In this document: positions 1 through 64,000 of the stretch, in pieces
Layout: each line of letters opens with the position of its first letter
Numbering within the stretch: the stretch's first letter is position 1
Origin: an uncultured Actinomycetota bacterium
GTDB taxonomy: Bacteria > Actinomycetota > Actinomycetes > Actinomycetales > Cellulomonadaceae
Assembly (NCBI GenBank): GCA_963753425.1
Contig: CAVWCB010000004.1
Location: 28,801 to 92,800, forward strand
Direction: 5' to 3'
Length of the DNA stretch: 64,000 nt
The notes under the pieces: generated by a model
Databases searched by the model: none
Seen by the model: only the letters and a program-made list of their open reading frames with translations
What the model was told of the DNA's origin: nothing
Made by a program: the position numbers and the translations under genes

Positions 1-1
1 A

Positions 2-88
2 CCGCTCAGGAGCTGGGTGCGGGAGGCCGAGGAGCTCGAGCTGGGCGACACGGTCACCGTGCGCATCACGGTGCTCGGCCCACGCTGA
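2..88 (+). CDS. 3' end of a DUF1905-like protein (partial)
   Basis: Frame 2 reads PLRSWVREAEELELGDTVTVRITVLGPR*, resembling DUF1905 C-termini; truncated by the window edge. Confidence 0.5.
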   Translation, partial: PLRSWVREAEELELGDTVTVRITVLGPR

Positions 89-104
89 ACGGCCACGGTG
101 AGTC

Positions 105-1184
105 TCACGCGAACGCCGCGCGCCAGAAGTCGGTGAAGATCGGCGTCGGCTGCGGGGAGGTCCACGAATCCGTGGTCAGCAGGATCGCGATGGTGTCGGT
201 CACCGGGTCCGTCCACCAGGTCGACCCCAGGCCGCCGTCCCAGCCGTAGGTGCCGGCGTGACGACCGTCGACCCGGTCCGCCACCGCCACGCCGATCCCG
301 AGCCCCCACCCCTCGACCCCGTCCGGGTCGTGCGCGCCGCCGGATGCGGTGACCATCAGTGCGACGAGGTCCGGCGCGAGCAACGAGCCGTCGCGCAAGG
401 ACCGGGCGAACGCGTGCAGGTCGGCGACCGTCGAGACCAGGCCGGCGGCCGCATCGAAGAACACCGGCCGGCTCGACCACTGCCCGTCGGGTTCGTCGTA
501 CACCGTGTCCCCCATCCACACCGGTCCGAGCCGGTGCGCCGGTGCGTGGAAGGCCGTGTCGGACATGCCGAGCGGACCTGTCACGCGCGTGGCGAGCAGT
601 CGGTCCAGCGGCATCCCGGTCGCCCGTTCCAGAAGGACCCCGAGCACCTGCGCGCCGGTGTTGTAGAGCCAGCGGGCGCCGGGCTGCGCAGACAGCGGCA
701 CCTCGCCGACGATCCGCATCCACTCGTCGGCAACCGGGAACTGCTGCGGTGCGGGAGGCCCGACGGGCAGCCCGCGCTCGAGGAGCGCGCCGAGCACCGC
801 TCCTGGGTACGGACCGTCGAAGTCCATGCCGAGCCCGAGCCGGAACTCGAGCACGTCGCGGACGGTGATGGGTCGCTCGGCCGGCACCGTGTCGTCGAGC
901 GGGCTGTCCGGGGTGCGCAGCACACGCCGGTCCGCGAGCTCGGGCAGCAGAGCGTCTACGGGGTCGTCCAGGACGAGCGTCCCGTCACCGACCAACGTCA
1001 TCGCCAGTGCAGCGGCGATCGGCTTGGTCACCGACGAGATCCGGAAGAGCGAATCCAGGTTCGCGGTGCCCGCCGCTCCGGTCGACACAGATCCGGCCCG
1101 GTCCACGAGCCAGGCGGCGCCGTGCACCTCGACTCCGACGTGCCGTCCCACCGCTTGCCCTACCGCGTGTCCGAGCTCGCCCAT
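105..1184 (-). CDS. Serine hydrolase, beta-lactamase/class C-like family
   Basis: FRISSVTK (SxxK), WLYN and GWDGGLG motifs; likely start ATG 1184 (MGELGHAV). Confidence 0.85.
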   Translation of the reverse strand: MGELGHAVGQAVGRHVGVEVHGAAWLVDRAGSVSTGAAGTANLDSLFRISSVTKPIAAALAMTLVGDGTLVLDDPVDALLPELADRRVLRTPDSPLDDTVPAERPITVRDVLEFRLGLGMDFDGPYPGAVLGALLERGLPVGPPAPQQFPVADEWMRIVGEVPLSAQPGARWLYNTGAQVLGVLLERATGMPLDRLLATRVTGPLGMSDTAFHAPAHRLGPVWMGDTVYDEPDGQWSSRPVFFDAAAGLVSTVADLHAFARSLRDGSLLAPDLVALMVTASGGAHDPDGVEGWGLGIGVAVADRVDGRHAGTYGWDGGLGSTWWTDPVTDTIAILLTTDSWTSPQPTPIFTDFWRAAFA

Positions 1185-1221
1185 GCGCACCACTGTGCCC
1201 CAGCCCGCCGACACTCCGCTC

Positions 1222-1362
1222 GTGCCGAGCCCGAGTCCATCACGAGGGCCCCCGGACGATCGTGCGGATCGACGAGGTGCCCTGCTGAGCGAGGCGATCG
1301 GGCTGCTCCTCGCGTTCGGCTTCGCGGTGGCGCTGAGCCCGTTCGCGGTCGTCGGCTGGTAG
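1222..1362 (+). CDS. Putative small membrane protein (46 aa)
   Basis: GTG start; ends in hydrophobic ALLSEAIGLLLAFGFAVALSPFAVVGW*; fills the gap before the DMT gene. Confidence 0.3.
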   Translation: MPSPSPSRGPPDDRADRRGALLSEAIGLLLAFGFAVALSPFAVVGW

Positions 1363-1380
1363 CTGCGAGAGACTGGCTGG

Positions 1381-2430
1381 GTGAGGGGTTCCGGGTTGGC
1401 CAACCGTGGCGTACAGGCCGGACTGCTGTCTGCCGCGCTCTTCGGTGCCGGTACGCCCCTGGCCAAAGGGCTCCTCGGCGACGTGAGCCCATGGCTGCTG
1501 GCCGGCCTCCTCTATGTCGGCTCGGGAGCTGGGCTCGGGCTGGCCCGGTTATGTCGACGGGCGCCTCGGGTACGCCTGGCACGGGTCGACCTCCTGCCGT
1601 TCGCGGGCGCAGTCGTGGTCGGCGGCATGGTGGCGCCCGTCCTGCTGATGGTGGGGCTGACGCGGGCGCCGGCGTCCGGCGCGTCCCTCCTGCTCAACGC
1701 CGAGGCTGTGTTCACCGCGCTGCTCGCGTGGGTCGTGTTCCGGGAGAACGTGGATCGCCGCGTCGCTCTCGGAATGGGTGCGATCGTCGCCGGTGCCGTC
1801 GTGCTGACCGTGCCGGCCGTCGTGCAGCTCGGCACGATCTGGCCGGCGCTCGCGATCGTGGGTGCCTGCCTGTGCTGGGCGTTGGACAACAACCTGACCC
1901 GCAAGGTGGCACTCACGGACGCCACCTGGCTCGCCGCGGTGAAGGGCGGCGTGGCCGGTCCGGTCAATCTCGTGCTCGCGTTCGTGCTCGGCGCGCAGCT
2001 TCCTGGCCCGGGGACGGTGGGAGCCGCGCTCGTCGTCGGCTTCTTGGCCTACGGCGTAAGCCTTGCCCTGTTCATCGTCGCGATGCGACACGTCGGTACG
2101 GCGCGCGCGGGCGCGTACTTCTCGATCGCGCCGTTCTTCGGTGCGCTGCTCGCGGTCGCGCTCGGCGAGCCGATCTCGTGGTCGCTCCTCGTCGCGGCCG
2201 CGCTGATGGGTGTCGGCACGTGGCTGCACCTGTCCGAGCGGCACGAGCACGAGCACACGCATGCGGCCCTGACGCACGACCACCTGCACGCGCACGACGA
2301 CGGTCACCACGACCACGAGCATGCGGAGCCCGTCACACCGGGGACGCGACACTCTCATCCGCATGAGCACGTCTCGGTGACACACGCGCACGCGCACTAT
2401 CCCGACGCCGACCACCGGCACGCGCACTAG
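1381..2430 (+). CDS. EamA/DMT family transporter with His-rich C-terminal tail
   Basis: About 10 TM segments, LLLNAEAVFT and WALDNNLTRK motifs; tail HEHEHTH...HYPDADHRHAH. Confidence 0.85.
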   Translation: MRGSGLANRGVQAGLLSAALFGAGTPLAKGLLGDVSPWLLAGLLYVGSGAGLGLARLCRRAPRVRLARVDLLPFAGAVVVGGMVAPVLLMVGLTRAPASGASLLLNAEAVFTALLAWVVFRENVDRRVALGMGAIVAGAVVLTVPAVVQLGTIWPALAIVGACLCWALDNNLTRKVALTDATWLAAVKGGVAGPVNLVLAFVLGAQLPGPGTVGAALVVGFLAYGVSLALFIVAMRHVGTARAGAYFSIAPFFGALLAVALGEPISWSLLVAAALMGVGTWLHLSERHEHEHTHAALTHDHLHAHDDGHHDHEHAEPVTPGTRHSHPHEHVSVTHAHAHYPDADHRHAH

Positions 2431-2452
2431 CCCTCGACCGATCGGGCGGCCT

Positions 2453-2502
2453 TTGCTAGCGTTCTGCAACAGCGTTGCAACTTGCAGCAACGTTGCAACG
2501 CT
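2453..2502. promoter_or_regulatory. Cluster of LacI-type palindromic operators upstream of the amylase
   Basis: TTGCTAGCGTTCTGCAA (2453-2469), TGCAACAGCGTTGCA (2465-2479) and TGCAGCAACGTTGCA (2483-2497); LacI gene lies just beyond the amylase. Confidence 0.7.
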
Positions 2503-2548
2503 CCCAGGGCCAGGCAACGGTGCCGGTCCGTCCGAGAGGGACCACGTG

Positions 2549-4602
2549 ATGCGAACAACGACGATCGCCACCCGACACCACCGACTGGCCGCGCTCGCGG
2601 CCGCAGCCGCCCTCGCCGTGACCGGCCTGGTCGCCGCCGGCGCTCCGAGCGAGGCGACCGCCCCCGTGCACGGCAAGGGCGACGTCATCCTCAACATGTT
2701 CCAGTGGACGTGGAACGCCGTCGCCGCCGAGTGCCCGGCGAGCATCGGGCCGGACGGCTTCGGCTACGTCCAGGTCTCCCCACCGCAGGAGAACGTCACC
2801 GGCCCGCAGTGGTGGACCTCCTACCAGCCGGTCAGCTACAAGATCGAGTCCAAGCTGGGCACGCGCGCCGAGTTCAAGGCGATGGTCGACTCGTGCGCCA
2901 GCGCGGGCGTCGGCGTGATCGTCGACGCCGTCATCAACCACACCACGGGCGCCGACCGGGGCAGCGGCATCGGCGTCGCGGGCACCACGTACGGCATCGA
3001 CTCCGCGCCCGGCGTGCCGTACGGCTACGACGACTTCAACACCTGTCGCACCGACATCGCGAACTACGGCGACCGCTACCAGGTGCAGAACTGCCGGCTG
3101 AGCTCGCTGCAGGACCTCAAGACCGGCTCCGACTACGTACGCGGCAAGATCGCGGGCTACCTGAACGACCTCATCGGGCTCGGCGTCTCCGGCTTCCGCA
3201 TCGACGCCGCCAAGCACATCCCGGCAGCCGACCTGCAGGCGATCAAGTCACGGCTGACCAACCCGAACATCTACTGGGTGCAGGAGGTCATCGCGGCCGG
3301 CGGTGAGCCGATCCAGCCGGCCGAGTACTTCGGCGTCGGGGACACCCATGAGTTCAACTACGCCCGCACCCTCAAGTCGCGCTTCGAGGGGAGCATCAAG
3401 GACCTGCGCACGATCGGTGACGGCCTCATCCCGTCCGGCGAATGCCGGAGTGTTCGTCGACAACCATGACACGGAGCGCAACGGACAGACCCTCACCTAC
3501 AAGTCGGGCGCGCGCTATCACCTGGCCAACACGTTCATGCTCGCCTACCCCTACGGTTCGCCCGCGGTGTACACGGGCTACACGTTCAGCAACGGTGACG
3601 CGGGCGCGCCCGGAGCCACCGATGCAACGACGTCCCGGACGCGAGCTGCGCCTCGGCGGACTGGACCTGTGTGCAACGGTGGACCGACATCAAGGGCATG
3701 GTCGGCTTCCACAACACCGTGGCCGGCACGAGCCTGACCGACTGGACCGACGACGGGTCGAACCTCATCGGCTTCGGCCGCGGGTCCAAGGGCTATGTCG
3801 CGATCAACAACTCCAGCTCGTCCGTGACGCGGACCTTCACCACGTCGCTGCCGGCCGGAACCTACTGCAACGTGGTCGCCGCCGCCGACTGCTCGGCAAA
3901 GGTCACGGTCAGTGGCGGATCGTTCACGACGACGGTGCCAGCCAACGGCGCCGTCGCGCTGCACATCGGCGCGACGACACCGGAGGTACGGACCCGGGGA
4001 CAGGCGCCTCAGCGACGACCGTCTACTACTCGACGGCTACAGGTTGGTCGACGTACAAGATCCACTACCGCATCGGTACAGGTGCATGGACGACGGCTCC
4101 GGGCGTCGACCTGGCGGCCGCGTGCAGCGGGTGGGTGAGCCGGACCATCACCACCGGCGGCGCGGCGATCACCGCGGCGTTCACCAATGGCGCGGGGACG
4201 TGGGACAACAACGCGTCCCGCGACTACACGCTGACCGGTGCGAACGCCGCTGTGTCCGGCGGGACCGTGACCGGCACGAACCCGTGCGCCGGAGGCGGGC
4301 CAGTGACGTCGGTGGGGGCGACGTTCAAGGTCACGGCGAGCACCGTGCTCGGCCAGAACGTCTACGTGGTCGGCGACGTCTCGGGCCTCGGCTCGTGGAA
4401 CACCTCTGCGGCGAAGCCGTTGTCCGCGGCCGCCTACCCGGTCTGGTCGGCGACCGTCGACCTGCCCGCCGGCAGCACGTTCCAGTACAAGTACCTCAAG
4501 AAGGACGGCGGCGGGAACGTGACCTGGGAGAGCGGCGCCAACCGGGTCGCGACCGTGGGCGCAGGCGGTGCGGTGACCCTCACAGACTCCTGGCGCAGCT
4601 GA
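2549..4602 (+). CDS. Secreted GH13 alpha-amylase with CBM25-like and CBM20 starch-binding modules (apparent frameshifts near 3440, 3630 and 3980)
   Basis: Signal peptide; [25 protein letters not shown] and FVDNHD motifs; C-terminal GQNVYVVGD...FQYKY...WESGANR. Confidence 0.9.
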
Positions 4603-4607
4603 GCCAC

Positions 4608-4650
4608 GACGGCCGCCGCTCCCGTCTAGTCCAGGGGTGCGGCGGCCGTC
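4608..4650. terminator. Hairpin at the amylase/LacI convergence
   Basis: GACGGCCGCCGC...GCGGCGGCCGTC inverted repeat. Confidence 0.5.
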
Positions 4651-5647
4651 GACTCGCGCACGATCAGCTCCGGCGCGAACAGCAGCTCGGTGCGACTGAC
4701 GGGGTCGCCGGCCAGCTCGGAGAGCAGGGCATCGACGGCGGCACGGCACATCGCGTCCACGGGCTGGCGGATCGTGGTGAGCGGGGGGTTGGTGTACGCG
4801 ACGAACGGGGAGTCGTCGTAGCCGATGATCGAGAGGTCCTCGGGCACGCGGAGGCGAGGGACCGGGCCGCGCGGAACGCGCCGAGCGCCATCACGTCGGA
4901 TCCGCAGATCACCGCCGTGTGCCCGCTCGCCAGCAGCTGGGAGGTGGCAGCCTGGCCACCCTCGAGCGTGTAGAGCGACGTCGCCACATGGGTCCCGGCC
5001 TCGGCGGCGTCGGCGGCCAGGCCCTGGGCGACGAGCGCGTCGACGAAGGCGGCGATCTTGCGCTGGGCGGGCACGAACCGCTCCGGCCCGATCGCGAGCC
5101 CGATCCGACGGTGCCCCAGCGAGAGCAGGTGCCGGACCGACAGGTCGATGCTCGCGACGTCGTCCGGCGACACGAACGGCGCGTCGATGTCGGGCGCGTA
5201 CCCGTTGATGAGCACCATCGGCATCGCGCTCGCGCTCAGCCTCTTGTAGCGCGACAGGTCGGCGCGCGAGTCTGCGTGCAGCCCCGAGACGAAGACGATC
5301 CCGTCCACCTTGTGTCGCAGCAGCACGTCGACGTACTCGGCCTCGGTCGTGCCGCCCGGCGACTGCGTGCACAGCAGGGGAGTGAACCCGCGCGCGGCCA
5401 GCAGCGTCTCGATGACCTGGGCGAACGCGGGGAAGACCGGGTTGGTCAGCTCGGGGACGATGAGCCCGATCAGTCCGATCGGCGCGGCTGTGAGGCTCGT
5501 CGGCCGCTCGTAGCCCAGCACGTCCAGCGCCGCCACGACCCGCTGGCGCGCGTCCTGCGAGACTCCCGGCTTGCCGTTCAGCACGCGCGAGACCGTGGCG
5601 GTGCTGACACGTGCCTGGATGGCGAGGTCCGCCAGACGTGTCCGCAT
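4626..5647 (-). CDS. LacI family regulator, MalR-like (frameshift near 4860)
   Basis: MRTRLADLAIQARVSTATVSRVLNG HTH; C-terminus VPEDLSIIGYDD...PPLTTIRQP in a second frame. Confidence 0.9.
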
Positions 5648-5753
5648 GGGCGCACCGTACCGCCTGGGCGAAGCGCTCTGGTGCGGCGCCCCCCGCGGCG
5701 CCCCGTGTTCCACCCGACCGAGGTACCCGGGAGCGTCACCCTGGTCGGCGCCG

Positions 5754-5891
5754 GGCGGTCCTGGGCCGTGAGTTCGCGCCGCGGCCGTGCGATCTGCGGC
5801 TCCCGCCGGAGAGTGCACTCGCCTGGCGGTCCTGGGCCGTGAGTTCGCGCCGCGGCCGTGCGATCTGCGGCTCCGCGCCGGAGAGTGCACT
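5754..5891. repeat. Two-copy tandem repeat, 71-bp period
   Basis: GGCGGTCCTGGGCCGTGAGTTCGCGCCGCGGCCGTGCGATCTGCGGCTCC...GGAGAGTGCACT starts at 5754 and at 5825. Confidence 0.9.
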
Positions 5892-5893
5892 GA

Positions 5894-7096
5894 TCAGACG
5901 CGGTCGAGGACCGGGGTGACCCCGTCCCGCGCGCGGCGCCCGTCGAGCACCTGTGCGGCGACGACCACCACCAGACCCGCGAGGGGCACGACGAGCAGGC
6001 CGACCCGCAGCGAGGTCTCGTCGGCGATCAGGCCGACGACGGGCGGCGAGAGCAGGAACCCGACCCGCATGAGCCAGCCCAGGACGGCCAGGCCGGTACC
6101 CGCGCGCAGGCCGGGCAGGCTGTCGGCGCCGTGCATGGCGGACGGGACCAGGGTCGCGATGCCGAACCCGGCGGCTGCGAAGCCTGCGATCGTGCCGGGG
6201 ACGGTCGGGAACGCGAGCGCGAGGCCCATGCCGACGGCGACGAGCGCGCCGCCGGTGCGGGCCATCGCCCGGTGCCCGAACCGGTCGACCATCCGGTCGC
6301 CGATCGAGCGGCCGACGAACTGCGCGCCCGTGAGCGCGACGAACCCGAACGCGGCGATCGACAGCGGGGCGCCGAGCGAGCCGGAGAGGTAGACGGCACC
6401 CCACGTGCTCCCGGAGTCCTCCACGATCGAGCCGGCGGCGGCGATCAGGACGAGCGCGGCCATGCTCCCGACGAGGGTCAGCGACCAGCCGCTGCGACCT
6501 GCGTGCTCGGCGGAGACGGGCCGATCCTCTTCGTCGTGACCCGGGAGCAGGTACCGGTAGGCCACGAGGACGACGACCGAGAACAGTGCCGCCGAGATGC
6601 CGAGGTGCAGACCGCGCGACATCCCCACGGCGACCGCGGCCGCCCCCATGAGGCCACCCGTGACGGCGCCGATGCTCCAGACCGCGTGGAACGAGTTGAG
6701 GATCGAGCGGCCGTACCGGCGTTGCACGCGCAGGCCGTGGGCGTTCTGCGCGACGTCCGTGATGGCGTCCATCGAGCCGGCCGCGAACAGGCCGAGAGCC
6801 AGCAGCAACCAGGTGCTCGAGACGCCGGCCGCGAGGACGCCGAGGGCGGTCAGGATCGTGCCGGCGACCGCGACGCGCGACGAGCGGAACCGGCGGATGA
6901 GCACGCCCGCGGCGAGGCCGGCCGCGAGGGCGCCGACCGGGAAGGCGGCGATGGCGAGGCCGTACTGGGCGTTGCTCAGGCCGAGATCGGCCTTGATCGT
7001 GGGGTACTCGGGGAACAGGTTGGCGAAGATCGCGCCGTTGGTGAAGAACAGGGCGGCGACGGCGACGCGGGCGCGGGTGTTCTGGTCCCTAGGCAA
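5894..7096 (-). CDS. MFS transporter
   Basis: About 12 TM segments; DAITDVAQNAHG and GDRMVDRFG motifs. Confidence 0.85.
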   Translation of the reverse strand: MPRDQNTRARVAVAALFFTNGAIFANLFPEYPTIKADLGLSNAQYGLAIAAFPVGALAAGLAAGVLIRRFRSSRVAVAGTILTALGVLAAGVSSTWLLLALGLFAAGSMDAITDVAQNAHGLRVQRRYGRSILNSFHAVWSIGAVTGGLMGAAAVAVGMSRGLHLGISAALFSVVVLVAYRYLLPGHDEEDRPVSAEHAGRSGWSLTLVGSMAALVLIAAAGSIVEDSGSTWGAVYLSGSLGAPLSIAAFGFVALTGAQFVGRSIGDRMVDRFGHRAMARTGGALVAVGMGLALAFPTVPGTIAGFAAAGFGIATLVPSAMHGADSLPGLRAGTGLAVLGWLMRVGFLLSPPVVGLIADETSLRVGLLVVPLAGLVVVVAAQVLDGRRARDGVTPVLDRV

Positions 7097-7847
7097 CGTG
7101 CACCTCGAGTCCCGCGCGTCGGACCTCGTCGAGGGTGTCCCGCGGGGTCTCGTCGTCGGTCACCAGCACGTCGAAGTCGGTGAGCGGGCAGACGACGGCC
7201 AGGGCGGTGCGGACGAACTTGGCGGCCTCGCCGACCAGGATCGTGCGCCGCGCGCTGGCCATCGCGGCGCGTTTGGTCGCCGCCTCGACGTCGTCGTACG
7301 CGGTGACGCCGTCGGCCATCGACAGGCCGCAGCAGCTGATGATCGCGGTGTCGACGCGCAGCGCCCGCAGCGAGGCCTCGGTCATCGGGCCGACGAGCGA
7401 CCCCTCACCGAAGCGCGACGTACCGCCGGGGACCTTGAGGGTCGTCTCGGGGCTCGCGGACAGGACGTGCGCGGCAGGCAGCGAGAGCGGGATGACCGTG
7501 AGCCTGCGGTGCTGGAGCCGTCGCGCGATGGCCAGCCCTGTGGTGCCGCTGTCGAGGATGACGGCCTCGCCGTCGGCGATCAGCCCCACGGTCAGGGCGG
7601 CGATGGCCTCCTTGGCCTTGGACGACTCGACCTCGCGCAGCGCGAACGGCAGCTCCTCGCCCCGCAGCAGCAGGCTGACGGCCCCGCCGTGCACCCGTCG
7701 CAGGGCGCCGGCCGACGCGAGAGCGTCCAGGTCGCGGCGGACGGTGACCTCGGAGGTGTCCAGCTCGACGGCGAGGTCCGCGACCTCGAGCCGCTCGGTC
7801 TCGCGCAGACGCTGCACGATGAGGTGCTGGCGGGTGGGGCTGTCCAT
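7089..7847 (-). CDS. DeoR/GlpR family regulator
   Basis: SEVTVRRDLDAL...RRVHGGA and ILDSGTT motifs. Confidence 0.9.
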   Translation of the reverse strand: MDSPTRQHLIVQRLRETERLEVADLAVELDTSEVTVRRDLDALASAGALRRVHGGAVSLLLRGEELPFALREVESSKAKEAIAALTVGLIADGEAVILDSGTTGLAIARRLQHRRLTVIPLSLPAAHVLSASPETTLKVPGGTSRFGEGSLVGPMTEASLRALRVDTAIISCCGLSMADGVTAYDDVEAATKRAAMASARRTILVGEAAKFVRTALAVVCPLTDFDVLVTDDETPRDTLDEVRRAGLEVHVA

Positions 7848-7965
7848 GGGGCAAACATACGACACGACGTTACGAATGAAAGAATCGGGTGTGTGTTTCA
7901 CCGTCGAGCACCCGGCGTCGACGACGAATAGTCTCGACTCATCCACCCGAGAGGACACCACCGCT

Positions 7966-8898
7966 GTGAAGACCTTCACCCTGCCCGGCACCGACATGGT
8001 CGTCCCGAACGTCGTCCTGGGCCTCATGCGCATCGCGGACAAGTCCGACGACGAGGTCCGCGAGCTGGTCGGTGCGGCGCGCGACTCCGGGATCGCGTTC
8101 CTCGACCACGCCGACGTCTACGGCAACGAGCTGCACGGGTGCGAGCGTCGGTTCGCGGAAGCGCTCCAGCTCACTCCCGCCGACCGCGCCGAGCTGATCA
8201 TCCAGACGAAGGCGGGCATCGTGCCGAGCGGGCCGTACTTCGACTTCTCCTACGAGCACATCGTCTCGTCGGTCGAGGGCTCGCTCGCGGCGTTGCAGAC
8301 CGACTACATCGACATCCTGCTGCTGCACCGCCCCGACGCGCTGGTCGAGCCGGACGAGGTCGCCCGCGCGTTCGACGAGCTCGAGGCGTCGGGCAAGGTC
8401 CGCGCGTTCGGCGTCTCCAACCAGACGCCGGGCCAGATCGAGCTGCTGAAGCGATCCGTGACACAGCCTCTGGTGGCCAACCAGCTGCAGCTCTCCATCA
8501 CGCACGCGCCCCTGATCGCTCAGGGGGTCGCGTCGAACATGCTGGGCGAGGACCAGTCGATCTCCCGTGACAGCGGCATCGTCGACTACTGCCGCCTGCA
8601 CGACATCACGATCCAGGCGTGGTCCCCGTTCCAGGCGGGCTTCTTCACGGGCGTCTTCCTCGACTCCGCGGACTACCCCGAGCTCAACGCCGTCATCGAC
8701 CGGCTCGCCGCCGCGTACGACGTCCCGCCGATCGCGATCGCGACCGCGTGGATCACGCGTCACCCGGCGCAGATGCAGGTGGTCCTGGGCACGACGAGCC
8801 CCTCGCGGGTGCAGGGCGCCGCGCTCGGCTCCGAGATCCCGCTGACCCGGGCCGAGTGGTACGAGCTGTTCCGCGCGGCGGGGCACATCGTCCCGTAG
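7966..8898 (+). CDS. Aldo/keto reductase (YdhF-like)
   Basis: DHADVYG, IQTKAG, LLLHRPD and GVSN motifs; GTG start after GAGGA. Confidence 0.9.
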   Translation: MKTFTLPGTDMVVPNVVLGLMRIADKSDDEVRELVGAARDSGIAFLDHADVYGNELHGCERRFAEALQLTPADRAELIIQTKAGIVPSGPYFDFSYEHIVSSVEGSLAALQTDYIDILLLHRPDALVEPDEVARAFDELEASGKVRAFGVSNQTPGQIELLKRSVTQPLVANQLQLSITHAPLIAQGVASNMLGEDQSISRDSGIVDYCRLHDITIQAWSPFQAGFFTGVFLDSADYPELNAVIDRLAAAYDVPPIAIATAWITRHPAQMQVVLGTTSPSRVQGAALGSEIPLTRAEWYELFRAAGHIVP

Positions 8899-9016
8899 GT
8901 GGGTCGTCGCGGCAGCGACGCTCGGTCGGGTGATGGAGCACCGGCCCTCCACCGCGGGGGAGAGGGATCGATACGCTGGGGAATTCCTGGCAGTCGATCG
9001 GCGCGAAGGGCAGTCC

Positions 9017-9313
9017 ATGTCGTTCCAGGCGTACCTCGACACCATCGAGGACAAGACCGGCCTGACCCCCCAGCAGTTCGTCGATCTCGCGCACGAGCGC
9101 GGCTACGACGAGCCGTCGGTGAAGTCAGGCGTCATCGTCGCGTGGCTCAAGGACGACTACGACCTGGGCCGCGGCCACGCGATGTCGCTCGTCCACGTGA
9201 TCAAGAACGGGCCGGCGATCAGCACCAAGCACGTCGGTTCGGACGGCACCCATCGGGACGAGTCCGAGACCCTCTGGCTGGCGGGCAAGGCGACGAACCC
9301 CGCTCGCACCTAG
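9017..9313 (+). CDS. DUF4287-like protein
   Basis: MSFQAYLDTIEDKTG...WLKDDYDLGRGHAM. Confidence 0.75.
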   Translation: MSFQAYLDTIEDKTGLTPQQFVDLAHERGYDEPSVKSGVIVAWLKDDYDLGRGHAMSLVHVIKNGPAISTKHVGSDGTHRDESETLWLAGKATNPART

Positions 9314-9365
9314 GCGAGCCCCGCGGCCACGCCCCGGGACGCGGTGAGCCGGTACGGTTGCGACC

Positions 9366-9974
9366 GTGCCTCAGCTCGCGACCGGACCCGTGCGCCTCGT
9401 GCGTGCGTCCGTCGTCGCGCTCATCACGGTGGCGCTGGCCCTGCTCGCGCACGTGCTCGGCGGCGGAGACGTCCCGCGCGCGATCGTGCTCGTGCCGCTG
9501 GCCGCGGTGGTGCTCGCCGCAGCCGTGCCGTTCAGCGGGCGACGGATCGGGCCGCTCGGTGCCGTGGTGCTGGTCGGCGTCGGTCAGCTGGCACTGCACC
9601 ACGCGTTCGGCCTGCTCGGCACCATGGGCTGTGAACCCGCCGCCGAGATGGTCGGGCACTCGCACACGGTCCAGCTCGCCTGCACCGCGGCGCCCGAGCA
9701 CATGGCGAGCTCGGGCGGAGCCGGGATGTTCGCGCTGCACGTCGTCGCGACCTTGGTGACCGCCCTGCTGATCGCCGGAACCGACCGAGCGATGTCGTGG
9801 ATCTCGGCCTGGTTGCGTCCGCTCGTCGCGCTGCTCGCACCGGTCGTCCTGCCGGCGTCGGCTCCCCTGCCCGTCCGCGTCGAGACCTCCCGGGCGGTGG
9901 GTCGGCGCGACGTCGGCGTCGTCCCCCTGCGCGGACCGCCGACGGTGATCGCGCACCTCACGCTGGCGGCCTGA
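9366..9974 (+). CDS. Membrane protein with His/Met/Cys-rich loop and C-terminal RGPP motif (candidate regulatory leader ORF)
   Basis: About 4 TM segments; QLALHHAF, GCEPAAEMVGHSHTVQLAC, EHMASSGGAGMFALH; RGPP codons at 9930-9941. Confidence 0.75.
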   Translation: MPQLATGPVRLVRASVVALITVALALLAHVLGGGDVPRAIVLVPLAAVVLAAAVPFSGRRIGPLGAVVLVGVGQLALHHAFGLLGTMGCEPAAEMVGHSHTVQLACTAAPEHMASSGGAGMFALHVVATLVTALLIAGTDRAMSWISAWLRPLVALLAPVVLPASAPLPVRVETSRAVGRRDVGVVPLRGPPTVIAHLTLAA

Positions 9975-10051
9975 CCTCTCGGAGGACGGGTCGGCCCGGT
10001 CGTGCGCGCCTGCACACCCTCGTCGACCACCCCTTCCTCAGGAGTACTCCC

Positions 10052-10807
10052 ATGTTCACGATCCACCGCACCACCCGCGTCGCCGCGGTCCTCGTCACCG
10101 GTCTCGCGCTCGTCGCGCTCCCGGCCGCGGCCGCCTCGGCTCACGTGCACATCGACCCCGCCGAGACCGCCGCCGGGGGCTTCACCGTCCTCACGGTCCG
10201 GGTCCCGAACGAGTCGTCCACCGCCGGGACCAGCACGGTCGTCGTCGACCTGCCGACCGACCACCCGCTGCTCTCGGTCTCGACCAAGCCGGTCCCGGGG
10301 TGGACCGCGACCGTCGCCAAGGCCCCGCTGCCGGCGCCGGTCGACTTCTACGGCACGACCCTCACGGAGGCCCCCGCGACCGTGACCTGGACCGCGACGC
10401 CCGGCAACGAGATCGCGGACGGCCAGTTCCAGGAGTTCGAGATGTCGGTCGGACCGCTGCCGGACGCGGGCACCGAGCTGGTGCTGCCCACGCACCAGAC
10501 CTACACCGACGGCACGGTGGTGGACTGGGCCGACCCGACGCCCGCCAGCGGCGAGGAGCCCGAGCACCCGGCACCGGTGTTCACGACGACCGCCGCGGAG
10601 GCCGAGGGTCACGACCACGCCTCGTCCGACGAGGCGACGCCGAGCGACGGGCCGACCGTCTCGGCTGAGGCGACCACGACGGCAGCCGCGACGCAGGACC
10701 AGTCCGACACCGTGGCGCGCACGCTCGCGATCGTCGCCGTCGCACTCGGCGCCGGGGCCCTCGTGGTCGCGCTCGTCTCGGCACGCCGCCGCCGGACGGA
10801 CGCCTGA
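10052..10807 (+). CDS. ycnI: YcnI family copper-binding membrane-anchored protein
   Basis: Signal peptide ASA/HVHI; RVPNES, PVPGW and QTYTDGTVVDW motifs; C-terminal TM. Confidence 0.85.
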   Translation: MFTIHRTTRVAAVLVTGLALVALPAAAASAHVHIDPAETAAGGFTVLTVRVPNESSTAGTSTVVVDLPTDHPLLSVSTKPVPGWTATVAKAPLPAPVDFYGTTLTEAPATVTWTATPGNEIADGQFQEFEMSVGPLPDAGTELVLPTHQTYTDGTVVDWADPTPASGEEPEHPAPVFTTTAAEAEGHDHASSDEATPSDGPTVSAEATTTAAATQDQSDTVARTLAIVAVALGAGALVVALVSARRRRTDA

Positions 10808-11427
10808 TGTCGGCCGGGTCGGTGCGCGCGCGGCGGGGTGTCCTCGCAGCTCTCGTGATCGGTGGGGTCCTCTGGGCCGGGGGCGTGTTCGGCGCGACCG
10901 CGGCGCAGGCCCACAACGTGCTGCGCAGCACCGACCCGGCGGACGGGTCGACCGTCGCGACGGCGCCCGAGCAGATCACGCTCACGTTCGACGAGCCCGC
11001 CCTCGCGCTGGGCACCCAGATCGAGGTGCGCAGCCCGGACGGGACGCTGGTGAGCGCCGGCGATCCGGTGCTCGTCGACGACACCGTGTCCGAGAAGCTC
11101 GGCGGCGACCTGCCGGCGGGCGACTACACGGTCGCGTGGCGCGTGACGTCGGCGGACGGCCACCCGATCACCGGCCAGTTCACCTTCACGACGACCACCG
11201 CGACGACGATCGGCGATGCGGCGGTGCCGGACTCGACGCCGTCGCCCAGCCCGTCCATGGCGGCGAGGGGCGACCAGGAGAGCAGCGGCAGCAGCACCGC
11301 GCCGGTGATCGTCGGCGGGATCGCCGTCGTCCTGGTCGGCGCGATCTCGTGGCTGCTCTGGCGGCGTCGCCGACCCCGGGAACGCAGGCTGACGCGTCAG
11401 CCGAGGAAGAGCTGTCCGCAGAGCTGA
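10807..11427 (+). CDS. copC: CopC copper-binding protein, membrane anchored
   Basis: AQA/HNVLRSTDPADG, YTVAWRVTSADGHP; start overlaps the ycnI stop. Confidence 0.9.
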   Translation: MSAGSVRARRGVLAALVIGGVLWAGGVFGATAAQAHNVLRSTDPADGSTVATAPEQITLTFDEPALALGTQIEVRSPDGTLVSAGDPVLVDDTVSEKLGGDLPAGDYTVAWRVTSADGHPITGQFTFTTTTATTIGDAAVPDSTPSPSPSMAARGDQESSGSSTAPVIVGGIAVVLVGAISWLLWRRRRPRERRLTRQPRKSCPQS

Positions 11428-12250
11428 CCGTTCGGGCCGAGAGTGCAGCCGACGCCGATCTGGGTGAAGTCGGGGTTGAGGATGTTGGCGCGGTGGCCGT
11501 CCGAGCCCATCCAGCCCGCGACGGCCGACGCGGCATCGCTGTACCCGAGGATCAGGTTCTCGCCGATGCTGTGCTGCATGCCGCAGGCGGCGATGACCGG
11601 GTCGAGCGCGTCGTGCTCGAAGCGGCCCTCGGCGACCAGGACCGCCGTGCGCTGGTTCGACTGGTCGGTGAGGCACGAGTTCACGGACAGGGGCGCGAGA
11701 CCGGCCTGGGTGCGTTCCGCGTTGGTGAGCGCCACGATCTGGTCGGTCAACGCGCCCTGTGGCTGGGGCACGACGACCGGCGCGGCGGGAGGTGCGGCCG
11801 GCGGAGCGCCGGGCGCCACGGGGGCGGCGCCGACGACAGGCGGTTCGGCCTTCGCGCTCGGGCTGGCGGTCGGACGCGATGACGGGCTGGGTGCTCCCGT
11901 CGGACGTCGTCCGCCGTCGGCGTCGCCGAAGGGTCCGCGGAGCGGGCGGCGGTGGCGGTCGGCGTCGAGAAGCCGAGCGTGTCGGCCTGGGGCGCGGGGC
12001 CGTCCTTCGGGTTGTCGACGGCGCTCGTCGAGGCGCCGTCTCGCTGGGACAGGCCGGCCGGCACGGCGATGATCGCGAGGGCGAAGGCGCTCAGCGCGAC
12101 GATCCGGGCGACCCGCCAGAACCTCGACCCGGTCGTGCGGCTGTGCTGGGGTCCCGGGAAGGGGCCCACCGGGACGTAGGTGGTCCGCGGGACCGGCTGG
12201 GTGCGGGCCCCGGGGGTCGTGGGTTCGTCAGAAGGGGACGAAGTGGACAT
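11397..12250 (-). CDS. CAP/SCP domain protein (frameshift near 11880-11900)
   Basis: N-terminal TM; LTNAERTQAGLAPL, GENL and WMGSDGHRANILNP motifs. Confidence 0.8.
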
Positions 12251-12277
12251 TTCGGGAACTTACCTGCTGCCCGGCGA

Positions 12278-13282
12278 CTAGTGCGAGGGCGTAGGAGCTT
12301 CTGGACGCGACGCGAAGAGGTTCAGCCCGAGCGCCCCGGAGAGGAATCGGGTGGCGAGCTGCCCGCGGACGCTGTTGCCCGCGGCGTCGAGTCGCGGCGA
12401 GAACGTGGCGAGCGAGCCCTTGCCGGGGGCCACCGTGACGATGCCGCCGGACACCCCGCTCTTGCCGGGCAGGCCGATGGAGAACAGCCACTCGCCGGAG
12501 CGCTCGTACAGCCCGCTGGTCGCGAGGGCGGCCAGCACGTAACGACACACGGACGGGTCGACGACGCGTTCCCCGGAGATCGGGTTGACGCCGCCGTCGG
12601 CCAGGGTGGCGCCCATGACGGCGAGGTCGTGGGCGCTGACCCGCAGTGAGCACTGCCGGGTGTAGACGTCGGTGACCTCGAGCGGGTCGTGCCGGATGCG
12701 TCCGTAGCTCTCGAGCAGGCGGGCGATGGCCTGGTTGCGTCGGTTGTGCGCGGCCTCCGAGGCGTACACCTCCTCGTCGAGCCCGAGCGGGTGGCCGGCG
12801 AACGCGGAGAGCCCGTTCCGCACGAACTCCCACTTCTCCGCGGCGGAGTCTCCCGGCACCAGGCTCGTCGTGGTCAGCGCGCCCGCATTGACCAGCGGGT
12901 TCATGGGGCTGCCGTCGTTGAGCTCGAGGGCCATCACGGAGTTGAACGGCAGTCCGGTGTTGTTCACGCCGACGGCGTCGAGGACCGCCTCGGGGCCGAG
13001 CGCGTCGCAGACGAGCGCGAACACGAACGCCTTCGAGACGGACTGGATCGAGAACTCGTGCAGCGCGTCGCCGACGCTGTGCGAGATCCCCTTGACGGAC
13101 ACGACGCTCACGCCGAACAGCGCGGGGTCGGCCTTGGCGAGGGCCGGGATGTAGTCGGCGACCGCACCGTCGTCCACGCCCGCGTACCGGTCGTGCGCCT
13201 CCTGCATGAGCTGTTCCACCAGCTCGCGCTGCGGCAGCGTGCCGGTGGAGACCACTCCCGGGTCGATGTCCTCGCTCGTCAT
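12278..13282 (-). CDS. glsA: Glutaminase
   Basis: VADYIPAL, FSIQSVSK, PMNPLVNAGA, GLPGKSGVSGG and GNSVRG motifs. Confidence 0.92.
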   Translation of the reverse strand: MTSEDIDPGVVSTGTLPQRELVEQLMQEAHDRYAGVDDGAVADYIPALAKADPALFGVSVVSVKGISHSVGDALHEFSIQSVSKAFVFALVCDALGPEAVLDAVGVNNTGLPFNSVMALELNDGSPMNPLVNAGALTTTSLVPGDSAAEKWEFVRNGLSAFAGHPLGLDEEVYASEAAHNRRNQAIARLLESYGRIRHDPLEVTDVYTRQCSLRVSAHDLAVMGATLADGGVNPISGERVVDPSVCRYVLAALATSGLYERSGEWLFSIGLPGKSGVSGGIVTVAPGKGSLATFSPRLDAAGNSVRGQLATRFLSGALGLNLFASRPEAPTPSH

Positions 13283-13320
13283 GTGCCCATATCAGCACAG
13301 GTCAGGGCCCGGATCGGGCG

Positions 13321-14149
13321 CTACGCCGAACTCGTCGTGATCCAGTCGAGGGCGGCTTCGGCGGCCGAGAGCACGGAGACGTGCCCCGCGCCGGGCACCA
13401 GGCGGATCGACGATCCAGGAACGTGCGCCGCAAGCCACACGCTGTGGGTGCTGGGCACCATGCGGTCGTCGAGCCCGTGCAGGAAGAGCACGGGCCGTCG
13501 GACGGCCGTCGGGTCGAAGCCCCAGGGTGCTGACCAGTGCGAGGTCGTCGTCGATCATCCCGTCCGGTCCTGCGGCCATGGCGGCACCGGCGATCTCGCC
13601 GAGCCACGCCCAGTCGACCCTCGAGGGCGGCGTAGTCGGCGGCGTTGAACATGTCCGGATCGAACTCGCCGCTCGCCAGCTGCTGCGCCAGCGCCTCCCG
13701 TCCGGCGCCCGCGGCCGTGAGCTCCGCGCGCCCCGACGAGCCCATGCCCGCGAAGTAGTCGAGCCCATCCGCGTCGAACGGTGCGGGCGACGAGCCGCAG
13801 ACCGCCGCCGTCACGCGGTCGGGCAACAGTGCCGCACACGCCAGGGCGTGCGGGCCACCTCCGGAGTGGCCCATCACCGCGAATCGTTCGATGCCCAGCG
13901 CGTCCGCGACCGCAGCGGTGTCGCCCGCGACCGAGGCGATCGAGCGGCCCGGGTTCGGTGAGGATCCGCCGTACGACGGCCGGTCGTAGCCGACCCAGCG
14001 GATGCCGCGCTCGCGGGCGGCGGCGAACAGGGGCTCGGGAGGTTCGCCGGTGTTCGGTGTGCCCGCGTGCCAGAACACCGCGAGCTGTTCGTCGGGAACG
14101 GGACGTCGTACGCGCGCAGGGTCCGACCGTCGGCGAGGGTCACATCCAC
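13321..14149 (-). CDS. Alpha/beta hydrolase (several frameshifts)
   Basis: WHAGTPN, YDRPSYGGS, GHSGGG and C-terminal GAGHVSVL spread over several frames. Confidence 0.8.
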
Positions 14150-14211
14150 AGTTCGAGCCTAGGCGCGCTCCGCGGCGGAAGCTGTCAGAGGGTTGGCCTA
14201 GTTTGCTGGGC

Positions 14212-15108
14212 ATGGCCGCCGCAGAGGTATCCGCCGTCGAGATCGCGCTACGTGGGACGTTCGACCTGGCGCAGAGCATCAACTTCGGGTTCGGGGGGCG
14301 CGACGCCGGCACCGGTGACGTGATGCGGCTCGCGTTCTGCCTCGACGGGTACGCCGAACAGGTCGCGGCGGGCGTGACGCAACCGTCGCCCGGAGCGCTG
14401 CACGTCGAGGTGCTCGGCGATGCCGATCCACGGCGCGTCGCGGACCACGTCGCGCGGATGCTGTCGGCGGATGTCGATGCCACGGGCTACGACCAGCTGG
14501 GCGAGCGCGACCCGATCGTCGCAGCGGCGCAGGCCGCGCGCCCGGGCCTGCGGCCACCACTGTTCGCCTCCGCCTACGAGGCCCTGCTCTGGTCGGTGCT
14601 GTCGGCCCGCCGTCCCCAGCGGCAGATGGCGTCCGTGCGGGACCAGCTCGCCCGGGCGCACGGTCGGACGTTCACCGTCGGCGGGACCTCGCTCGCGGCG
14701 GTGCCCCTGCCGGAGCAGCTGCTCGCCGTCCGCGAGTTCCCGCAGATTCCCGAGATGAAGCTGCACCGCATGCACGCGATCGCCCGGGCGGCCCTGGACG
14801 GCGCGCTCGACACGGCGACGCTGCGCGACCAGGACCCCGACCGGACGCGCGCACAGCTCCAGGCGTTCGAGGGGATCGGACCCTTCTACGCGGAGCTGGT
14901 CCTGGTGCGCGCGCTCGGTCACACCGATGTGCTCGCCGTCCACGAACCGATGGTCCGGGGTGCGGTCGCGGCAGCGCTCGGAGAGGAGGATCCGCTCGAG
15001 CCGGATCGGCTCACGCAGGTCGCTGAGGCCTGGAGGCCGTGGCGGACGTGGGTCAGTGTTGCGCTGAGAGCGGCCAGCGGGCACGCGCCACGAAGAGCCC
15101 GAGCCTAG
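14212..15108 (+). CDS. AlkA-like DNA-3-methyladenine glycosylase (HhH-GPD)
   Basis: GLRPPLFASAYEA, HhH FEGIGPFYA and AEAWRPWRTW motifs. Confidence 0.8.
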   Translation: MAAAEVSAVEIALRGTFDLAQSINFGFGGRDAGTGDVMRLAFCLDGYAEQVAAGVTQPSPGALHVEVLGDADPRRVADHVARMLSADVDATGYDQLGERDPIVAAAQAARPGLRPPLFASAYEALLWSVLSARRPQRQMASVRDQLARAHGRTFTVGGTSLAAVPLPEQLLAVREFPQIPEMKLHRMHAIARAALDGALDTATLRDQDPDRTRAQLQAFEGIGPFYAELVLVRALGHTDVLAVHEPMVRGAVAAALGEEDPLEPDRLTQVAEAWRPWRTWVSVALRAASGHAPRRARA

Positions 15109-17275
15109 GGGGCAACCGGAGGGGGATCGTCGCGCGGCTCGTAGCCGAGGCGAGCCCGTTCGGACGCGACCACGGCCCGGGCGAGCTGGGCCTCTGTCAC
15201 GTCGACGGCGCGCACGGTCGCGTCGGCCAGGCTCGACTCGCGCACGAACTGGTCGAAGACCTGCCGCTTGCCGGCCAGGATCTCCGTGATCCGTTCGTCG
15301 ACACCGCCCTCCGCCAGGAGCCGGTGCGCTCGCACGCTGCGCACCTGACCCATCCGGTGCAGCCGTGCGAAGGCCTGCGCCTCGGCGGCCGGGGTCAGCT
15401 GCGGCTCGCAGAGGATGGCGACGCTCGCGGCCTGCAGGTTCAGCCCGACCCCGCCGACCGTCACCTGTGCGACGAGGATCGCGTTGGTGTCGGCCACCGA
15501 GAAGGAGTCGATGATCGCCTGTCGCTCGTCGGGTGGGACGTCGCCGGTCAACGGGCCGAACACGGGCCGGTCCGCCAGCGCGCGCATCACGGTGTCGATC
15601 ACGTCCCGGAAGTAGCTGAACACCACGGTCCGGTGCCCGTTCGAGCGCGGCGTCGTCGACGATCTCGAGCAGCCGCTCGACCTTGCTGGAGTCGGCGCCC
15701 AGGAACGCCGCGCGCCGCATCGCCATGAAGTTGCCGCTCTGGACGGCGGCGCGATACGCCTGCGCCCCAGCCTCGGTGAGCTCCTCCCACTCGTCGACCA
15801 CCACGAGCTCGGGCAGCTCGACCAGCACGTCCTGCGCGTTGCGCCGCAGGTAGACGGGCGAGACCGACTGCCGGAACACGTCCGCGCCGACCAGTCCCAG
15901 GTGACGCGGGCAGCATCTGCGCGAGCTCGGGCTGCAGCAGCCGCACGAGCGCGAGGAAGTCCTCGAGCTCGTTGTCCAGGGGTGTGCCGGTCAGGAACGC
16001 GACCCGCCGCACCTGCGCGGTCCACTGCGCGACGAGCATCGAGCGATGCGCGTCCGGGTTCTTCACGTAGTGCGCCTCGTCGACGACGAGCAGTCCGACC
16101 GGGGACACCGGGACGTGCGCGAGCCCCTCGTAGGTGGTGACCCCGACGCCGCCGGTGGCCAGCCATGCCTCGATCGCCTCGTCGCGGCCGGTCCCGTGCA
16201 GGCGGTGCGGCACGAGCGCGCTGTGCGACGAGATCTCCCGCAGCCAGTTGACGAGCACGCTCGCGGGGCACACGACGAGGAACCGCCGGTCACCGCCCGC
16301 GGCCAGGGTCGACATCGCGGCCAACGCCTGGACCGTCTTGCCGAGTCCCATCTCGTCGCCGAGCAGCGCGCGCCCCTGCCGCAGCACGAACCTCGCCCCG
16401 AACGCCTGGTACCCGCGCAGCTCGACGCGCAGCTCGGAGGTGTCGAGGGGCTGGGCAGCGACGAGGTCCGCGAGCTCCGTGGTCAGCAGGCCGCGCGCGG
16501 CGAGGACCTGGTCGCCGACCGGCACGATCGACTCGAGCGTCGAGTAGTAGAGGGGGCTGTGCTGCTCGAAGTCGGCCCAGAGGTCGGCGGCGGACGGGTC
16601 CGGTGCCCGGGCCGCGACGAGCAGGGTCGCGACGAGCTCGGGCAGGTCGGCCAGCCGCGCGTCCCACCCGGCGAGGGCGGCGAGCGCGGCGCGGGCGCGG
16701 ATCTTGGTGCGACCTCGCGACAGGGCGAGCCGGAACGCGTGGGTGCCGCGGCGCGCGTCGGGCAGCTGCTCGTGGATCGAGCTCGTGTACTCCGTGAGGC
16801 GTCGGCGGTGCGGTTCGACCAGCGGGCGGAGGCGGCGCACTCGATGCAGCAGCCGCAGGAGCTCCGCGTCCGACGACGTGTCGCGGCGCCCGGTGCGGTC
16901 GGGTTCGATGCGGATCGACGTGCTGGTGCGAATCGTGTCGGCAAGCTGCTCGATCGCGGCGACGACGGTCCGGGCGGTCTGCAGCCCGACCCCGGGCACG
17001 GCGTCGAGCTGTTCGGGCGTGCGGCCGAGCAGGTCGGCGGCCGTGGCGTACCCGGCGTCCGCGAGCGACCGGAGACGCAGGTTCTTGTCGGTCAGGTCGC
17101 CGAGCCGCTCCACGTCGACCCGGGTCAGCTCGGCGCGCACGCGGTCCTCGCGCCTGGCGGACACCAGCTCGATCACGCCCGAGAGCGCGTCGTCGACCGC
17201 AGCGAGCACGACGGTGGCGTCTGCGGCGAGGGCAGAGTGCCGTTCGACGAGAACGCGCGGGTCGCTGGGTGTCAT
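15105..17275 (-). CDS. SNF2-family ATPase/helicase with N-terminal HhH (frameshifts near 15900 and 15645)
   Basis: GDEMGLGKT, VVCPAS, DEAHYVKN, LTGTPLDN, GVGLNLQAA and QAFARLHRMGQ motifs. Confidence 0.85.
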
Positions 17276-18460
17276 GGCGTTGCCGCCGAGGGGAAAGCTC
17301 GCCGCGAGGCGAGGACCACGAGCAGCCCGGCCGCGATGATCGTCGCGCCGAGGTACGGCAACCGGGCCATGCCCGAGCTGGCGAGCACGAGCGCGCCGAG
17401 GGCCGCGCCGCCGCCGATGCCGATGTTCGCCGTGCTGTTCACGAGCGCACCGATGATGTCCGGCGAGGCTCCCCGGGTGCGGATGGCGGCCGTCTGGAAG
17501 ATCGACGCGACCGCGCCGAAGCCCGCGGACCAGACCGCGGCCGCGACCAGCACCCCCGACAACGTCGGGAAGACCACGCCGAGCCCGAGCAGACCGAGCG
17601 CGACCGCGGACAGGACGAGGATCGTGCTGCGACGCGGATGCTTGTCCAGGGCGGTGACCGAGTACGCCGTGCCGATCAACCCGAGGGCCCCGAGCCCGAG
17701 CAGCACCGGGCCGACGGCCACCTCGCCGAGACCCGCGCCGAGCAGCAGGACGGCGATGTACGTGTAGACGGTGTACTGGCCGAGGTAGACCAGAGAGTTG
17801 GTGGTGGTGACGATCGCGAGCCGCGCCCGGTTGGTGCGTCGAGCCCCGTCGGCAGCGGGTGCCCCGCCACCGGCGACCGCCGGAAGGTAGAGAGTGACGA
17901 GGACGAGCGGCGATCGCGCACGCCCCGGCGAGCACCCCGAACGCCGCCCGCCACCCGACGGCCGTGCCGAGCGCGGTCGACAGCGGCACCCCGAGCACGA
18001 ACCCGGCGGACGCACCGGCCGTGACCAGGGCCAGGGCGCGACCCGTGTACTGCGGGCCGACCAGCCGCGACCCGTAGCCGATCGCCACGGAGAAGAAGAT
18101 CGCGTGCGCGACACCGCCGAGCGCGCGGGCGCCGGCAACGACTCCGAACGACGGTGCGATCGCGACGAGCACGTTGCTGGCCGTGTAGGCGAGGAGCGTG
18201 CTCAGCAGCAAGCCCTTGCGCGGCGCCCGGCGGGTGGCGAGCACCAGAGGCACGGCGAGCGCCGCGACCATCAACGCGTAGACGGTGACCAGCAGGCCCG
18301 CGACCGACTCGGTGACCTCGAGGTCGTCGCTCATCTGGGGCAGCAGGCCGACCGGGACGAGCTCCGTGGTGATGGCGACGAACGTGGCCAGAGCCAGAGC
18401 GGCGATGCCGCCGCGGGCGGCGCGCACCGTGCCGGGCTGCCAGTGCTGCGCGCTCGTCAC
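17272..18460 (-). CDS. MFS transporter, NepI/AraJ-like (frameshift near 17910)
   Basis: TTELVPVGLLP, ARALGGVAHA and GFVLGVPLST motifs; stop overlaps the SNF2 start. Confidence 0.8.
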
Positions 18461-18583
18461 GACCGCATGCTCGCACGCGCCGACGACAACCAGTCGCCCG
18501 GACCGGGAAGATCCCCCGCCGAGCCCCGCTGATCTTGTATCTTGCGAGCGACCGTCCGGACATCATGCGAAGGAGCGCGCCCG

Positions 18584-19710
18584 ATGGCTTCGCCTCAGGG
18601 CCTCGCGCCCGCCACCCGAACCCTGCTCACCCTCGCCGCGTTCGTGGTGACGCTCGCCGGGGTGCACGCGGCCGGCGGCTTCCTGGCGCCGATCATCCTG
18701 GCCGTCGTCCTGGTCATCATCTGCCACCCGCTGCGGATCCCCTTGGAGCGTCGCGGCTGGAAGCCGTGGATGGCCACGACGGCCGTGATCGTCTGCGTCT
18801 ACCTCATCCTGGCGATCCTCGTCGCGATGCTCGTCTTCGCGGGGATCCGGTTCGCCGACCTCGTGCAGAGCTACAGCGACGAGCTGCAGGCCTCGCTCAA
18901 GGAGCTCACGACCTGGCTCGCGTCGATCGGCGTCGACCAGGACACGGCGAGCTCGATCACGAGCGGGATCAACCCCTCGCAGGTGATCGGGGCCGCGCAG
19001 TCGGTCGGCTCGGCGGTGCTCGGCATCGCGGGGTCGTTCTTCTTCGTCCTGGCCTACGTGATCTTCATGGGTGTCGACGCCGCCCGGTACGACCGCGGTC
19101 GCTCGGCCTTCATGGCGACGAAGTCCGACATCCTGGAGCGGGCCACGATCTTCAACCGCGGGGTGCGCAGCTACTTCGTCGTCAGCGCGACGTTCGGCGC
19201 GATCGTGGCCGTCATCGACGGCTTCGCGCTCTACCTGCTGGGCGTCCCTGCGGCGGTCGTCTGGGCGATCCTCGCGTTCGTCACCAACTTCATCCCGAAC
19301 ATCGGCTTCATCATCGGCCTGATCCCGCCGATGGTCCTCGGGTTCGTCGTCGGCGGATGGCAGCTGGCGCTCGCGGTGCTCGTCGTCTACTGCGTGGTGA
19401 ACGTGACGCTGCAGGTGATGGTGCAGCCGCGGTTCGTGTCTGACGCCGTCAACATCACCCTCACGCTCAGCTTCGTCTCGGTCGTCTTCTGGACGTTCAT
19501 CATCGGCCCGCTGGGTGCGATCCTCGCGGTGCCGATGACCCTGCTGACCCGCGCGCTGCTGCTGCAGAAGAACGCGTCGAACGGGTTCTTCTTCTGGATC
19601 TCGGGCGAGACCGGCGCGAAGGAGCCGACCTCGCCGGACGACGCTGTGCCTGAGGACGCTGCTCCGCGTCGGCGCCGTCGTCCGGCGAGCCCGCCGGCGC
19701 TCCGGCCTAG
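18584..19710 (+). CDS. AI-2E family transporter (3' end uncertain)
   Basis: TNFIPNIG, QPRFVSDAV and GPLGAILAVP motifs; the track ORF runs to 19846 over the opposite gene, so the true stop is probably near 19710. Confidence 0.8.
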
Positions 19711-20189
19711 CGCGTCAGGAACGCCTCGATCCGGTCGAACGCGCCCACCCAGGCCATCGAGGCGAAGAAGTCGCGGACCTCGACCGACGGGAAGCCGCTC
19801 TGGACGACCGTCATCAGCGTGCCCCCGTCGACGGCCTCGAACGTGACGTCGATGTGCGTCGACATCGTCTGTCCGTCCGGGCTGCTGCCGGAGGAGTCGG
19901 TGACGAGCCGCCCGCCGCGGTCGCCGTGGGGCGGCTCGATCACCAGGAACGTCTGGGTCTCGCGGAACAGGGTGTCGCGGTCCGGTCCCCAGACGGCGGT
20001 CTGGGTCCCGCCCACGCGCAGGTCGACGTCGATCTCGACGATGCCGGGCGTCTCGTCGAGGATCGAGAACCAGATCGTCTGCTTCTCGGCGTCGGTGTAG
20101 GCGTCGAAGACCGCCTCGGGTGTCGCGGGGAGCACGCGCGTCATGCGCAGCTCGATGGTGCCTTCGTCTGTGGCAGGGCTGGTGGTCAT
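19707..20189 (-). CDS. SRPBCC/Aha1 domain protein
   Basis: ATPEAVFDAYTD and DLRVGG motifs; coupled to the ArsR gene. Confidence 0.85.
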   Translation of the reverse strand: MTTSPATDEGTIELRMTRVLPATPEAVFDAYTDAEKQTIWFSILDETPGIVEIDVDLRVGGTQTAVWGPDRDTLFRETQTFLVIEPPHGDRGGRLVTDSSGSSPDGQTMSTHIDVTFEAVDGGTLMTVVQSGFPSVEVRDFFASMAWVGAFDRIEAFLTR

Positions 20190-20533
20190 TCCCTCGTTCC
20201 CTTCTCGAGTGTGAAGTAGGCGTCCAGGCCGTCGAGCCGACGCTCCCAGAGCCGCTGGTAGAACGTGATCCAGGCCATGGCGTCGTCCAGTCGCTCGGTG
20301 CCGAGGCGGCACTGCCGCGACCGGCCGACCTTCTCGGTGCTGACGAGGCCGGCATCCTCGAGCACCTGTACGTGCTTCTTCATGCCGGTCAGGCTCATCT
20401 CGTGCGGCTCGGCGAGCTCCCCGATCGTCGCCGGGCCCTCGCCCAGGCGGACAAGGATGTCGCGACGCGTCGAGTCGGCCAGTGCCGAGTAGAGCCGGTC
20501 GAGAACCTGTTGCTGAACCATGTGGTTCACCAT
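20186..20533 (-). CDS. ArsR/SmtB family regulator
   Basis: ALADSTRRDIL, KHVQVLEDAGLV and KVGR motifs. Confidence 0.9.
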   Translation of the reverse strand: MVNHMVQQQVLDRLYSALADSTRRDILVRLGEGPATIGELAEPHEMSLTGMKKHVQVLEDAGLVSTEKVGRSRQCRLGTERLDDAMAWITFYQRLWERRLDGLDAYFTLEKGTRE

Positions 20534-20556
20534 ACGACACTGAACCAGTTGGTGCA
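20514..20556. promoter_or_regulatory. Two palindromic operators overlapping the ArsR start
   Basis: TGAACCATGTGGTTCA (20514-20529) and TGAACCAGTTGGTGCA (20541-20556). Confidence 0.65.
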
Positions 20557-20561
20557 ACAAC

Positions 20562-21188
20562 TCACCTGTCGGTGAGTGCGAGCTTCGCGCTCAGAGCGAC
20601 GAACGCGCCCGCGAAGCTCCGCCGCATCCACAGGACGACGCGGGGTCGACGCGCCACGTGCGTGCGGACCGCCGCCGCGAACACCCCGTAGAGCGCGAAC
20701 ACCACGAAGGTGGCGACCATGAACACGCCGCTCAGCAGGGCCAGGTGCGCGAACGCGCCGGGCTCGTCCGGGTGGACGAACTGCGGCAGGAACGCGAAGA
20801 AGAAGATGGTCAGCTTCGGGTTGAGGATGTTCAGCACGATGGCCGACCAGACGACGCGGCCCGCGGACCGGGGTGCCGCCTCGTCGTCGACGACGATCTC
20901 GGACCGGTCCCGCCACATCCGCACGGCCATGTAGAGCAGGTAGGCGACCCCGAGGAACTTCAGCGACTGGAAGGCGATCGCGCTCGCGTTCAGCACCGCG
21001 GCGAGGCCGGTGATCGCGGCGATCACGTGCGGGACGATCCCGAGGGTGCACCCGAACGCAGCGACCAGGCTCGCGCGCGCACCGCGTGAGAGGCCCGCGC
21101 TCAGGGTGTAGATCACGCCGGTACCGGGCGTCGCGACGATGACGAGCGTGGTCAGCAGGAACGCGAGGGTCACGGGTCCATCGTGCAC
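20562..21188 (-). CDS. LysE/RhtB family translocator
   Basis: ATPGTG and NILNPKLTIFFFAFLPQF motifs; start may be GTG 21173. Confidence 0.9.
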   Translation of the reverse strand: MHDGPVTLAFLLTTLVIVATPGTGVIYTLSAGLSRGARASLVAAFGCTLGIVPHVIAAITGLAAVLNASAIAFQSLKFLGVAYLLYMAVRMWRDRSEIVVDDEAAPRSAGRVVWSAIVLNILNPKLTIFFFAFLPQFVHPDEPGAFAHLALLSGVFMVATFVVFALYGVFAAAVRTHVARRPRVVLWMRRSFAGAFVALSAKLALTDR

Positions 21189-21238
21189 CCGCCCCTCCGC
21201 CGGTGGCCGAGAACCGATTCGACCGACAGACTCGCCCC

Positions 21239-22234
21239 GTGACCACGCACCCCGAGAACGCCGCCGAGCAACGAGTCGACGACGCGCCCTTGCGCTCGGC
21301 GGTGATCGTCAACCCGAACCGCGTCACGGGTCTCGATGAGCTCCGGGACGAGGTCGACGCCCAGGTGACGGCCGCCGGATGGCCCGCGCCCGTCTGGCTC
21401 GAGACGACCGCCGAGGACCCGGGCACCGGGCAGGCGCAGCAGGCCGTCGCCGACGGGGCCGAGGTCGTGTTCGTCGCCGGTGGGGACGGCACCGTGCGCG
21501 CCTGCATCGAGGGCCTGGCGGGGACGGAGGCGGCGCTCGCGGTGCTGCCCGGGGGCACGGGCAACCTGCTCGCGGTGAATCTCGGCATCCCGACCGAGAC
21601 CATCGACGGCGTGCAGATCGCGCTCGACCGCGGCCGGCGCGCCGTGGACGTCGGGGAGGTGGACCTCGGTGACGGCACGAGCCAGGTGTTCGCGGTCATG
21701 GCCGGGATGGGGCTGGACGCCGCGATGGTCGACGACGCACCGACGGGCCTCAAGGCCCGCGTCGGCTCGCTCGCGTACGTGTACTCGGCGCTCAAGCACC
21801 TGGCCGACGACGAGATGCGCGTCGAGGTGCGCGTCGACGACCAACCGGTGCTGCGCCGGCGGGCGCGGAGCGTCGTCGTCGGCAACGTCGGTCGCCTGCA
21901 GGGTGGCGTCAACCTGATGCCGGACGCCGAGCCGGACAACGGGCAGATGGAGGTCGCGGTGCTGGCGCCGCGGAACTTCGGCCACTGGGTGCAGCTGGCC
22001 GTGGGCGTGCTGCGCCGCAGCAACCGCGTGCCCAACATGGAGGTGCTGCGCGGCTCGCGGATCGTGGTGACCAGCGACCGGGCCCACCCGCGCCAGCTCG
22101 ACGGCGACGTCATCGACCCGGCGGACCGGCTCGAGATCTCTGTTCGACCGCAGGCGCTCTGGGTCTGCGTGTATCAGCCCGACACGTCGGACGACCTGGC
22201 GGACGGCGCGCCCGAGCAGGGGTCGTCCAGCTAG
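21239..22234 (+). CDS. Diacylglycerol/lipid kinase family protein
   Basis: IVNP, GGDGT, LPGGTGNLLA and QLDGD motifs. Confidence 0.9.
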   Translation: MTTHPENAAEQRVDDAPLRSAVIVNPNRVTGLDELRDEVDAQVTAAGWPAPVWLETTAEDPGTGQAQQAVADGAEVVFVAGGDGTVRACIEGLAGTEAALAVLPGGTGNLLAVNLGIPTETIDGVQIALDRGRRAVDVGEVDLGDGTSQVFAVMAGMGLDAAMVDDAPTGLKARVGSLAYVYSALKHLADDEMRVEVRVDDQPVLRRRARSVVVGNVGRLQGGVNLMPDAEPDNGQMEVAVLAPRNFGHWVQLAVGVLRRSNRVPNMEVLRGSRIVVTSDRAHPRQLDGDVIDPADRLEISVRPQALWVCVYQPDTSDDLADGAPEQGSSS

Positions 22235-23025
22235 TACCGCGCGATCAAGGTGGCCAGCTGGTCCGGGGTCATCGTCAGGCCCATGCCCCGCAGCACGCCG
22301 TCGAGCTCGTCGTCCGACACCGTCGTGATCGACTGCCGGCCGGCGGGGGACTCGACCACCAGCTCCCGGCCGGTGAGCAGGTGGGCGAGCGACTCGTCCT
22401 TGCGCTGGACGACGAGCTGCGGGGTGAACCGGGAGGTCGGCGAGGTCGAGGTGAACCAGTTGGCCGCGGTGACGTCGACCATGAACGTGTCCTCGGGCGG
22501 AACCGTGTAGTGCGTGACCCAGTGCCCCGACCGCCGCTCCTGCAGCTGCCAGCTGCCGTCGGGCAGGAGAACGGTGCGGAAGGTCCAGCCGCCCTGCGTC
22601 GTCTCGTTGCCGGCGATCAGCGGCACGGGGGACAGCAGCCCGGTGCCGTAGCCGGTGTCGGCGAGCTGCCAGGAGTCGTCGACGAGCACGAACAGGACGA
22701 GGTGCGAGCGCGGCCGCGGCGTCACCGACGGGTCGCCGATCCGCGCGAGCCGGCGGTGCACCGGGTACCCCAGGCGTTCGAGGGCGGCGCCGAGCAGCAG
22801 CGCCTGCTCGTAGCAGTAGCCGCCGCGGCCGCCGAGCACGAGCTTGCGCTCGATGTCCGGCAGGTCGACGCTGATGCCCGCGCCGAGCAGCACGTCGAGG
22901 TTCTCGAACGGGATCGCCGCCAGGTGGGCTCGGTGGATCTCGGCCAGCGAGGCATCGGCGGGCCGGCCGATGCGTTCGAGGTAGGCCCCGAGGATGAGGC
23001 GGTCGGCCCCCCACTCGTCGGTCAC
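22231..23025 (-). CDS. Arylamine N-acetyltransferase
   Basis: AIPFENLD, RGGYCYEQ (Cys), SHLVL (His) and ADTGYG (Asp) triad. Confidence 0.9.
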   Translation of the reverse strand: MTDEWGADRLILGAYLERIGRPADASLAEIHRAHLAAIPFENLDVLLGAGISVDLPDIERKLVLGGRGGYCYEQALLLGAALERLGYPVHRRLARIGDPSVTPRPRSHLVLFVLVDDSWQLADTGYGTGLLSPVPLIAGNETTQGGWTFRTVLLPDGSWQLQERRSGHWVTHYTVPPEDTFMVDVTAANWFTSTSPTSRFTPQLVVQRKDESLAHLLTGRELVVESPAGRQSITTVSDDELDGVLRGMGLTMTPDQLATLIARY

Positions 23026-23945
23026 AGGACTCCGTGCGGCACGACGAGCACCGGCACCGGCGAGTACCGCACGATCTTGGTCGCGCGGGTGCCGAGGAAG
23101 ACCCGGCGCAGCGTCCCGCTGGTGGACGAGCCGAGGACGAGGAGCTCGTTGGGCAGCCAGTCGACCGAGGCCAGGGCGTCGGACCAGCTCGTCCCGGAGG
23201 CGACGACGAACGACGCGTCGTCGTCCAGCTCGGCGCCCAACGAGGACTTCAGGGCGGCCTGTGCCTCCGTGATCTGCTCCTGCCACTGCGCGTTGACCTC
23301 GGACTCGATGTCCATGCCGATCTCGGGCGGGTACATCGTGTGGGCGCGCACGCCGAACGACGCGACCCGTAGCCGCACCTCGATCTCGCGGGTCAGAGCA
23401 GCCGCCCAGCGGACCGCGAGCGCCTGGTCCGACGTCCCGCCGAACGAGCAGGTCAGCCGTTCCGCGGTGTCGCCCGAGGCGCCGCCCGCGCACTCGTAAC
23501 CGCGCGGGGCGATGGCCAGCGGCACCGGCGACGAGTGCAGCAGGTAGTCGGCGGTCGACCCGACGACGACCCGTCCGTGCGCGCCCCCGTCGGTCGCCGA
23601 GCCGAGGACCAGTGCCGTCGCGGCGCGTTCCTGGGCCAGCCGGGCGAGCGCACGCGGCGTCGAGCGGTCGCTGAGCCGCACGAACTCGACGGTCACGTCG
23701 TGGGCGCGCGGCCCGAGGAAGGTGAGGGCCGCATCCTCGGCGGCCCGCGTGCGCTCGTCGAGCCACGCCTGCATCTCGCCGTCGACCTTGGCCATCGACG
23801 GCACCTGCCACCCGGGCGGCACGACCGTGGCGATGACGAGCTCCATCGGGCGGGTGGCCTCCGGCAGGGTGCGCACCAGCGACATGCCGAGATCGATGGC
23901 GGCCCGCGTGTCCCCGAAGGGGTTCGCGCCGACGACGATGGTCAC
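23022..23945 (-). CDS. Tandem-domain universal stress protein
   Basis: LVLGS...VVGSTADYLLHSSPVP, repeated as LVLGSS...FLGTRATKIVRYSPVPV. Confidence 0.85.
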   Translation of the reverse strand: MTIVVGANPFGDTRAAIDLGMSLVRTLPEATRPMELVIATVVPPGWQVPSMAKVDGEMQAWLDERTRAAEDAALTFLGPRAHDVTVEFVRLSDRSTPRALARLAQERAATALVLGSATDGGAHGRVVVGSTADYLLHSSPVPLAIAPRGYECAGGASGDTAERLTCSFGGTSDQALAVRWAAALTREIEVRLRVASFGVRAHTMYPPEIGMDIESEVNAQWQEQITEAQAALKSSLGAELDDDASFVVASGTSWSDALASVDWLPNELLVLGSSTSGTLRRVFLGTRATKIVRYSPVPVLVVPHGVL

Positions 23946-25408
23946 GCGTCGACCTTGTCGTCGTCCGAGGCACCGTCCTGCGAGAGCCCGCGGCCCAGCA
24001 GCGAGTGCCGACGACCCCACAGGAAGTAGAACCCGAGGACGACGCCGAGCCAGACGAAGAACCAGGCGTACGTGTACCAGTGCAGGCCGGACAGGATGTA
24101 GAGGCAGGCAAGGATGGCGAGCACGGGTGTGACCGGATAGCCGGGGACCTTGAAGCCGCGGGGCAGGTCGGGGCGCGTACGGCGCAGGATGATGACGCCG
24201 AGCGAGACCACGATGAAGGCGACCAGCGTGCCGATGGAGACCAGGTCCCAGAGCGCGTCGAGCGGCACGAACGCGGCAAGGCTGCCGACGACGATCGCGA
24301 CGATGACCGTGTTGTTCACGGGCGTGTGCGTGCGCGGGCTGACCTTGGCGAACGTCTTGGGCAGCAGGCCGTCGCGACCGATCGCGAACAGGATGCGCGT
24401 CTGGCCGTACATGGTCACCAGCGTCACCGAGAAGATCGAGATCACCGCGCCGGCGGACAGGATCGTGCCTGGCCAGGTCGCGCCGACCACGTCCTGCAGG
24501 ATCTTGGCCAGTCCCGCCTCGCCCTGCGCGGCGTCGCCGAACTCCTGCCACGGCTGGGTGCCGAGAGCGGAGACGGCGACAAGGATGTAGATCGCCGTCA
24601 CGATGCCGAGCGCGCCGAGGATCGCCCGCGGCATCGTCTTCTGCGGATCCTTGACCTCGTCGCCGGCCGTCGAGACCGCGTCGAGCCCGATGAACGTGAA
24701 GAAGATCGTGCCGGCCGCCGCCGTGATGCCCGCAATGCCCTTGGGGGCGAAGTCGTCGAAGTTGTCGGAGTTGAAACCCGTGAACGCGATGGCCACGAAC
24801 ATGACCAGGACGGCGAGCTTGATGACGACCATCGTCGCGTTGACCTTGGCGGACTCCGACGCCCCGCGGATGAGCAGCAGCGCGCAGCACGCGATGAGGA
24901 ACAGGGCGGGCAGGTTGATGATCCCGGGGTCGTCGGCCCACGGTGCGGCGGACAGGGCGTTGGGAACCTGGAACCCGAACAGGTTGTGCAGCAGCTGGTT
25001 CAGGTACCCGCTCCACCCGACGGCGACGGCCGCCGTCGAGACGCCGTACTCCAGGAGCAGGCAGGCCGCGACGCCCATCGCGACGACCTCGCCGAGCGTC
25101 GCGTACGCGTAGGAATAGGTGGAGCCCGAGACGGGGACCGCCGAGGCCATCTCCGCGTACGACAGCGCCGACAGGCCTGCCGCGATACCGGCCAGGACGA
25201 ACGAGATGATCACCGCCGGGCCGGCGTCGGGAACGGCCTCGTGCATGACGAAGAACACGCCCGTGCCGACCGTCGAGCCGACGCCGAACATCATCAGCGT
25301 GAAGGTGCCGAGCGAGCGCTCGAGGCCCTCGCTCGACGTGGTGGAGTACGCGGTGATCGGCTTCTTGCGCCAGAGCTGGGTCCGCAGGGACGTGGTCGGT
25401 GCGCTCAT
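23942..25408 (-). CDS. APC family amino acid permease
   Basis: GSTVGTGVF, YAEMASAVPVSGS, FFTFIGLD and RDGLLP motifs. Confidence 0.92.
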   Translation of the reverse strand: MSAPTTSLRTQLWRKKPITAYSTTSSEGLERSLGTFTLMMFGVGSTVGTGVFFVMHEAVPDAGPAVIISFVLAGIAAGLSALSYAEMASAVPVSGSTYSYAYATLGEVVAMGVAACLLLEYGVSTAAVAVGWSGYLNQLLHNLFGFQVPNALSAAPWADDPGIINLPALFLIACCALLLIRGASESAKVNATMVVIKLAVLVMFVAIAFTGFNSDNFDDFAPKGIAGITAAAGTIFFTFIGLDAVSTAGDEVKDPQKTMPRAILGALGIVTAIYILVAVSALGTQPWQEFGDAAQGEAGLAKILQDVVGATWPGTILSAGAVISIFSVTLVTMYGQTRILFAIGRDGLLPKTFAKVSPRTHTPVNNTVIVAIVVGSLAAFVPLDALWDLVSIGTLVAFIVVSLGVIILRRTRPDLPRGFKVPGYPVTPVLAILACLYILSGLHWYTYAWFFVWLGVVLGFYFLWGRRHSLLGRGLSQDGASDDDKVDA

Positions 25409-25620
25409 GTCGGGGCCTCTCTGCGGAGGGCCCTCGACCACGGGCCGTGGCTGCCACGGTAGGAGCGGGGACGCACCTGAGCAACATCTCCGGACAAAAC
25501 ACGCATTGCGGCGGGACTTCTCACGACGGAGAAGGCGCCGTCCGGATCCATGAAGAACTCGTGAAGAAATTCTGCGAAACCGGCGTACGCCGGGCGACTG
25601 CTGTCGCTACTGTTCCGCGC

Positions 25621-26040
25621 ATGCACACACTCTTCGCGGACGTGGCCGTGACCACGACATCAGCCAACGTCAACTACGGGGCGTACTTCTTCGTGTGGGT
25701 CATCGCCTACATCATCGCCGTCATCCCCCTCTGGGTGATCTTCACCAAGGCGGGCGAGGCGGGCTGGCAGGCGCTGATCCCGATCTGGAACACCTGCGTG
25801 CTGCTCAAGGTCGCCGGCAAGCCGATCTGGTGGATCATCCTGTTCCTGATCCCGATCGTGAACATCGTGATCCTGATCCTCATGTACCACGGCCTGTCTC
25901 TCTCCTTCGGCCATGGTGCCGGCTTCACCGTCGGGCTGTTCTTCCTGAGCTTGATCTTCTTCTACATCCTCGCGTTCAGCTCGAACGAGTACCGGGGCCC
26001 GGCCGGTTCGGCGGCTCCCGCGGGCTACGCCACCGCCTGA
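25621..26040 (+). CDS. DUF5684-like membrane protein (probably leaderless)
   Basis: IFTKAGEAGWQALIPIWN and SFGHGAGF; TACTGT -10-like box just before the ATG. Confidence 0.75.
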   Translation: MHTLFADVAVTTTSANVNYGAYFFVWVIAYIIAVIPLWVIFTKAGEAGWQALIPIWNTCVLLKVAGKPIWWIILFLIPIVNIVILILMYHGLSLSFGHGAGFTVGLFFLSLIFFYILAFSSNEYRGPAGSAAPAGYATA

Positions 26041-26050
26041 TCTTCGCCTG

Positions 26051-26085
26051 AGGACGGCCGCATCCCCCGGGATGCGGCCGTCCTT
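26051..26085 (+). terminator. Intrinsic terminator hairpin
   Basis: AGGACGGCCGCATCCC-CC-GGGATGCGGCCGTCCT. Confidence 0.8.
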
Positions 26086-26143
26086 GTGCGTGCCCGTTCC
26101 GTGTGCGGCCTAGGGTGAGTTGCTCCGGGCCTGAGAGGACGTC

Positions 26144-26956
26144 GTGACCCAGCTGTCGTACGAGGTCGTCGTGCAGATGTTGCGCACCGCCGGATGCGTG
26201 TTCGCGGAGGACGAGGCGACCCTGCTGCTCGAGTCGGCGCGGTCGGCCGACGAGCTCGCCGCGATGGTCGAGCGCCGGATCGCCGGTGAGCCGCTCGAGG
26301 TCGTCGTGGGGTGGGCGTCGTTCTGCGAGCTCCAGATCGAGATCGACCCCGGCGTCTTCGTGCCGCGCATGCGCACCGAGTTCCTCGTCGACGAGGCGGC
26401 CCGGCTCGTCGAGCTGGTGCGGCTCGTGCTCCCGTCGGACGAACCGGTGGTGGTCGTCGACCTGTGCTGCGGGTCCGGCGCCCTGGGCGTCGCCCTCGCC
26501 GAGATCCTCGACGCTCCCATCGAGCTGTACGCCACCGACATCGAGCCGGCCGCGGTCGCGTGCGCGCGTCGCAACGTCGAGCCCGTCGGCGGGCGGGTGT
26601 TCGAGGGTGACCTCGACGGGCCCCTGCCCGACCACCTGCGGGGCCGCGTCGAGGTCCTCCTCGCCAACGTGCCCTATGTGCCGACCGAGTCGATCTCGAG
26701 GTTGCCGGCCGAGGCTCGGCTCTACGAGCCACGGGTGACCCTCGACGGCGGGCCCGACGGGCTCAACGTGCTCCGTCGCGTCGCCGCGCTGGCTCCGGAG
26801 TGGCTCGCGCCCGGTGGGCACCTGCTCGTCGAGACGAGCGAGGCGCAGGCCGACGTCGCGTGCGCCGTCTTCGAGCGCGCGGGCCTCGGCGCCCGGGTGG
26901 CGGTCGACGTCGACCGCGAGGCGACGGCGATCGTCGGGACGCTCCTTCGGGTCTAG
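26144..26956 (+). CDS. PrmC-related putative N5-glutamine methyltransferase
   Basis: AGCVFAEDEA, PGVFVPR, DLCCGSGA, NVPY and LDGGPDGL motifs. Confidence 0.85.
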   Translation: MTQLSYEVVVQMLRTAGCVFAEDEATLLLESARSADELAAMVERRIAGEPLEVVVGWASFCELQIEIDPGVFVPRMRTEFLVDEAARLVELVRLVLPSDEPVVVVDLCCGSGALGVALAEILDAPIELYATDIEPAAVACARRNVEPVGGRVFEGDLDGPLPDHLRGRVEVLLANVPYVPTESISRLPAEARLYEPRVTLDGGPDGLNVLRRVAALAPEWLAPGGHLLVETSEAQADVACAVFERAGLGARVAVDVDREATAIVGTLLRV

Positions 26957-26993
26957 CCCGGCGGGTGTCGGTGGGCGTCGGTAGCCTGCGCCC

Positions 26994-27401
26994 ATGGTCA
27001 CCGAAGGAACGTTCACCGTGAGTGGGTTCACCGGCGTGCCGGTGGAGGAGCTCCATCCGGTGCAGACGGCGCTCGGCGTGGGCATCGCCACGATGCAGAA
27101 GCAGTACGAGGGAGCCGTCGAGGGGCGGTCGACCACCCTGTTCACCTCGGCGTTCGATCCCGAGCGGGGTGTCGGCACGTATGTCGCGCTGGAGTCGTTC
27201 GTCGGCTCGCTCGACGGACGCTCGGGCGCGTTCAACTTCGCGCACGCGGCGTCGACCAGTGGGAGCGATCGCTCCGACGAGTACTTCACGATCGTCGGCG
27301 GCAGCGGCACCGGGGAGCTGTCGGGCATCTCGGGAGGCGGGGCGTTGGTGGTCGACGCCGACGGGACGCACCGGATGCGGTTCGACTACACCCTCGGCTG
27401 A
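26994..27401 (+). CDS. DUF3224 family protein
   Basis: YVALESFVGSLDGRSGAF and GSGTGELSGISG motifs. Confidence 0.8.
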   Translation: MVTEGTFTVSGFTGVPVEELHPVQTALGVGIATMQKQYEGAVEGRSTTLFTSAFDPERGVGTYVALESFVGSLDGRSGAFNFAHAASTSGSDRSDEYFTIVGGSGTGELSGISGGGALVVDADGTHRMRFDYTLG

Positions 27402-27407
27402 AACCCG

Positions 27408-27818
27408 TCAGGACGGGAGCGCGCGCACCCGGTTGTTGCGGGCGTCGTGCGTGAGCTCGACCAGGCCGAGCGACTCGAGCAGGGGCGGCAGGTACATGCC
27501 GAACCGCCCTCGGAATCCCTTGCGCAGCCCGTACCAACCGCCGACGGGATTGGCCTCGTCGCGACCCCAGGCCTCCACCGTCCCGTCGGCCGCGGGCTTG
27601 TTCTCGTCGGCAGCTCCGAGCGGCACCCAGTCGCCCTGCGCGAGCAGCCACGCGTGCAGGTCGTCGACGGCGCTCAGGTGGTACTTCAGGGTCGTCGACC
27701 CGACCTGGCACACGAGGGCCGGTGGATCGGCGGTCTCGTCGCGGTACATCGTGTACGCGGACGAACCGGGAGCGGTCGTGAGCTGCCACGGGTCGTCCCG
27801 AGCTCCGGTGCCGGCCAT
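27408..27818 (-). CDS. Conserved hypothetical protein
   Basis: Good SD (GGAGGA) and host-like codon usage; NPVGGWYGLRKGFRGRFGMY. Confidence 0.75.
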   Translation of the reverse strand: MAGTGARDDPWQLTTAPGSSAYTMYRDETADPPALVCQVGSTTLKYHLSAVDDLHAWLLAQGDWVPLGAADENKPAADGTVEAWGRDEANPVGGWYGLRKGFRGRFGMYLPPLLESLGLVELTHDARNNRVRALPS

Positions 27819-27946
27819 CGCGTGTCCTCCTTCTGGCGTCGGAGTCTCGCCCGCGGCCGTCCGCGACGGCCGATCGGCGCGATCCGCACGAGCACCACTA
27901 TGCCCCCTTCCGCCCGCGTGAGCGGTTGGGCCGGGGCCGCTTGTCG

Positions 27947-28010
27947 CTTACCCACTCGTAAGACTTACTGACCTGTAAGGGTTGACACGGGCTGTCCGAT
28001 GAGTGAGTTT
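27947..28010 (+). promoter_or_regulatory. Tandem CTTAC-N6-GTAAG palindromes next to a sigma-A-like promoter
   Basis: Palindromes at 27947-27962 and 27964-27979; TTGACA at 27982, 17 nt, then GAGTTT. Confidence 0.7.
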
Positions 28011-28113
28011 TGTCCCGGCCGGCATCACGTCCGGTGCACGGCGCCAATGACGGCGCCCCTGCGTGCAGGGTCCGTCGCGTCGACGTGCCCCTGTGCGGAG
28101 AGAGGTACGCCCC

Positions 28114-30021
28114 ATGAGTCTGCGTCCACGTGAGATCGCTCCGCGCACACGGCCGGGTCGTCGGCGATCGGTACTGGCCGCCGTCACGGCCGCCACGGCG
28201 CTCGTCCTGGTCACCCTCGTCTCGGCCCCCGCGCAGGCGCACGGCGGGAGCGCTCCGGTCGACCTCGGTCCGAACGTGATCGTCTTCGACCCGAGCCAGC
28301 CGATCGACCAGATCCAGGCGAAGGTCGACGCGATCGCGGCCCAGCAGGTCGACGCGCAGTTCGGCGACGGCCGCTACTCCCTGCTGTTCAAGCCCGGGAC
28401 CTACGGCAGCGTCGAGCACCCGTTGCGCTTCCAGGTGGGGTACTTCACCGAGGTGGCAGGTCTGGGCCAGAACCCCGACGACGTCGTCATCAACGGGGCC
28501 ATCCAGGTGTTCAACCGGTGCTACCCGACGGCACCCGACGCGGCCACGGACTGCACCGCCCTGAACAACTTCTGGCGCTCGCTGTCGAACCTGAAGATCC
28601 ACATCACCGCCGGACCCGACGACGGCTGCCACAGCGGCGCCAACTTCTGGGCCACCTCGCAGGCGGTCTCCGTGCGACGCCTCGACGTCGACGGCGGCAA
28701 CTTCTCCCTCATGGACTACTGCACCAACCCGGCGTACGCCTCCGGTGGCTTCATCGCCGACTCGAACCTCCCGTTCGTCATCAGCGGGAGCCAGCAGCAG
28801 TGGCTGACCCGCAACAGCGCGGTCGCCGGCTGGAGCAACGCGGTCTGGAACCAGGTGTTCTCCGGGGTCGTCGGAGCGCCGGCGCCGACCGGCCGGCGGG
28901 CTGAGGGTGACCTCTGACGAGCAAGTACACGACGCTCGACACGACGCCCGCGTCGAAGGAGAAGCCGTACCTCTACGTCGACGCCAAGGGCGCCTACAAC
29001 GTCTTCGTCCCGTCGGTCCAGACGAACTCGGCAGGCACCACCTGGGCCAACGGTCCGACGCCGGGCAGGTCGCTCCCGCTCAGCGCGTTCTACGTGGCCA
29101 AGCCGGGCGACTCGGCCAGCAAGATCAACACCGCGCTGGCGTTCGGCAAGAACATCCTGTTCACGCCCGGCGTCTACCACGTGAACCGCACTCTCAACGT
29201 CCTCTACCCGAACACCGTCGTGCTCGGCATGGGCCTGGCGACGATCGTCCCCGACAACGGCGTGATCGGCATGCAGACGCTCGACGTCCCGGGCATCGAC
29301 ATCGCCGGCCTCATGTTCGACGCCGGCACGGTGAACTCGCCGGCGCTCCTCCAGCTGGGCACCAAGATCTCGACGCTCGACGGCAAGACGAAGAAGCCGC
29401 GCCTGAGCAGCGCGAGCAACCCGACCGCCGTGCAGGACGTGTTCTTCCGCATCGGCGGCGAGCACGTCGGCAAGGCCACCCAGAGCCTCGTCGTCAACAC
29501 GAACCAGACGATCATCGACCACACATGGGCCTGGCGCGCCGACCACGGCGACGGCGTCGGCTGGACGGTGAACACCGCGGACACGGGCGTGCTCGTCAAC
29601 GGCAACGACGTCCTGGCGACCGGCCTGTTCTCCGAGCACTACCAGAAGTACGACGTCGATCTGGAACGGCGAGCGCGGCAAGACGATCTTCTTCCAGAAC
29701 GAGATGCCGTACGACGCGCCCAACCAGGCTGCCTGGCAGCACGACGGGATCCTGGGCTATGCCGCCTACAAGGTGGGCGACAAGGTCAAGACCCACGAGG
29801 CCTGGGGCATGGGCAGCTACATCTACACGAACGTCGACCCGACCCTGCACGCCACCCAGGCGTACGAGGTCCCGACGACACCCGGCGTGAAGCTGCACAA
29901 CATCCTGACCGTCTCGCTGAACGCGGCGGGCACGATCGACACCGTGGTCAACGGCATCGGCGACCCGGTCACGCCGACGGTCCAGGGCCCGAGCGTCGTC
30001 CTGGAGTACCCGCAGCCGTAG
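28114..30021 (+). CDS. Secreted GH55-like exo-beta-1,3-glucanase (frameshifts near 28890-28920 and 29660)
   Basis: RRR signal; DLGPNVIVFDP, LLFKPGTY, NFWRS, SGGFIAD, SQQQW, WAWRADH, EHYQKY and FFQNEMPYD, as in actinobacterial Lam55-type enzymes. Confidence 0.8.
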
Positions 30022-30038
30022 TCGGGAAGGACTAGTCC

Positions 30039-30107
30039 GCCGACCATGACATGGGTGTCGTCATCGAACGCCACGACGGCACCCATGTCATGGTCGGCAT
30101 CTTTCTT
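30039..30107 (+). terminator. Long intrinsic terminator
   Basis: GCCGACCATGACATGGGTGTCGTC...GACGGCACCCATGTCATGGTCGGC followed by ATCTTTCTT. Confidence 0.8.
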
Positions 30108-30116
30108 GTGGGGTCG

Positions 30117-30143
30117 TGTCGAAGGACGGTCCGGGCGTTCGAC
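30117..30143 (+). promoter_or_regulatory. ECF42-type promoter
   Basis: TGTCGA-N17-CGAC upstream of the YciI-ECF pair. Confidence 0.65.
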
Positions 30144-30207
30144 GTAGTGGTGAAGGCCCGATCCCGGCACTAGCGTCGGGACGGCATCCACAGCGAGGGA
30201 GATCGCC

Positions 30208-30642
30208 ATGAAGGTCCTGGTCATGATCAAGGGTGACGGTGCGGACGAGGGGCAGATCGCGCCCACCCAGGAGATGTTCGAGACGATGAACGTCTACAAC
30301 GAGCAGCTGGCGAGCGCAGGGATCATGCTCGGCGGCGAAGGCCTCAAGCCGAGCTCGGCAGGCGCCAAGGTGGTGTTCGAGGCCAGCGGCGAGACGTCGG
30401 TGGTCGACGGGCCGTTCGCGGAGGCCAAGGAGATCATCGCCGGCTACTGGATCTGGCAGGTCAGCTCCCTCGACGAGGCGCTCGAGTGGGCCAAGAGGTG
30501 CCCGTCGACGCCCGGCCTGCGCTCGGTGCTCGAGGTGCGGCCGTTCTTCGAGATGGAGGACTTCGCCGAGATCGTCTCGCCGGACCTCCTGGCCAAGGAG
30601 CAGGACATCATGGAGCGCGCCAAGGCCAACGAGGGCGCCTGA
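30208..30642 (+). CDS. YciI/DGPF family protein
   Basis: VVDGPFAEAKEIIAGYW and EVRP motifs. Confidence 0.9.
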   Translation: MKVLVMIKGDGADEGQIAPTQEMFETMNVYNEQLASAGIMLGGEGLKPSSAGAKVVFEASGETSVVDGPFAEAKEIIAGYWIWQVSSLDEALEWAKRCPSTPGLRSVLEVRPFFEMEDFAEIVSPDLLAKEQDIMERAKANEGA

Positions 30643-30647
30643 GTGCC

Positions 30648-31896
30648 ATGGCCGACGCGCGGCGGACGGTCGAGGTCGTCTGGCGGATCGAGTCGCCTCG
30701 GCTGATCGCGTCGCTCACCCGCCTGGTCCGGGACGTCGGTCTGGCCGAGGAGCTCGCGCAGGACGCGTTCGTCGCGGCCCTCGAGCAGTGGCCCGACGAG
30801 GGTGTCCCGGACAAGCCCGGCGCCTGGCTGCTCACCACGGCCAGGCGTCGGGCGATCGACCTCATCCGACGAGAGCAGAACCGCGACGCGAAGTACGCGG
30901 TGCTGGCGCAGGAGCTGACCGATGTGTCGTTGACCGGCACAGCCCCGGCCGACGCCGGTCGTCGACGACCCCATCGGCGACGACCTGCTCTCCCTGGTCT
31001 TCCTCACCTGCCACCCGGTCCTGCCGCGCGAGTCCCGGATCGCGCTGACGCTGCGGCTGTTCGGCGGTCTGACCACCGACGAGATCGCTCGGGCCTACCT
31101 GGTGCCGAGCCCGACGATCGGCCAGCGCATCTCGCGCGCCAAGCGGACGCTCGCCGAGGCGCACGTGCCGTTCGAGGTGCCGCAGCCCGACGAGATGCCC
31201 GCGCGGCTGGGTTCGGTGCTCGAGGTGATCTATGTGATCTTCACGGAGGGCCACGCCGCGACGACCGGGGACGCGTGGGTGCGTCGGGACCTCGCCGACG
31301 AGGCCATGCGCCTGGGCCGGGTGGTGACGGGACTGCTGCCGCGCGAGCCCGAGGTCCACGGCCTGGTCGCACTCATGGAGCTGCAGGCGTCACGGTTCGA
31401 CGCGCGCGGTGCCGGCGTGCTGCTGCAGGACCAGGACCGGTCGCGCTGGGACCGGGCGCTGATCGAGCACGGCCTGCGGGCGCTCGATGCGGCGATCGCC
31501 CTGCGCCGACCGCTCGGGCCGTACGCGGTGCAGGCGGCGATCGCCGCGTGCCACAGCCGTGCGCCCAGCTTCGAGGCAACCGACTGGGAGGCGGTCGTCG
31601 CGCTGTACGACGCCCTCGCGCAGCTGGCTCCCAGCCCGGTGGTCCAGCTGAACCGTGCGGTCGCAGTTCTGCACGCCGACGGGCCGCGAGCGGCGCTCGA
31701 CGCGCTGGACGCCGTCCGCGACGACCCGCGGATGGCGCGCTACCACCTGCTCGGTGCGGTGCGGGCGGAGGTGCTGACCCGGCTCGGGCGGCCCGACGAG
31801 GCCGCCGCGGAGCTCGAGCGCGCGGCGGACCTGGCGCCGACGCAGCGCGAACGCAACCTGCTGCTCGAGCGGGCCGCGGCCGCGGTCGCCGACTAG
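30648..31896 (+). CDS. ECF42-type sigma factor with C-terminal TPR extension (frameshift near 30955)
   Basis: AEELAQDAFVAALEQWP, TCHPVL, QRISRAK, QDRSRWD and SPVVQLNRAVA motifs. Confidence 0.88.
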
Positions 31897-31900
31897 CCCG

Positions 31901-32569
31901 TCAGGCCGAATCCCGGGGCGTGCGGCGAGTGAAGACCAGATGCAGCGCTCCGGAGGGCGACGGGGTCGCCTCGATGTCGAAGCGTCCTTCGAGTCCTTCG
32001 AGCCCGTCCCAGAGGCGTTCGCCGCGGCCCAGGACGATCGGCACGACGACGATGTGCAGGTGGTCGATCAGATCGGCCGCCAGGAACGCTCGGATCGTGC
32101 TGACCCCGCCGCCGATCCGGACGTCGCGGCCACCGGCCAGGACGCGCGCCTGCTCGAGCGCGGCGACGGGGTCGGCGTCGACGAAGTGGAAGGTCGTCCC
32201 GCCGGCCATCTCGAGCGTCGGGCGGGGATGGTGGGTCAGCACGACGACGGGGGTGTGGAAGACCGGGTCGTCGCCCCACCACCCTTTCCACTCCTCGTCC
32301 GTCCAGGGCCCGCGCTGCGGGCCGAACTTGTTGCGCCCCATGATCTCCACGCCGATGCCGGTCGCCCACTGGCTGGCGAACGCCTCGTCGACGCCGTAGG
32401 ACGCCGGCGACTGCCCGTGCAGGCCCATCTCGCGAAACGTGCGGGTCTCGAAGGCCCACTCGAGCAGCCGCGAGCCGGCGTGACCGAACGGGGCGTCGAG
32501 CTGCTGGCCCTCGCCGGTGCCGAAGCCGTCGAGCGAGATCGAGAAGTTGTGCACACGAACCCGGGACAC
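31901..32569 (-). CDS. Dihydrofolate reductase/RibD C-terminal family protein
   Basis: SISLDGF, IMGRN, IGGGVSTI and PIVLGRGERL motifs. Confidence 0.85.
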   Translation of the reverse strand: MSRVRVHNFSISLDGFGTGEGQQLDAPFGHAGSRLLEWAFETRTFREMGLHGQSPASYGVDEAFASQWATGIGVEIMGRNKFGPQRGPWTDEEWKGWWGDDPVFHTPVVVLTHHPRPTLEMAGGTTFHFVDADPVAALEQARVLAGGRDVRIGGGVSTIRAFLAADLIDHLHIVVVPIVLGRGERLWDGLEGLEGRFDIEATPSPSGALHLVFTRRTPRDSA

Positions 32570-32664
32570 GGGCGTCTCCTGTCGTCGAACCGGTAGAGTG
32601 TCGGACGGCATCTCGCGGCGATCGCCCGAGAGCCCTTCCAGGGCGGTTGCCTCGGTCAGGCAGT

Positions 32665-33306
32665 ATGTCTCACGTGATCAGCGACTTCACCCTGACAGGT
32701 CGGCACGTCCGGCTCGAGCCGCTGGGGCTCGACCACGTCGACGGTCTCGTGCGGGCCGCGCAGGGCGAGCGCGGCAGCTACGGGTACACCCGGGTGCCGG
32801 ACGGTCACGAGGAGACGGCGGCCTATGTCCGAGAGGCCCTCGACATGCCCCGGTCCGTTCCGTTCGCGGTGCGACGGCTCGCCGACGACGCGATCGTCGG
32901 CAGCACGCGGTTCCTGGACCTCGAGGTGTTCGAGAGCCCGACGCCGTGGCCCCCGGGGGTGGCCGTGGGCAGCGAACCGAGCGACGAGCGGCCGCCGTCC
33001 GTGGCCGAGATCGGCAGCACCTGGTACGCGGCGAGCGCGCAGCGGACGGCAGTCAACACCGAGACGAAGCTGCTGCTCCTCACGCACGCGTTCGAGGTGT
33101 GGAACGTGCTGCGGGTGACGCTGAAGACCGATGCGCGCAACAGCGCGTCGAGGAAGGCCATCGAGCGGATCGGCGGTCGGTTCGAAGGCATCCGCCGCGC
33201 CCACACGATGGCGACCGACGGGACCGTGCGCGACTCGGCCTACTTCTCGATCCTCGCGTCCGAGTGGTTCGTCGTCCACGAGGGGCTCACGGGCCGCCTG
33301 CGGTGA
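32665..33306 (+). CDS. GNAT N-acetyltransferase (RimJ/RimL-like)
   Basis: EIGSTW, NTETKLLLLTHAFE and TDARNSASRKAIERIG motifs. Confidence 0.88.
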   Translation: MSHVISDFTLTGRHVRLEPLGLDHVDGLVRAAQGERGSYGYTRVPDGHEETAAYVREALDMPRSVPFAVRRLADDAIVGSTRFLDLEVFESPTPWPPGVAVGSEPSDERPPSVAEIGSTWYAASAQRTAVNTETKLLLLTHAFEVWNVLRVTLKTDARNSASRKAIERIGGRFEGIRRAHTMATDGTVRDSAYFSILASEWFVVHEGLTGRLR

Positions 33307-34504
33307 GGAGCGCGTCGCGACGGGTGCGCAGGAACGCGCGCTCGGCCTCGTTGTCGCTCAGCGAGCCTGCGGTCTCGTAGGCGACAGCGGCCTCCGCGGG
33401 CCGGTCCAGGCGGCGCAGCAGGTCCGCGCGGACGGCGTGGAACAGCGCGAACCGCTCGAGCGGCAGGTCGTCGACGAGCGCGAGCCCCGCGGCTGGTCCG
33501 TCGACCTCCGCGACCGCGACGGCGCGGTTCAGCGCGACGATCGGGCTCGGCGCGGCCGCGAGCAGCTGGTCGTAGAGCTCGACCACCTGCCACCACGGCG
33601 TCTCGGCCGTCGACGGTGCGGACGCGTGCACGGCCTGGATCGCCGCCTGGAGCTGGTACGGCCCGGGTTGGTTGCGTCGAAGCGACTCCCGCACGAGCGC
33701 GAGTCCCTCGTCGACCAGCTCGCGGGACCACAGCGATCGGTCCTGGTCCGCGAGCAGGGTGCCCGTGGACCGGGCCGGGCGGCGGGCGTCGACCAGGAGC
33801 ATGAGCGCGAGCAGGCCGGCGGCCTCCGGCTCGTCCGGCATGAGCTCGACCAGGAGGCGAGCGAGCCGGACGGCCTCGACGCACAGGTCGTCGCGCACGA
33901 GCCTCGCCCCGCTCGACGCGTGGTGGCCCTCGGTGAACACCAGGTAGACGACCGCGAGCACCGTGCGCAGCCTGCCGGGCAGGTCGGCGTCGGACGGCAC
34001 CCGGTACGGGATCTTGGCGTCGCGGATCTTTCCCTTGGCCCGCACGAGCCGCTGCTGCATGGTGGGCACCGGCACGAGGAAGGCATGTGCGATCTCCTCG
34101 GTGGTCAGCCCGCCGACCATCCGCAGCGTGAGGGCGACCTGCGCCTCCACCGAGAGCGCCGGGTGGCAGCAGGTGAAGACGAGCCGCAGCTGGTCGTCGC
34201 GCACCGGGCCCACCTCGATCGGTTCAGGGGGTACTGCGAGCAGGTCGGCCTGCGCGTGCCGGTCGTGGCGCACGGCGTCCCGGCGCAGACGGTCGATCGC
34301 CTTGCGACGGGCCGTCGTGAGGATCCAGCCGGCCGGGCTCGGCGGCAGCCCCTCGGTCGGCCAGTGCTGCACCGCCGCCAGGAACGCGTCCTGGACGGCC
34401 TCCTCGGCGATGTCCAGCGACCCGAACGACCGGGTCAGCACCGCGACCGCGCGGCCGTGCTCCGCGCGGAACACGGCCGCGACGTCGTCGCGAGTGCAGG
34501 TCAC
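33287..34504 (-). CDS. Second ECF42-type sigma factor
   Basis: AEEAVQDAF, FTCCHPAL, QRLVRAK, DQDRSLW and PSPIVALNRAVA motifs. Confidence 0.9.
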   Translation of the reverse strand: MTCTRDDVAAVFRAEHGRAVAVLTRSFGSLDIAEEAVQDAFLAAVQHWPTEGLPPSPAGWILTTARRKAIDRLRRDAVRHDRHAQADLLAVPPEPIEVGPVRDDQLRLVFTCCHPALSVEAQVALTLRMVGGLTTEEIAHAFLVPVPTMQQRLVRAKGKIRDAKIPYRVPSDADLPGRLRTVLAVVYLVFTEGHHASSGARLVRDDLCVEAVRLARLLVELMPDEPEAAGLLALMLLVDARRPARSTGTLLADQDRSLWSRELVDEGLALVRESLRRNQPGPYQLQAAIQAVHASAPSTAETPWWQVVELYDQLLAAAPSPIVALNRAVAVAEVDGPAAGLALVDDLPLERFALFHAVRADLLRRLDRPAEAAVAYETAGSLSDNEAERAFLRTRRDALLTAGGP

Positions 34505-34842
34505 TCCCGGAACGGCCGCACCTCGATGGGCAGCGTGGTGGCGACGGACAACCGGCCGCCCCAGGCCAGAGCCTCGTCGAGGTCCGCCACGTCGACGACC
34601 GTGAAGCCGCCCAGGTGCTCCTTGGCCTCGACGTAGGGGCCGTCGGTGGTCAGCACCTCGCCGTCCTTCGACCGCAGCACGGTGGCGGTGCTGGGGTGGT
34701 GCAGGCCGCCCGTGAACACCCACACGCCCTCGTCGCGCATCGCCTGGTCGACCTCGCCGACGGCCCGCATGATCGGCTCCAGGAACTCCGGAGCCGGCAT
34801 GGGGCCGTCGGGCTCGATCACGCTCAGCAGGTACTGGCTCAT
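34501..34842 (-). CDS. YciI/DGPF family protein
   Basis: TDGPYVEAKEHLGGF and IEVRPF motifs; coupled to the sigma gene. Confidence 0.9.
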   Translation of the reverse strand: MSQYLLSVIEPDGPMPAPEFLEPIMRAVGEVDQAMRDEGVWVFTGGLHHPSTATVLRSKDGEVLTTDGPYVEAKEHLGGFTVVDVADLDEALAWGGRLSVATTLPIEVRPFRE

Positions 34843-34893
34843 GGCGTCCTCCTCGGGGTTCGGCGCCGGCCTCGCGCCAGCGTCTCACCCCTA

Positions 34894-34920
34894 TACGGAC
34901 GACGACAGGTCAGATCGACA
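34894..34920 (-). promoter_or_regulatory. ECF42-type promoter
   Basis: Minus-strand TGTCGA-N17-CGTA. Confidence 0.6.
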
Positions 34921-34922
34921 CG

Positions 34923-35762
34923 TCAGGGCTTCGGGACGTAGTCGAACGTGTCCGGGTCCGGACCGGTGCGCTCGTCGCGGTTGAGGGCGTCGATGTCGGC
35001 GAGGTCCAGGTCGCTCAGCTCGAAGTCGAAGAGCGCGAAGTTCTCCTCGATCCGGCTCCGGGTCACCGACTTGGGGAAGATGATGTCGCCACGCTGGATG
35101 TGCCAGCGCAGCGTCACCTGGGCGGGGCTGCGCCCGACGGACTCCGCGATCCGCATGATCGTCGGGTCGTCGAGCACCCCGCCCTGCGCGATCGGGGACC
35201 ACGCCTCCGTGGCGATGCCGTGCTCGGCGCCGAACGCCCGCACCTCGGACTGGGTGAGGTAGGGGTGGACCTCGATCTGGTTGACGGCCGGCGTGATGGT
35301 CGACTCGGCGTGCAGGCGACGCAGGTGGTGCGGCTGGAAGTTGGAGACGCCGATCGACCTGGCGCGACCGGAACGGTAGAAGTCCTCCATCGCCTTCCAG
35401 GTCTCGACGAAGTCGCTCACCATCGCGATCGGCCAGTGGATGAGGAAGAGGTCCACGTAGTCCAGGCCGAGCGTGTCGAGGGTGAGGTCGAACGCGATGG
35501 CAGCGTCGGCCGGCTCGTGCGCGTCGTTGTTCAGCTTGCTGGTGATGAACACGTCGCCCCGGTCCAGTCCGGACTCCCGCACGGCCTCGCCGACGCCCGC
35601 CTCGTTCTTGTACATCTGCGCCGTGTCGATGTGCCGGTAGCCCACCTCGAACGCCTCGAGGACGGCCTTCTTGGTCTCCGCCGGGTCGATCTGGAACACA
35701 CCGAACCCCAGCTGGGGGATCTCGTTGCCGTTGTTCAGGGTCACGTTCGGAACTGTGGTCAT
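34923..35762 (-). CDS. Aldo/keto reductase (2,5-DKG reductase-like)
   Basis: IPQLGFGVFQ, GYRHIDTAQMY, LFLIHWP and IFPKS motifs. Confidence 0.92.
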   Translation of the reverse strand: MTTVPNVTLNNGNEIPQLGFGVFQIDPAETKKAVLEAFEVGYRHIDTAQMYKNEAGVGEAVRESGLDRGDVFITSKLNNDAHEPADAAIAFDLTLDTLGLDYVDLFLIHWPIAMVSDFVETWKAMEDFYRSGRARSIGVSNFQPHHLRRLHAESTITPAVNQIEVHPYLTQSEVRAFGAEHGIATEAWSPIAQGGVLDDPTIMRIAESVGRSPAQVTLRWHIQRGDIIFPKSVTRSRIEENFALFDFELSDLDLADIDALNRDERTGPDPDTFDYVPKP

Positions 35763-35944
35763 GCCTCTATTCGACCGCGGACGGCCGCCGCGTGCCTCTC
35801 GAGAACCTGTCCTGACCACCCGTTTCGTGGGGAGGAAGCGTGAAGACTCGCCCGTTACCCCGCGCGTGTCACCCGGTGGTGGGAGGCTCGGGCGGAGTTT
35901 CTGCCCGGTGCTCAGGGCAGGTCGACGGACGACGAGAGGGTGGC

Positions 35945-37885
35945 ATGCGGTTCGCAGGGGGACGAGGCAGGGTGTGGCGAGGCGTGGCAGGGGCCGTGGC
36001 CGCGGGGGCGTTGGTCGGGTTCGGCCTGGCGGCGTGCTCGTCCGAGCCACCGGGGCCGGACGCCGCGGCGAAGGCTCTCGCGGCCGCGCTCACGTCGGGA
36101 AAGTTCGCGTCGGCACCCCTCTCGAGCGCCGACGCCGGCACCGCCGCCGAGCAGCGGACCGCCGCCTACCAGGGGCTCGAGCCCTGGCAGCCGAAGGTCA
36201 CCGTGGCGGCGAGCACCGTGGACGCGAAAGACAAGGACTCCGCGAAAGCGACCCTCCACTTCGCCTGGGACGTCGACGAGAGCGACGCCGACTGGACCTA
36301 CGACACGCACGTCACGCTGACCCGCGGCGACGACGACACCTGGCAGGCCGCCTGGGCACCGACGATCCTGGCCCCGGACCTGGCTCCGGGCGAAGCGCTG
36401 AGCGTCACGCGGACGCCCGCGGACCGCGCCAACATCCTGGGCGCGGGTGGTGCGGCCATCGTCGAGCCGCGACCGGTGCAGCACGTCGGCGTCGACAAGA
36501 CCCACGTGACGGACGCTGCGGGCCAGGACGCCGCCGCGCGGGCGCTCGCGGGCGCCCTGCAGATCGACCCCGACGCGTTCGCGGCCAAGGTCGCGGCCGC
36601 GGGACCGAAGGCGTTCGTCGAGGCCATCGTGCTGCGCGACGGGGACCCGAGCTACGACCTCCCGGCGCTGCTCGCGATCCCCGGTGTCAGCTCGGTCGCG
36701 GGCACCCTGCCGCTCGCACCGAGCCGGAGCTTCGCTCGCCCGATCCTCGGGTCCGTCGGCGACGCGACCGCGGAGATCGTCGAGAAGTCCGACGGCGCGG
36801 TCGCGGCGGGCGACCTGGCAGGGCTGTCGGGGCTCGAGCGGCAGTACGACGCGCAGCTGCGGGGCCTGCCGGGACTCGCCATCGTTGCGACGAACGGAGC
36901 CGCGCAGCGCGAGCTCTATACCGTCGCGCCGACCGCGGGCACGCCCGTGCAGACCACGTTGGACCTCACCCTGCAGCAGGCAGCCGAGAACGTCCTCGTC
37001 GGCGTGGGCCCGGCGAGCGCGGTCGTCGCGGTCCGTCCCTCCACCGGCGACGTGCTGGCTGCGGCCAGCGGTGCCGGCGGCGAGGGGATGTCGACTGCCA
37101 CGCTCGGGCAGTTCGCACCCGGCTCGACGTTCAAGGTGGTCAGCGCCCTCGCGCTGCTGCGTTCCGGACTGACCCCGGACTCGCAGGTCACCTGCCCGAC
37201 GACCGTGACGGTCGACGGTCGCGAGTTCGAGAACTTCCCCGGCTATCCCACGGACAAGCTGGGTGACGTGCCGCTGCGGACCGCGTTCGCCAACTCCTGC
37301 AACACCGCCTTCATCTCGGCGCGCGACTCCGCGACGCAGGACGCGCTCATCGACGCGGCCGGCTCGCTCGGTCTCGTGCCCGACGCTGCGCTCGGGTTCC
37401 CCGCGTTCCTCGGCGCGGTGCCGGGGGATTCGGACGGCACCGACCACGCCGCGTCGATGATCGGACAGGGCCGGGTGCTCGCCTCGCCGCTCGGCATGGC
37501 GACGGTCGCCGCGTCCGTGGCCCAGGGGTCGACGGTGGTGCCGCGACTCGTCGTGCAGGACGCCCCTGCCCCCAAACCGAGCGACAGCCCGTCGAAGCGC
37601 CCGCAGGTGCCGCTGACCGCCGACGAGGCGGCGACGCTCAAGTCGCTCATGCGCAGCGTCGTGACCGAGGGCGGTGCCACGTTCTTGCAGGACGTGCCCG
37701 GCGACGAGGTGGCCGCCAAGACCGGGACCGCGCAGTTCGGCGACGCGGGAAACCTGCAGAACCACGTGTGGATGATCGCCGTCCAGGGCGACCTCGCGGT
37801 CGCCGTGTTCGTCGACGTCGGCGACTACGGGTCGACCACGGCGGGTCCGCTGCTCGAGGCGTTCCTGCGAGCGGCGCAGCCGTAG
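35945..37885 (+). CDS. Lipoprotein penicillin-binding transpeptidase with NTF2-like N-terminus
   Basis: Lipobox LAAC; PGSTFK (SxxK), SCN and KTG motifs. Confidence 0.9.
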   Translation: MRFAGGRGRVWRGVAGAVAAGALVGFGLAACSSEPPGPDAAAKALAAALTSGKFASAPLSSADAGTAAEQRTAAYQGLEPWQPKVTVAASTVDAKDKDSAKATLHFAWDVDESDADWTYDTHVTLTRGDDDTWQAAWAPTILAPDLAPGEALSVTRTPADRANILGAGGAAIVEPRPVQHVGVDKTHVTDAAGQDAAARALAGALQIDPDAFAAKVAAAGPKAFVEAIVLRDGDPSYDLPALLAIPGVSSVAGTLPLAPSRSFARPILGSVGDATAEIVEKSDGAVAAGDLAGLSGLERQYDAQLRGLPGLAIVATNGAAQRELYTVAPTAGTPVQTTLDLTLQQAAENVLVGVGPASAVVAVRPSTGDVLAAASGAGGEGMSTATLGQFAPGSTFKVVSALALLRSGLTPDSQVTCPTTVTVDGREFENFPGYPTDKLGDVPLRTAFANSCNTAFISARDSATQDALIDAAGSLGLVPDAALGFPAFLGAVPGDSDGTDHAASMIGQGRVLASPLGMATVAASVAQGSTVVPRLVVQDAPAPKPSDSPSKRPQVPLTADEAATLKSLMRSVVTEGGATFLQDVPGDEVAAKTGTAQFGDAGNLQNHVWMIAVQGDLAVAVFVDVGDYGSTTAGPLLEAFLRAAQP

Positions 37886-37904
37886 GGGTAGGGATACGAC
37901 GGGC

Positions 37905-38855
37905 ATGGCCGAAGATGGGTCCGTGACCGCCATCCTGCTCCCGCGTGACCTGCCGATCGACCAGCTCATCCCGTACGTGCAACGCGCCGAGGCGCTCGGG
38001 TTCGCCGAGATCTGGGTGGTCGAGGACCTGCCCTTCCGTGGCGGCATCGCGCAGGCCGGTGCCGTTCTTGCGGCGACGCAGCGCATCCGCGTCGCCGTCG
38101 GCATCCTGCCTGCTGCGGTCCGCAACCCGGTGTTCGCGGCGATGGAGGCCGCGACGCTGGCCGAGCTGTATCCCGGGCGCCTGATCCTCGGCGTCGGGCA
38201 CGGGATGCCGGGTTGGATCCGACAGGTCGGCGCGTGGCCGGCCAGCCCGCTGACCATGCTCGAGGAGCACGTGAGCGCCCTGCGGGCGTTGCTCCACGGC
38301 GAGCGTGTGACGGTCGACGGACGCTACGTACAGCTCGACGACGTCCAGTTGTACGCGGCGCCGGCCGAGCCCCCGCCCGTCTACGCCGGGGTGCGCGGAC
38401 CGAAGTCGCTCGCTCTGGCCGGCCGGGTCGCCGACGGCATCGTGCTCGCGGAGCCGGTGACACCGGAGTACCTCGCGGTGGTCCTCGAGAGTGTCGGCCG
38501 GCCGATCCCCGTCGCCGCCTACTGCGTCGCCGCCGTCGACGACGACGCCGACGCGGCCCGCGCACTCGTGCGACCCGCGCTCGAGTGGGTGGGCGACCCG
38601 GACTGGGAGCCGCACATCGCGCCGTTGCCGTTCGCCGACGAGTTTCGCGCGACGCGTGCGTCGTCGAGCAGCCGGGCGGAGTTCATGGCACGGGTGCCCG
38701 ACGGCTGGGTCGACCAGCTGGCCGTCGTCGGCACACCCGACGGCGCGCGTGAGCGGCTGCGCCAGCTGGGCGAGGCCGGCGTCACGAGCGCGGTCCTCAT
38801 CCCGGCCGGCCCGGATCCCCTGCGTGCCCTGGAGCGGCTAGCGTCGCTGGTATGA
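37905..38855 (+). CDS. LLM class flavin-dependent oxidoreductase
   Basis: GFAEIWVVED, PGRLILGVGHG and AGRVADG motifs. Confidence 0.85.
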   Translation: MAEDGSVTAILLPRDLPIDQLIPYVQRAEALGFAEIWVVEDLPFRGGIAQAGAVLAATQRIRVAVGILPAAVRNPVFAAMEAATLAELYPGRLILGVGHGMPGWIRQVGAWPASPLTMLEEHVSALRALLHGERVTVDGRYVQLDDVQLYAAPAEPPPVYAGVRGPKSLALAGRVADGIVLAEPVTPEYLAVVLESVGRPIPVAAYCVAAVDDDADAARALVRPALEWVGDPDWEPHIAPLPFADEFRATRASSSSRAEFMARVPDGWVDQLAVVGTPDGARERLRQLGEAGVTSAVLIPAGPDPLRALERLASLV

Positions 38856-39710
38856 GTCGAGTAGTAGTCACGGGCGGCAGCGGCAAGCTGGGGCGGGCGG
38901 TCGTCACGCACCTGGCCGAGCAGGGGTACGACGTGGTCAACGTGGACACGGCTCGGCCGCCCGCGAACCAGCCCGCGCTCTTCACCCGAGTCGACCTGAC
39001 CGACCTGGGCCAGGTGACCGAGGCGTTCGCGGGGATCGACGACCGCTACGACGGGGTCGACGCCGTCGTGCACCTGGCCGCGATCCCGGCACCTGGGCTG
39101 CTGACCAGCGGCGCGACCTTCGCCAACAACGTGATCGCCACCCATCACGTCTTCTCCGCGGCCCGCCGGGCGGGGATCCGCAACGTCGTGTGGGCCTCGA
39201 GCGAGACGGTGCTGGGCCTGCCGTTCGAGACGCCCCCGCCCTATGCGCCGGTCGACGAGGAGTACGCGGTCCGGCCGGAGAGCACCTACTCGCTGGGCAA
39301 AGCGGTCGAGGAGGAGATGGCGCGGCACTTCACGCGCTGGGATCCGTCCGCCAAGCTGCATCGGGCTGCGCTTCTCGAACGTCATGGACGTCGAGGACTA
39401 CGCCGAGTTCCCGTCGTTCGAGGACGACCCGCGGCGCCGCATCTGGAACCTGTGGAGCTACATCGACGCCCGCGACGGCGCCCTCGCCGTGCAGAACGCG
39501 CTGGAGTCCGACCTCACGGGGTTCGAGGCGTTCATCGTCGCCTCGCCGGACTCGGTGATGACGACGCCGTCGGCCGACCTTCTGGCCGCGTACTTCCCGG
39601 ACGTGCCGCTGTCGCGGACGGTCAGCGGTACCGAGACTCTCCTCTCGATCGACAAGGCACGCCGGATGCTGGGCTACGCACCGACGCACACCTGGCGCAA
39701 CCACGTCTGA
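38852..39710 (+). CDS. NAD-dependent epimerase/dehydratase (frameshift near 39355)
   Basis: VTGGSGKLG, VHLAAIP and YSLGK; continues as LRFSNV...WSYIDARD. Confidence 0.85.
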
Positions 39711-39759
39711 GACCCGCGTCCGGCCCGCCTTTCATGAGACCGTTCAGCGTGAGCAGACG

Positions 39760-40332
39760 ATGACGGTTCGACACGCCCTCGCCCGCGGTTTCTGGCGGGT
39801 CAGCCGCTGGACGCTGAAGACCGAGCGGGTCCCGACGGACGGCGCGGGGCTCCTGATCGGGGCACCGCACACGTCGAACTGGGACTTCATCCTGATGCTC
39901 GCGATCTCCTGGGAGGCGGGTCTGCCCATCCGCTGGCTCGGGAAGAACGGGCTGTTCCGCGGGCTCGGTGGGCCGATCATGCGCGGGCTCGGCGGCATCC
40001 CGGTAGATCGTTCGAACCCCGCCGGTCTGGTCGACGACCTCGTCGCGCGGATCCAGAGCGGCGATCGCTTCTACCTCGTCGTGACGCCCGAGGGCACGCG
40101 CAGCGGCGACGGTTGGAAGTCGGGGTTCTACCGGATCGCCCGCGCCACGGGTCTGCCCGTCACGCTCGGCTACGTCGACCGCACGACGATGACCACGGGA
40201 CTCGGGCCGACCCTCCAGCTGACCGGCGACGTCCCGGCCGACATGGACGTGATCCGCGCGTTCTACGCCGACAAGGCAGGCTTCGTACCGTCGCGCCGCA
40301 CCGAGCCGAGGCTCCGCGAGGAATCTGTCTGA
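39760..40332 (+). CDS. Lysophospholipid acyltransferase (PlsC-like)
   Basis: PHTSNWD, PEGTR and WKSGFY motifs. Confidence 0.9.
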   Translation: MTVRHALARGFWRVSRWTLKTERVPTDGAGLLIGAPHTSNWDFILMLAISWEAGLPIRWLGKNGLFRGLGGPIMRGLGGIPVDRSNPAGLVDDLVARIQSGDRFYLVVTPEGTRSGDGWKSGFYRIARATGLPVTLGYVDRTTMTTGLGPTLQLTGDVPADMDVIRAFYADKAGFVPSRRTEPRLREESV

Positions 40333-40381
40333 CAGCCCCTTTGCCGGGCGCGTGTCAGCGGCCTTCGCTAACGTCGTTTCG

Positions 40382-40979
40382 GTGACGTCCTCCACGGAGT
40401 TCGACTGGTCGCTGACCGAGATCCCGACGGCCCGCGCGGCAGTCCGTAGCCAGCTGGAGTTCTCGTGGTTCGAGCTGAGCGAGCGCCTGGCTAGCGTCAC
40501 GCAGGCGGAGTTCTGCTGGGAGCCGGTGCCGGGCGCGCTCAGCGTCCGAAGGCGATCCGAGTCCACGGCCGCCCGCACGTTCGGGGCGGGCGAGTGGGTG
40601 GTCGAGTGGCCCGCAGGCTCCGACGAGCCCGGCCCTCGCACGATCGCGTGGCTCGTGGCGCACCTCACCGAGGTGCTGACCGAGCGGTGGGACTGGACGT
40701 TCGGCGAGCATCGGCTCCGGCGGCCGGACCTCACCTACTCCGGCGAGGTCGGTCCCGCCGTGGCTGCGCTGGCGTCCGTGGCTGACGCAGTGGCGGTCGG
40801 GGATCGCGAACATGTCCGACGACGACATCTTCACCGTCGGCCTCAGCCAGGCCACGTCGATCGACGCGGCCGCGCCGTTCGCGCAGCTGGTGCTGCACAT
40901 CAACCGGGAGCTCATCCATCACGGGTCCGAGATCTGCACGCTCACGGACCTCTATCGAGCAGGAGGTCGACATGGCTGA
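40382..40979 (+). CDS. DinB family protein (frameshift near 40785)
   Basis: EFCWEPVPG, TIAWLVAH and HINRELIHHGSEI motifs. Confidence 0.8.
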
Positions 40980-41418
40980 AGATCTGGTGGCGCGGGCGGT
41001 CGTCGAGGTCCGGGCGTCGGCCGAGGACGTCTGGTCGGTGATGGTGGACCCGGCGGCGAGATGGATGGTCGGATCGCAGGTGACCAGCACGTACGCCGTC
41101 GGCGACCCCATCACGTTCGACGGCGAGTGGGAGGGCAAGCCGTTCCAGGACCACGGTGAGATCGTCGAGGTGGACCGACCGCGGCTGCTCAGGTACACCC
41201 ACTATTCGCCCCTATCCGGGCAGCCGGACGTGCCCGAGAACTACCACCACCTGACGTTCACGCTGGAGGAGTCGGGCGGCTCGACCACGGTCACGCTCGA
41301 GCAGGACGGCAACGGCTCGGCCGACGAGGTGGCCCACTCCGAGGGGCTCTGGCGACAGGTTCTGGAGGCGCTGGCGGCCGCGTCCGCTCCAGATGCGACG
41401 GCGCAGGAGCGGACGTAG
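40972..41418 (+). CDS. SRPBCC domain protein
   Basis: ASAEDVWSVMVDP and PRLLRYTHYSP motifs. Confidence 0.8.
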   Translation: MAEDLVARAVVEVRASAEDVWSVMVDPAARWMVGSQVTSTYAVGDPITFDGEWEGKPFQDHGEIVEVDRPRLLRYTHYSPLSGQPDVPENYHHLTFTLEESGGSTTVTLEQDGNGSADEVAHSEGLWRQVLEALAAASAPDATAQERT

Positions 41419-41454
41419 CGTCGAGGTATTGCCAACCCGAGAGGAGTCGGACTG

Positions 41455-41625
41455 ATGGGTCTCGACGACAAGATCTCCAACGCAGCACAGGACGCCAAGG
41501 GCAAGGTGAAGGAGGCCACCGGCAAGGTGACCGACGACGAGCGCCTCGAGGCGGAAGGCAAGGGCGACCAGGCCGGAGCCAACCTCAAGCAGGCAGGCGA
41601 GAACGTCAAGGACGCGTTCAAGTAA
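41455..41625 (+). CDS. csbD: CsbD family stress protein (56 aa, absent from the ORF track)
   Basis: MGLDDKISNAAQDAKGKVKEATGKVTDDERLEAEGKGDQAGANLKQAGENVKDAFK; SD GAGGAG. Confidence 0.9.
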   Translation: MGLDDKISNAAQDAKGKVKEATGKVTDDERLEAEGKGDQAGANLKQAGENVKDAFK

Positions 41626-41640
41626 CCACGCGCCTCGGCC

Positions 41641-41677
41641 AGGCCCCCGCTTCTCGACGACGAGAGGCGGGGGCTTT
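41641..41677 (+). terminator. Intrinsic terminator
   Basis: AGGCCCCCGCTTCTCG-ACGA-CGAGAGGCGGGGGCTTT. Confidence 0.8.
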
Positions 41678-41697
41678 CGTCTGTCGCAGCGGCAAAC

Positions 41698-41734
41698 GTG
41701 CAATAGATGTTGCGCAATGACTCTTGCGCAATGA
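41698..41734. promoter_or_regulatory. Tandem GCAA-N5-TTGC palindromes upstream of the HTH regulator
   Basis: GTGCAATAGATGTTGCGCAATGACTCTTGCGCAATGA. Confidence 0.55.
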
Positions 41735-41759
41735 TCGTTGCGTGTCGTACGGTCGTCCC

Positions 41760-42443
41760 ATGGAGACCGAGCGCACCGACGAGTCGCACCCCTTCGCGGG
41801 TGCGGAACGGACCAGCGACCCCGAGCGGATTCGCGCCCTCGCACACCCGCTGCGTCTCGCCTTGCTCGGGTACCTCGACGACGTCGGCGAGGCGACGGCG
41901 ACGCAGTGCGCGAAGCACACGCACGAGACGGTCGCCAATTGCTCCTTCCACCTGCGGGTCCTCGCCCGCTACGGCTTCATCGAGCCCGCAGCCCCTCGCG
42001 GCCGCGAGCGCCCGTGGCGGCTCGTCGAGAAGCGGCAGCTGTTCTCCCCGGACGAGTCCGTCCCCGGATCGGTGCACGCGGTCGTCGAGTTCGCCGAGAT
42101 CGCGGTGCGCCAGGAGGCCGACCGGTTCATCGACTTCCTCCGCGAACGCGCGGACCGAGCCGACGAGCTCTCGGGGCAACGTGCCTCCGTCGTCCTGAAC
42201 CGCGAGTCGTACTGGGCCACGCCGGACGAGGCAGACCAGCTGCACGAGGCCATCGCGGCCTTGATCGAGCCCTACCTCGCGCGCGCCGCCGACCCGTCGT
42301 CGCGCCCCGCGGGCGCCCGTCTCATGCGCTGGTTCTCCACCAGCCACCCCGACCTTGCCTACCCCGAGACACCCGACGGCATTCGTCCGGAGGCGTCCGA
42401 CGCCCCCCAGCAGACAGCTCCCCACTCCCGCGAGGAGGCGTGA
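41760..42443 (+). CDS. ArsR-like winged-helix regulator
   Basis: RALAHPLRLALL, ANCSFHLRVLARYGFIE and GRERPW motifs. Confidence 0.85.
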   Translation: METERTDESHPFAGAERTSDPERIRALAHPLRLALLGYLDDVGEATATQCAKHTHETVANCSFHLRVLARYGFIEPAAPRGRERPWRLVEKRQLFSPDESVPGSVHAVVEFAEIAVRQEADRFIDFLRERADRADELSGQRASVVLNRESYWATPDEADQLHEAIAALIEPYLARAADPSSRPAGARLMRWFSTSHPDLAYPETPDGIRPEASDAPQQTAPHSREEA

Positions 42444-42444
42444 C

Positions 42445-42651
42445 ATGGTCGCGCTGACGTACGACGTGCGCACGGTGCGCATCCCGATCCCTCGACTCGT
42501 GATCGGCGCCGGCCGCAGACGCCTGCAGCGGGCACGACGCCCGGTCGTGCACGGTCCCCACTGGGTGCGGGCCGAGCGTGCTCTCACGGACCGTCGCCGC
42601 GATGCGCACCGCGATGCCGCCCTCGCCGCGCGGGTCGGCGCGGGGTTCTGA
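42445..42651 (+). CDS. Small Arg-rich hypothetical protein (68 aa)
   Basis: SD GAGGAGG with an ATG just after the regulator stop. Confidence 0.5.
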   Translation: MVALTYDVRTVRIPIPRLVIGAGRRRLQRARRPVVHGPHWVRAERALTDRRRDAHRDAALAARVGAGF

Positions 42652-42670
42652 ACCTCAAGGACCCACGGAG

Positions 42671-42696
42671 CAATCCGGATCGCCATCCGCACCGAA
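42671..42696 (+). promoter_or_regulatory. SigK-type promoter for sigK
   Basis: CAATCC-N15-CCGAA. Confidence 0.7.
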
Positions 42697-42735
42697 CACC
42701 CTTGTGACACGTTCCTTCAACGCTCGGGTGCCTTC

Positions 42736-43437
42736 ATGTCTCTCGTCCTGCCAGCGGCCCCCGCCGCACGCGGTTCGTCCCCTCGCGGCCCTGCCGCAGA
42801 GCGAGCCGCTGCACGGTGGGGCACACTGGCCCGCGTGGAACCAGCCTCGAGACCTGCCGGTCCCGCCGCTGATGTTGTCGCTCCCGCGGATCCCTTGACC
42901 GCCGAGGGTCTGCTGCAAGCGGTCGCGGCGGGAGACGACCGTGCCTTCGCCGCCCTCTACGACACCCTGGGTCGCAGCGTGTTCGGCACCTGCCTGGGCG
43001 TGCTGCGCGACCCGGACCACGCGGCCGAGGTCGCCCAGGAGGTCTGGGTCGAGGTCTGGCGCCAGGCACCCCGGTACGACGCCGGCCGCGGATCCGCCCG
43101 CACCTGGGCGTTGACCCTCGCGCACCGTCGCGCCGTCGACCGCGTCCGCTCCGTGCAGTCGCAGCGCGACCGCGACCAGCGCGACCTCGACCTGAGCGCC
43201 GACCGACCGTTCGACGTCGTCGCCGACGAGGTGGAGTCCGCCCTCGAGCAGACCCGCGTCCGGGATTGCCTCGGCACCTTGACGTCGACGCAGAAGGAGG
43301 CCGTGGTGCTCGCGTACTACGGCGGCCGAACCTACCGTGAGGTGGCCGACGAGCTCGCCGCGCCGCTGCCCACGGTGAAGTCGCGCATCCGGGACGGCTT
43401 GCTCCGTCTCCGCGACTGCCTGGGGGTGAGCGCATGA
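42736..43437 (+). CDS. sigK: ECF sigma factor, SigK-like
   Basis: AEVAQEVWVEVWR, LAHRRAVDRVRS, LAYYGGRTYREVA and TVKSRIRDGL motifs. Confidence 0.85.
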   Translation: MSLVLPAAPAARGSSPRGPAAERAAARWGTLARVEPASRPAGPAADVVAPADPLTAEGLLQAVAAGDDRAFAALYDTLGRSVFGTCLGVLRDPDHAAEVAQEVWVEVWRQAPRYDAGRGSARTWALTLAHRRAVDRVRSVQSQRDRDQRDLDLSADRPFDVVADEVESALEQTRVRDCLGTLTSTQKEAVVLAYYGGRTYREVADELAAPLPTVKSRIRDGLLRLRDCLGVSA

Positions 43438-44264
43438 GCGAGTACCGAGACGTGGACGACACGGTCTCCGACGACGCCCGTTCGCTCCTCGGCGCCTACG
43501 CCGTGGACGCCGTCGACGACTCCGAGCGCGACGCGGTCGAGGCGCTCGTCGCCCGCGACCCCGACGCCGCCCGCGAGCTCGCCTCCCTGCTCGCCGTCGC
43601 GGCGACCCTCGGCGACTCGGTCGCCGCAGACCCGCCGCCCGCGCTGCGCGCCTCGGTGCTGGCCGCGATCTCGACGACCTCGCAGTTCGGCCCGCTGACC
43701 GGACCGCGCCATGCGGTGCCGGACGTCGAGGCCACTGCTCCCGTACTGGTGCCCGCACCGGTGCTCGAGACGTCGTCGGCACCCACGACGAACGTCACCG
43801 ACCTGGCGTCGCGCCGCCCCTCGCGGACCCGCTGGCTCGCGATCGCCGCGGCCGTCGCGATCGGTGCGGCGATCCCGACCGCGCTCGCGGTGCAGCAGGG
43901 TCAGCGCGCCGACCAGGCCGAGCAGCAGCAGCAGGCGTTCGCCGACCTGCTGACGGACCCGTCCGCGGTCGTCGTGCACGGCACGATCCCCGGGGGCGGA
44001 TCCGCCACGGGCGTCCTGACCGACTCGAAGGCGCTGATCAGCGCGTCCGACCTGCCGGACCCCGGCGACGGGCACGTCTACCAGCTCTGGGTGGTCAGTG
44101 GTGACCAGGCCGCATCGGCCGGCATCCTCGCCGAGGGCGGCGGCAACGCCCGTGCGCTGGCCGACGACTTCGCCGCGGGCGACGCGCTCGCGGTGACGGT
44201 CGAGCCGGAGGGCGGCTCCACGCAGCCCACCACGACGCCGGTCGTCGTCCTCTCCGCTACCTGA
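43434..44264 (+). CDS. rskA: Anti-sigma factor, RskA-like
   Basis: LLGAYAVDAV, one TM, VYQLW and AVTVEPEGGSTQPT motifs. Confidence 0.85.
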   Translation: MSEYRDVDDTVSDDARSLLGAYAVDAVDDSERDAVEALVARDPDAARELASLLAVAATLGDSVAADPPPALRASVLAAISTTSQFGPLTGPRHAVPDVEATAPVLVPAPVLETSSAPTTNVTDLASRRPSRTRWLAIAAAVAIGAAIPTALAVQQGQRADQAEQQQQAFADLLTDPSAVVVHGTIPGGGSATGVLTDSKALISASDLPDPGDGHVYQLWVVSGDQAASAGILAEGGGNARALADDFAAGDALAVTVEPEGGSTQPTTTPVVVLSAT

Positions 44265-45133
44265 CCGGGGCACCGAACCGTGCGATGCAGTGCCACAGCC
44301 GCTTGAGCTCCTCCGCGTCCTCGGTACCTCGAGCGGCTGCCCGCCCGAGCACTGCCGCGTCCAGCACCCCGTGCTCCGCAACCCGGTGGCCGGCGGAGAC
44401 GATGTGAGGTCCACGGAAGTCGGGATGCCGGTCGAGCTCGGACACGGACAGGCGTCTGCCCTCGTGCCATTCGACCGGTACCCCTAGGGCGCGCGCCTGG
44501 TTCTCGGTCTCGGTACACCGAAAGGACGGGTCGAGGACGAGTGCCTCGACGTCGGAGGCTGAGCTCGATCACGCCGTGCACGTGCGCCTCGATGTAGTCG
44601 TCGAGCTGACCGCCCTCGGTGGCTTCCCGGTCATCGGTGCGCTCGAGCCGGTCGAACTCGTCGGCGAGGCGGACCAGGTCGAACCGGCCGGCCGTGGCGA
44701 AGTCCTTGGGCTCGAGAACGGAGTCGGGGAAGCAGAAGGTGGTGCGAGCCAGAACCTCACCGGTCAGTCGTAGGTGCGCGGAGCCGAACCGGGGTGCCGC
44801 GCCGACGCTGCGTCGGCGGTGGTTGAGAGCTCCGTACTTGGGCCGTTCCGCTGCGGGGGCATCGTCATAGGCGCCTCCGAAGATGCGCTGCTCCCAGTTC
44901 CAGCGAGCTCCGCCCGGCCGTGCAGTGAGACCGCCGTTGCTCGTTCCGGTCTCGAACTGCGAGCGGTAGACACCGTCTCGACCGAGGAGACGCAGGACCG
45001 AGTCGGCGCCGACGAGGCGTTCCGGGTGGAAGTTCACGGTCACGCGCATCGACGGGTCGAGCGGCCCTCCTGAGGCTCCCCGAGCCACATGGTCCACGGC
45101 CGCACGGGCCCATCTGCTGATGTCCTCGCGCAT
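44257..45133 (-). CDS. DUF3626-like protein (frameshift near 44550)
   Basis: VTVNFHP, SQFETGTSNGGL, RPKYGALN, RFGSAH and DDYIEAHVHG motifs. Confidence 0.75.
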
Positions 45134-45161
45134 AGGGCCATGGTGCCTGAGTCCCGCCCAG

Positions 45162-45207
45162 GCACGACAAACCCCCCGCGCCGTACCCAGCGCGGGGGGT
45201 GTCGTGC
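45162..45207 (-). terminator. Terminator hairpin after the fasciclin gene
   Basis: GCACGACAAACCCCCCGCG...CGCGGGGGGTGTCGTGC. Confidence 0.7.
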
Positions 45208-45244
45208 TCACCGGTCGTCAGGGGACAGACCGGGAGCTGGCGGG

Positions 45245-45928
45245 TCACATCGTCGGCATGAGCACCGAGTCGATGAGGTAGACCGTCGCGTTGGCGGTGT
45301 GGACGCCGCCGCAGATGACCTTGGCGCCGTTCACCGTCATGTTGTCGCCGGTGCCCTCGACGTCGACCGTGCCGCCCTCGACGGTGGTCTGCGTGCCGTC
45401 GATCATGTCCGGCGACAGCTGCCCGGGCACGACGTGGTAGGTCAGGATCTTCGACAGCGTGGCCGAGTCGGTCTTGAGGGACTCGATGGTGGCCGGGTCG
45501 ATCTTGGCGAAGGCGTCGTCGACCGGGGCGAAGACGGTGAACTCGCTGCCGTTGAGCGTGTCGACGAGGTTGACGTCCGGGTTCAGCTGGCCCGAGACCG
45601 CCGCGACGAGCGTCTTGAGCAGCGGGTTGTTCGACGCCGCGACGGCGACCGGGTCGGTCGACATGCCGGTGACGGAGCCGGGGCCGTCCGGGACGGCCGT
45701 GGCGTAGGCGGCACAGCCGGGGCCGACGAGGTCAGAGGCGGGGTCGGCCATCGTCGTGTCGTCGGTGGCCATGTCGTCCGGGGTCGCCGACGGCTCGGTC
45801 ATCGCCGAGGCGTCGGAGCCGGAGCCTGCGGTGTCGTCGTTCGACGAGCTGGAGCAGGCGGTGAGCGCGAGGCCCGTGAAGCCGGCGAGCAGGACGGCGG
45901 CGATGCGAGTGCGGTTCGTGGTGCGCAT
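45245..45928 (-). CDS. Fasciclin (FAS1) lipoprotein, MPT83/MPT70-like
   Basis: Lipobox LTAC; [20 protein letters not shown] and [20 protein letters not shown] motifs. Confidence 0.9.
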
Positions 45929-45993
45929 GATGACTCTCCCTGATGGTCGTGGTCCGGGTGCTGGTCACCCGGTCGTCCCCTGTCGCAGGGTGG

Positions 45994-46019
45994 TTCGGGA
46001 CGGTCGCCATGCCGGATGG
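45994..46019 (-). promoter_or_regulatory. SigK-type promoter for the fasciclin gene
   Basis: Minus-strand CCATCC-N15-CCGAA. Confidence 0.75.
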
Positions 46020-46121
46020 GTCCGGATCGAGATCAATTTCTCGACGCCCCACAACGCCTGGGAGTCGAAGCGGCAGCCGGGTTGTGAGGAGCGCGCGCGA
46101 GGACGCCGATCGCCGGTCGAC

Positions 46122-46147
46122 CCATCCGCGCGGGCCGTCGTGGCGAA
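46122..46147 (+). promoter_or_regulatory. SigK-type promoter for dipZ (probably leaderless)
   Basis: CCATCC-N15-GCGAA, 8 nt before ATG 46156. Confidence 0.7.
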
Positions 46148-46155
46148 CTCCCGCC

Positions 46156-48087
46156 ATGGACCTCCTCACGCTCGCGCTCATCGGCCTCATCGGTGGCCTC
46201 ATCACCGGCATCTCGCCGTGCATCCTCCCCGTGCTCCCGGTGGTGTTCTTCGCCGGCGGAGTCGAGGCCGCGCGAGATCAACCCAAGGAACCCAAGAAGG
46301 CAAGTCGCGCCGGCGCCGGCGGCGACCCACCCGGTCGACCTGCCGTCGCCACGAAGGCGGCACCGCGCGGGATGACGGTGGGCGCGATGGCGCAGCCGTC
46401 CTTCCTGAACCGCGCACCGGCTGCGGGTGGCGACGACAACTCGAACGACGGCGCCGTCGCGGTCCTGGACCGGCCGGAGCCTGATGAGAAGCGCGACCGC
46501 GCGGCAGCCCGCCGTCCGTACCTCGTCATCGCCGGCCTGGTCACGAGCTTCACGCTGGTGACCCTCGTCGGCACGGTCGTGCTCAACCTGCTCGGCCTGC
46601 CGCAGGACCTGCTGCGCTGGGCGGGGATCATCGTGCTCGCCCTGCTGGGCTTCGGCCTGCTGATCCCGCGCTTCGAGGAGCTCCTCGAGCGCCCGTTCGC
46701 TCGGCTGACCCCGAACCGCGTGCCGGGCAAGGGCCGGGGCGGGTTCGTCCTGGGCCTCGGGCTCGGCGCGGTGTACGTGCCGTGCGCCGGCCCGGTGCTC
46801 GCCGCGATCACCGTCGCCGGAGCGACCGGGACCGTCGGGCTGAGCACGATCGTGCTGACCGTGACCTTCGCGCTCGGCGCGGCTATCCCGCTGCTGATCC
46901 TCGCGCTCGCGGGCCGCAAGGTCGCCGAGCGGATCGCGGCGTTCCGCACCCACCAGCGCGGCATCCGCGCCGCGGGCGGGGTGCTGATGATCTTGCTGGC
47001 CCTCGCGCTCACGTTCAACGTCACCGACGCGATCCAGCGTGCGCTGCCCGGGTACACGGATGCTCTGCAGTCCAAGGTCGCGTCGAACGAGACCGTGCAG
47101 AAGCAGCTCGACCTCGGCGGGCTCGTCACCTCGGAGAACGAGAAGATCGGTGACTGCACCAACAACTCCGCCACGCTCGAGGACTGCGGCCCGGCTCCCG
47201 CGCTGCGCGGCATCGACACGTGGCTGAACACCGCGGACGGTGCGCCGATCGACCTGGCGTCACTCAAGGGCAAGGTCGTCCTGCTCGACTTCTGGGCGTA
47301 CTCCTGCATCAACTGCCAGCGCTCGGTCCCGCACGTGACCGCGTGGGACAAGGCCTACAAGGACGACGGCCTGGTCGTCATCGGGGTGCACACCCCGGAG
47401 TACGCGTTCGAGCGCGAGACCCGCAACGTGGTCGACGGCGCCAAGCGTCTCGGCATCACCTACCCCGTGGCGCAGGACAACTCGTACGCCACCTGGACCG
47501 CATACCGGAACCGCTTCTGGCCGGCGCACTACCTGATCGACGCCTCGGGGACGATCCGCCAGGTCTCCCAGGGTGAGGGCGGCTATGTCCAGACGGAGGC
47601 CCTGATCCGCGAGCTCCTCAAGGACGCCGACCCGAGCGTGCAGCTTCCCGACGAGACCGCCGTGGCCGACTCGACCCCGGTCGACGACGTCACCCAGGAG
47701 ACGTTCCTGTCCGTCAGCAAGCACCGCAATGTGGCTGGCGACTATCGCGAAGGCACGTCGACATACACGCTGCCTGACGACCAAGAATCGGACACGATCG
47801 CACTCGGTGGAACCTGGACGACCGATTATCAAGGCGCCACCGCGGGCCCCGATGCCGTGCTGCGGCTGCGTTATCACGCGGCTGTCGTCCAGATTGTGCT
47901 GGGCGGCACGGGCACTGTGACATCCGAGAGCGTCGACGCGAACGGCAAGTCCTCGGATCCGCAGCAGGCCGATGTCTCGGGACCGCCACGCGCGTACCCG
48001 CTGGTCACAGGGTCCACGACGGCCGAGGGCACGCTGGAGATCCACGTGCCTGAGGGTGTCCAGGTCTTCTCCCTCACGTTCGGGTGA
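46156..48087 (+). CDS. dipZ: DipZ: CcdA transmembrane domain plus thioredoxin domain
   Basis: SPCILPVLP, VPCAGPVL, DFWAYSCINCQR and C-terminal SLTFG. Confidence 0.9.
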   Translation: MDLLTLALIGLIGGLITGISPCILPVLPVVFFAGGVEAARDQPKEPKKASRAGAGGDPPGRPAVATKAAPRGMTVGAMAQPSFLNRAPAAGGDDNSNDGAVAVLDRPEPDEKRDRAAARRPYLVIAGLVTSFTLVTLVGTVVLNLLGLPQDLLRWAGIIVLALLGFGLLIPRFEELLERPFARLTPNRVPGKGRGGFVLGLGLGAVYVPCAGPVLAAITVAGATGTVGLSTIVLTVTFALGAAIPLLILALAGRKVAERIAAFRTHQRGIRAAGGVLMILLALALTFNVTDAIQRALPGYTDALQSKVASNETVQKQLDLGGLVTSENEKIGDCTNNSATLEDCGPAPALRGIDTWLNTADGAPIDLASLKGKVVLLDFWAYSCINCQRSVPHVTAWDKAYKDDGLVVIGVHTPEYAFERETRNVVDGAKRLGITYPVAQDNSYATWTAYRNRFWPAHYLIDASGTIRQVSQGEGGYVQTEALIRELLKDADPSVQLPDETAVADSTPVDDVTQETFLSVSKHRNVAGDYREGTSTYTLPDDQESDTIALGGTWTTDYQGATAGPDAVLRLRYHAAVVQIVLGGTGTVTSESVDANGKSSDPQQADVSGPPRAYPLVTGSTTAEGTLEIHVPEGVQVFSLTFG

Positions 48088-48250
48088 CCGTCCACGGATG
48101 TGGTCGACCGTCCGGATTGCACCGGGTGAAGCCACAAGGAGTCCTCAGAAAGGGCTCAGATACCGCCAAGCGGGTGAAAAGGTCGTCTGTCCGGAATTGC
48201 GCAGGTCCGACCACTTCCGTCACGGACACCGGTCGTCTAATGTCGCAGTT

Positions 48251-48331
48251 GTCAGCGAAACGGCAAACCCTCCGCAAGGAGGGGACGCAAAGCCACGGGA
48301 CCTACACGGTCAGCCGGGCTACCGAACAGAC
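48251..48331 (+). ncRNA. Cyclic di-GMP-I (GEMM) riboswitch
   Basis: GGCAAACCC-TCC-GCAA-GGA-GGGGACGCAAAGCCACGGGACCTA...GGTCAGCCGGGCTACCG matches the GEMM core, including the GNRA loop. Confidence 0.9.
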
Positions 48332-48342
48332 AGGACAGCACC

Positions 48343-48498
48343 ATGGACCAGCGCGGCTACTCAGTTGACCCGACCGAAGCGTCTATCCCGGTCAAGGTCT
48401 CGTTTCCCGCCACCCGCCTGCAGGCGTGGGCCGGCCTCGCGGCTCGCGGCAAGACGGTCGAGCTGATTCCGGCGCAGCGCGAGCACGCAGCAGCCTGA
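48343..48498 (+). CDS. Riboswitch-controlled small protein (51 aa, absent from the ORF track)
   Basis: SD AGGA; MDQRGYSVDPTEASIPVKVSFPATRLQAWAGLAARGKTVELIPAQREHAAA*; followed by a terminator. Confidence 0.7.
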   Translation: MDQRGYSVDPTEASIPVKVSFPATRLQAWAGLAARGKTVELIPAQREHAAA

Positions 48499-48535
48499 CT
48501 CGACGGCACGGGACGCACCACCACCGCTCACGACC

Positions 48536-48567
48536 AGACCCCCGGATCCTCACGGATCCGGGGGTCT
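48536..48567 (+). terminator. Intrinsic terminator
   Basis: AGACCCCCGGATCC-TCAC-GGATCCGGGGGTCT, a perfect 14-bp stem. Confidence 0.85.
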
Positions 48568-48704
48568 CGTCATGCCCGCGACGCATGCCTCGGGAGGAGT
48601 GGAACCGCGTTGTGGCGGGTTTGTGCAGATCGTGCGGTGACTCAGTTAGCATCTGCCGCAGCGGATCGGCCACTCGGGGCAGGTCCTGGTGGAGAGAAGG
48701 ACGC

Positions 48705-49085
48705 ATGAACAGCTTTTCGCAGTGGTTCTGGCTGCTGATCTGGTGGTTCCTGATCGTCGTCTACTTGATGATCCTGTTCCAGATCATCGGAGACCTGTTC
48801 CGCGACCACAAGCTCAGCGGCTGGTGGAAGGCGCTCTGGATCATCGGCCTCGTCGTCGCGCCCTTCCTGATCGCGCTGATCTACCTCATCGCGCGTGGCA
48901 GGGGGATGGCGGAGCGCCAGATCGAGGCCATGAAGACGGCCCAGGCGAGCACGGACTCCTACATCCGCGAGGTCGCCGGCAGCAAGTCGCCGGCCGACCA
49001 CATCGCCGACGCAAAGGCGCTGCTCGACTCGGGTGCGATCTCGCAGGACGAGTACACGGCGCTCAAGGCCAAGGCGCTCGCCTGA
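48705..49085 (+). CDS. PLDc_N/SHOCT domain membrane protein
   Basis: DLFRDHKLSGWWKALW and AKALLDSGAISQDEYTALKAK motifs. Confidence 0.85.
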   Translation: MNSFSQWFWLLIWWFLIVVYLMILFQIIGDLFRDHKLSGWWKALWIIGLVVAPFLIALIYLIARGRGMAERQIEAMKTAQASTDSYIREVAGSKSPADHIADAKALLDSGAISQDEYTALKAKALA

Positions 49086-49103
49086 CCTAGCCAGACAGCC
49101 AGA

Positions 49104-49139
49104 CTCCGGGTCGGTACCCCTGCGGGTGCCGGCCCGGAG
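49104..49139. terminator. Bidirectional terminator hairpin
   Basis: CTCCGGGTCGGTACCC-CTGC-GGGTGCCGGCCCGGAG between convergent genes. Confidence 0.7.
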
Positions 49140-49160
49140 GTGTGTCCGGGCCGCTGCGGG

Positions 49161-51767
49161 CTAGAGCTCGCCGCGCTTCTGCAGGTACTGCATGGCGACC
49201 CAGCCGATGGGGATGCGCAGCCAGTAGGTCACCACGCGGAAGACGACCGCGATGGACGTCGCGATACCGGCGTTGATGCCGGTGATGCTGGTGAGCGCTC
49301 CGGCCAGCGCCAGCTCGATGGTGCCCATCCCGCCGGGCGTCGGGATCAGGGCACCCGCGGTGTTGCCGACGAGGTAGACCAGGGCCACCTGGATGAGGGT
49401 CGCGTGCTGCCCGAAGGCCTGCATCGCCGCGTAGAACGCGAAGATGAACCCGAGTGTCATGAGCAGGTTGCCGGCGAGCGCGAGCGCGAGACGCCACGGC
49501 TGCCCGAGCACCTCGATGAGCCGGGGCCAGGTCTGGCGCAGCGTCGGCAACGTCTTGGCGAGCACCCACTGGCGCACGCGCGGGATCAACAGGGACGCGG
49601 CGACGAGCGCGGCGACGATGCCGATCACGACGAGCACCGCGGGCGAGATCGGCAGTGCCGACTCCTTGTTCCCGGACGCCAGCGTGAGCACGAGCAACAG
49701 GGCCAGCGTGACGATCAGCTGGCTGACCTGGACGAGCGCCACGGTCGCGGCCGACAGGGTGGCCGAGACGCCGCGCTTGGTGAGCATCCGCAGGTTCAGG
49801 GCGGCCGGTCCCAGGCCGGCCGGCGCCGCGAGGGCGACGAAGGCCGCGGCGGTCTGCACGAGGACCGTGGTCCACAGTCTGAGCTTGACGGGCGAGAACG
49901 CGACGAAGGCGAGAGCAGCCCCGAGCAGGGTGAGCATGCCGAGCAGGAAGGCGACGGCGGTCCACCGCCAGTCGCTCTGCGCAAGGGCGCTGGAGATCTC
50001 GTCGATGTTGATGCTCGTGACGACGAACAGCACGGCGACGATCGGCACGACGACGGTCAGCACCGTGCGCGCGCCGAACCTGACCAGCTGCTGCGGCGCG
50101 ACGTCGGCCTCGGGCAGCCGCGCGACCAGAGCCGAGCGCAGCTCCGCGAGCACCTCCTTGTGGGCGCGCATCTCGTCGCGGGTCAGCCGCGGCAGCGAGA
50201 TCGTCTGCAGCAACGGACCGATCGCCCCGATGTCGTCGTCGGGCAGGACGCCGGCGGCCGAGCCCACCGCGCGCGCGGCGCCGACCCGCAGCGCGAGGAG
50301 CGCCACGAGCTGGGTGACGTCCATGCGCCGGGCGAGCTCGGAGGACGCGACGTCGCCCAGCTCCCAGCTCGTGATCCACACGACGGGTCGGCCGACGACG
50401 TCCTCGACCAGGATCACGTCACTGGTCAGCGCGCGGTGCGCGATACCCGCGTCGTGCGCGAGGCGCAGCTGGGCCCAGATCTCGGCGAGCAGGTCGTCGG
50501 TGAAGTGCTCGGGATCGATGTCGGCGAGCGGGACGGCTCGGCTGGGTCGCTCCTGGACGAGCAGCATCGAGTCCTCGGACTCGGCCAGGCTCAGCAGCTT
50601 GGGGGTGCGGACGCCAGCGGCACGGGCGGCGTAGGCCAGCAGAGCGGCGCGTTCGCTCGCCTGCCGCAGGGAGACGACCGACCGCCCCTCGATGCCGCGC
50701 ATCCGCAGCGTCCGCCACAGGCGCGCGAGCATGCCGACCACCTGACGGTCGCCGTCGATGACCACGAGGTCGAGGTCGTCGCCGGCGTCGGTGGTCAGCG
50801 TGTAGACGCGGTCGCGGGTGGACCGGGTCAGCGCGCGAGCGGCCGGGTCGGTGCCCAGGGCCGGCAGCGGGACCTGGGAGACGCGGGCCTCGGCGTCGGT
50901 GGTGGGGTCGGCGACGCGCACCAGGCGGACGGGCTCGAACCCGGCTCGCCGCACGCCCCCGACCAGGCTCTCGCCGTACGCCCGCTCGGACAGCACGCCC
51001 GACAGGTAGCGCACGCCCAGGCCCGCCACGCGTCCGATCAGGAACGAGACCAGCAGGCCGGGAAGCGACACCCCGGCGGTGATCAGCAGGACGCCGACCG
51101 CCACCCAGAGCAGGTTCCACGACCACTTCACGGTCCGCCGACGCGAGCGTGGCCCGACGACGGTGAGCAGCGCCACCAGCAGCGCGACGTACGCCGGCAG
51201 CGTCACCACCCACGCACCACCGGACCGGATGGACAGGCCGATCGAGAGCTCGGTGGACGCCAGCTGCTCGACGCCGTACCGCGCCATCTCGTTGAGCACG
51301 ACCGCCACGAGGCCCGCGAGCAGACCCTCGAGCAGCTGTCGTCCGAGGCGTCGGAACGCGAGCTCCGTGATCACGGCCAGCGGGACCACCAGGGTCACGA
51401 AGCCCTCGAGCACCTGCACGGGCACGAAGAGGATCTGCGACAGCAGGCTGGCGAAGCCTTGGACGTCCTCGGCCACGCCGGTCGTCGTGTTGTGCGCGTA
51501 GGTGGCCAACACCATGACCAGCACGATGGCGAGCGCCGACAGGATCGTGCCGAGCAGGTCGCTCGGGTGGTGCACGCGCGAGATCGGGATGTCGATGATC
51601 TCGATCGGGGTGCGGGGCGGCTCGTCGGCGGGGGCGGTGTCCGAGGTCGACGGTGCCGGTGGATCGTCTGCGGCCGTGACCAGGCCCGCGGCGGCGAGCT
51701 CCTCGGCGGCCGCGCGACTGGCGGACGGCGTCGCGGACATAGGGGCGAGTCTAGGCAGCGTGGCCAT
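49161..51767 (-). CDS. Lysylphosphatidylglycerol synthase TM/flippase-like protein with central kinase-like domain
   Basis: N-terminal TMs, central AHDAGIAHRAL, C-terminal PTPGGMGTIE...FRVVTYW. Confidence 0.8.
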   Translation of the reverse strand: MATLPRLAPMSATPSASRAAAEELAAAGLVTAADDPPAPSTSDTAPADEPPRTPIEIIDIPISRVHHPSDLLGTILSALAIVLVMVLATYAHNTTTGVAEDVQGFASLLSQILFVPVQVLEGFVTLVVPLAVITELAFRRLGRQLLEGLLAGLVAVVLNEMARYGVEQLASTELSIGLSIRSGGAWVVTLPAYVALLVALLTVVGPRSRRRTVKWSWNLLWVAVGVLLITAGVSLPGLLVSFLIGRVAGLGVRYLSGVLSERAYGESLVGGVRRAGFEPVRLVRVADPTTDAEARVSQVPLPALGTDPAARALTRSTRDRVYTLTTDAGDDLDLVVIDGDRQVVGMLARLWRTLRMRGIEGRSVVSLRQASERAALLAYAARAAGVRTPKLLSLAESEDSMLLVQERPSRAVPLADIDPEHFTDDLLAEIWAQLRLAHDAGIAHRALTSDVILVEDVVGRPVVWITSWELGDVASSELARRMDVTQLVALLALRVGAARAVGSAAGVLPDDDIGAIGPLLQTISLPRLTRDEMRAHKEVLAELRSALVARLPEADVAPQQLVRFGARTVLTVVVPIVAVLFVVTSINIDEISSALAQSDWRWTAVAFLLGMLTLLGAALAFVAFSPVKLRLWTTVLVQTAAAFVALAAPAGLGPAALNLRMLTKRGVSATLSAATVALVQVSQLIVTLALLLVLTLASGNKESALPISPAVLVVIGIVAALVAASLLIPRVRQWVLAKTLPTLRQTWPRLIEVLGQPWRLALALAGNLLMTLGFIFAFYAAMQAFGQHATLIQVALVYLVGNTAGALIPTPGGMGTIELALAGALTSITGINAGIATSIAVVFRVVTYWLRIPIGWVAMQYLQKRGEL

Positions 51768-51925
51768 GATCGCCCGGTACGTGGCGCGGTCCCTGACGCG
51801 TGGTCCTGCGCACACCGCGACGCACCCTCACCACGACCCGTCGGTACGCCGTGCGCCGCGGTCGGTCGACTACCGTGGCGCACGAGCCGGCGTGCGAGCG
51901 CTGTCGCCCCGAATCTCGTGGAGGC

Positions 51926-52507
51926 ATGATGTCCAACCCGTCCGCCGCCGAACTCTCGGCGCAGATCAAGCGCGTGTGGTGGGTGCCCGTCGTCCGCGGC
52001 GTGTTCCTGCTGATCCTGGGCTTCATCATGCTCGCCAACCCGCTGTGGTCGGTGAAGGCGCTCGTGTGGATCTTCGGGGTCTTCGCGATCCTCGACGGCA
52101 TCATCGCCCTCACGGAGTGGTTCACGAATCGCAAGGAAGCCGGAGCGGGCTGGTGGCTCGTCTCCGGTCTGGTCAGCCTCGCGATCGGCATCGTCGCCGT
52201 CGTGTGGCCCGGCCCGACGGCCAGCGTGATCTTCTACCTCATCGCGATCTGGGTGCTGCTGCTCGGCATCCTGCAGATCATCGCGTCCGTCCTCCGCTAC
52301 CGCGCGAAGGACGACGGCTGGGCCTGGGTGCTCACGTCCGGGCTGGTCTCGTTCCTGTTCGGCCTGATCATGATCACGCACCAGGAGACGTCGGCGAAGG
52401 TCATCGTCATCATCCTGGGCCTGTTCGCGTTCGTCGCGGGCGTCCTCCTGGTCGTCGGCGGCTTCGCGACGAAGAGCATCGGCAGGAAGCTCGGCACGAC
52501 GGTCTGA
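51926..52507 (+). CDS. HdeD/DUF308 family membrane protein
   Basis: WWVPVVRGVFLLILG and repeated DUF308-like hydrophobic segments. Confidence 0.8.
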   Translation: MMSNPSAAELSAQIKRVWWVPVVRGVFLLILGFIMLANPLWSVKALVWIFGVFAILDGIIALTEWFTNRKEAGAGWWLVSGLVSLAIGIVAVVWPGPTASVIFYLIAIWVLLLGILQIIASVLRYRAKDDGWAWVLTSGLVSFLFGLIMITHQETSAKVIVIILGLFAFVAGVLLVVGGFATKSIGRKLGTTV

Positions 52508-52519
52508 CACCTGCCGTCG

Positions 52520-53350
52520 CTAGTTGACGTGCAGTGCCGCGAGCCAGGCGGCGGGGATCAGCGAGTAGCCGACGAACACGACCGTGTCCATGATCGTGTG
52601 CGCGACGACCAACGGCATGACCCGCCGCCTGCGCGTGTAGTAGAACGCGAACAGCACGCCCATGATCGCGTTGCCGACGAACCCGCCCCACCCCTGGTAC
52701 AGGTGGTACGAGCCGCGCAGCAGGGCGCTGGCCGCGATGATCACGGGCACCTTCCAGCGCAGCTCACCGAGCCGCTCCATGAGGTAGCCGACGACGATCA
52801 CCTCCTCGAGCAGCGCGTTCTGCAGGGCCGCGAGGAGCAGGACGGGGATGGTCCACCACGCGGCGTTGAGCGCCGAGGCCTGCACCTCGACGGCGAGCCC
52901 GAGCGCGCGGGCGCCGGCGTAGAGCGCCAGGCCGGGAATCCCGATGCAGGCGGCGAGCGCGACGCCGACGCCGAGGTCGCGCAACGGTCGCGTGAACGTC
53001 AGGCCGATGCGACGGACCGCGGACCGGCCGTTGGCGGACAGCAGGTAGAGGGCCAGCGCGACGGGGATCAGCGCGAAGCCGATCTGCAGCATCTGGTAGG
53101 TCAGGTCGAGCCAGGGGCGCGGGGAGCGGCTGGGGTTGAGGGTCGTCGTCTGCGACCCGAGCGACTGCTCGCGCGTGAGCCGGTCGATGATCGCGACCAC
53201 CGCGTACAGCCCGGACTTGCCGAGCGAGAGCCCCAGCACGATCCAGATCTCGGTGGTGATCCGTCGCCGGTAGGCCTTCTCGCTGATCGGGGGCAGCGGC
53301 TCACGCATGGCGAGGGCCGTGCCGGTGCCGCGGGTCGTCGGCCCGGCCAT
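52520..53350 (-). CDS. CPBP family intramembrane glutamic endopeptidase
   Basis: NALLEEVIVVGY, RGSYHLYQG and PLVVAH motifs. Confidence 0.88.
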   Translation of the reverse strand: MAGPTTRGTGTALAMREPLPPISEKAYRRRITTEIWIVLGLSLGKSGLYAVVAIIDRLTREQSLGSQTTTLNPSRSPRPWLDLTYQMLQIGFALIPVALALYLLSANGRSAVRRIGLTFTRPLRDLGVGVALAACIGIPGLALYAGARALGLAVEVQASALNAAWWTIPVLLLAALQNALLEEVIVVGYLMERLGELRWKVPVIIAASALLRGSYHLYQGWGGFVGNAIMGVLFAFYYTRRRRVMPLVVAHTIMDTVVFVGYSLIPAAWLAALHVN

Positions 53351-53436
53351 CCGCGGGGGGCGTCAACGGCGCAGTCATGGCCCGAGACTAGGGGCGGTCG
53401 CTGAGGGTTTGCTGGACGCTCGCTGAAGGATCCTCG

Positions 53437-55820
<2,384 letters not shown>

Positions 55821-55824
<4 letters not shown>

Positions 55825-56054
55825 AGCAAGGACCTCCGCGGCGTCACCGCGTACCCGGCCTCGACGACCGCCTGGCTGACGTCGTCGTCGGACAGGGGTG
55901 CGTCCGACGTCACGGTGACGGTCGACGAGCCGCCGACGGTCAGCCGGATCGCGACGTCGTGCACGTGGGGGAGGGCGGACAGCTCGGTGGTGACCGCGGA
56001 GACGCAGTGGCCGCAGGTCATGCCGTCGACGCCGAACGTGGTGGTGGTGCTCAT
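55821..56054 (-). CDS. copZ: Copper chaperone
   Basis: GMTCGHC HMA domain. Confidence 0.9.
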
Positions 56055-56067
56055 GGCGGTGTGCTCC

Positions 56068-56349
56068 TCAGGAACGGACGAGCCGTGCGATGGCGTCGGA
56101 GGCCTCGCGGACCTTCGCCGCGCCCTCCTCGGGGGACTGGCGGGCGGCATCCACGACGCAGTGCGAGAGGTGGTCCTCGACCAGGCCGATCGAGACGGCC
56201 TGCAGGGCCTTCGTCACCGCGGCGATCTGCGTGAGGACGTCGATGCAGTACACGTCCTCGTCGACCATCCGGGCGATGCCGCGCACCTGGCCCTCGACGC
56301 GTCGCAGGCGCTTGAGGTAGTCGTCCTTGGCGTCGGTGTAGCCGTGCAT
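56068..56349 (-). CDS. csoR: Copper-sensing repressor
   Basis: RLRRVEGQVRG, YCIDVLTQ and HLSHCV motifs. Confidence 0.92.
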   Translation of the reverse strand: MHGYTDAKDDYLKRLRRVEGQVRGIARMVDEDVYCIDVLTQIAAVTKALQAVSIGLVEDHLSHCVVDAARQSPEEGAAKVREASDAIARLVRS

Positions 56350-56392
56350 GGGTGCTCCCGAGGGTGAAGGTGTCGTGTTTCGCGCAACCAGC

Positions 56393-56409
56393 ATACCCCT
56401 AGGGGGTAT
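56393..56409. promoter_or_regulatory. CsoR operator
   Basis: ATACCCCTAGGGGGTAT, a C-tract/G-tract palindrome upstream of csoR. Confidence 0.85.
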
Positions 56410-56441
56410 TCCGCGCGCGCCGAGGCGGCACAATCGACCGC

Positions 56442-56902
56442 ATGCGGGTCTCAGCGAAGGCGGACTATGCGGTGCGGGCGTGCGCCGAGCTGGCGGCGTC
56501 CCCGCAGGGTGACCCCGTCCGGGCCGACGACCTCGCCGCCGGGCAGCAGCTCCCGGTCGCGTTCCTCGAGCGGATCCTCGGCGACCTGCGCCGCGGCGAC
56601 GTCGTGGTCTCGGTGCGCGGCCGCTCGGGCGGCTACCGCCTGGCCCGGCCCGCCGACGGAGATCACGCTGGCCGACATCATCCGTGTCCGTCGACGGTCC
56701 GCTGGTCACCGTCCGCGACGAGCGCCCGACCGCCCTGGAGTACGCGGGCTCGGCCGAGGCGCTGCTCGAGGTCTGGGTGGCGCTGCGCGTGAGCGTCCGC
56801 GACGTCCTGGACCGCGTGACGCTCGCGAGCCTCGTCTCGGGCGAGCTCCCGCCGTCCGTCCACGACCTGGCCGCCCGCCACGACGCCTGGATCAACCCGT
56901 AG
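56442..56902 (+). CDS. Rrf2 family regulator (frameshifts near 56655-56690)
   Basis: MRVSAKADYAVRA, FLERIL, RGRSGGYRLARP, ITLADII and VTLASL motifs. Confidence 0.85.
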
Positions 56903-56943
56903 CGCGCGACCCGCTGGTCGTCTGCGCCGCCACACGGGCCCGT

Positions 56944-57177
56944 CAGCCACGACCGACCCTGCGGCACCTGGGACGGACGTGACACGGAGCAACTGGTGAG
57001 GCGACTCACCGGTCCCGACGGCCCCACGAGTCGAGCCGCAGGGTCGCCGAGTGGCGGCTGCGCGTGCGATCAGCCGCTGAGTGGCTGGGTGGTGGGCGTT
57101 GCTCAGAGGCGCCCAGGGCACACCAGTCCCACGCGTCACGAGCGGTGGGGCGCCGCACGGCTTCGCGACGAGCAACG
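56944..57177. other. Highly structured intergenic element (ncRNA or non-autonomous repeat candidate)
   Basis: At least six complementary stems, including a perfect 12-bp stem and a GCGA tetraloop hairpin. Confidence 0.45.
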
Positions 57178-57206
57178 ACACGCCGGCGCCGGCGCCCGCC
57201 GATCCC

Positions 57207-58549
57207 CTACGGCTGGGTGGCGCTCGCGGCCGCGTGGACGGCGGCCGGGAGGGCGCCGACGATGCGGTCGACGGCGGCGTCGTCGTGCGCGGACGAGACG
57301 AACCACGCCTCGAACGGCGACGGCGGCGCGTAGACGCCGGAGTCCAGCAGCGAGTGGAAGAACGGCGCGTAGCGCCACGACTCGGTGGCCCGCACGGCGT
57401 CGTAGTCGCGGACACCCTGGGCCGCCGACGCACCGAAGAACGTGCTGAACAGGTTGCCGGCCCACTGGATGGTGTGCGGCAGGCCCTCGCGGGCGAGCGC
57501 CCCGTTCAGCTCGGTGCGCAGGTGACCCGAGACGGCGTCGATGTGGTCGTACACGTCCTGGTCGGCCAGGCGAAGGGTGGCCAGACCCGCGGCCGTCGCC
57601 ACGGGGTTCCCGGACAGCGTGCCGGCCTGGTAGACGGGTCCGGTCGGGGCGAGCTGGCGCCATGACGTCGCGCCGACCGCCGACGGCCGCGACGGGCAGA
57701 CCGCCACCGATGACCTTGCCGAACGTGTAGAGGTCCGCCGACCAGCCCTCGCGCAGGCCCTCGAGCCCCCACCAGCCGGAGTACCCGACGCGGAACCCGG
57801 TGAGCACCTCGTCCTGGATGAGCAGCGCTCCGTTGGCGCCCGTGAGGCGGCGCAGCGCGGCGTTGAACCCGGGCAGCGGCGGGACGACGCCCATGTTGGC
57901 GGGCGACGCCTCGATGATGACGGCGGCGATGCGGCCCTCGTACTGGGCGAACGCGGCCTCGACGGCCTCGACGGAGTTGTACGGCAGGACGATCGTCTCG
58001 GCGGCGACCGCCGCGGACACGCCGGCCGAGTCCGGCAGGCCGAGGGTCGCGACGCCCGAGCCGGCAGCGGCCAGCAGCGCGTCGACGTGCCCGTGGTAGT
58101 GGCCGGCGAACTTGAGGATCAGGTCCCGGCCGGTGAACGCGCGCGCCAGCCGCAGCGCCGTCATCGTCGCCTCGGTCCCGGTGGAGACCAGCCGGACCTT
58201 CTCGGCGGGCGGCACGCGGAACCGGATCTCGTCGACGAGGTCGACCTCGGTGACCGTCGGCGCGCCGAAGCTCAGGCCGCGGCCCGGCCGCCTCGCGCAC
58301 GGCCTCGACCACCGCGGGGTGCGCGTGACCGAGCAGCGCGGGTCCCCACGAGCCGACCAGGTCGACGTACTCGTGCCCGTCCACGTCCGTGACGTACGGG
58401 CCGCGGGCCGAGGCGAGGAAGCGCGGCGTGCCGCCGACGTTGCCGTACGCGCGCACGGGGGAGTTCACCCCCCCGGGGATCACCGCCTGCGCGCGCTCGA
58501 AGGCGGCGGTGCTCTGGGTCAGGTCCGAGGTGGTGTCGTGGACGGTCAT
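57207..58549 (-). CDS. hemL: Glutamate-1-semialdehyde 2,1-aminomutase (frameshifts near 58285 and 57660)
   Basis: [33 protein letters not shown] and [10 protein letters not shown] motifs. Confidence 0.93.
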
Positions 58550-59532
58550 CAAATCTCCTCTGCCAGCCATCCGGCCAGCTCTGTCGCAGAGTACGTAAGC
58601 ACGTGATCGGCACCCGCGCGTCGGATGCTGAGCACGGACTCCAGAATCGCCCGTCTGCGCTCGATCCACCCGCGCTCGGCCGCTGCCTCGATCATCGCGT
58701 ACTCCCCCGACACCTGGTAGGCCGCGACGGGGACGGTGCTCGTGGCGGCGACGTCGGCGAGGATGTCGAGGTAGGCGAGCGCGGGCTTGACCATCACGAT
58801 GTCGGCCCCCTCGGCGATGTCGAGGGCGACCTCACGGACGGCTTCACGACGATTCGCCGGGTCCATCTGGTACGTCCGTCGGTCGCCGTCGAGCTGGGAC
58901 TCGACGGCGTCGCGGAAGGGTCCGTAGAACGCGGAGGCGTACTTGGCGGCATACGCGAGCACGGCGACGTCGTCGCGACCCGCGGCGTCCAGCGCGTCCC
59001 GCACGAACCCGACCTGGCCGTCCATCATCCCGGAGAGCCCCACCATGTGGGCGCCCGCCTCCGCCTGCGCGAGGGCCATCTCGGCGTAGCGCACCAGCGT
59101 GGCGTCGTTGTCGACGCGGCCGTCGCGGGTCAGCACGCCGCAGTGGCCGTGGTCGGTGAACTCGTCGAGGCACAGGTCGGCCTGCACGACGAGGGCGTCG
59201 CCGACCTCCGCGACCGTGTCGGCGATCGCGACGTTGAGGATGCCCGCCGGGTCGGTCGCCTGCGAGCCGACGGCATCGCGGACCGTGGGGATCGCGAACA
59301 GCATGACGCCGCCCAGGCCCGCACCGGCGGCCTCGGCCACGGCCTTGCGCAGCGAGTCGCGGGAGTGCTGGTAGACGCCCGGCATCGACGCGATCGCGTG
59401 CGGCTCGGTCAGCCCCTCCTTGACGAACACCGGCAGGACGAGCTGCGACGCGTGCAACCGGGTCTCGGCGGTCAGGCGGCGCATGGCCGGGGTCGCGCGC
59501 AGCCGGCGCGGGCGGATGCGGCGGGCGGTCAC
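58549..59532 (-). CDS. hemB: Porphobilinogen synthase
   Basis: [28 protein letters not shown] and AYQVSGEY motifs. Confidence 0.95.
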
Positions 59533-60324
59533 GGGAGCTCCTCGGGGCTGGGGATCTGTTCGGGCATGACGGTGTTCGCGGCCTTCGTCAGGGCGTCGAC
59601 CAGGCCGGTCATGGTCTGCTCGGTGGCGACGCCGGCGAGCGGGAGGCCCAGGCGGGCGGCCTCGGCGGCGGTGCGTCGGGCCGATGCCGACCAGGAGCGT
59701 GCTCGTGGGTGGTGGGCCGAGCTGGCTGTTGAGCTCGCGGACGGTGCTGGCCGACGTGAGCAGGGCGCCGCGGATGGACCCGTCGACCCAGGCCTCGCGG
59801 ATGTCGGCCGAGGGGGCCTGCGCGGCGACGGTCCGGTAGGCGATCACGTCGTCCACCCGCCAGCCGCGCGCGCGCAAGCCCTCGGCAAGGGTGGGCGCGG
59901 CGAGGTCGCCGCGGGGGAACAGGACGCGCGGGCGGTCCGTCGCCGGGGCCGGGAACCGCCCGACCAGCGCGCTCGCGGTCGACTCGCCCGAGGGGACGAG
60001 GTCCACGGCGATCCCTGCCTCTCGGAGCGCCCGGGCCGTGCCCGGCCCCACGGCGGCGACGCGCACGTTCGCGACGTCCAGGCCGCGCTCGACGAGGATC
60101 GGGACGGCGGCGGCGCTGGTCAGGACCAGCCACTCGTACCAGCCGGCCGCGAGCGCCAGGAGGGCGTCGTCGAGCGGCGTGGTGTCCTGCGGTGGCACGG
60201 TCTCGATGAGGGGGACGACGACGGCCTCGGCCCCCGCGGCCGCGAGCGCGACGACGGCGGGGCTGCGGCCGGCGGTCGGTCGGGGGACCAGGACGCGCCA
60301 GCCGGCGAGCGGGAGCGCCGTCAC
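59529..60324 (-). CDS. hemD: Uroporphyrinogen-III synthase (frameshift near 59675)
   Basis: [24 protein letters not shown] and IGPT motifs. Confidence 0.88.
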
Positions 60325-61260
60325 AGGACCGCACCCAGGCCGGCGAGCTCGGCGGCGCCGTGCTGCAGGAGCTCGTCGGCGAGGAGCGTGCCCAGGCGCC
60401 GGGCATCGTCTGGCGTCTGCGCGGGCAGGGACATCCCGCGCCGGAGCGTCGCGGTGCCGTCGGGACGCGTGACGACGGCGTCGAGGCGCAGCGTGCTGCC
60501 GGTCAGCTCTGCCCACGCGCCGATCGGCGCGGCGCAGCCGGCCTCGAGGCGCGCGAGCAGGGCGCGTTCGGCGGTGACGGCGAGCCGGGTGGGTCGGTGG
60601 TCGAGTGCGGCGAGGGCCTGCGCGAGGGGTCCGTCGACGTCGGGAGCATGCGAGCGGACCTCGATCGCCAGCGCGCCCTGTCCCGGGGCCGGCGCCATGA
60701 CGTCCGGGTCGAACGCCTCGGTCACGGAGTCCAGGCGACCCAGGCGGGCCAGGCCCGCGCGCGCGAGCACCACGGCGTCGAGGTCGGTGCCGATCCGGCC
60801 GAGGCGGGTGTCGACGTTGCCGCGGATGTCGACGACGTCCAGGTCCGGGCGGGCAGCGAGGAGCTGGGCCCGGCGGCGGGGCGATCCCGTGCCGACGCGC
60901 GCGCCCGGCGGCAGCTCGAGCAAGCGTGCGTCCGCCGCGCGCGCACAGCGCGTCGGCCGGGTCCTCGCGCAGCGGGATCGCGCCGAGGACGAGTCCGTCG
61001 GCGTCGCCCGTCGGCAGGTCCTTGAGCGAGTGCACCGCGACGTCGCACCGACCGTCGAGCAGCGCGTCCCGCAGGGCGGTGACGAAGACCCCTGTGCCGC
61101 CGAGGGTTGCGAGCGAACCCCGGAGCCGGTCGCCGTCCGTGCGGACGTGGACCGTCTCGAACGTCAGGTTGCCGAGCGCGGTGAGCGCATCGACCACGTG
61201 ACCCGTCTGCGTCGTCGCGAGCACGCTTGCGCGGGTCCCGACGAGCACGTGCTGAGGCAT
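60321..61260 (-). CDS. hemC: Hydroxymethylbilane synthase (frameshift near 60925)
   Basis: [38 protein letters not shown] and EAGCAAP motifs. Confidence 0.93.
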
Positions 61261-61278
61261 GTCGTCCAGTCTCCCCCG

Positions 61279-61651
61279 CTACCTGCGCCGCGCGAAACGC
61301 AGCGCCGACAGGCACGGCCACGAGGACCACCCCGAGCACGACGAGCCCGGCTGCCCACCACGTGCTGCTCGGCGCGAACAGCTCGGCGGTGACCCCGGGC
61401 TCGCGGGCCCAGTGGCACGTCAGTCCGCCCGGCAGGAAGTGTCGGGTGACGGTCACCGGGCCGAGGTCGGACCCTGGCTCGAGGCCGCGGGCGGCGGTGC
61501 ACTGCGCGACGGCGTTCCACGGTCCGACCAGGAGCAGCACGTACGAGAGGACGCCCAGCAGCACGAGCATCAGGCCGAAGGCGACGGTCAGGAGCGGGAG
61601 CAGGCAGCCGACGATCCGCCGAGGGCGTGCGGGGGCGGCGTCAGGAGTCAT
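61279..61651 (-). CDS. Hypothetical 2-TM membrane protein (3' end inferred from a probable frameshift)
   Basis: Two hydrophobic segments flank a loop with two Cys; TAG at 61279 in the adjacent frame. Confidence 0.5.
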
Positions 61652-61697
61652 CGCCGGACGACGTTATCGGGTGCTCGGTATTTCGTCGCGACCCGGT

Positions 61698-61736
61698 CCT
61701 GACAATCTGTCAGGTAAATTCGCTGAGGGCACCCTA
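61698..61736 (-). promoter_or_regulatory. Palindrome and possible internal promoter in an AT-richer spacer
   Basis: CCTGACAATCTGTCAGG (61698-61714); minus-strand TAGGGT at 61731-61736. Confidence 0.4.
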
Positions 61737-61778
61737 AGAATGTGACCGACGCCATTCTCGTTTTTATCCGGCAACTCG

Positions 61779-63128
61779 TCAGAAAGCGTCGCGGACGTCA
61801 TTTGTGCCCAATACCCGCAGCGCGGCGCTCCGGGCGTCGGGCACGACGGACGCGAGTCCGTTCCCCGCCACCCACGCGCCGCACACGGCCGCGCCGGGCA
61901 GCTCGGCGACGGCCGCCCGCACCTGCGCGACGGCGGCCCGGTGCGTGGCGCTCGGTCGCGGCAGCGCTTGCGACCAGCGCACGGTCGCGTGCCCGAGCAC
62001 CTGGTCCCGCCCGAGCGGCACGCCGAGCAGCGTGCTCGCGTCCCGAAGCGCGGTGTCGACCGTCGGTGCGGCGTCCGACGTGCCGGCGCGGCCGTAGGAC
62101 AGGCGGACCACGTGCCGGCCCGGCCCCGCGTCTCGCGCCAGCCAGGCCCACTTTGCGGTGCCGTGCGTGAGTGCCTTGGCCGAGACGTCACTGACGCCGG
62201 GCGGCACCAGGACGCCCGTTCCGCGGGGGGCGCCGTCGAGCGCCGGTGCCTGGAGCACGAGGGTGACCAGGGTGACCTCGGCCCCGGGGTCCGTCGCCGC
62301 GACGTCGAGACCCAGCAGCACGGGAGCCTGTGGGGTGGCGAGCACGAGGCGGTGCGCGGACTCGTCGGGCCCGTCGTTCGTCACCTGCCAGACGTCGTCG
62401 ACCCGGCGGGTGGCGCGCACGGTGACGCCCGTCCGGACCTCGCCGCCGTGGGCGCGTACGTCGGCGACGAGGGCGTCCACCAGCAGGTGCATCCCGCCGT
62501 CGATCCCCTGCGCGGCGGCTCCGGCCGGCGCGCTGGCGCGCAGGGTGCGCACCGCGCGGGCGAGCGACCCGCGGTTCCGCGCGCCCGAGAGGCCCGGTGC
62601 CACGGCGTCGACCGCGAGGTCGTCCGGGTCGGCCGCGTGCACCCCGCCGACGATCGGGCGCACCAGACGGTCCAGGACGCGAGCACCCATGCGACGTCGC
62701 ACGAGCGCGCCCAACGTCGGCGGGTCGTCCGTGCGCGGCAGGACCAGGTCGAGGGACGCCCGCAGGGCCCCGACCACACCGAGGGTCCGGCGGACGTCGG
62801 ATGCCCACGGGTGCCCGGGAATGCCGAGCAGGCCGGTGCGCGGGAGCGGCCCGTCACCTGACGTCAGGTGCACCCACGAGCCCACGGGTTCGGGCGAGAC
62901 CACCGGCAGACCCAGCTCCTCCAGCAGCGCCGCGACCGCGCCCTGGCGGGTGGCAAACGACTCAGCCCCGGCGTCGAGTCCCACGCCGGCAACGGTGTGC
63001 CCGCGGACCGCTCCCCCAGCGACGGGCTCCGCCTCGAGCACCAGGACTCGCAGCCCGTGCCGGCCGAGCTCCCGGGCAGCGACCAGTCCGGCGACACCGC
63101 CGCCGACGACGATCGCGTCCCAGGTCAC
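61779..63128 (-). CDS. hemG: Coproporphyrinogen/protoporphyrinogen oxidase (HemY-type)
   Basis: [12 protein letters not shown] motif, [14 protein letters not shown] and GAWVAGNGL motifs. Confidence 0.88.
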
Positions 63129-63135
63129 GTGCGGG

Positions 63136-64000
63136 TCAGATCCCGTGGACGAGCTCGACGATGCGCGTCAGCACGGTCGGGTCGGTGTCCGGCGGGACCC
63201 CGTGGCCGAGGTTCACGACGTGCCCCGGCGCGCTCTCGCCGCGGGCCACGACGTCGCGGACGTGGGCCTCCAGGACCGGCCACGGGGCGGCCAGCAGCGC
63301 GGGGTCGATGTTGCCCTGCAGCGGCGTGCTGCCGCCCAGTCGACGGTTCGCCTCGTCCAGCGGCAGCCGGTAGTCGACGCCGACGACGTCCGCCCCGACG
63401 TCGCGCATCGCGCCCAGCAGCTCGCTGGTGCCGGTGCCGAAGTGGACCTTCTTCACGCCCAGGTCGCCGATGTGGCCCAGCGCCCGCGACGAGGCGGGGG
63501 CGACGTGCGCCGTGTAGTCCGACAGGCCCAGCGAGCCGGCCCACGAGTCGAACAGCTGCGCCGCGGACGCCCCGGCAAGCACCTGCGCCCGCAGGAACGC
63601 GCCCGGTGACGTCGGCCGCCCAGTCGGTCAGCTCGGCCCAGGTGACCGGGTCGGCGTGCATCAGCGTGCGGGCAGCCAGGTGGTCGCGCGACGGCCCGCC
63701 CTCGACGAGGTAGGCCGCGAGCGTGAACGGGGCGCCGGCGAACCCGACGAGCGGCGTCTCGCCCAGGGCGTCGACGGTGAGGGCGACGCCCTCGGACACG
63801 GGGGCGAGCGCTTCGGGGGTGAGGGACCCGAGGTCGCGCAGCCGAGCCACGTCGTCGCGCGTGCGCACCGCCGACCCCATGACCGGTCCGACGCCCGGCT
63901 TGATCTCCACGTCGACCCCCGCGAGCTTGAGCGGGACGACGATGTCGGAGAAGAAGATCGCGGCATCGACGTCATGCCGACGGACCGGCTGCAGGGTGAT
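63136..64000 (-). CDS. hemE: Uroporphyrinogen decarboxylase (5' truncated; frameshift near 63600)
   Basis: [33 protein letters not shown] and NLGHG motifs. Confidence 0.93.

Follow-up and report, generated by a model that had tools for sequence, protein, structure and literature searches.

A transmembrane RGPP open reading frame upstream of ycnI-copC in a soil Cellulomonas as a candidate metal-sensing arrest leader

The 64,000-nt window analysed here is a stretch of contig CAVWCB010000004.1, and the unit described below occupies about 2 kb of its forward strand. The sequencing runs listed for this DNA were soil metagenome DNA runs in which its share was small, with no RNA run among them. A short membrane-protein gene, termed the leader here, is followed by ycnI and copC. 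Its features are as follows.

9353..9358, forward strand: TACGGT, a -10-like TANNNT hexamer whose end lies 7 nt upstream of the GTG start codon, at an offset conserved in orthologs
9366..9974, forward strand: leader gene for a 202-aa four-helix membrane protein, from GTG at 9366 to TGA at 9972-9974 (open reading frame and translation)
9450-9452 (H29), Q74, 9597-9599 (H78), 9657-9659 (H98), 9726-9728 (M121) and 9738-9740 (H125), forward strand: putative metal ligands of the leader, from conservation
9930..9941, forward strand: codons R189-G190-P191-P192, the predicted arrest site, from invariance of the motif in the family
9942..9974, forward strand: tail after the predicted arrest site, TVIAHLTLAA and the stop codon (translation)
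9975..10051, forward strand: 77-nt spacer between the leader and ycnI (sequence)
10052..10807, forward strand: ycnI (DUF1775), ATG start, Pfam PF07987 at E 2.2e-44
10807..11427, forward strand: copC, Pfam PF04234 at E 7.5e-27

The copC start and the ycnI stop share 1 nt, and copD is absent from the leader-ycnI-copC unit. YcnI and CopC both have a signal peptide, a predicted mature N-terminal His (ASA|HVH and AQA|HNV, respectively) and a C-terminal membrane anchor. Against the NCBIfam copper_CopC model, copC scored 70.7 bits (E 1.2e-19), which does not reach the model cutoff of 95 bits.

The leader protein was modelled using AlphaFold2 (mean pLDDT 84.6), with long, hydrophobic helices at residues 8-31, 39-56, 63-85 and 118-157, all above 90, and coil at residues 158-202. 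The four helices agree with the earlier note, which had described a 202-aa reading frame with about four transmembrane segments, 77 nt upstream of ycnI-copC and with RGPP at residues 189-192, all of which is present in the sequence; 10 codons remain between the motif and the stop. No Pfam family was found for the protein, even at E values up to 1, and the NCBIfam scan was likewise empty. The best PDB match to the model using Foldseek had an E value of 0.94, VIA-align run wide returned generic helical bundles only (Z up to 6.2), and matches in the ESM Atlas were unannotated actinobacterial membrane proteins only. Motifs with potential metal ligands are LAH (H29), QLALHH (Q74, H78), C89-x4-EMVGHSH-x5-C106, EHM and GMFALH (M121, H125). 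C89 and C106 are the only cysteines, and CXXC is absent.

The leader family was collected as 530 cluster representatives and was found in 62 of 121 genomes of the same taxonomic family and, at class level, in no fewer than 166 of the 401 genomes sampled. RGPP, rarely RAPP, lies in the last 40 residues of 170 of 179 database relatives, the nine others resembling fragments or frame-shifted calls, and in all 76 six-frame genome matches. In a 144-sequence alignment with a mean column identity of 19%, R189, P191 and P192 are invariant, and RGPP is the sole invariant element of an otherwise variable tail. As judged by these comparisons, conservation of the motif is far above chance, as the earlier note had anticipated for homologs. 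Among the putative ligands, H29 and H78 are invariant in the same alignment, H125 is kept in 143 and M121 in 137 of the 144 sequences, and Q74 and H98 are nearly invariant. All the ligand motifs listed in the earlier note are present in the protein, but they are not all conserved: C89, H100 and C106 are retained in just 41-58% of sequences (C89 and C106 in 53-58%), and the EHM triplet falls within a variable loop.

The position of RGPP relative to the stop, which had been expected to be fixed, varies from 0 to 23 residues in the 144-sequence alignment and from 3 to 27 residues in the genome matches. The span from H125 to Arg189 is 64-66 residues in 113 of 143 sequences, even as the loop between helices 3 and 4 ranges from 33 to 85 residues in those same sequences, and the tether between helix 4 and the motif is 63-71 residues long in 69 of the 76 genome matches. 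The conserved spacing is that from RGPP to helix 4 and not that from RGPP to the stop.

The gene downstream of the leader encodes DUF1775 at 22, CopC at 19 and PCuAC at 11 of 68 loci, together 52 of 68, so that the expected linkage of homologs to copper genes was borne out. The order leader-ycnI-copC is kept in close relatives despite extra genes inserted upstream. The four-helix RGPP scaffold also sits before PepSY_TM genes, ECF sigma factors and thioredoxins.

Transmembrane open reading frames ending in RGPP or RAPP upstream of YcnI-family genes were described as a class by Fujiwara et al. (EMBO J 2025, December; PMC12992588), who catalogued 2,570 RGPP reading frames upstream of YcnI genes. 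The table in that study includes a Cellulomonas humilata ortholog, which is ~48-50% identical to the leader protein. The view that no such leader had been characterised in Actinobacteria is therefore superseded; the idea put forward in the earlier note was right in kind, and no discovery. SLIV_18480 of Streptomyces lividans stalls ribosomes in vitro and in vivo in an Arg-dependent manner, Arg dependence of the arrest having been shown for this protein only (PMC12992588). Orthologs of the SLIV_18480 type were identified by comparison with the sequence in the supplement of PMC12992588. The leader-family profile matched such orthologs in Streptomyces-like genomes with E values of 1.9e-15 and 3e-12, and hhalign related the two with 96% probability (E 4e-9). 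The leader resembles SLIV_18480 in having four helices, a conserved His/His/His/Met set, RGPP near the C terminus and a YcnI gene following on the same strand, and the His3-Met copper site predicted for SLIV_18480-type proteins (PMC12992588) matches H29, H78, H125 and M121 of the leader. It differs in length (the leader has 202 aa and SLIV_18480 has 284, and helices 3 and 4 of the leader are joined by a far shorter loop), in tether (~65 residues versus ~85 in the SLIV_18480-type ortholog L074, counted by hand) and in the residues before the motif (VVPLRGPP versus HTVVRRGPP). By its sequence, then, the leader has what marks the SLIV_18480 type, namely fewer than 300 aa, C-terminal RGPP, transmembrane helices, a copper gene downstream, homology, and three His plus Met.

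From toeprints of RAPP peptides and of CruR (PMC12992588), Pro191 (9936-9938) is predicted to occupy the P site and Pro192 (9939-9941) the A site of the arrested ribosome. It could also be that RGPP is kept because the mature protein needs it, for example as a binding motif, and causes no stalling in this organism. Arrest does require upstream context, and the Streptomyces proteins are weak on E. coli ribosomes; yet on Gram-positive ribosomes stalling was seen for each of the seven RAPP/RGPP proteins of S. lividans that were tested (PMC12992588), no tetrapeptide is reported to be avoided more strongly in bacterial proteomes than RGPP, and here it alone is invariant in a freely drifting, disordered tail. 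We regard this reading as very improbable.

In Bordetella pertussis the DUF2946 protein CruR (Bp2923) is secreted; its arrest is relieved by copper, after which Rho terminates transcription, and extracytoplasmic copper sensing by its nascent chain has been proposed (Roy et al. 2022, PMC9426467). The leader is likewise an upstream reading frame with a terminal R-x-P-P arrest motif, first in a copper-acquisition operon, whereas CruR has a signal peptide and CXXC and the leader has four helices and His/Met ligands. CutF of Rhodobacter capsulatus stalls in response to copper, whereupon the arrested ribosome opens a stem-loop that covers the cutO ribosome-binding site (Ozturk et al., bioRxiv 10.1101/2025.02.05.636593). 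The plan that the leader would share with CutF is an exported, copper-sensing nascent protein with a C-terminal Pro-rich stall that controls the next, copper-related gene; CutF is DUF2946-like and lacks the four-helix fold. With CruR and CutF the leader has in common a C-terminal motif of the R-x-P-P or Pro-rich type ahead of copper genes. It shows neither the signal peptide nor CXXC/CXXXC and is not matched by the Pfam DUF2946 model, and its kinship with these proteins is therefore one of mechanism only. The ribosome-arrest reading of the earlier note is supported in that the leader is a conserved polytopic protein with invariant RGPP and an Arg-dependent stalling homolog in Streptomyces, and is not supported in its link to DUF2946.

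Like the leader, ApdA, ApdP and SecM carry a localisation signal followed by a stalling core of the RAPP/RAGP type for the peptidyl-transferase centre, but they precede secDF, secA or yidC and sense translocation, while the leader precedes copper proteins and has conserved metal-ligand residues. The stall might nevertheless report membrane-insertion capacity (Sec/YidC load), as in MifM, SecM and ApdA, with insertion of helix 4 releasing the arrest. The RAPP-type arrest peptides known so far serve as monitoring substrates that are released by force (PMC7897499, PMC10987492), and a force sensor would also need a tether of fixed length. Such monitoring substrates have sec or yidC downstream, and here the genes are ycnI and copC; the conserved His, Met and Gln within the helices would have no role; and ~53 residues separate the end of the membrane part of helix 4 from the P site, so insertion of helix 4 should be complete by the time of the stall. 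An insertion monitor is quite improbable on these grounds.

For the start of the transcript, GGTAC(G/C)GT was found at equal offset in five close orthologs, and TANNNT beginning at -13/-12 in 47 of the 72 family members, among them each of the 34 Cellulomonadaceae members, against a background rate of 0.07-0.3% for this signature. A Shine-Dalgarno (SD)-like sequence precedes the leader start in just 7 of 72 family members. TACGGT is likely the promoter of a leaderless transcript beginning at the start codon of the leader, to judge by this pattern. Scans for sigma-70 promoter and intrinsic-terminator consensus sequences gave no match. At the other end, the C-terminal -LAA of the leader protein resembles the end of the ssrA tag, and -LAA ends occur in 25 of 294 family sequences and 10 of 150 clusters versus 3 of 1721 control genes.

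The spacer contains CCTC abutting the leader stop (9975-9978), GGAGG (9981-9985), GC-rich inner hairpins and a C-rich stretch, with AGGAG at 10040-10044 as the SD of ycnI; anti-SD-like CCTC or CTCC follows the leader stop in 5 of 6 close orthologs. Folding of the RNA from 9900 to 10075 gave no significant structure (z -0.07), RNAalifold on six orthologs gave just 3 covarying pairs and a positive covariation term, and an Rfam scan of 9100-10300 gave no match. Unmasking of the ycnI SD by a stalled ribosome was rejected as a candidate, with 10 loci up and 5 down among 68 family loci and an inconsistent change among six close orthologs too, as was unmasking by a terminating ribosome (a rise in 4 of 6 close orthologs; family-wide 8 up, 5 down, no trend). 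Folding gives no support for a stall at 9936-9941 freeing the ycnI ribosome-binding site, and no stall-dependent unmasking of the CutF kind is seen. The stall site is ~100 nt away from the ycnI SD, which counts against control of ycnI by the stall.

The folding results are also in line with a different reading, in which the leader is a stable part of the copper pathway, such as a membrane protein that accepts or conducts copper passed on by YcnI and CopC, and RGPP is a programmed pause, independent of any signal, that aids insertion or assembly or holds the mRNA at the membrane for synthesis of YcnI and CopC. A strongly conserved, confidently modelled helical core and a unit that has no copD point the same way as the failure to detect an RNA switch by folding. 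Against such a stable part stand the degradation-tag-like -LAA end and CruR, a precedent for modulation of a RAPP stall by copper (PMC9426467); moreover, since the same scaffold precedes PepSY_TM, ECF sigma and thioredoxin genes, a sensor module fits better than a transport subunit. We consider a stable pathway component unlikely, if the least so of the alternatives.

The preferred reading, to which we assign a probability of roughly 0.7, is that the leader is the regulatory reading frame of the leader-ycnI-copC unit and belongs to the transmembrane RGPP arrest family of Actinomycetota. In the mechanism proposed for it, the transcript would probably be leaderless and made from the constitutive-looking TACGGT promoter, and the first ~157 residues would insert as a four-helix bundle with the N terminus inside. 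This would place H29, Q74/H78 and M121/H125 in the outer third of helices 1, 3 and 4, respectively, and H98 in an outer loop, where by topology reasoning on the model we infer an outward-facing metal site, with copper the most likely ligand and signal. The stall at R189-G190-P191 with Pro192-tRNA in the A site would block peptide-bond formation. At that point the entire bundle should be outside the ribosome, tethered to the peptidyl-transferase centre ~65 residues from H125, and metal-dependent locking of a bundle held on a fixed-length tether could therefore alter the pull on the nascent chain and hence the lifetime of the stall. Residence of the ribosome on the last 12 codons would in turn set ycnI-copC expression. 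The downstream mechanism and its sign are proposals here: one possible route is transcription polarity, as in CruR, and another is whether the ribosome gets to the stop codon that abuts the anti-SD-like CCTC.

More tentatively, the family as a whole may be a length-calibrated mechanical sensor, in which a fixed ~65-residue tether couples closure of the bundle by metal to stall release. With an mRNA that is leaderless and made constitutively, control would be wholly post-transcriptional, and an ssrA-like -LAA end, present in a minority that includes the leader, would mark the product for ClpXP, so that the nascent chain alone matters. This extended reading is possible but rather improbable. No mention of the fixed tether, the leaderless signature or the -LAA end was found in PMC12992588.

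The leader is a well-supported new example of the putatively metal-sensing leader class, from a soil Cellulomonas, and the worth of the case lies in its comparative data. The four-helix RGPP scaffold is the only visible, putatively copper-responsive element in these ycnI-copC units. For this family, the picture drawn from SecM and CutF of a stalled ribosome melting the next ribosome-binding site cannot simply be assumed. The fixed tether and the leaderless signature provide concrete, testable constraints on how an extracellular ligand may alter a stall inside the ribosome, which is the question raised by the authors of the class.

The leader lies directly ahead of ycnI-copC in the window, and the features on which the analysis rests are as follows.

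9353-9358, + strand, TACGGT hexamer ending 7 nt ahead of the leader's GTG start
9366-9974, + strand, leader ORF, GTG at 9366 to TGA at 9972-9974, 202 aa
9930-9941, + strand, RGPP codons (residues 189-192), ten codons ahead of the stop
from 10052, + strand, ycnI, ATG start 77 nt past the leader; Pfam DUF1775, E 2.2e-44
10807-11427, + strand, copC; Pfam CopC, E 7.5e-27; one-base overlap with the ycnI stop
11397-11819, - strand, CAP-domain (cysteine-rich secretory protein family) gene, convergent to copC

Every leader motif listed in an earlier note was found in the translated ORF 9366-9974, and the leader matched no Pfam or NCBIfam model. YcnI and CopC each have a signal peptide followed by a histidine (ASA then HVH, and AQA then HNV, respectively), as well as a C-terminal membrane anchor. 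An N-terminal histidine is typical of the Cu(II) sites of these proteins. The 3' end of copC overlaps that of the CAP-domain gene by 31 nt (11397-11427). Upstream of the leader, window 7089-9313 encodes a regulator of the DeoR family (- strand) together with an aldo-keto reductase and a DUF4287 protein; the genes for the latter two were seen again in close relatives, and the DeoR gene in one (locus L093). The DeoR protein carries a sugar-type DeoRC domain, so nothing marks it as a copper regulator.

The earlier note knew of no characterised leader of this type in Actinobacteria, which is out of date. According to Fujiwara et al. (EMBO J 2025, PMC12992588), no stalling tetrapeptides are more robust or more strongly avoided than RGPP and RAPP, which are concentrated towards the C-terminal ends of small proteins that are secreted or reside in the membrane. 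In that work, 2,570 RGPP ORFs, 2,491 of them predicted transmembrane, precede 'YcnI family protein' genes, and seven Streptomyces lividans proteins were tested, including SLIV_18480 (284 aa, four helices, RGPP with R273, YcnI downstream), for which the wild type gave 1.8 units and the R273A variant 19; a copper site made up of three histidines and one methionine was suggested by AlphaFold3 (PMC12992588). A table in the same paper contains Cellulomonas humilata WP_175349189.1, which is 48-50% identical to the window's leader (relative P0027 here). SLIV_18480-type orthologs in Streptomyces-like genomes, recognised by their likeness to the sequence given in the PMC12992588 supplement, matched the family profile at E 1.9e-15 and 3e-12, and a Cellulomonas-only profile aligned to one of them with 96% probability. 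The C. humilata entry and the profile matches therefore make the leader a member of the published superfamily, with which it shares sequence homology, size class, a four-helix architecture with the conserved His3-Met residues, an RGPP near the C terminus and a YcnI gene downstream. Compared with SLIV_18480 it is shorter (202 vs 284 aa), has a shorter outer loop and different residues preceding RGPP, and has a shorter tether between the helix-4 histidine and the arrest arginine (about 65 residues vs about 85 in the SLIV_18480-type ortholog at locus L074, counted by hand). The leader is not a DUF2946 protein (no Pfam match, signal-peptide architecture or CXXC motif), so it resembles the copper uORFs CruR and CutF in mechanism and not by family. 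Comparison of the leader model with solved structures gave nothing alike beyond generic helical bundles. We put the probability that the leader belongs to this family and undergoes arrest at about 0.85. The observation in the earlier note is confirmed and its interpretation was right in kind; the full model of copper sensing with regulation in cis is reasonably likely, at a lower level of confidence.

A word-indexed search found 31 relatives of the leader, mostly in named Cellulomonas, and exhaustive searching with HMMER, at E up to 0.001, returned 530 cluster representatives. Conservation of RGPP in homologs held up: among 179 relatives, the last 40 residues contained RGPP in 168 and RAPP in 2, and the nine lacking the motif look like fragments or frame-shifted calls. 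In six-frame searches the gene turned up in 62 of the 121 genomes sampled from the same family and in at least 166 of 401 from the class; all 76 extracted matches had the motif (RGPP 75, RAPP 1), 3-27 residues ahead of the stop. Mean column identity in the 144-sequence family alignment was 19%, with conservation restricted to few positions: H29, H78, R189, P191 and P192 were invariant, and R13, G33, G34, P37, Q74, H98, M121, H125, A128, P163 and G190 nearly so. Of the ligands proposed earlier, H29, H78, Q74, H98, M121 and H125 are thereby retained, whereas C89, H100 and C106 were kept in only 41-58%. Two family members are adjacent, divergent or in tandem, in some genomes, each preceding its own ycnI or copC; locus L032 has two copies on opposite strands, L043 two divergent copies, and L021, L022, L025 and L027 a second, 178-aa copy about 0.9 kb downstream. 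Outside the window, the same genome (G000) encodes a 118-aa protein (contig C12:20132-20488; locus L095:833-1189) with an N-terminal hydrophobic segment and RGPP six residues from the C terminus.

AlphaFold2 with the family alignment modelled helices at 8-31, 39-56, 63-85 and 118-157 and a coil tail at 158-202 (mean pLDDT 84.6, pTM 0.71). Positive residues lie before helix 1 (R10/R13), after helix 2 (R59/R60) and past the membrane part of helix 4 (R141), a placement that puts the N terminus inside the cell. By this topology, three helices are predicted to carry the conserved ligands in their outer third (H29 in helix 1, Q74 and H78 in helix 3, M121 and H125 in helix 4), with H98 in the outer loop; the putative site would face outward, to the same compartment as YcnI/CopC. 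A fixed distance from RGPP to the stop, proposed earlier, was not found, as the tail past RGPP varied from 0 to 23 residues in the family alignment; what is constant is the spacing of the arrest arginine from the membrane domain. Of 143 aligned sequences (range 61-80), 113 had a tether of 64-66 residues, and in 69 of 76 class-wide genome matches it was 63-71, while the helix 3-4 loop ranged from 33 to 85. With Pro191 at the peptidyl-transferase centre and approximately 35-40 residues inside the exit tunnel, helix 4 would end (about residue 157) where the tunnel opens, and all of the bundle would already have left the ribosome, a geometry that suits coupling of bundle closure to nascent-chain tension.

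The first well-supported downstream gene at 68 genome loci was scanned against Pfam.

Downstream genes of family members (number of 68 loci)
DUF1775/YcnI, 22
CopC, 19
PCuAC, 11
PepSY_TM, 6
ECF sigma factor, 6
Thioredoxin/DsbA, 1-2

The expected position of homologs upstream of copper genes was thus borne out by the first three classes. In the closest relatives (64-73% identity), the order was aldo-keto reductase, DUF4287, leader, then ycnI-copC or copC alone; two of these have an extra gene between DUF4287 and the leader, so the leader travels with the copper genes and not with its upstream neighbour. Four-helix RGPP paralogs, with up to seven matches per genome, precede thioredoxin, ECF sigma factor and PepSY_TM genes (L074 and L078-L090 in Streptomyces-like genomes; L040, L046-L050, L052, L055, L059, L067 and L068), which suggests that a single sensor module has been put to use with several outputs; the same gene classes are listed in PMC12992588.

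No Shine-Dalgarno (SD) sequence was found ahead of the leader's GTG. The hexamer is part of GGTAC(G/C)GT, kept at the same offset in five close orthologs. With start codons picked solely by distance from conserved R13, 47 of 72 family members, among them every one of the 34 in the Cellulomonadaceae sample, had a TANNNT starting at -13 or -12 (background at that offset 0.07-0.3% in the window's genome), and only 7 of 72 had an SD-like sequence. This placement and the scarcity of SD-like sequences indicate that the leader is probably translated from a leaderless mRNA with a housekeeping-type promoter. At its other end the leader finishes in -LAA, as the ssrA degradation tag does (codons L-A-A-stop, 9963-9974). 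This ending occurs in 25 of 294 distinct family sequences (10 of 150 when clustered at 50% identity), against 3 of 1721 control genes of the window's genome, and tail composition would predict 0.76%; SLIV_18480-type proteins likewise end in ALAA. The -LAA may act as a degron once the product is released, or it may be a side effect of RNA pairing between GGCGG and the Pro-Pro codons.

For the step from stall to ycnI, neither an intrinsic terminator nor a consensus promoter nor an Rfam element was found around the leader, the 9900-10075 fold was no better than shuffled sequence (z -0.07), and RNAalifold on six orthologs gave only three covarying pairs. An anti-SD-like CCTC/CTCC directly past the stop in 5 of 6 close orthologs often pairs with the ycnI SD region in single-sequence folds. 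A ribosome with 9936-9938 in the P site covers mRNA only to about 9951 and therefore cannot reach it. Masking by a stalled ribosome gave no consistent change in SD accessibility in the close orthologs, and masking by a terminating ribosome raised it in 4 of 6; the 68 family loci showed no trend (10 up and 5 down with the stalled ribosome, 8 up and 5 down with the terminating one). In CruR, Rho is kept out for as long as the ribosome is stalled, and the operon is shut down upon release (PMC9426467); by such a route, stall and release would act likewise here. By a coupling route, only a released ribosome would get to the stop and free the SD. The added findings, namely the fixed tether, the leaderless signature, the minority of -LAA ends and no support for stall-driven SD unmasking, are modest but testable, and the CruR-like and coupling routes predict opposite signs of copper control.
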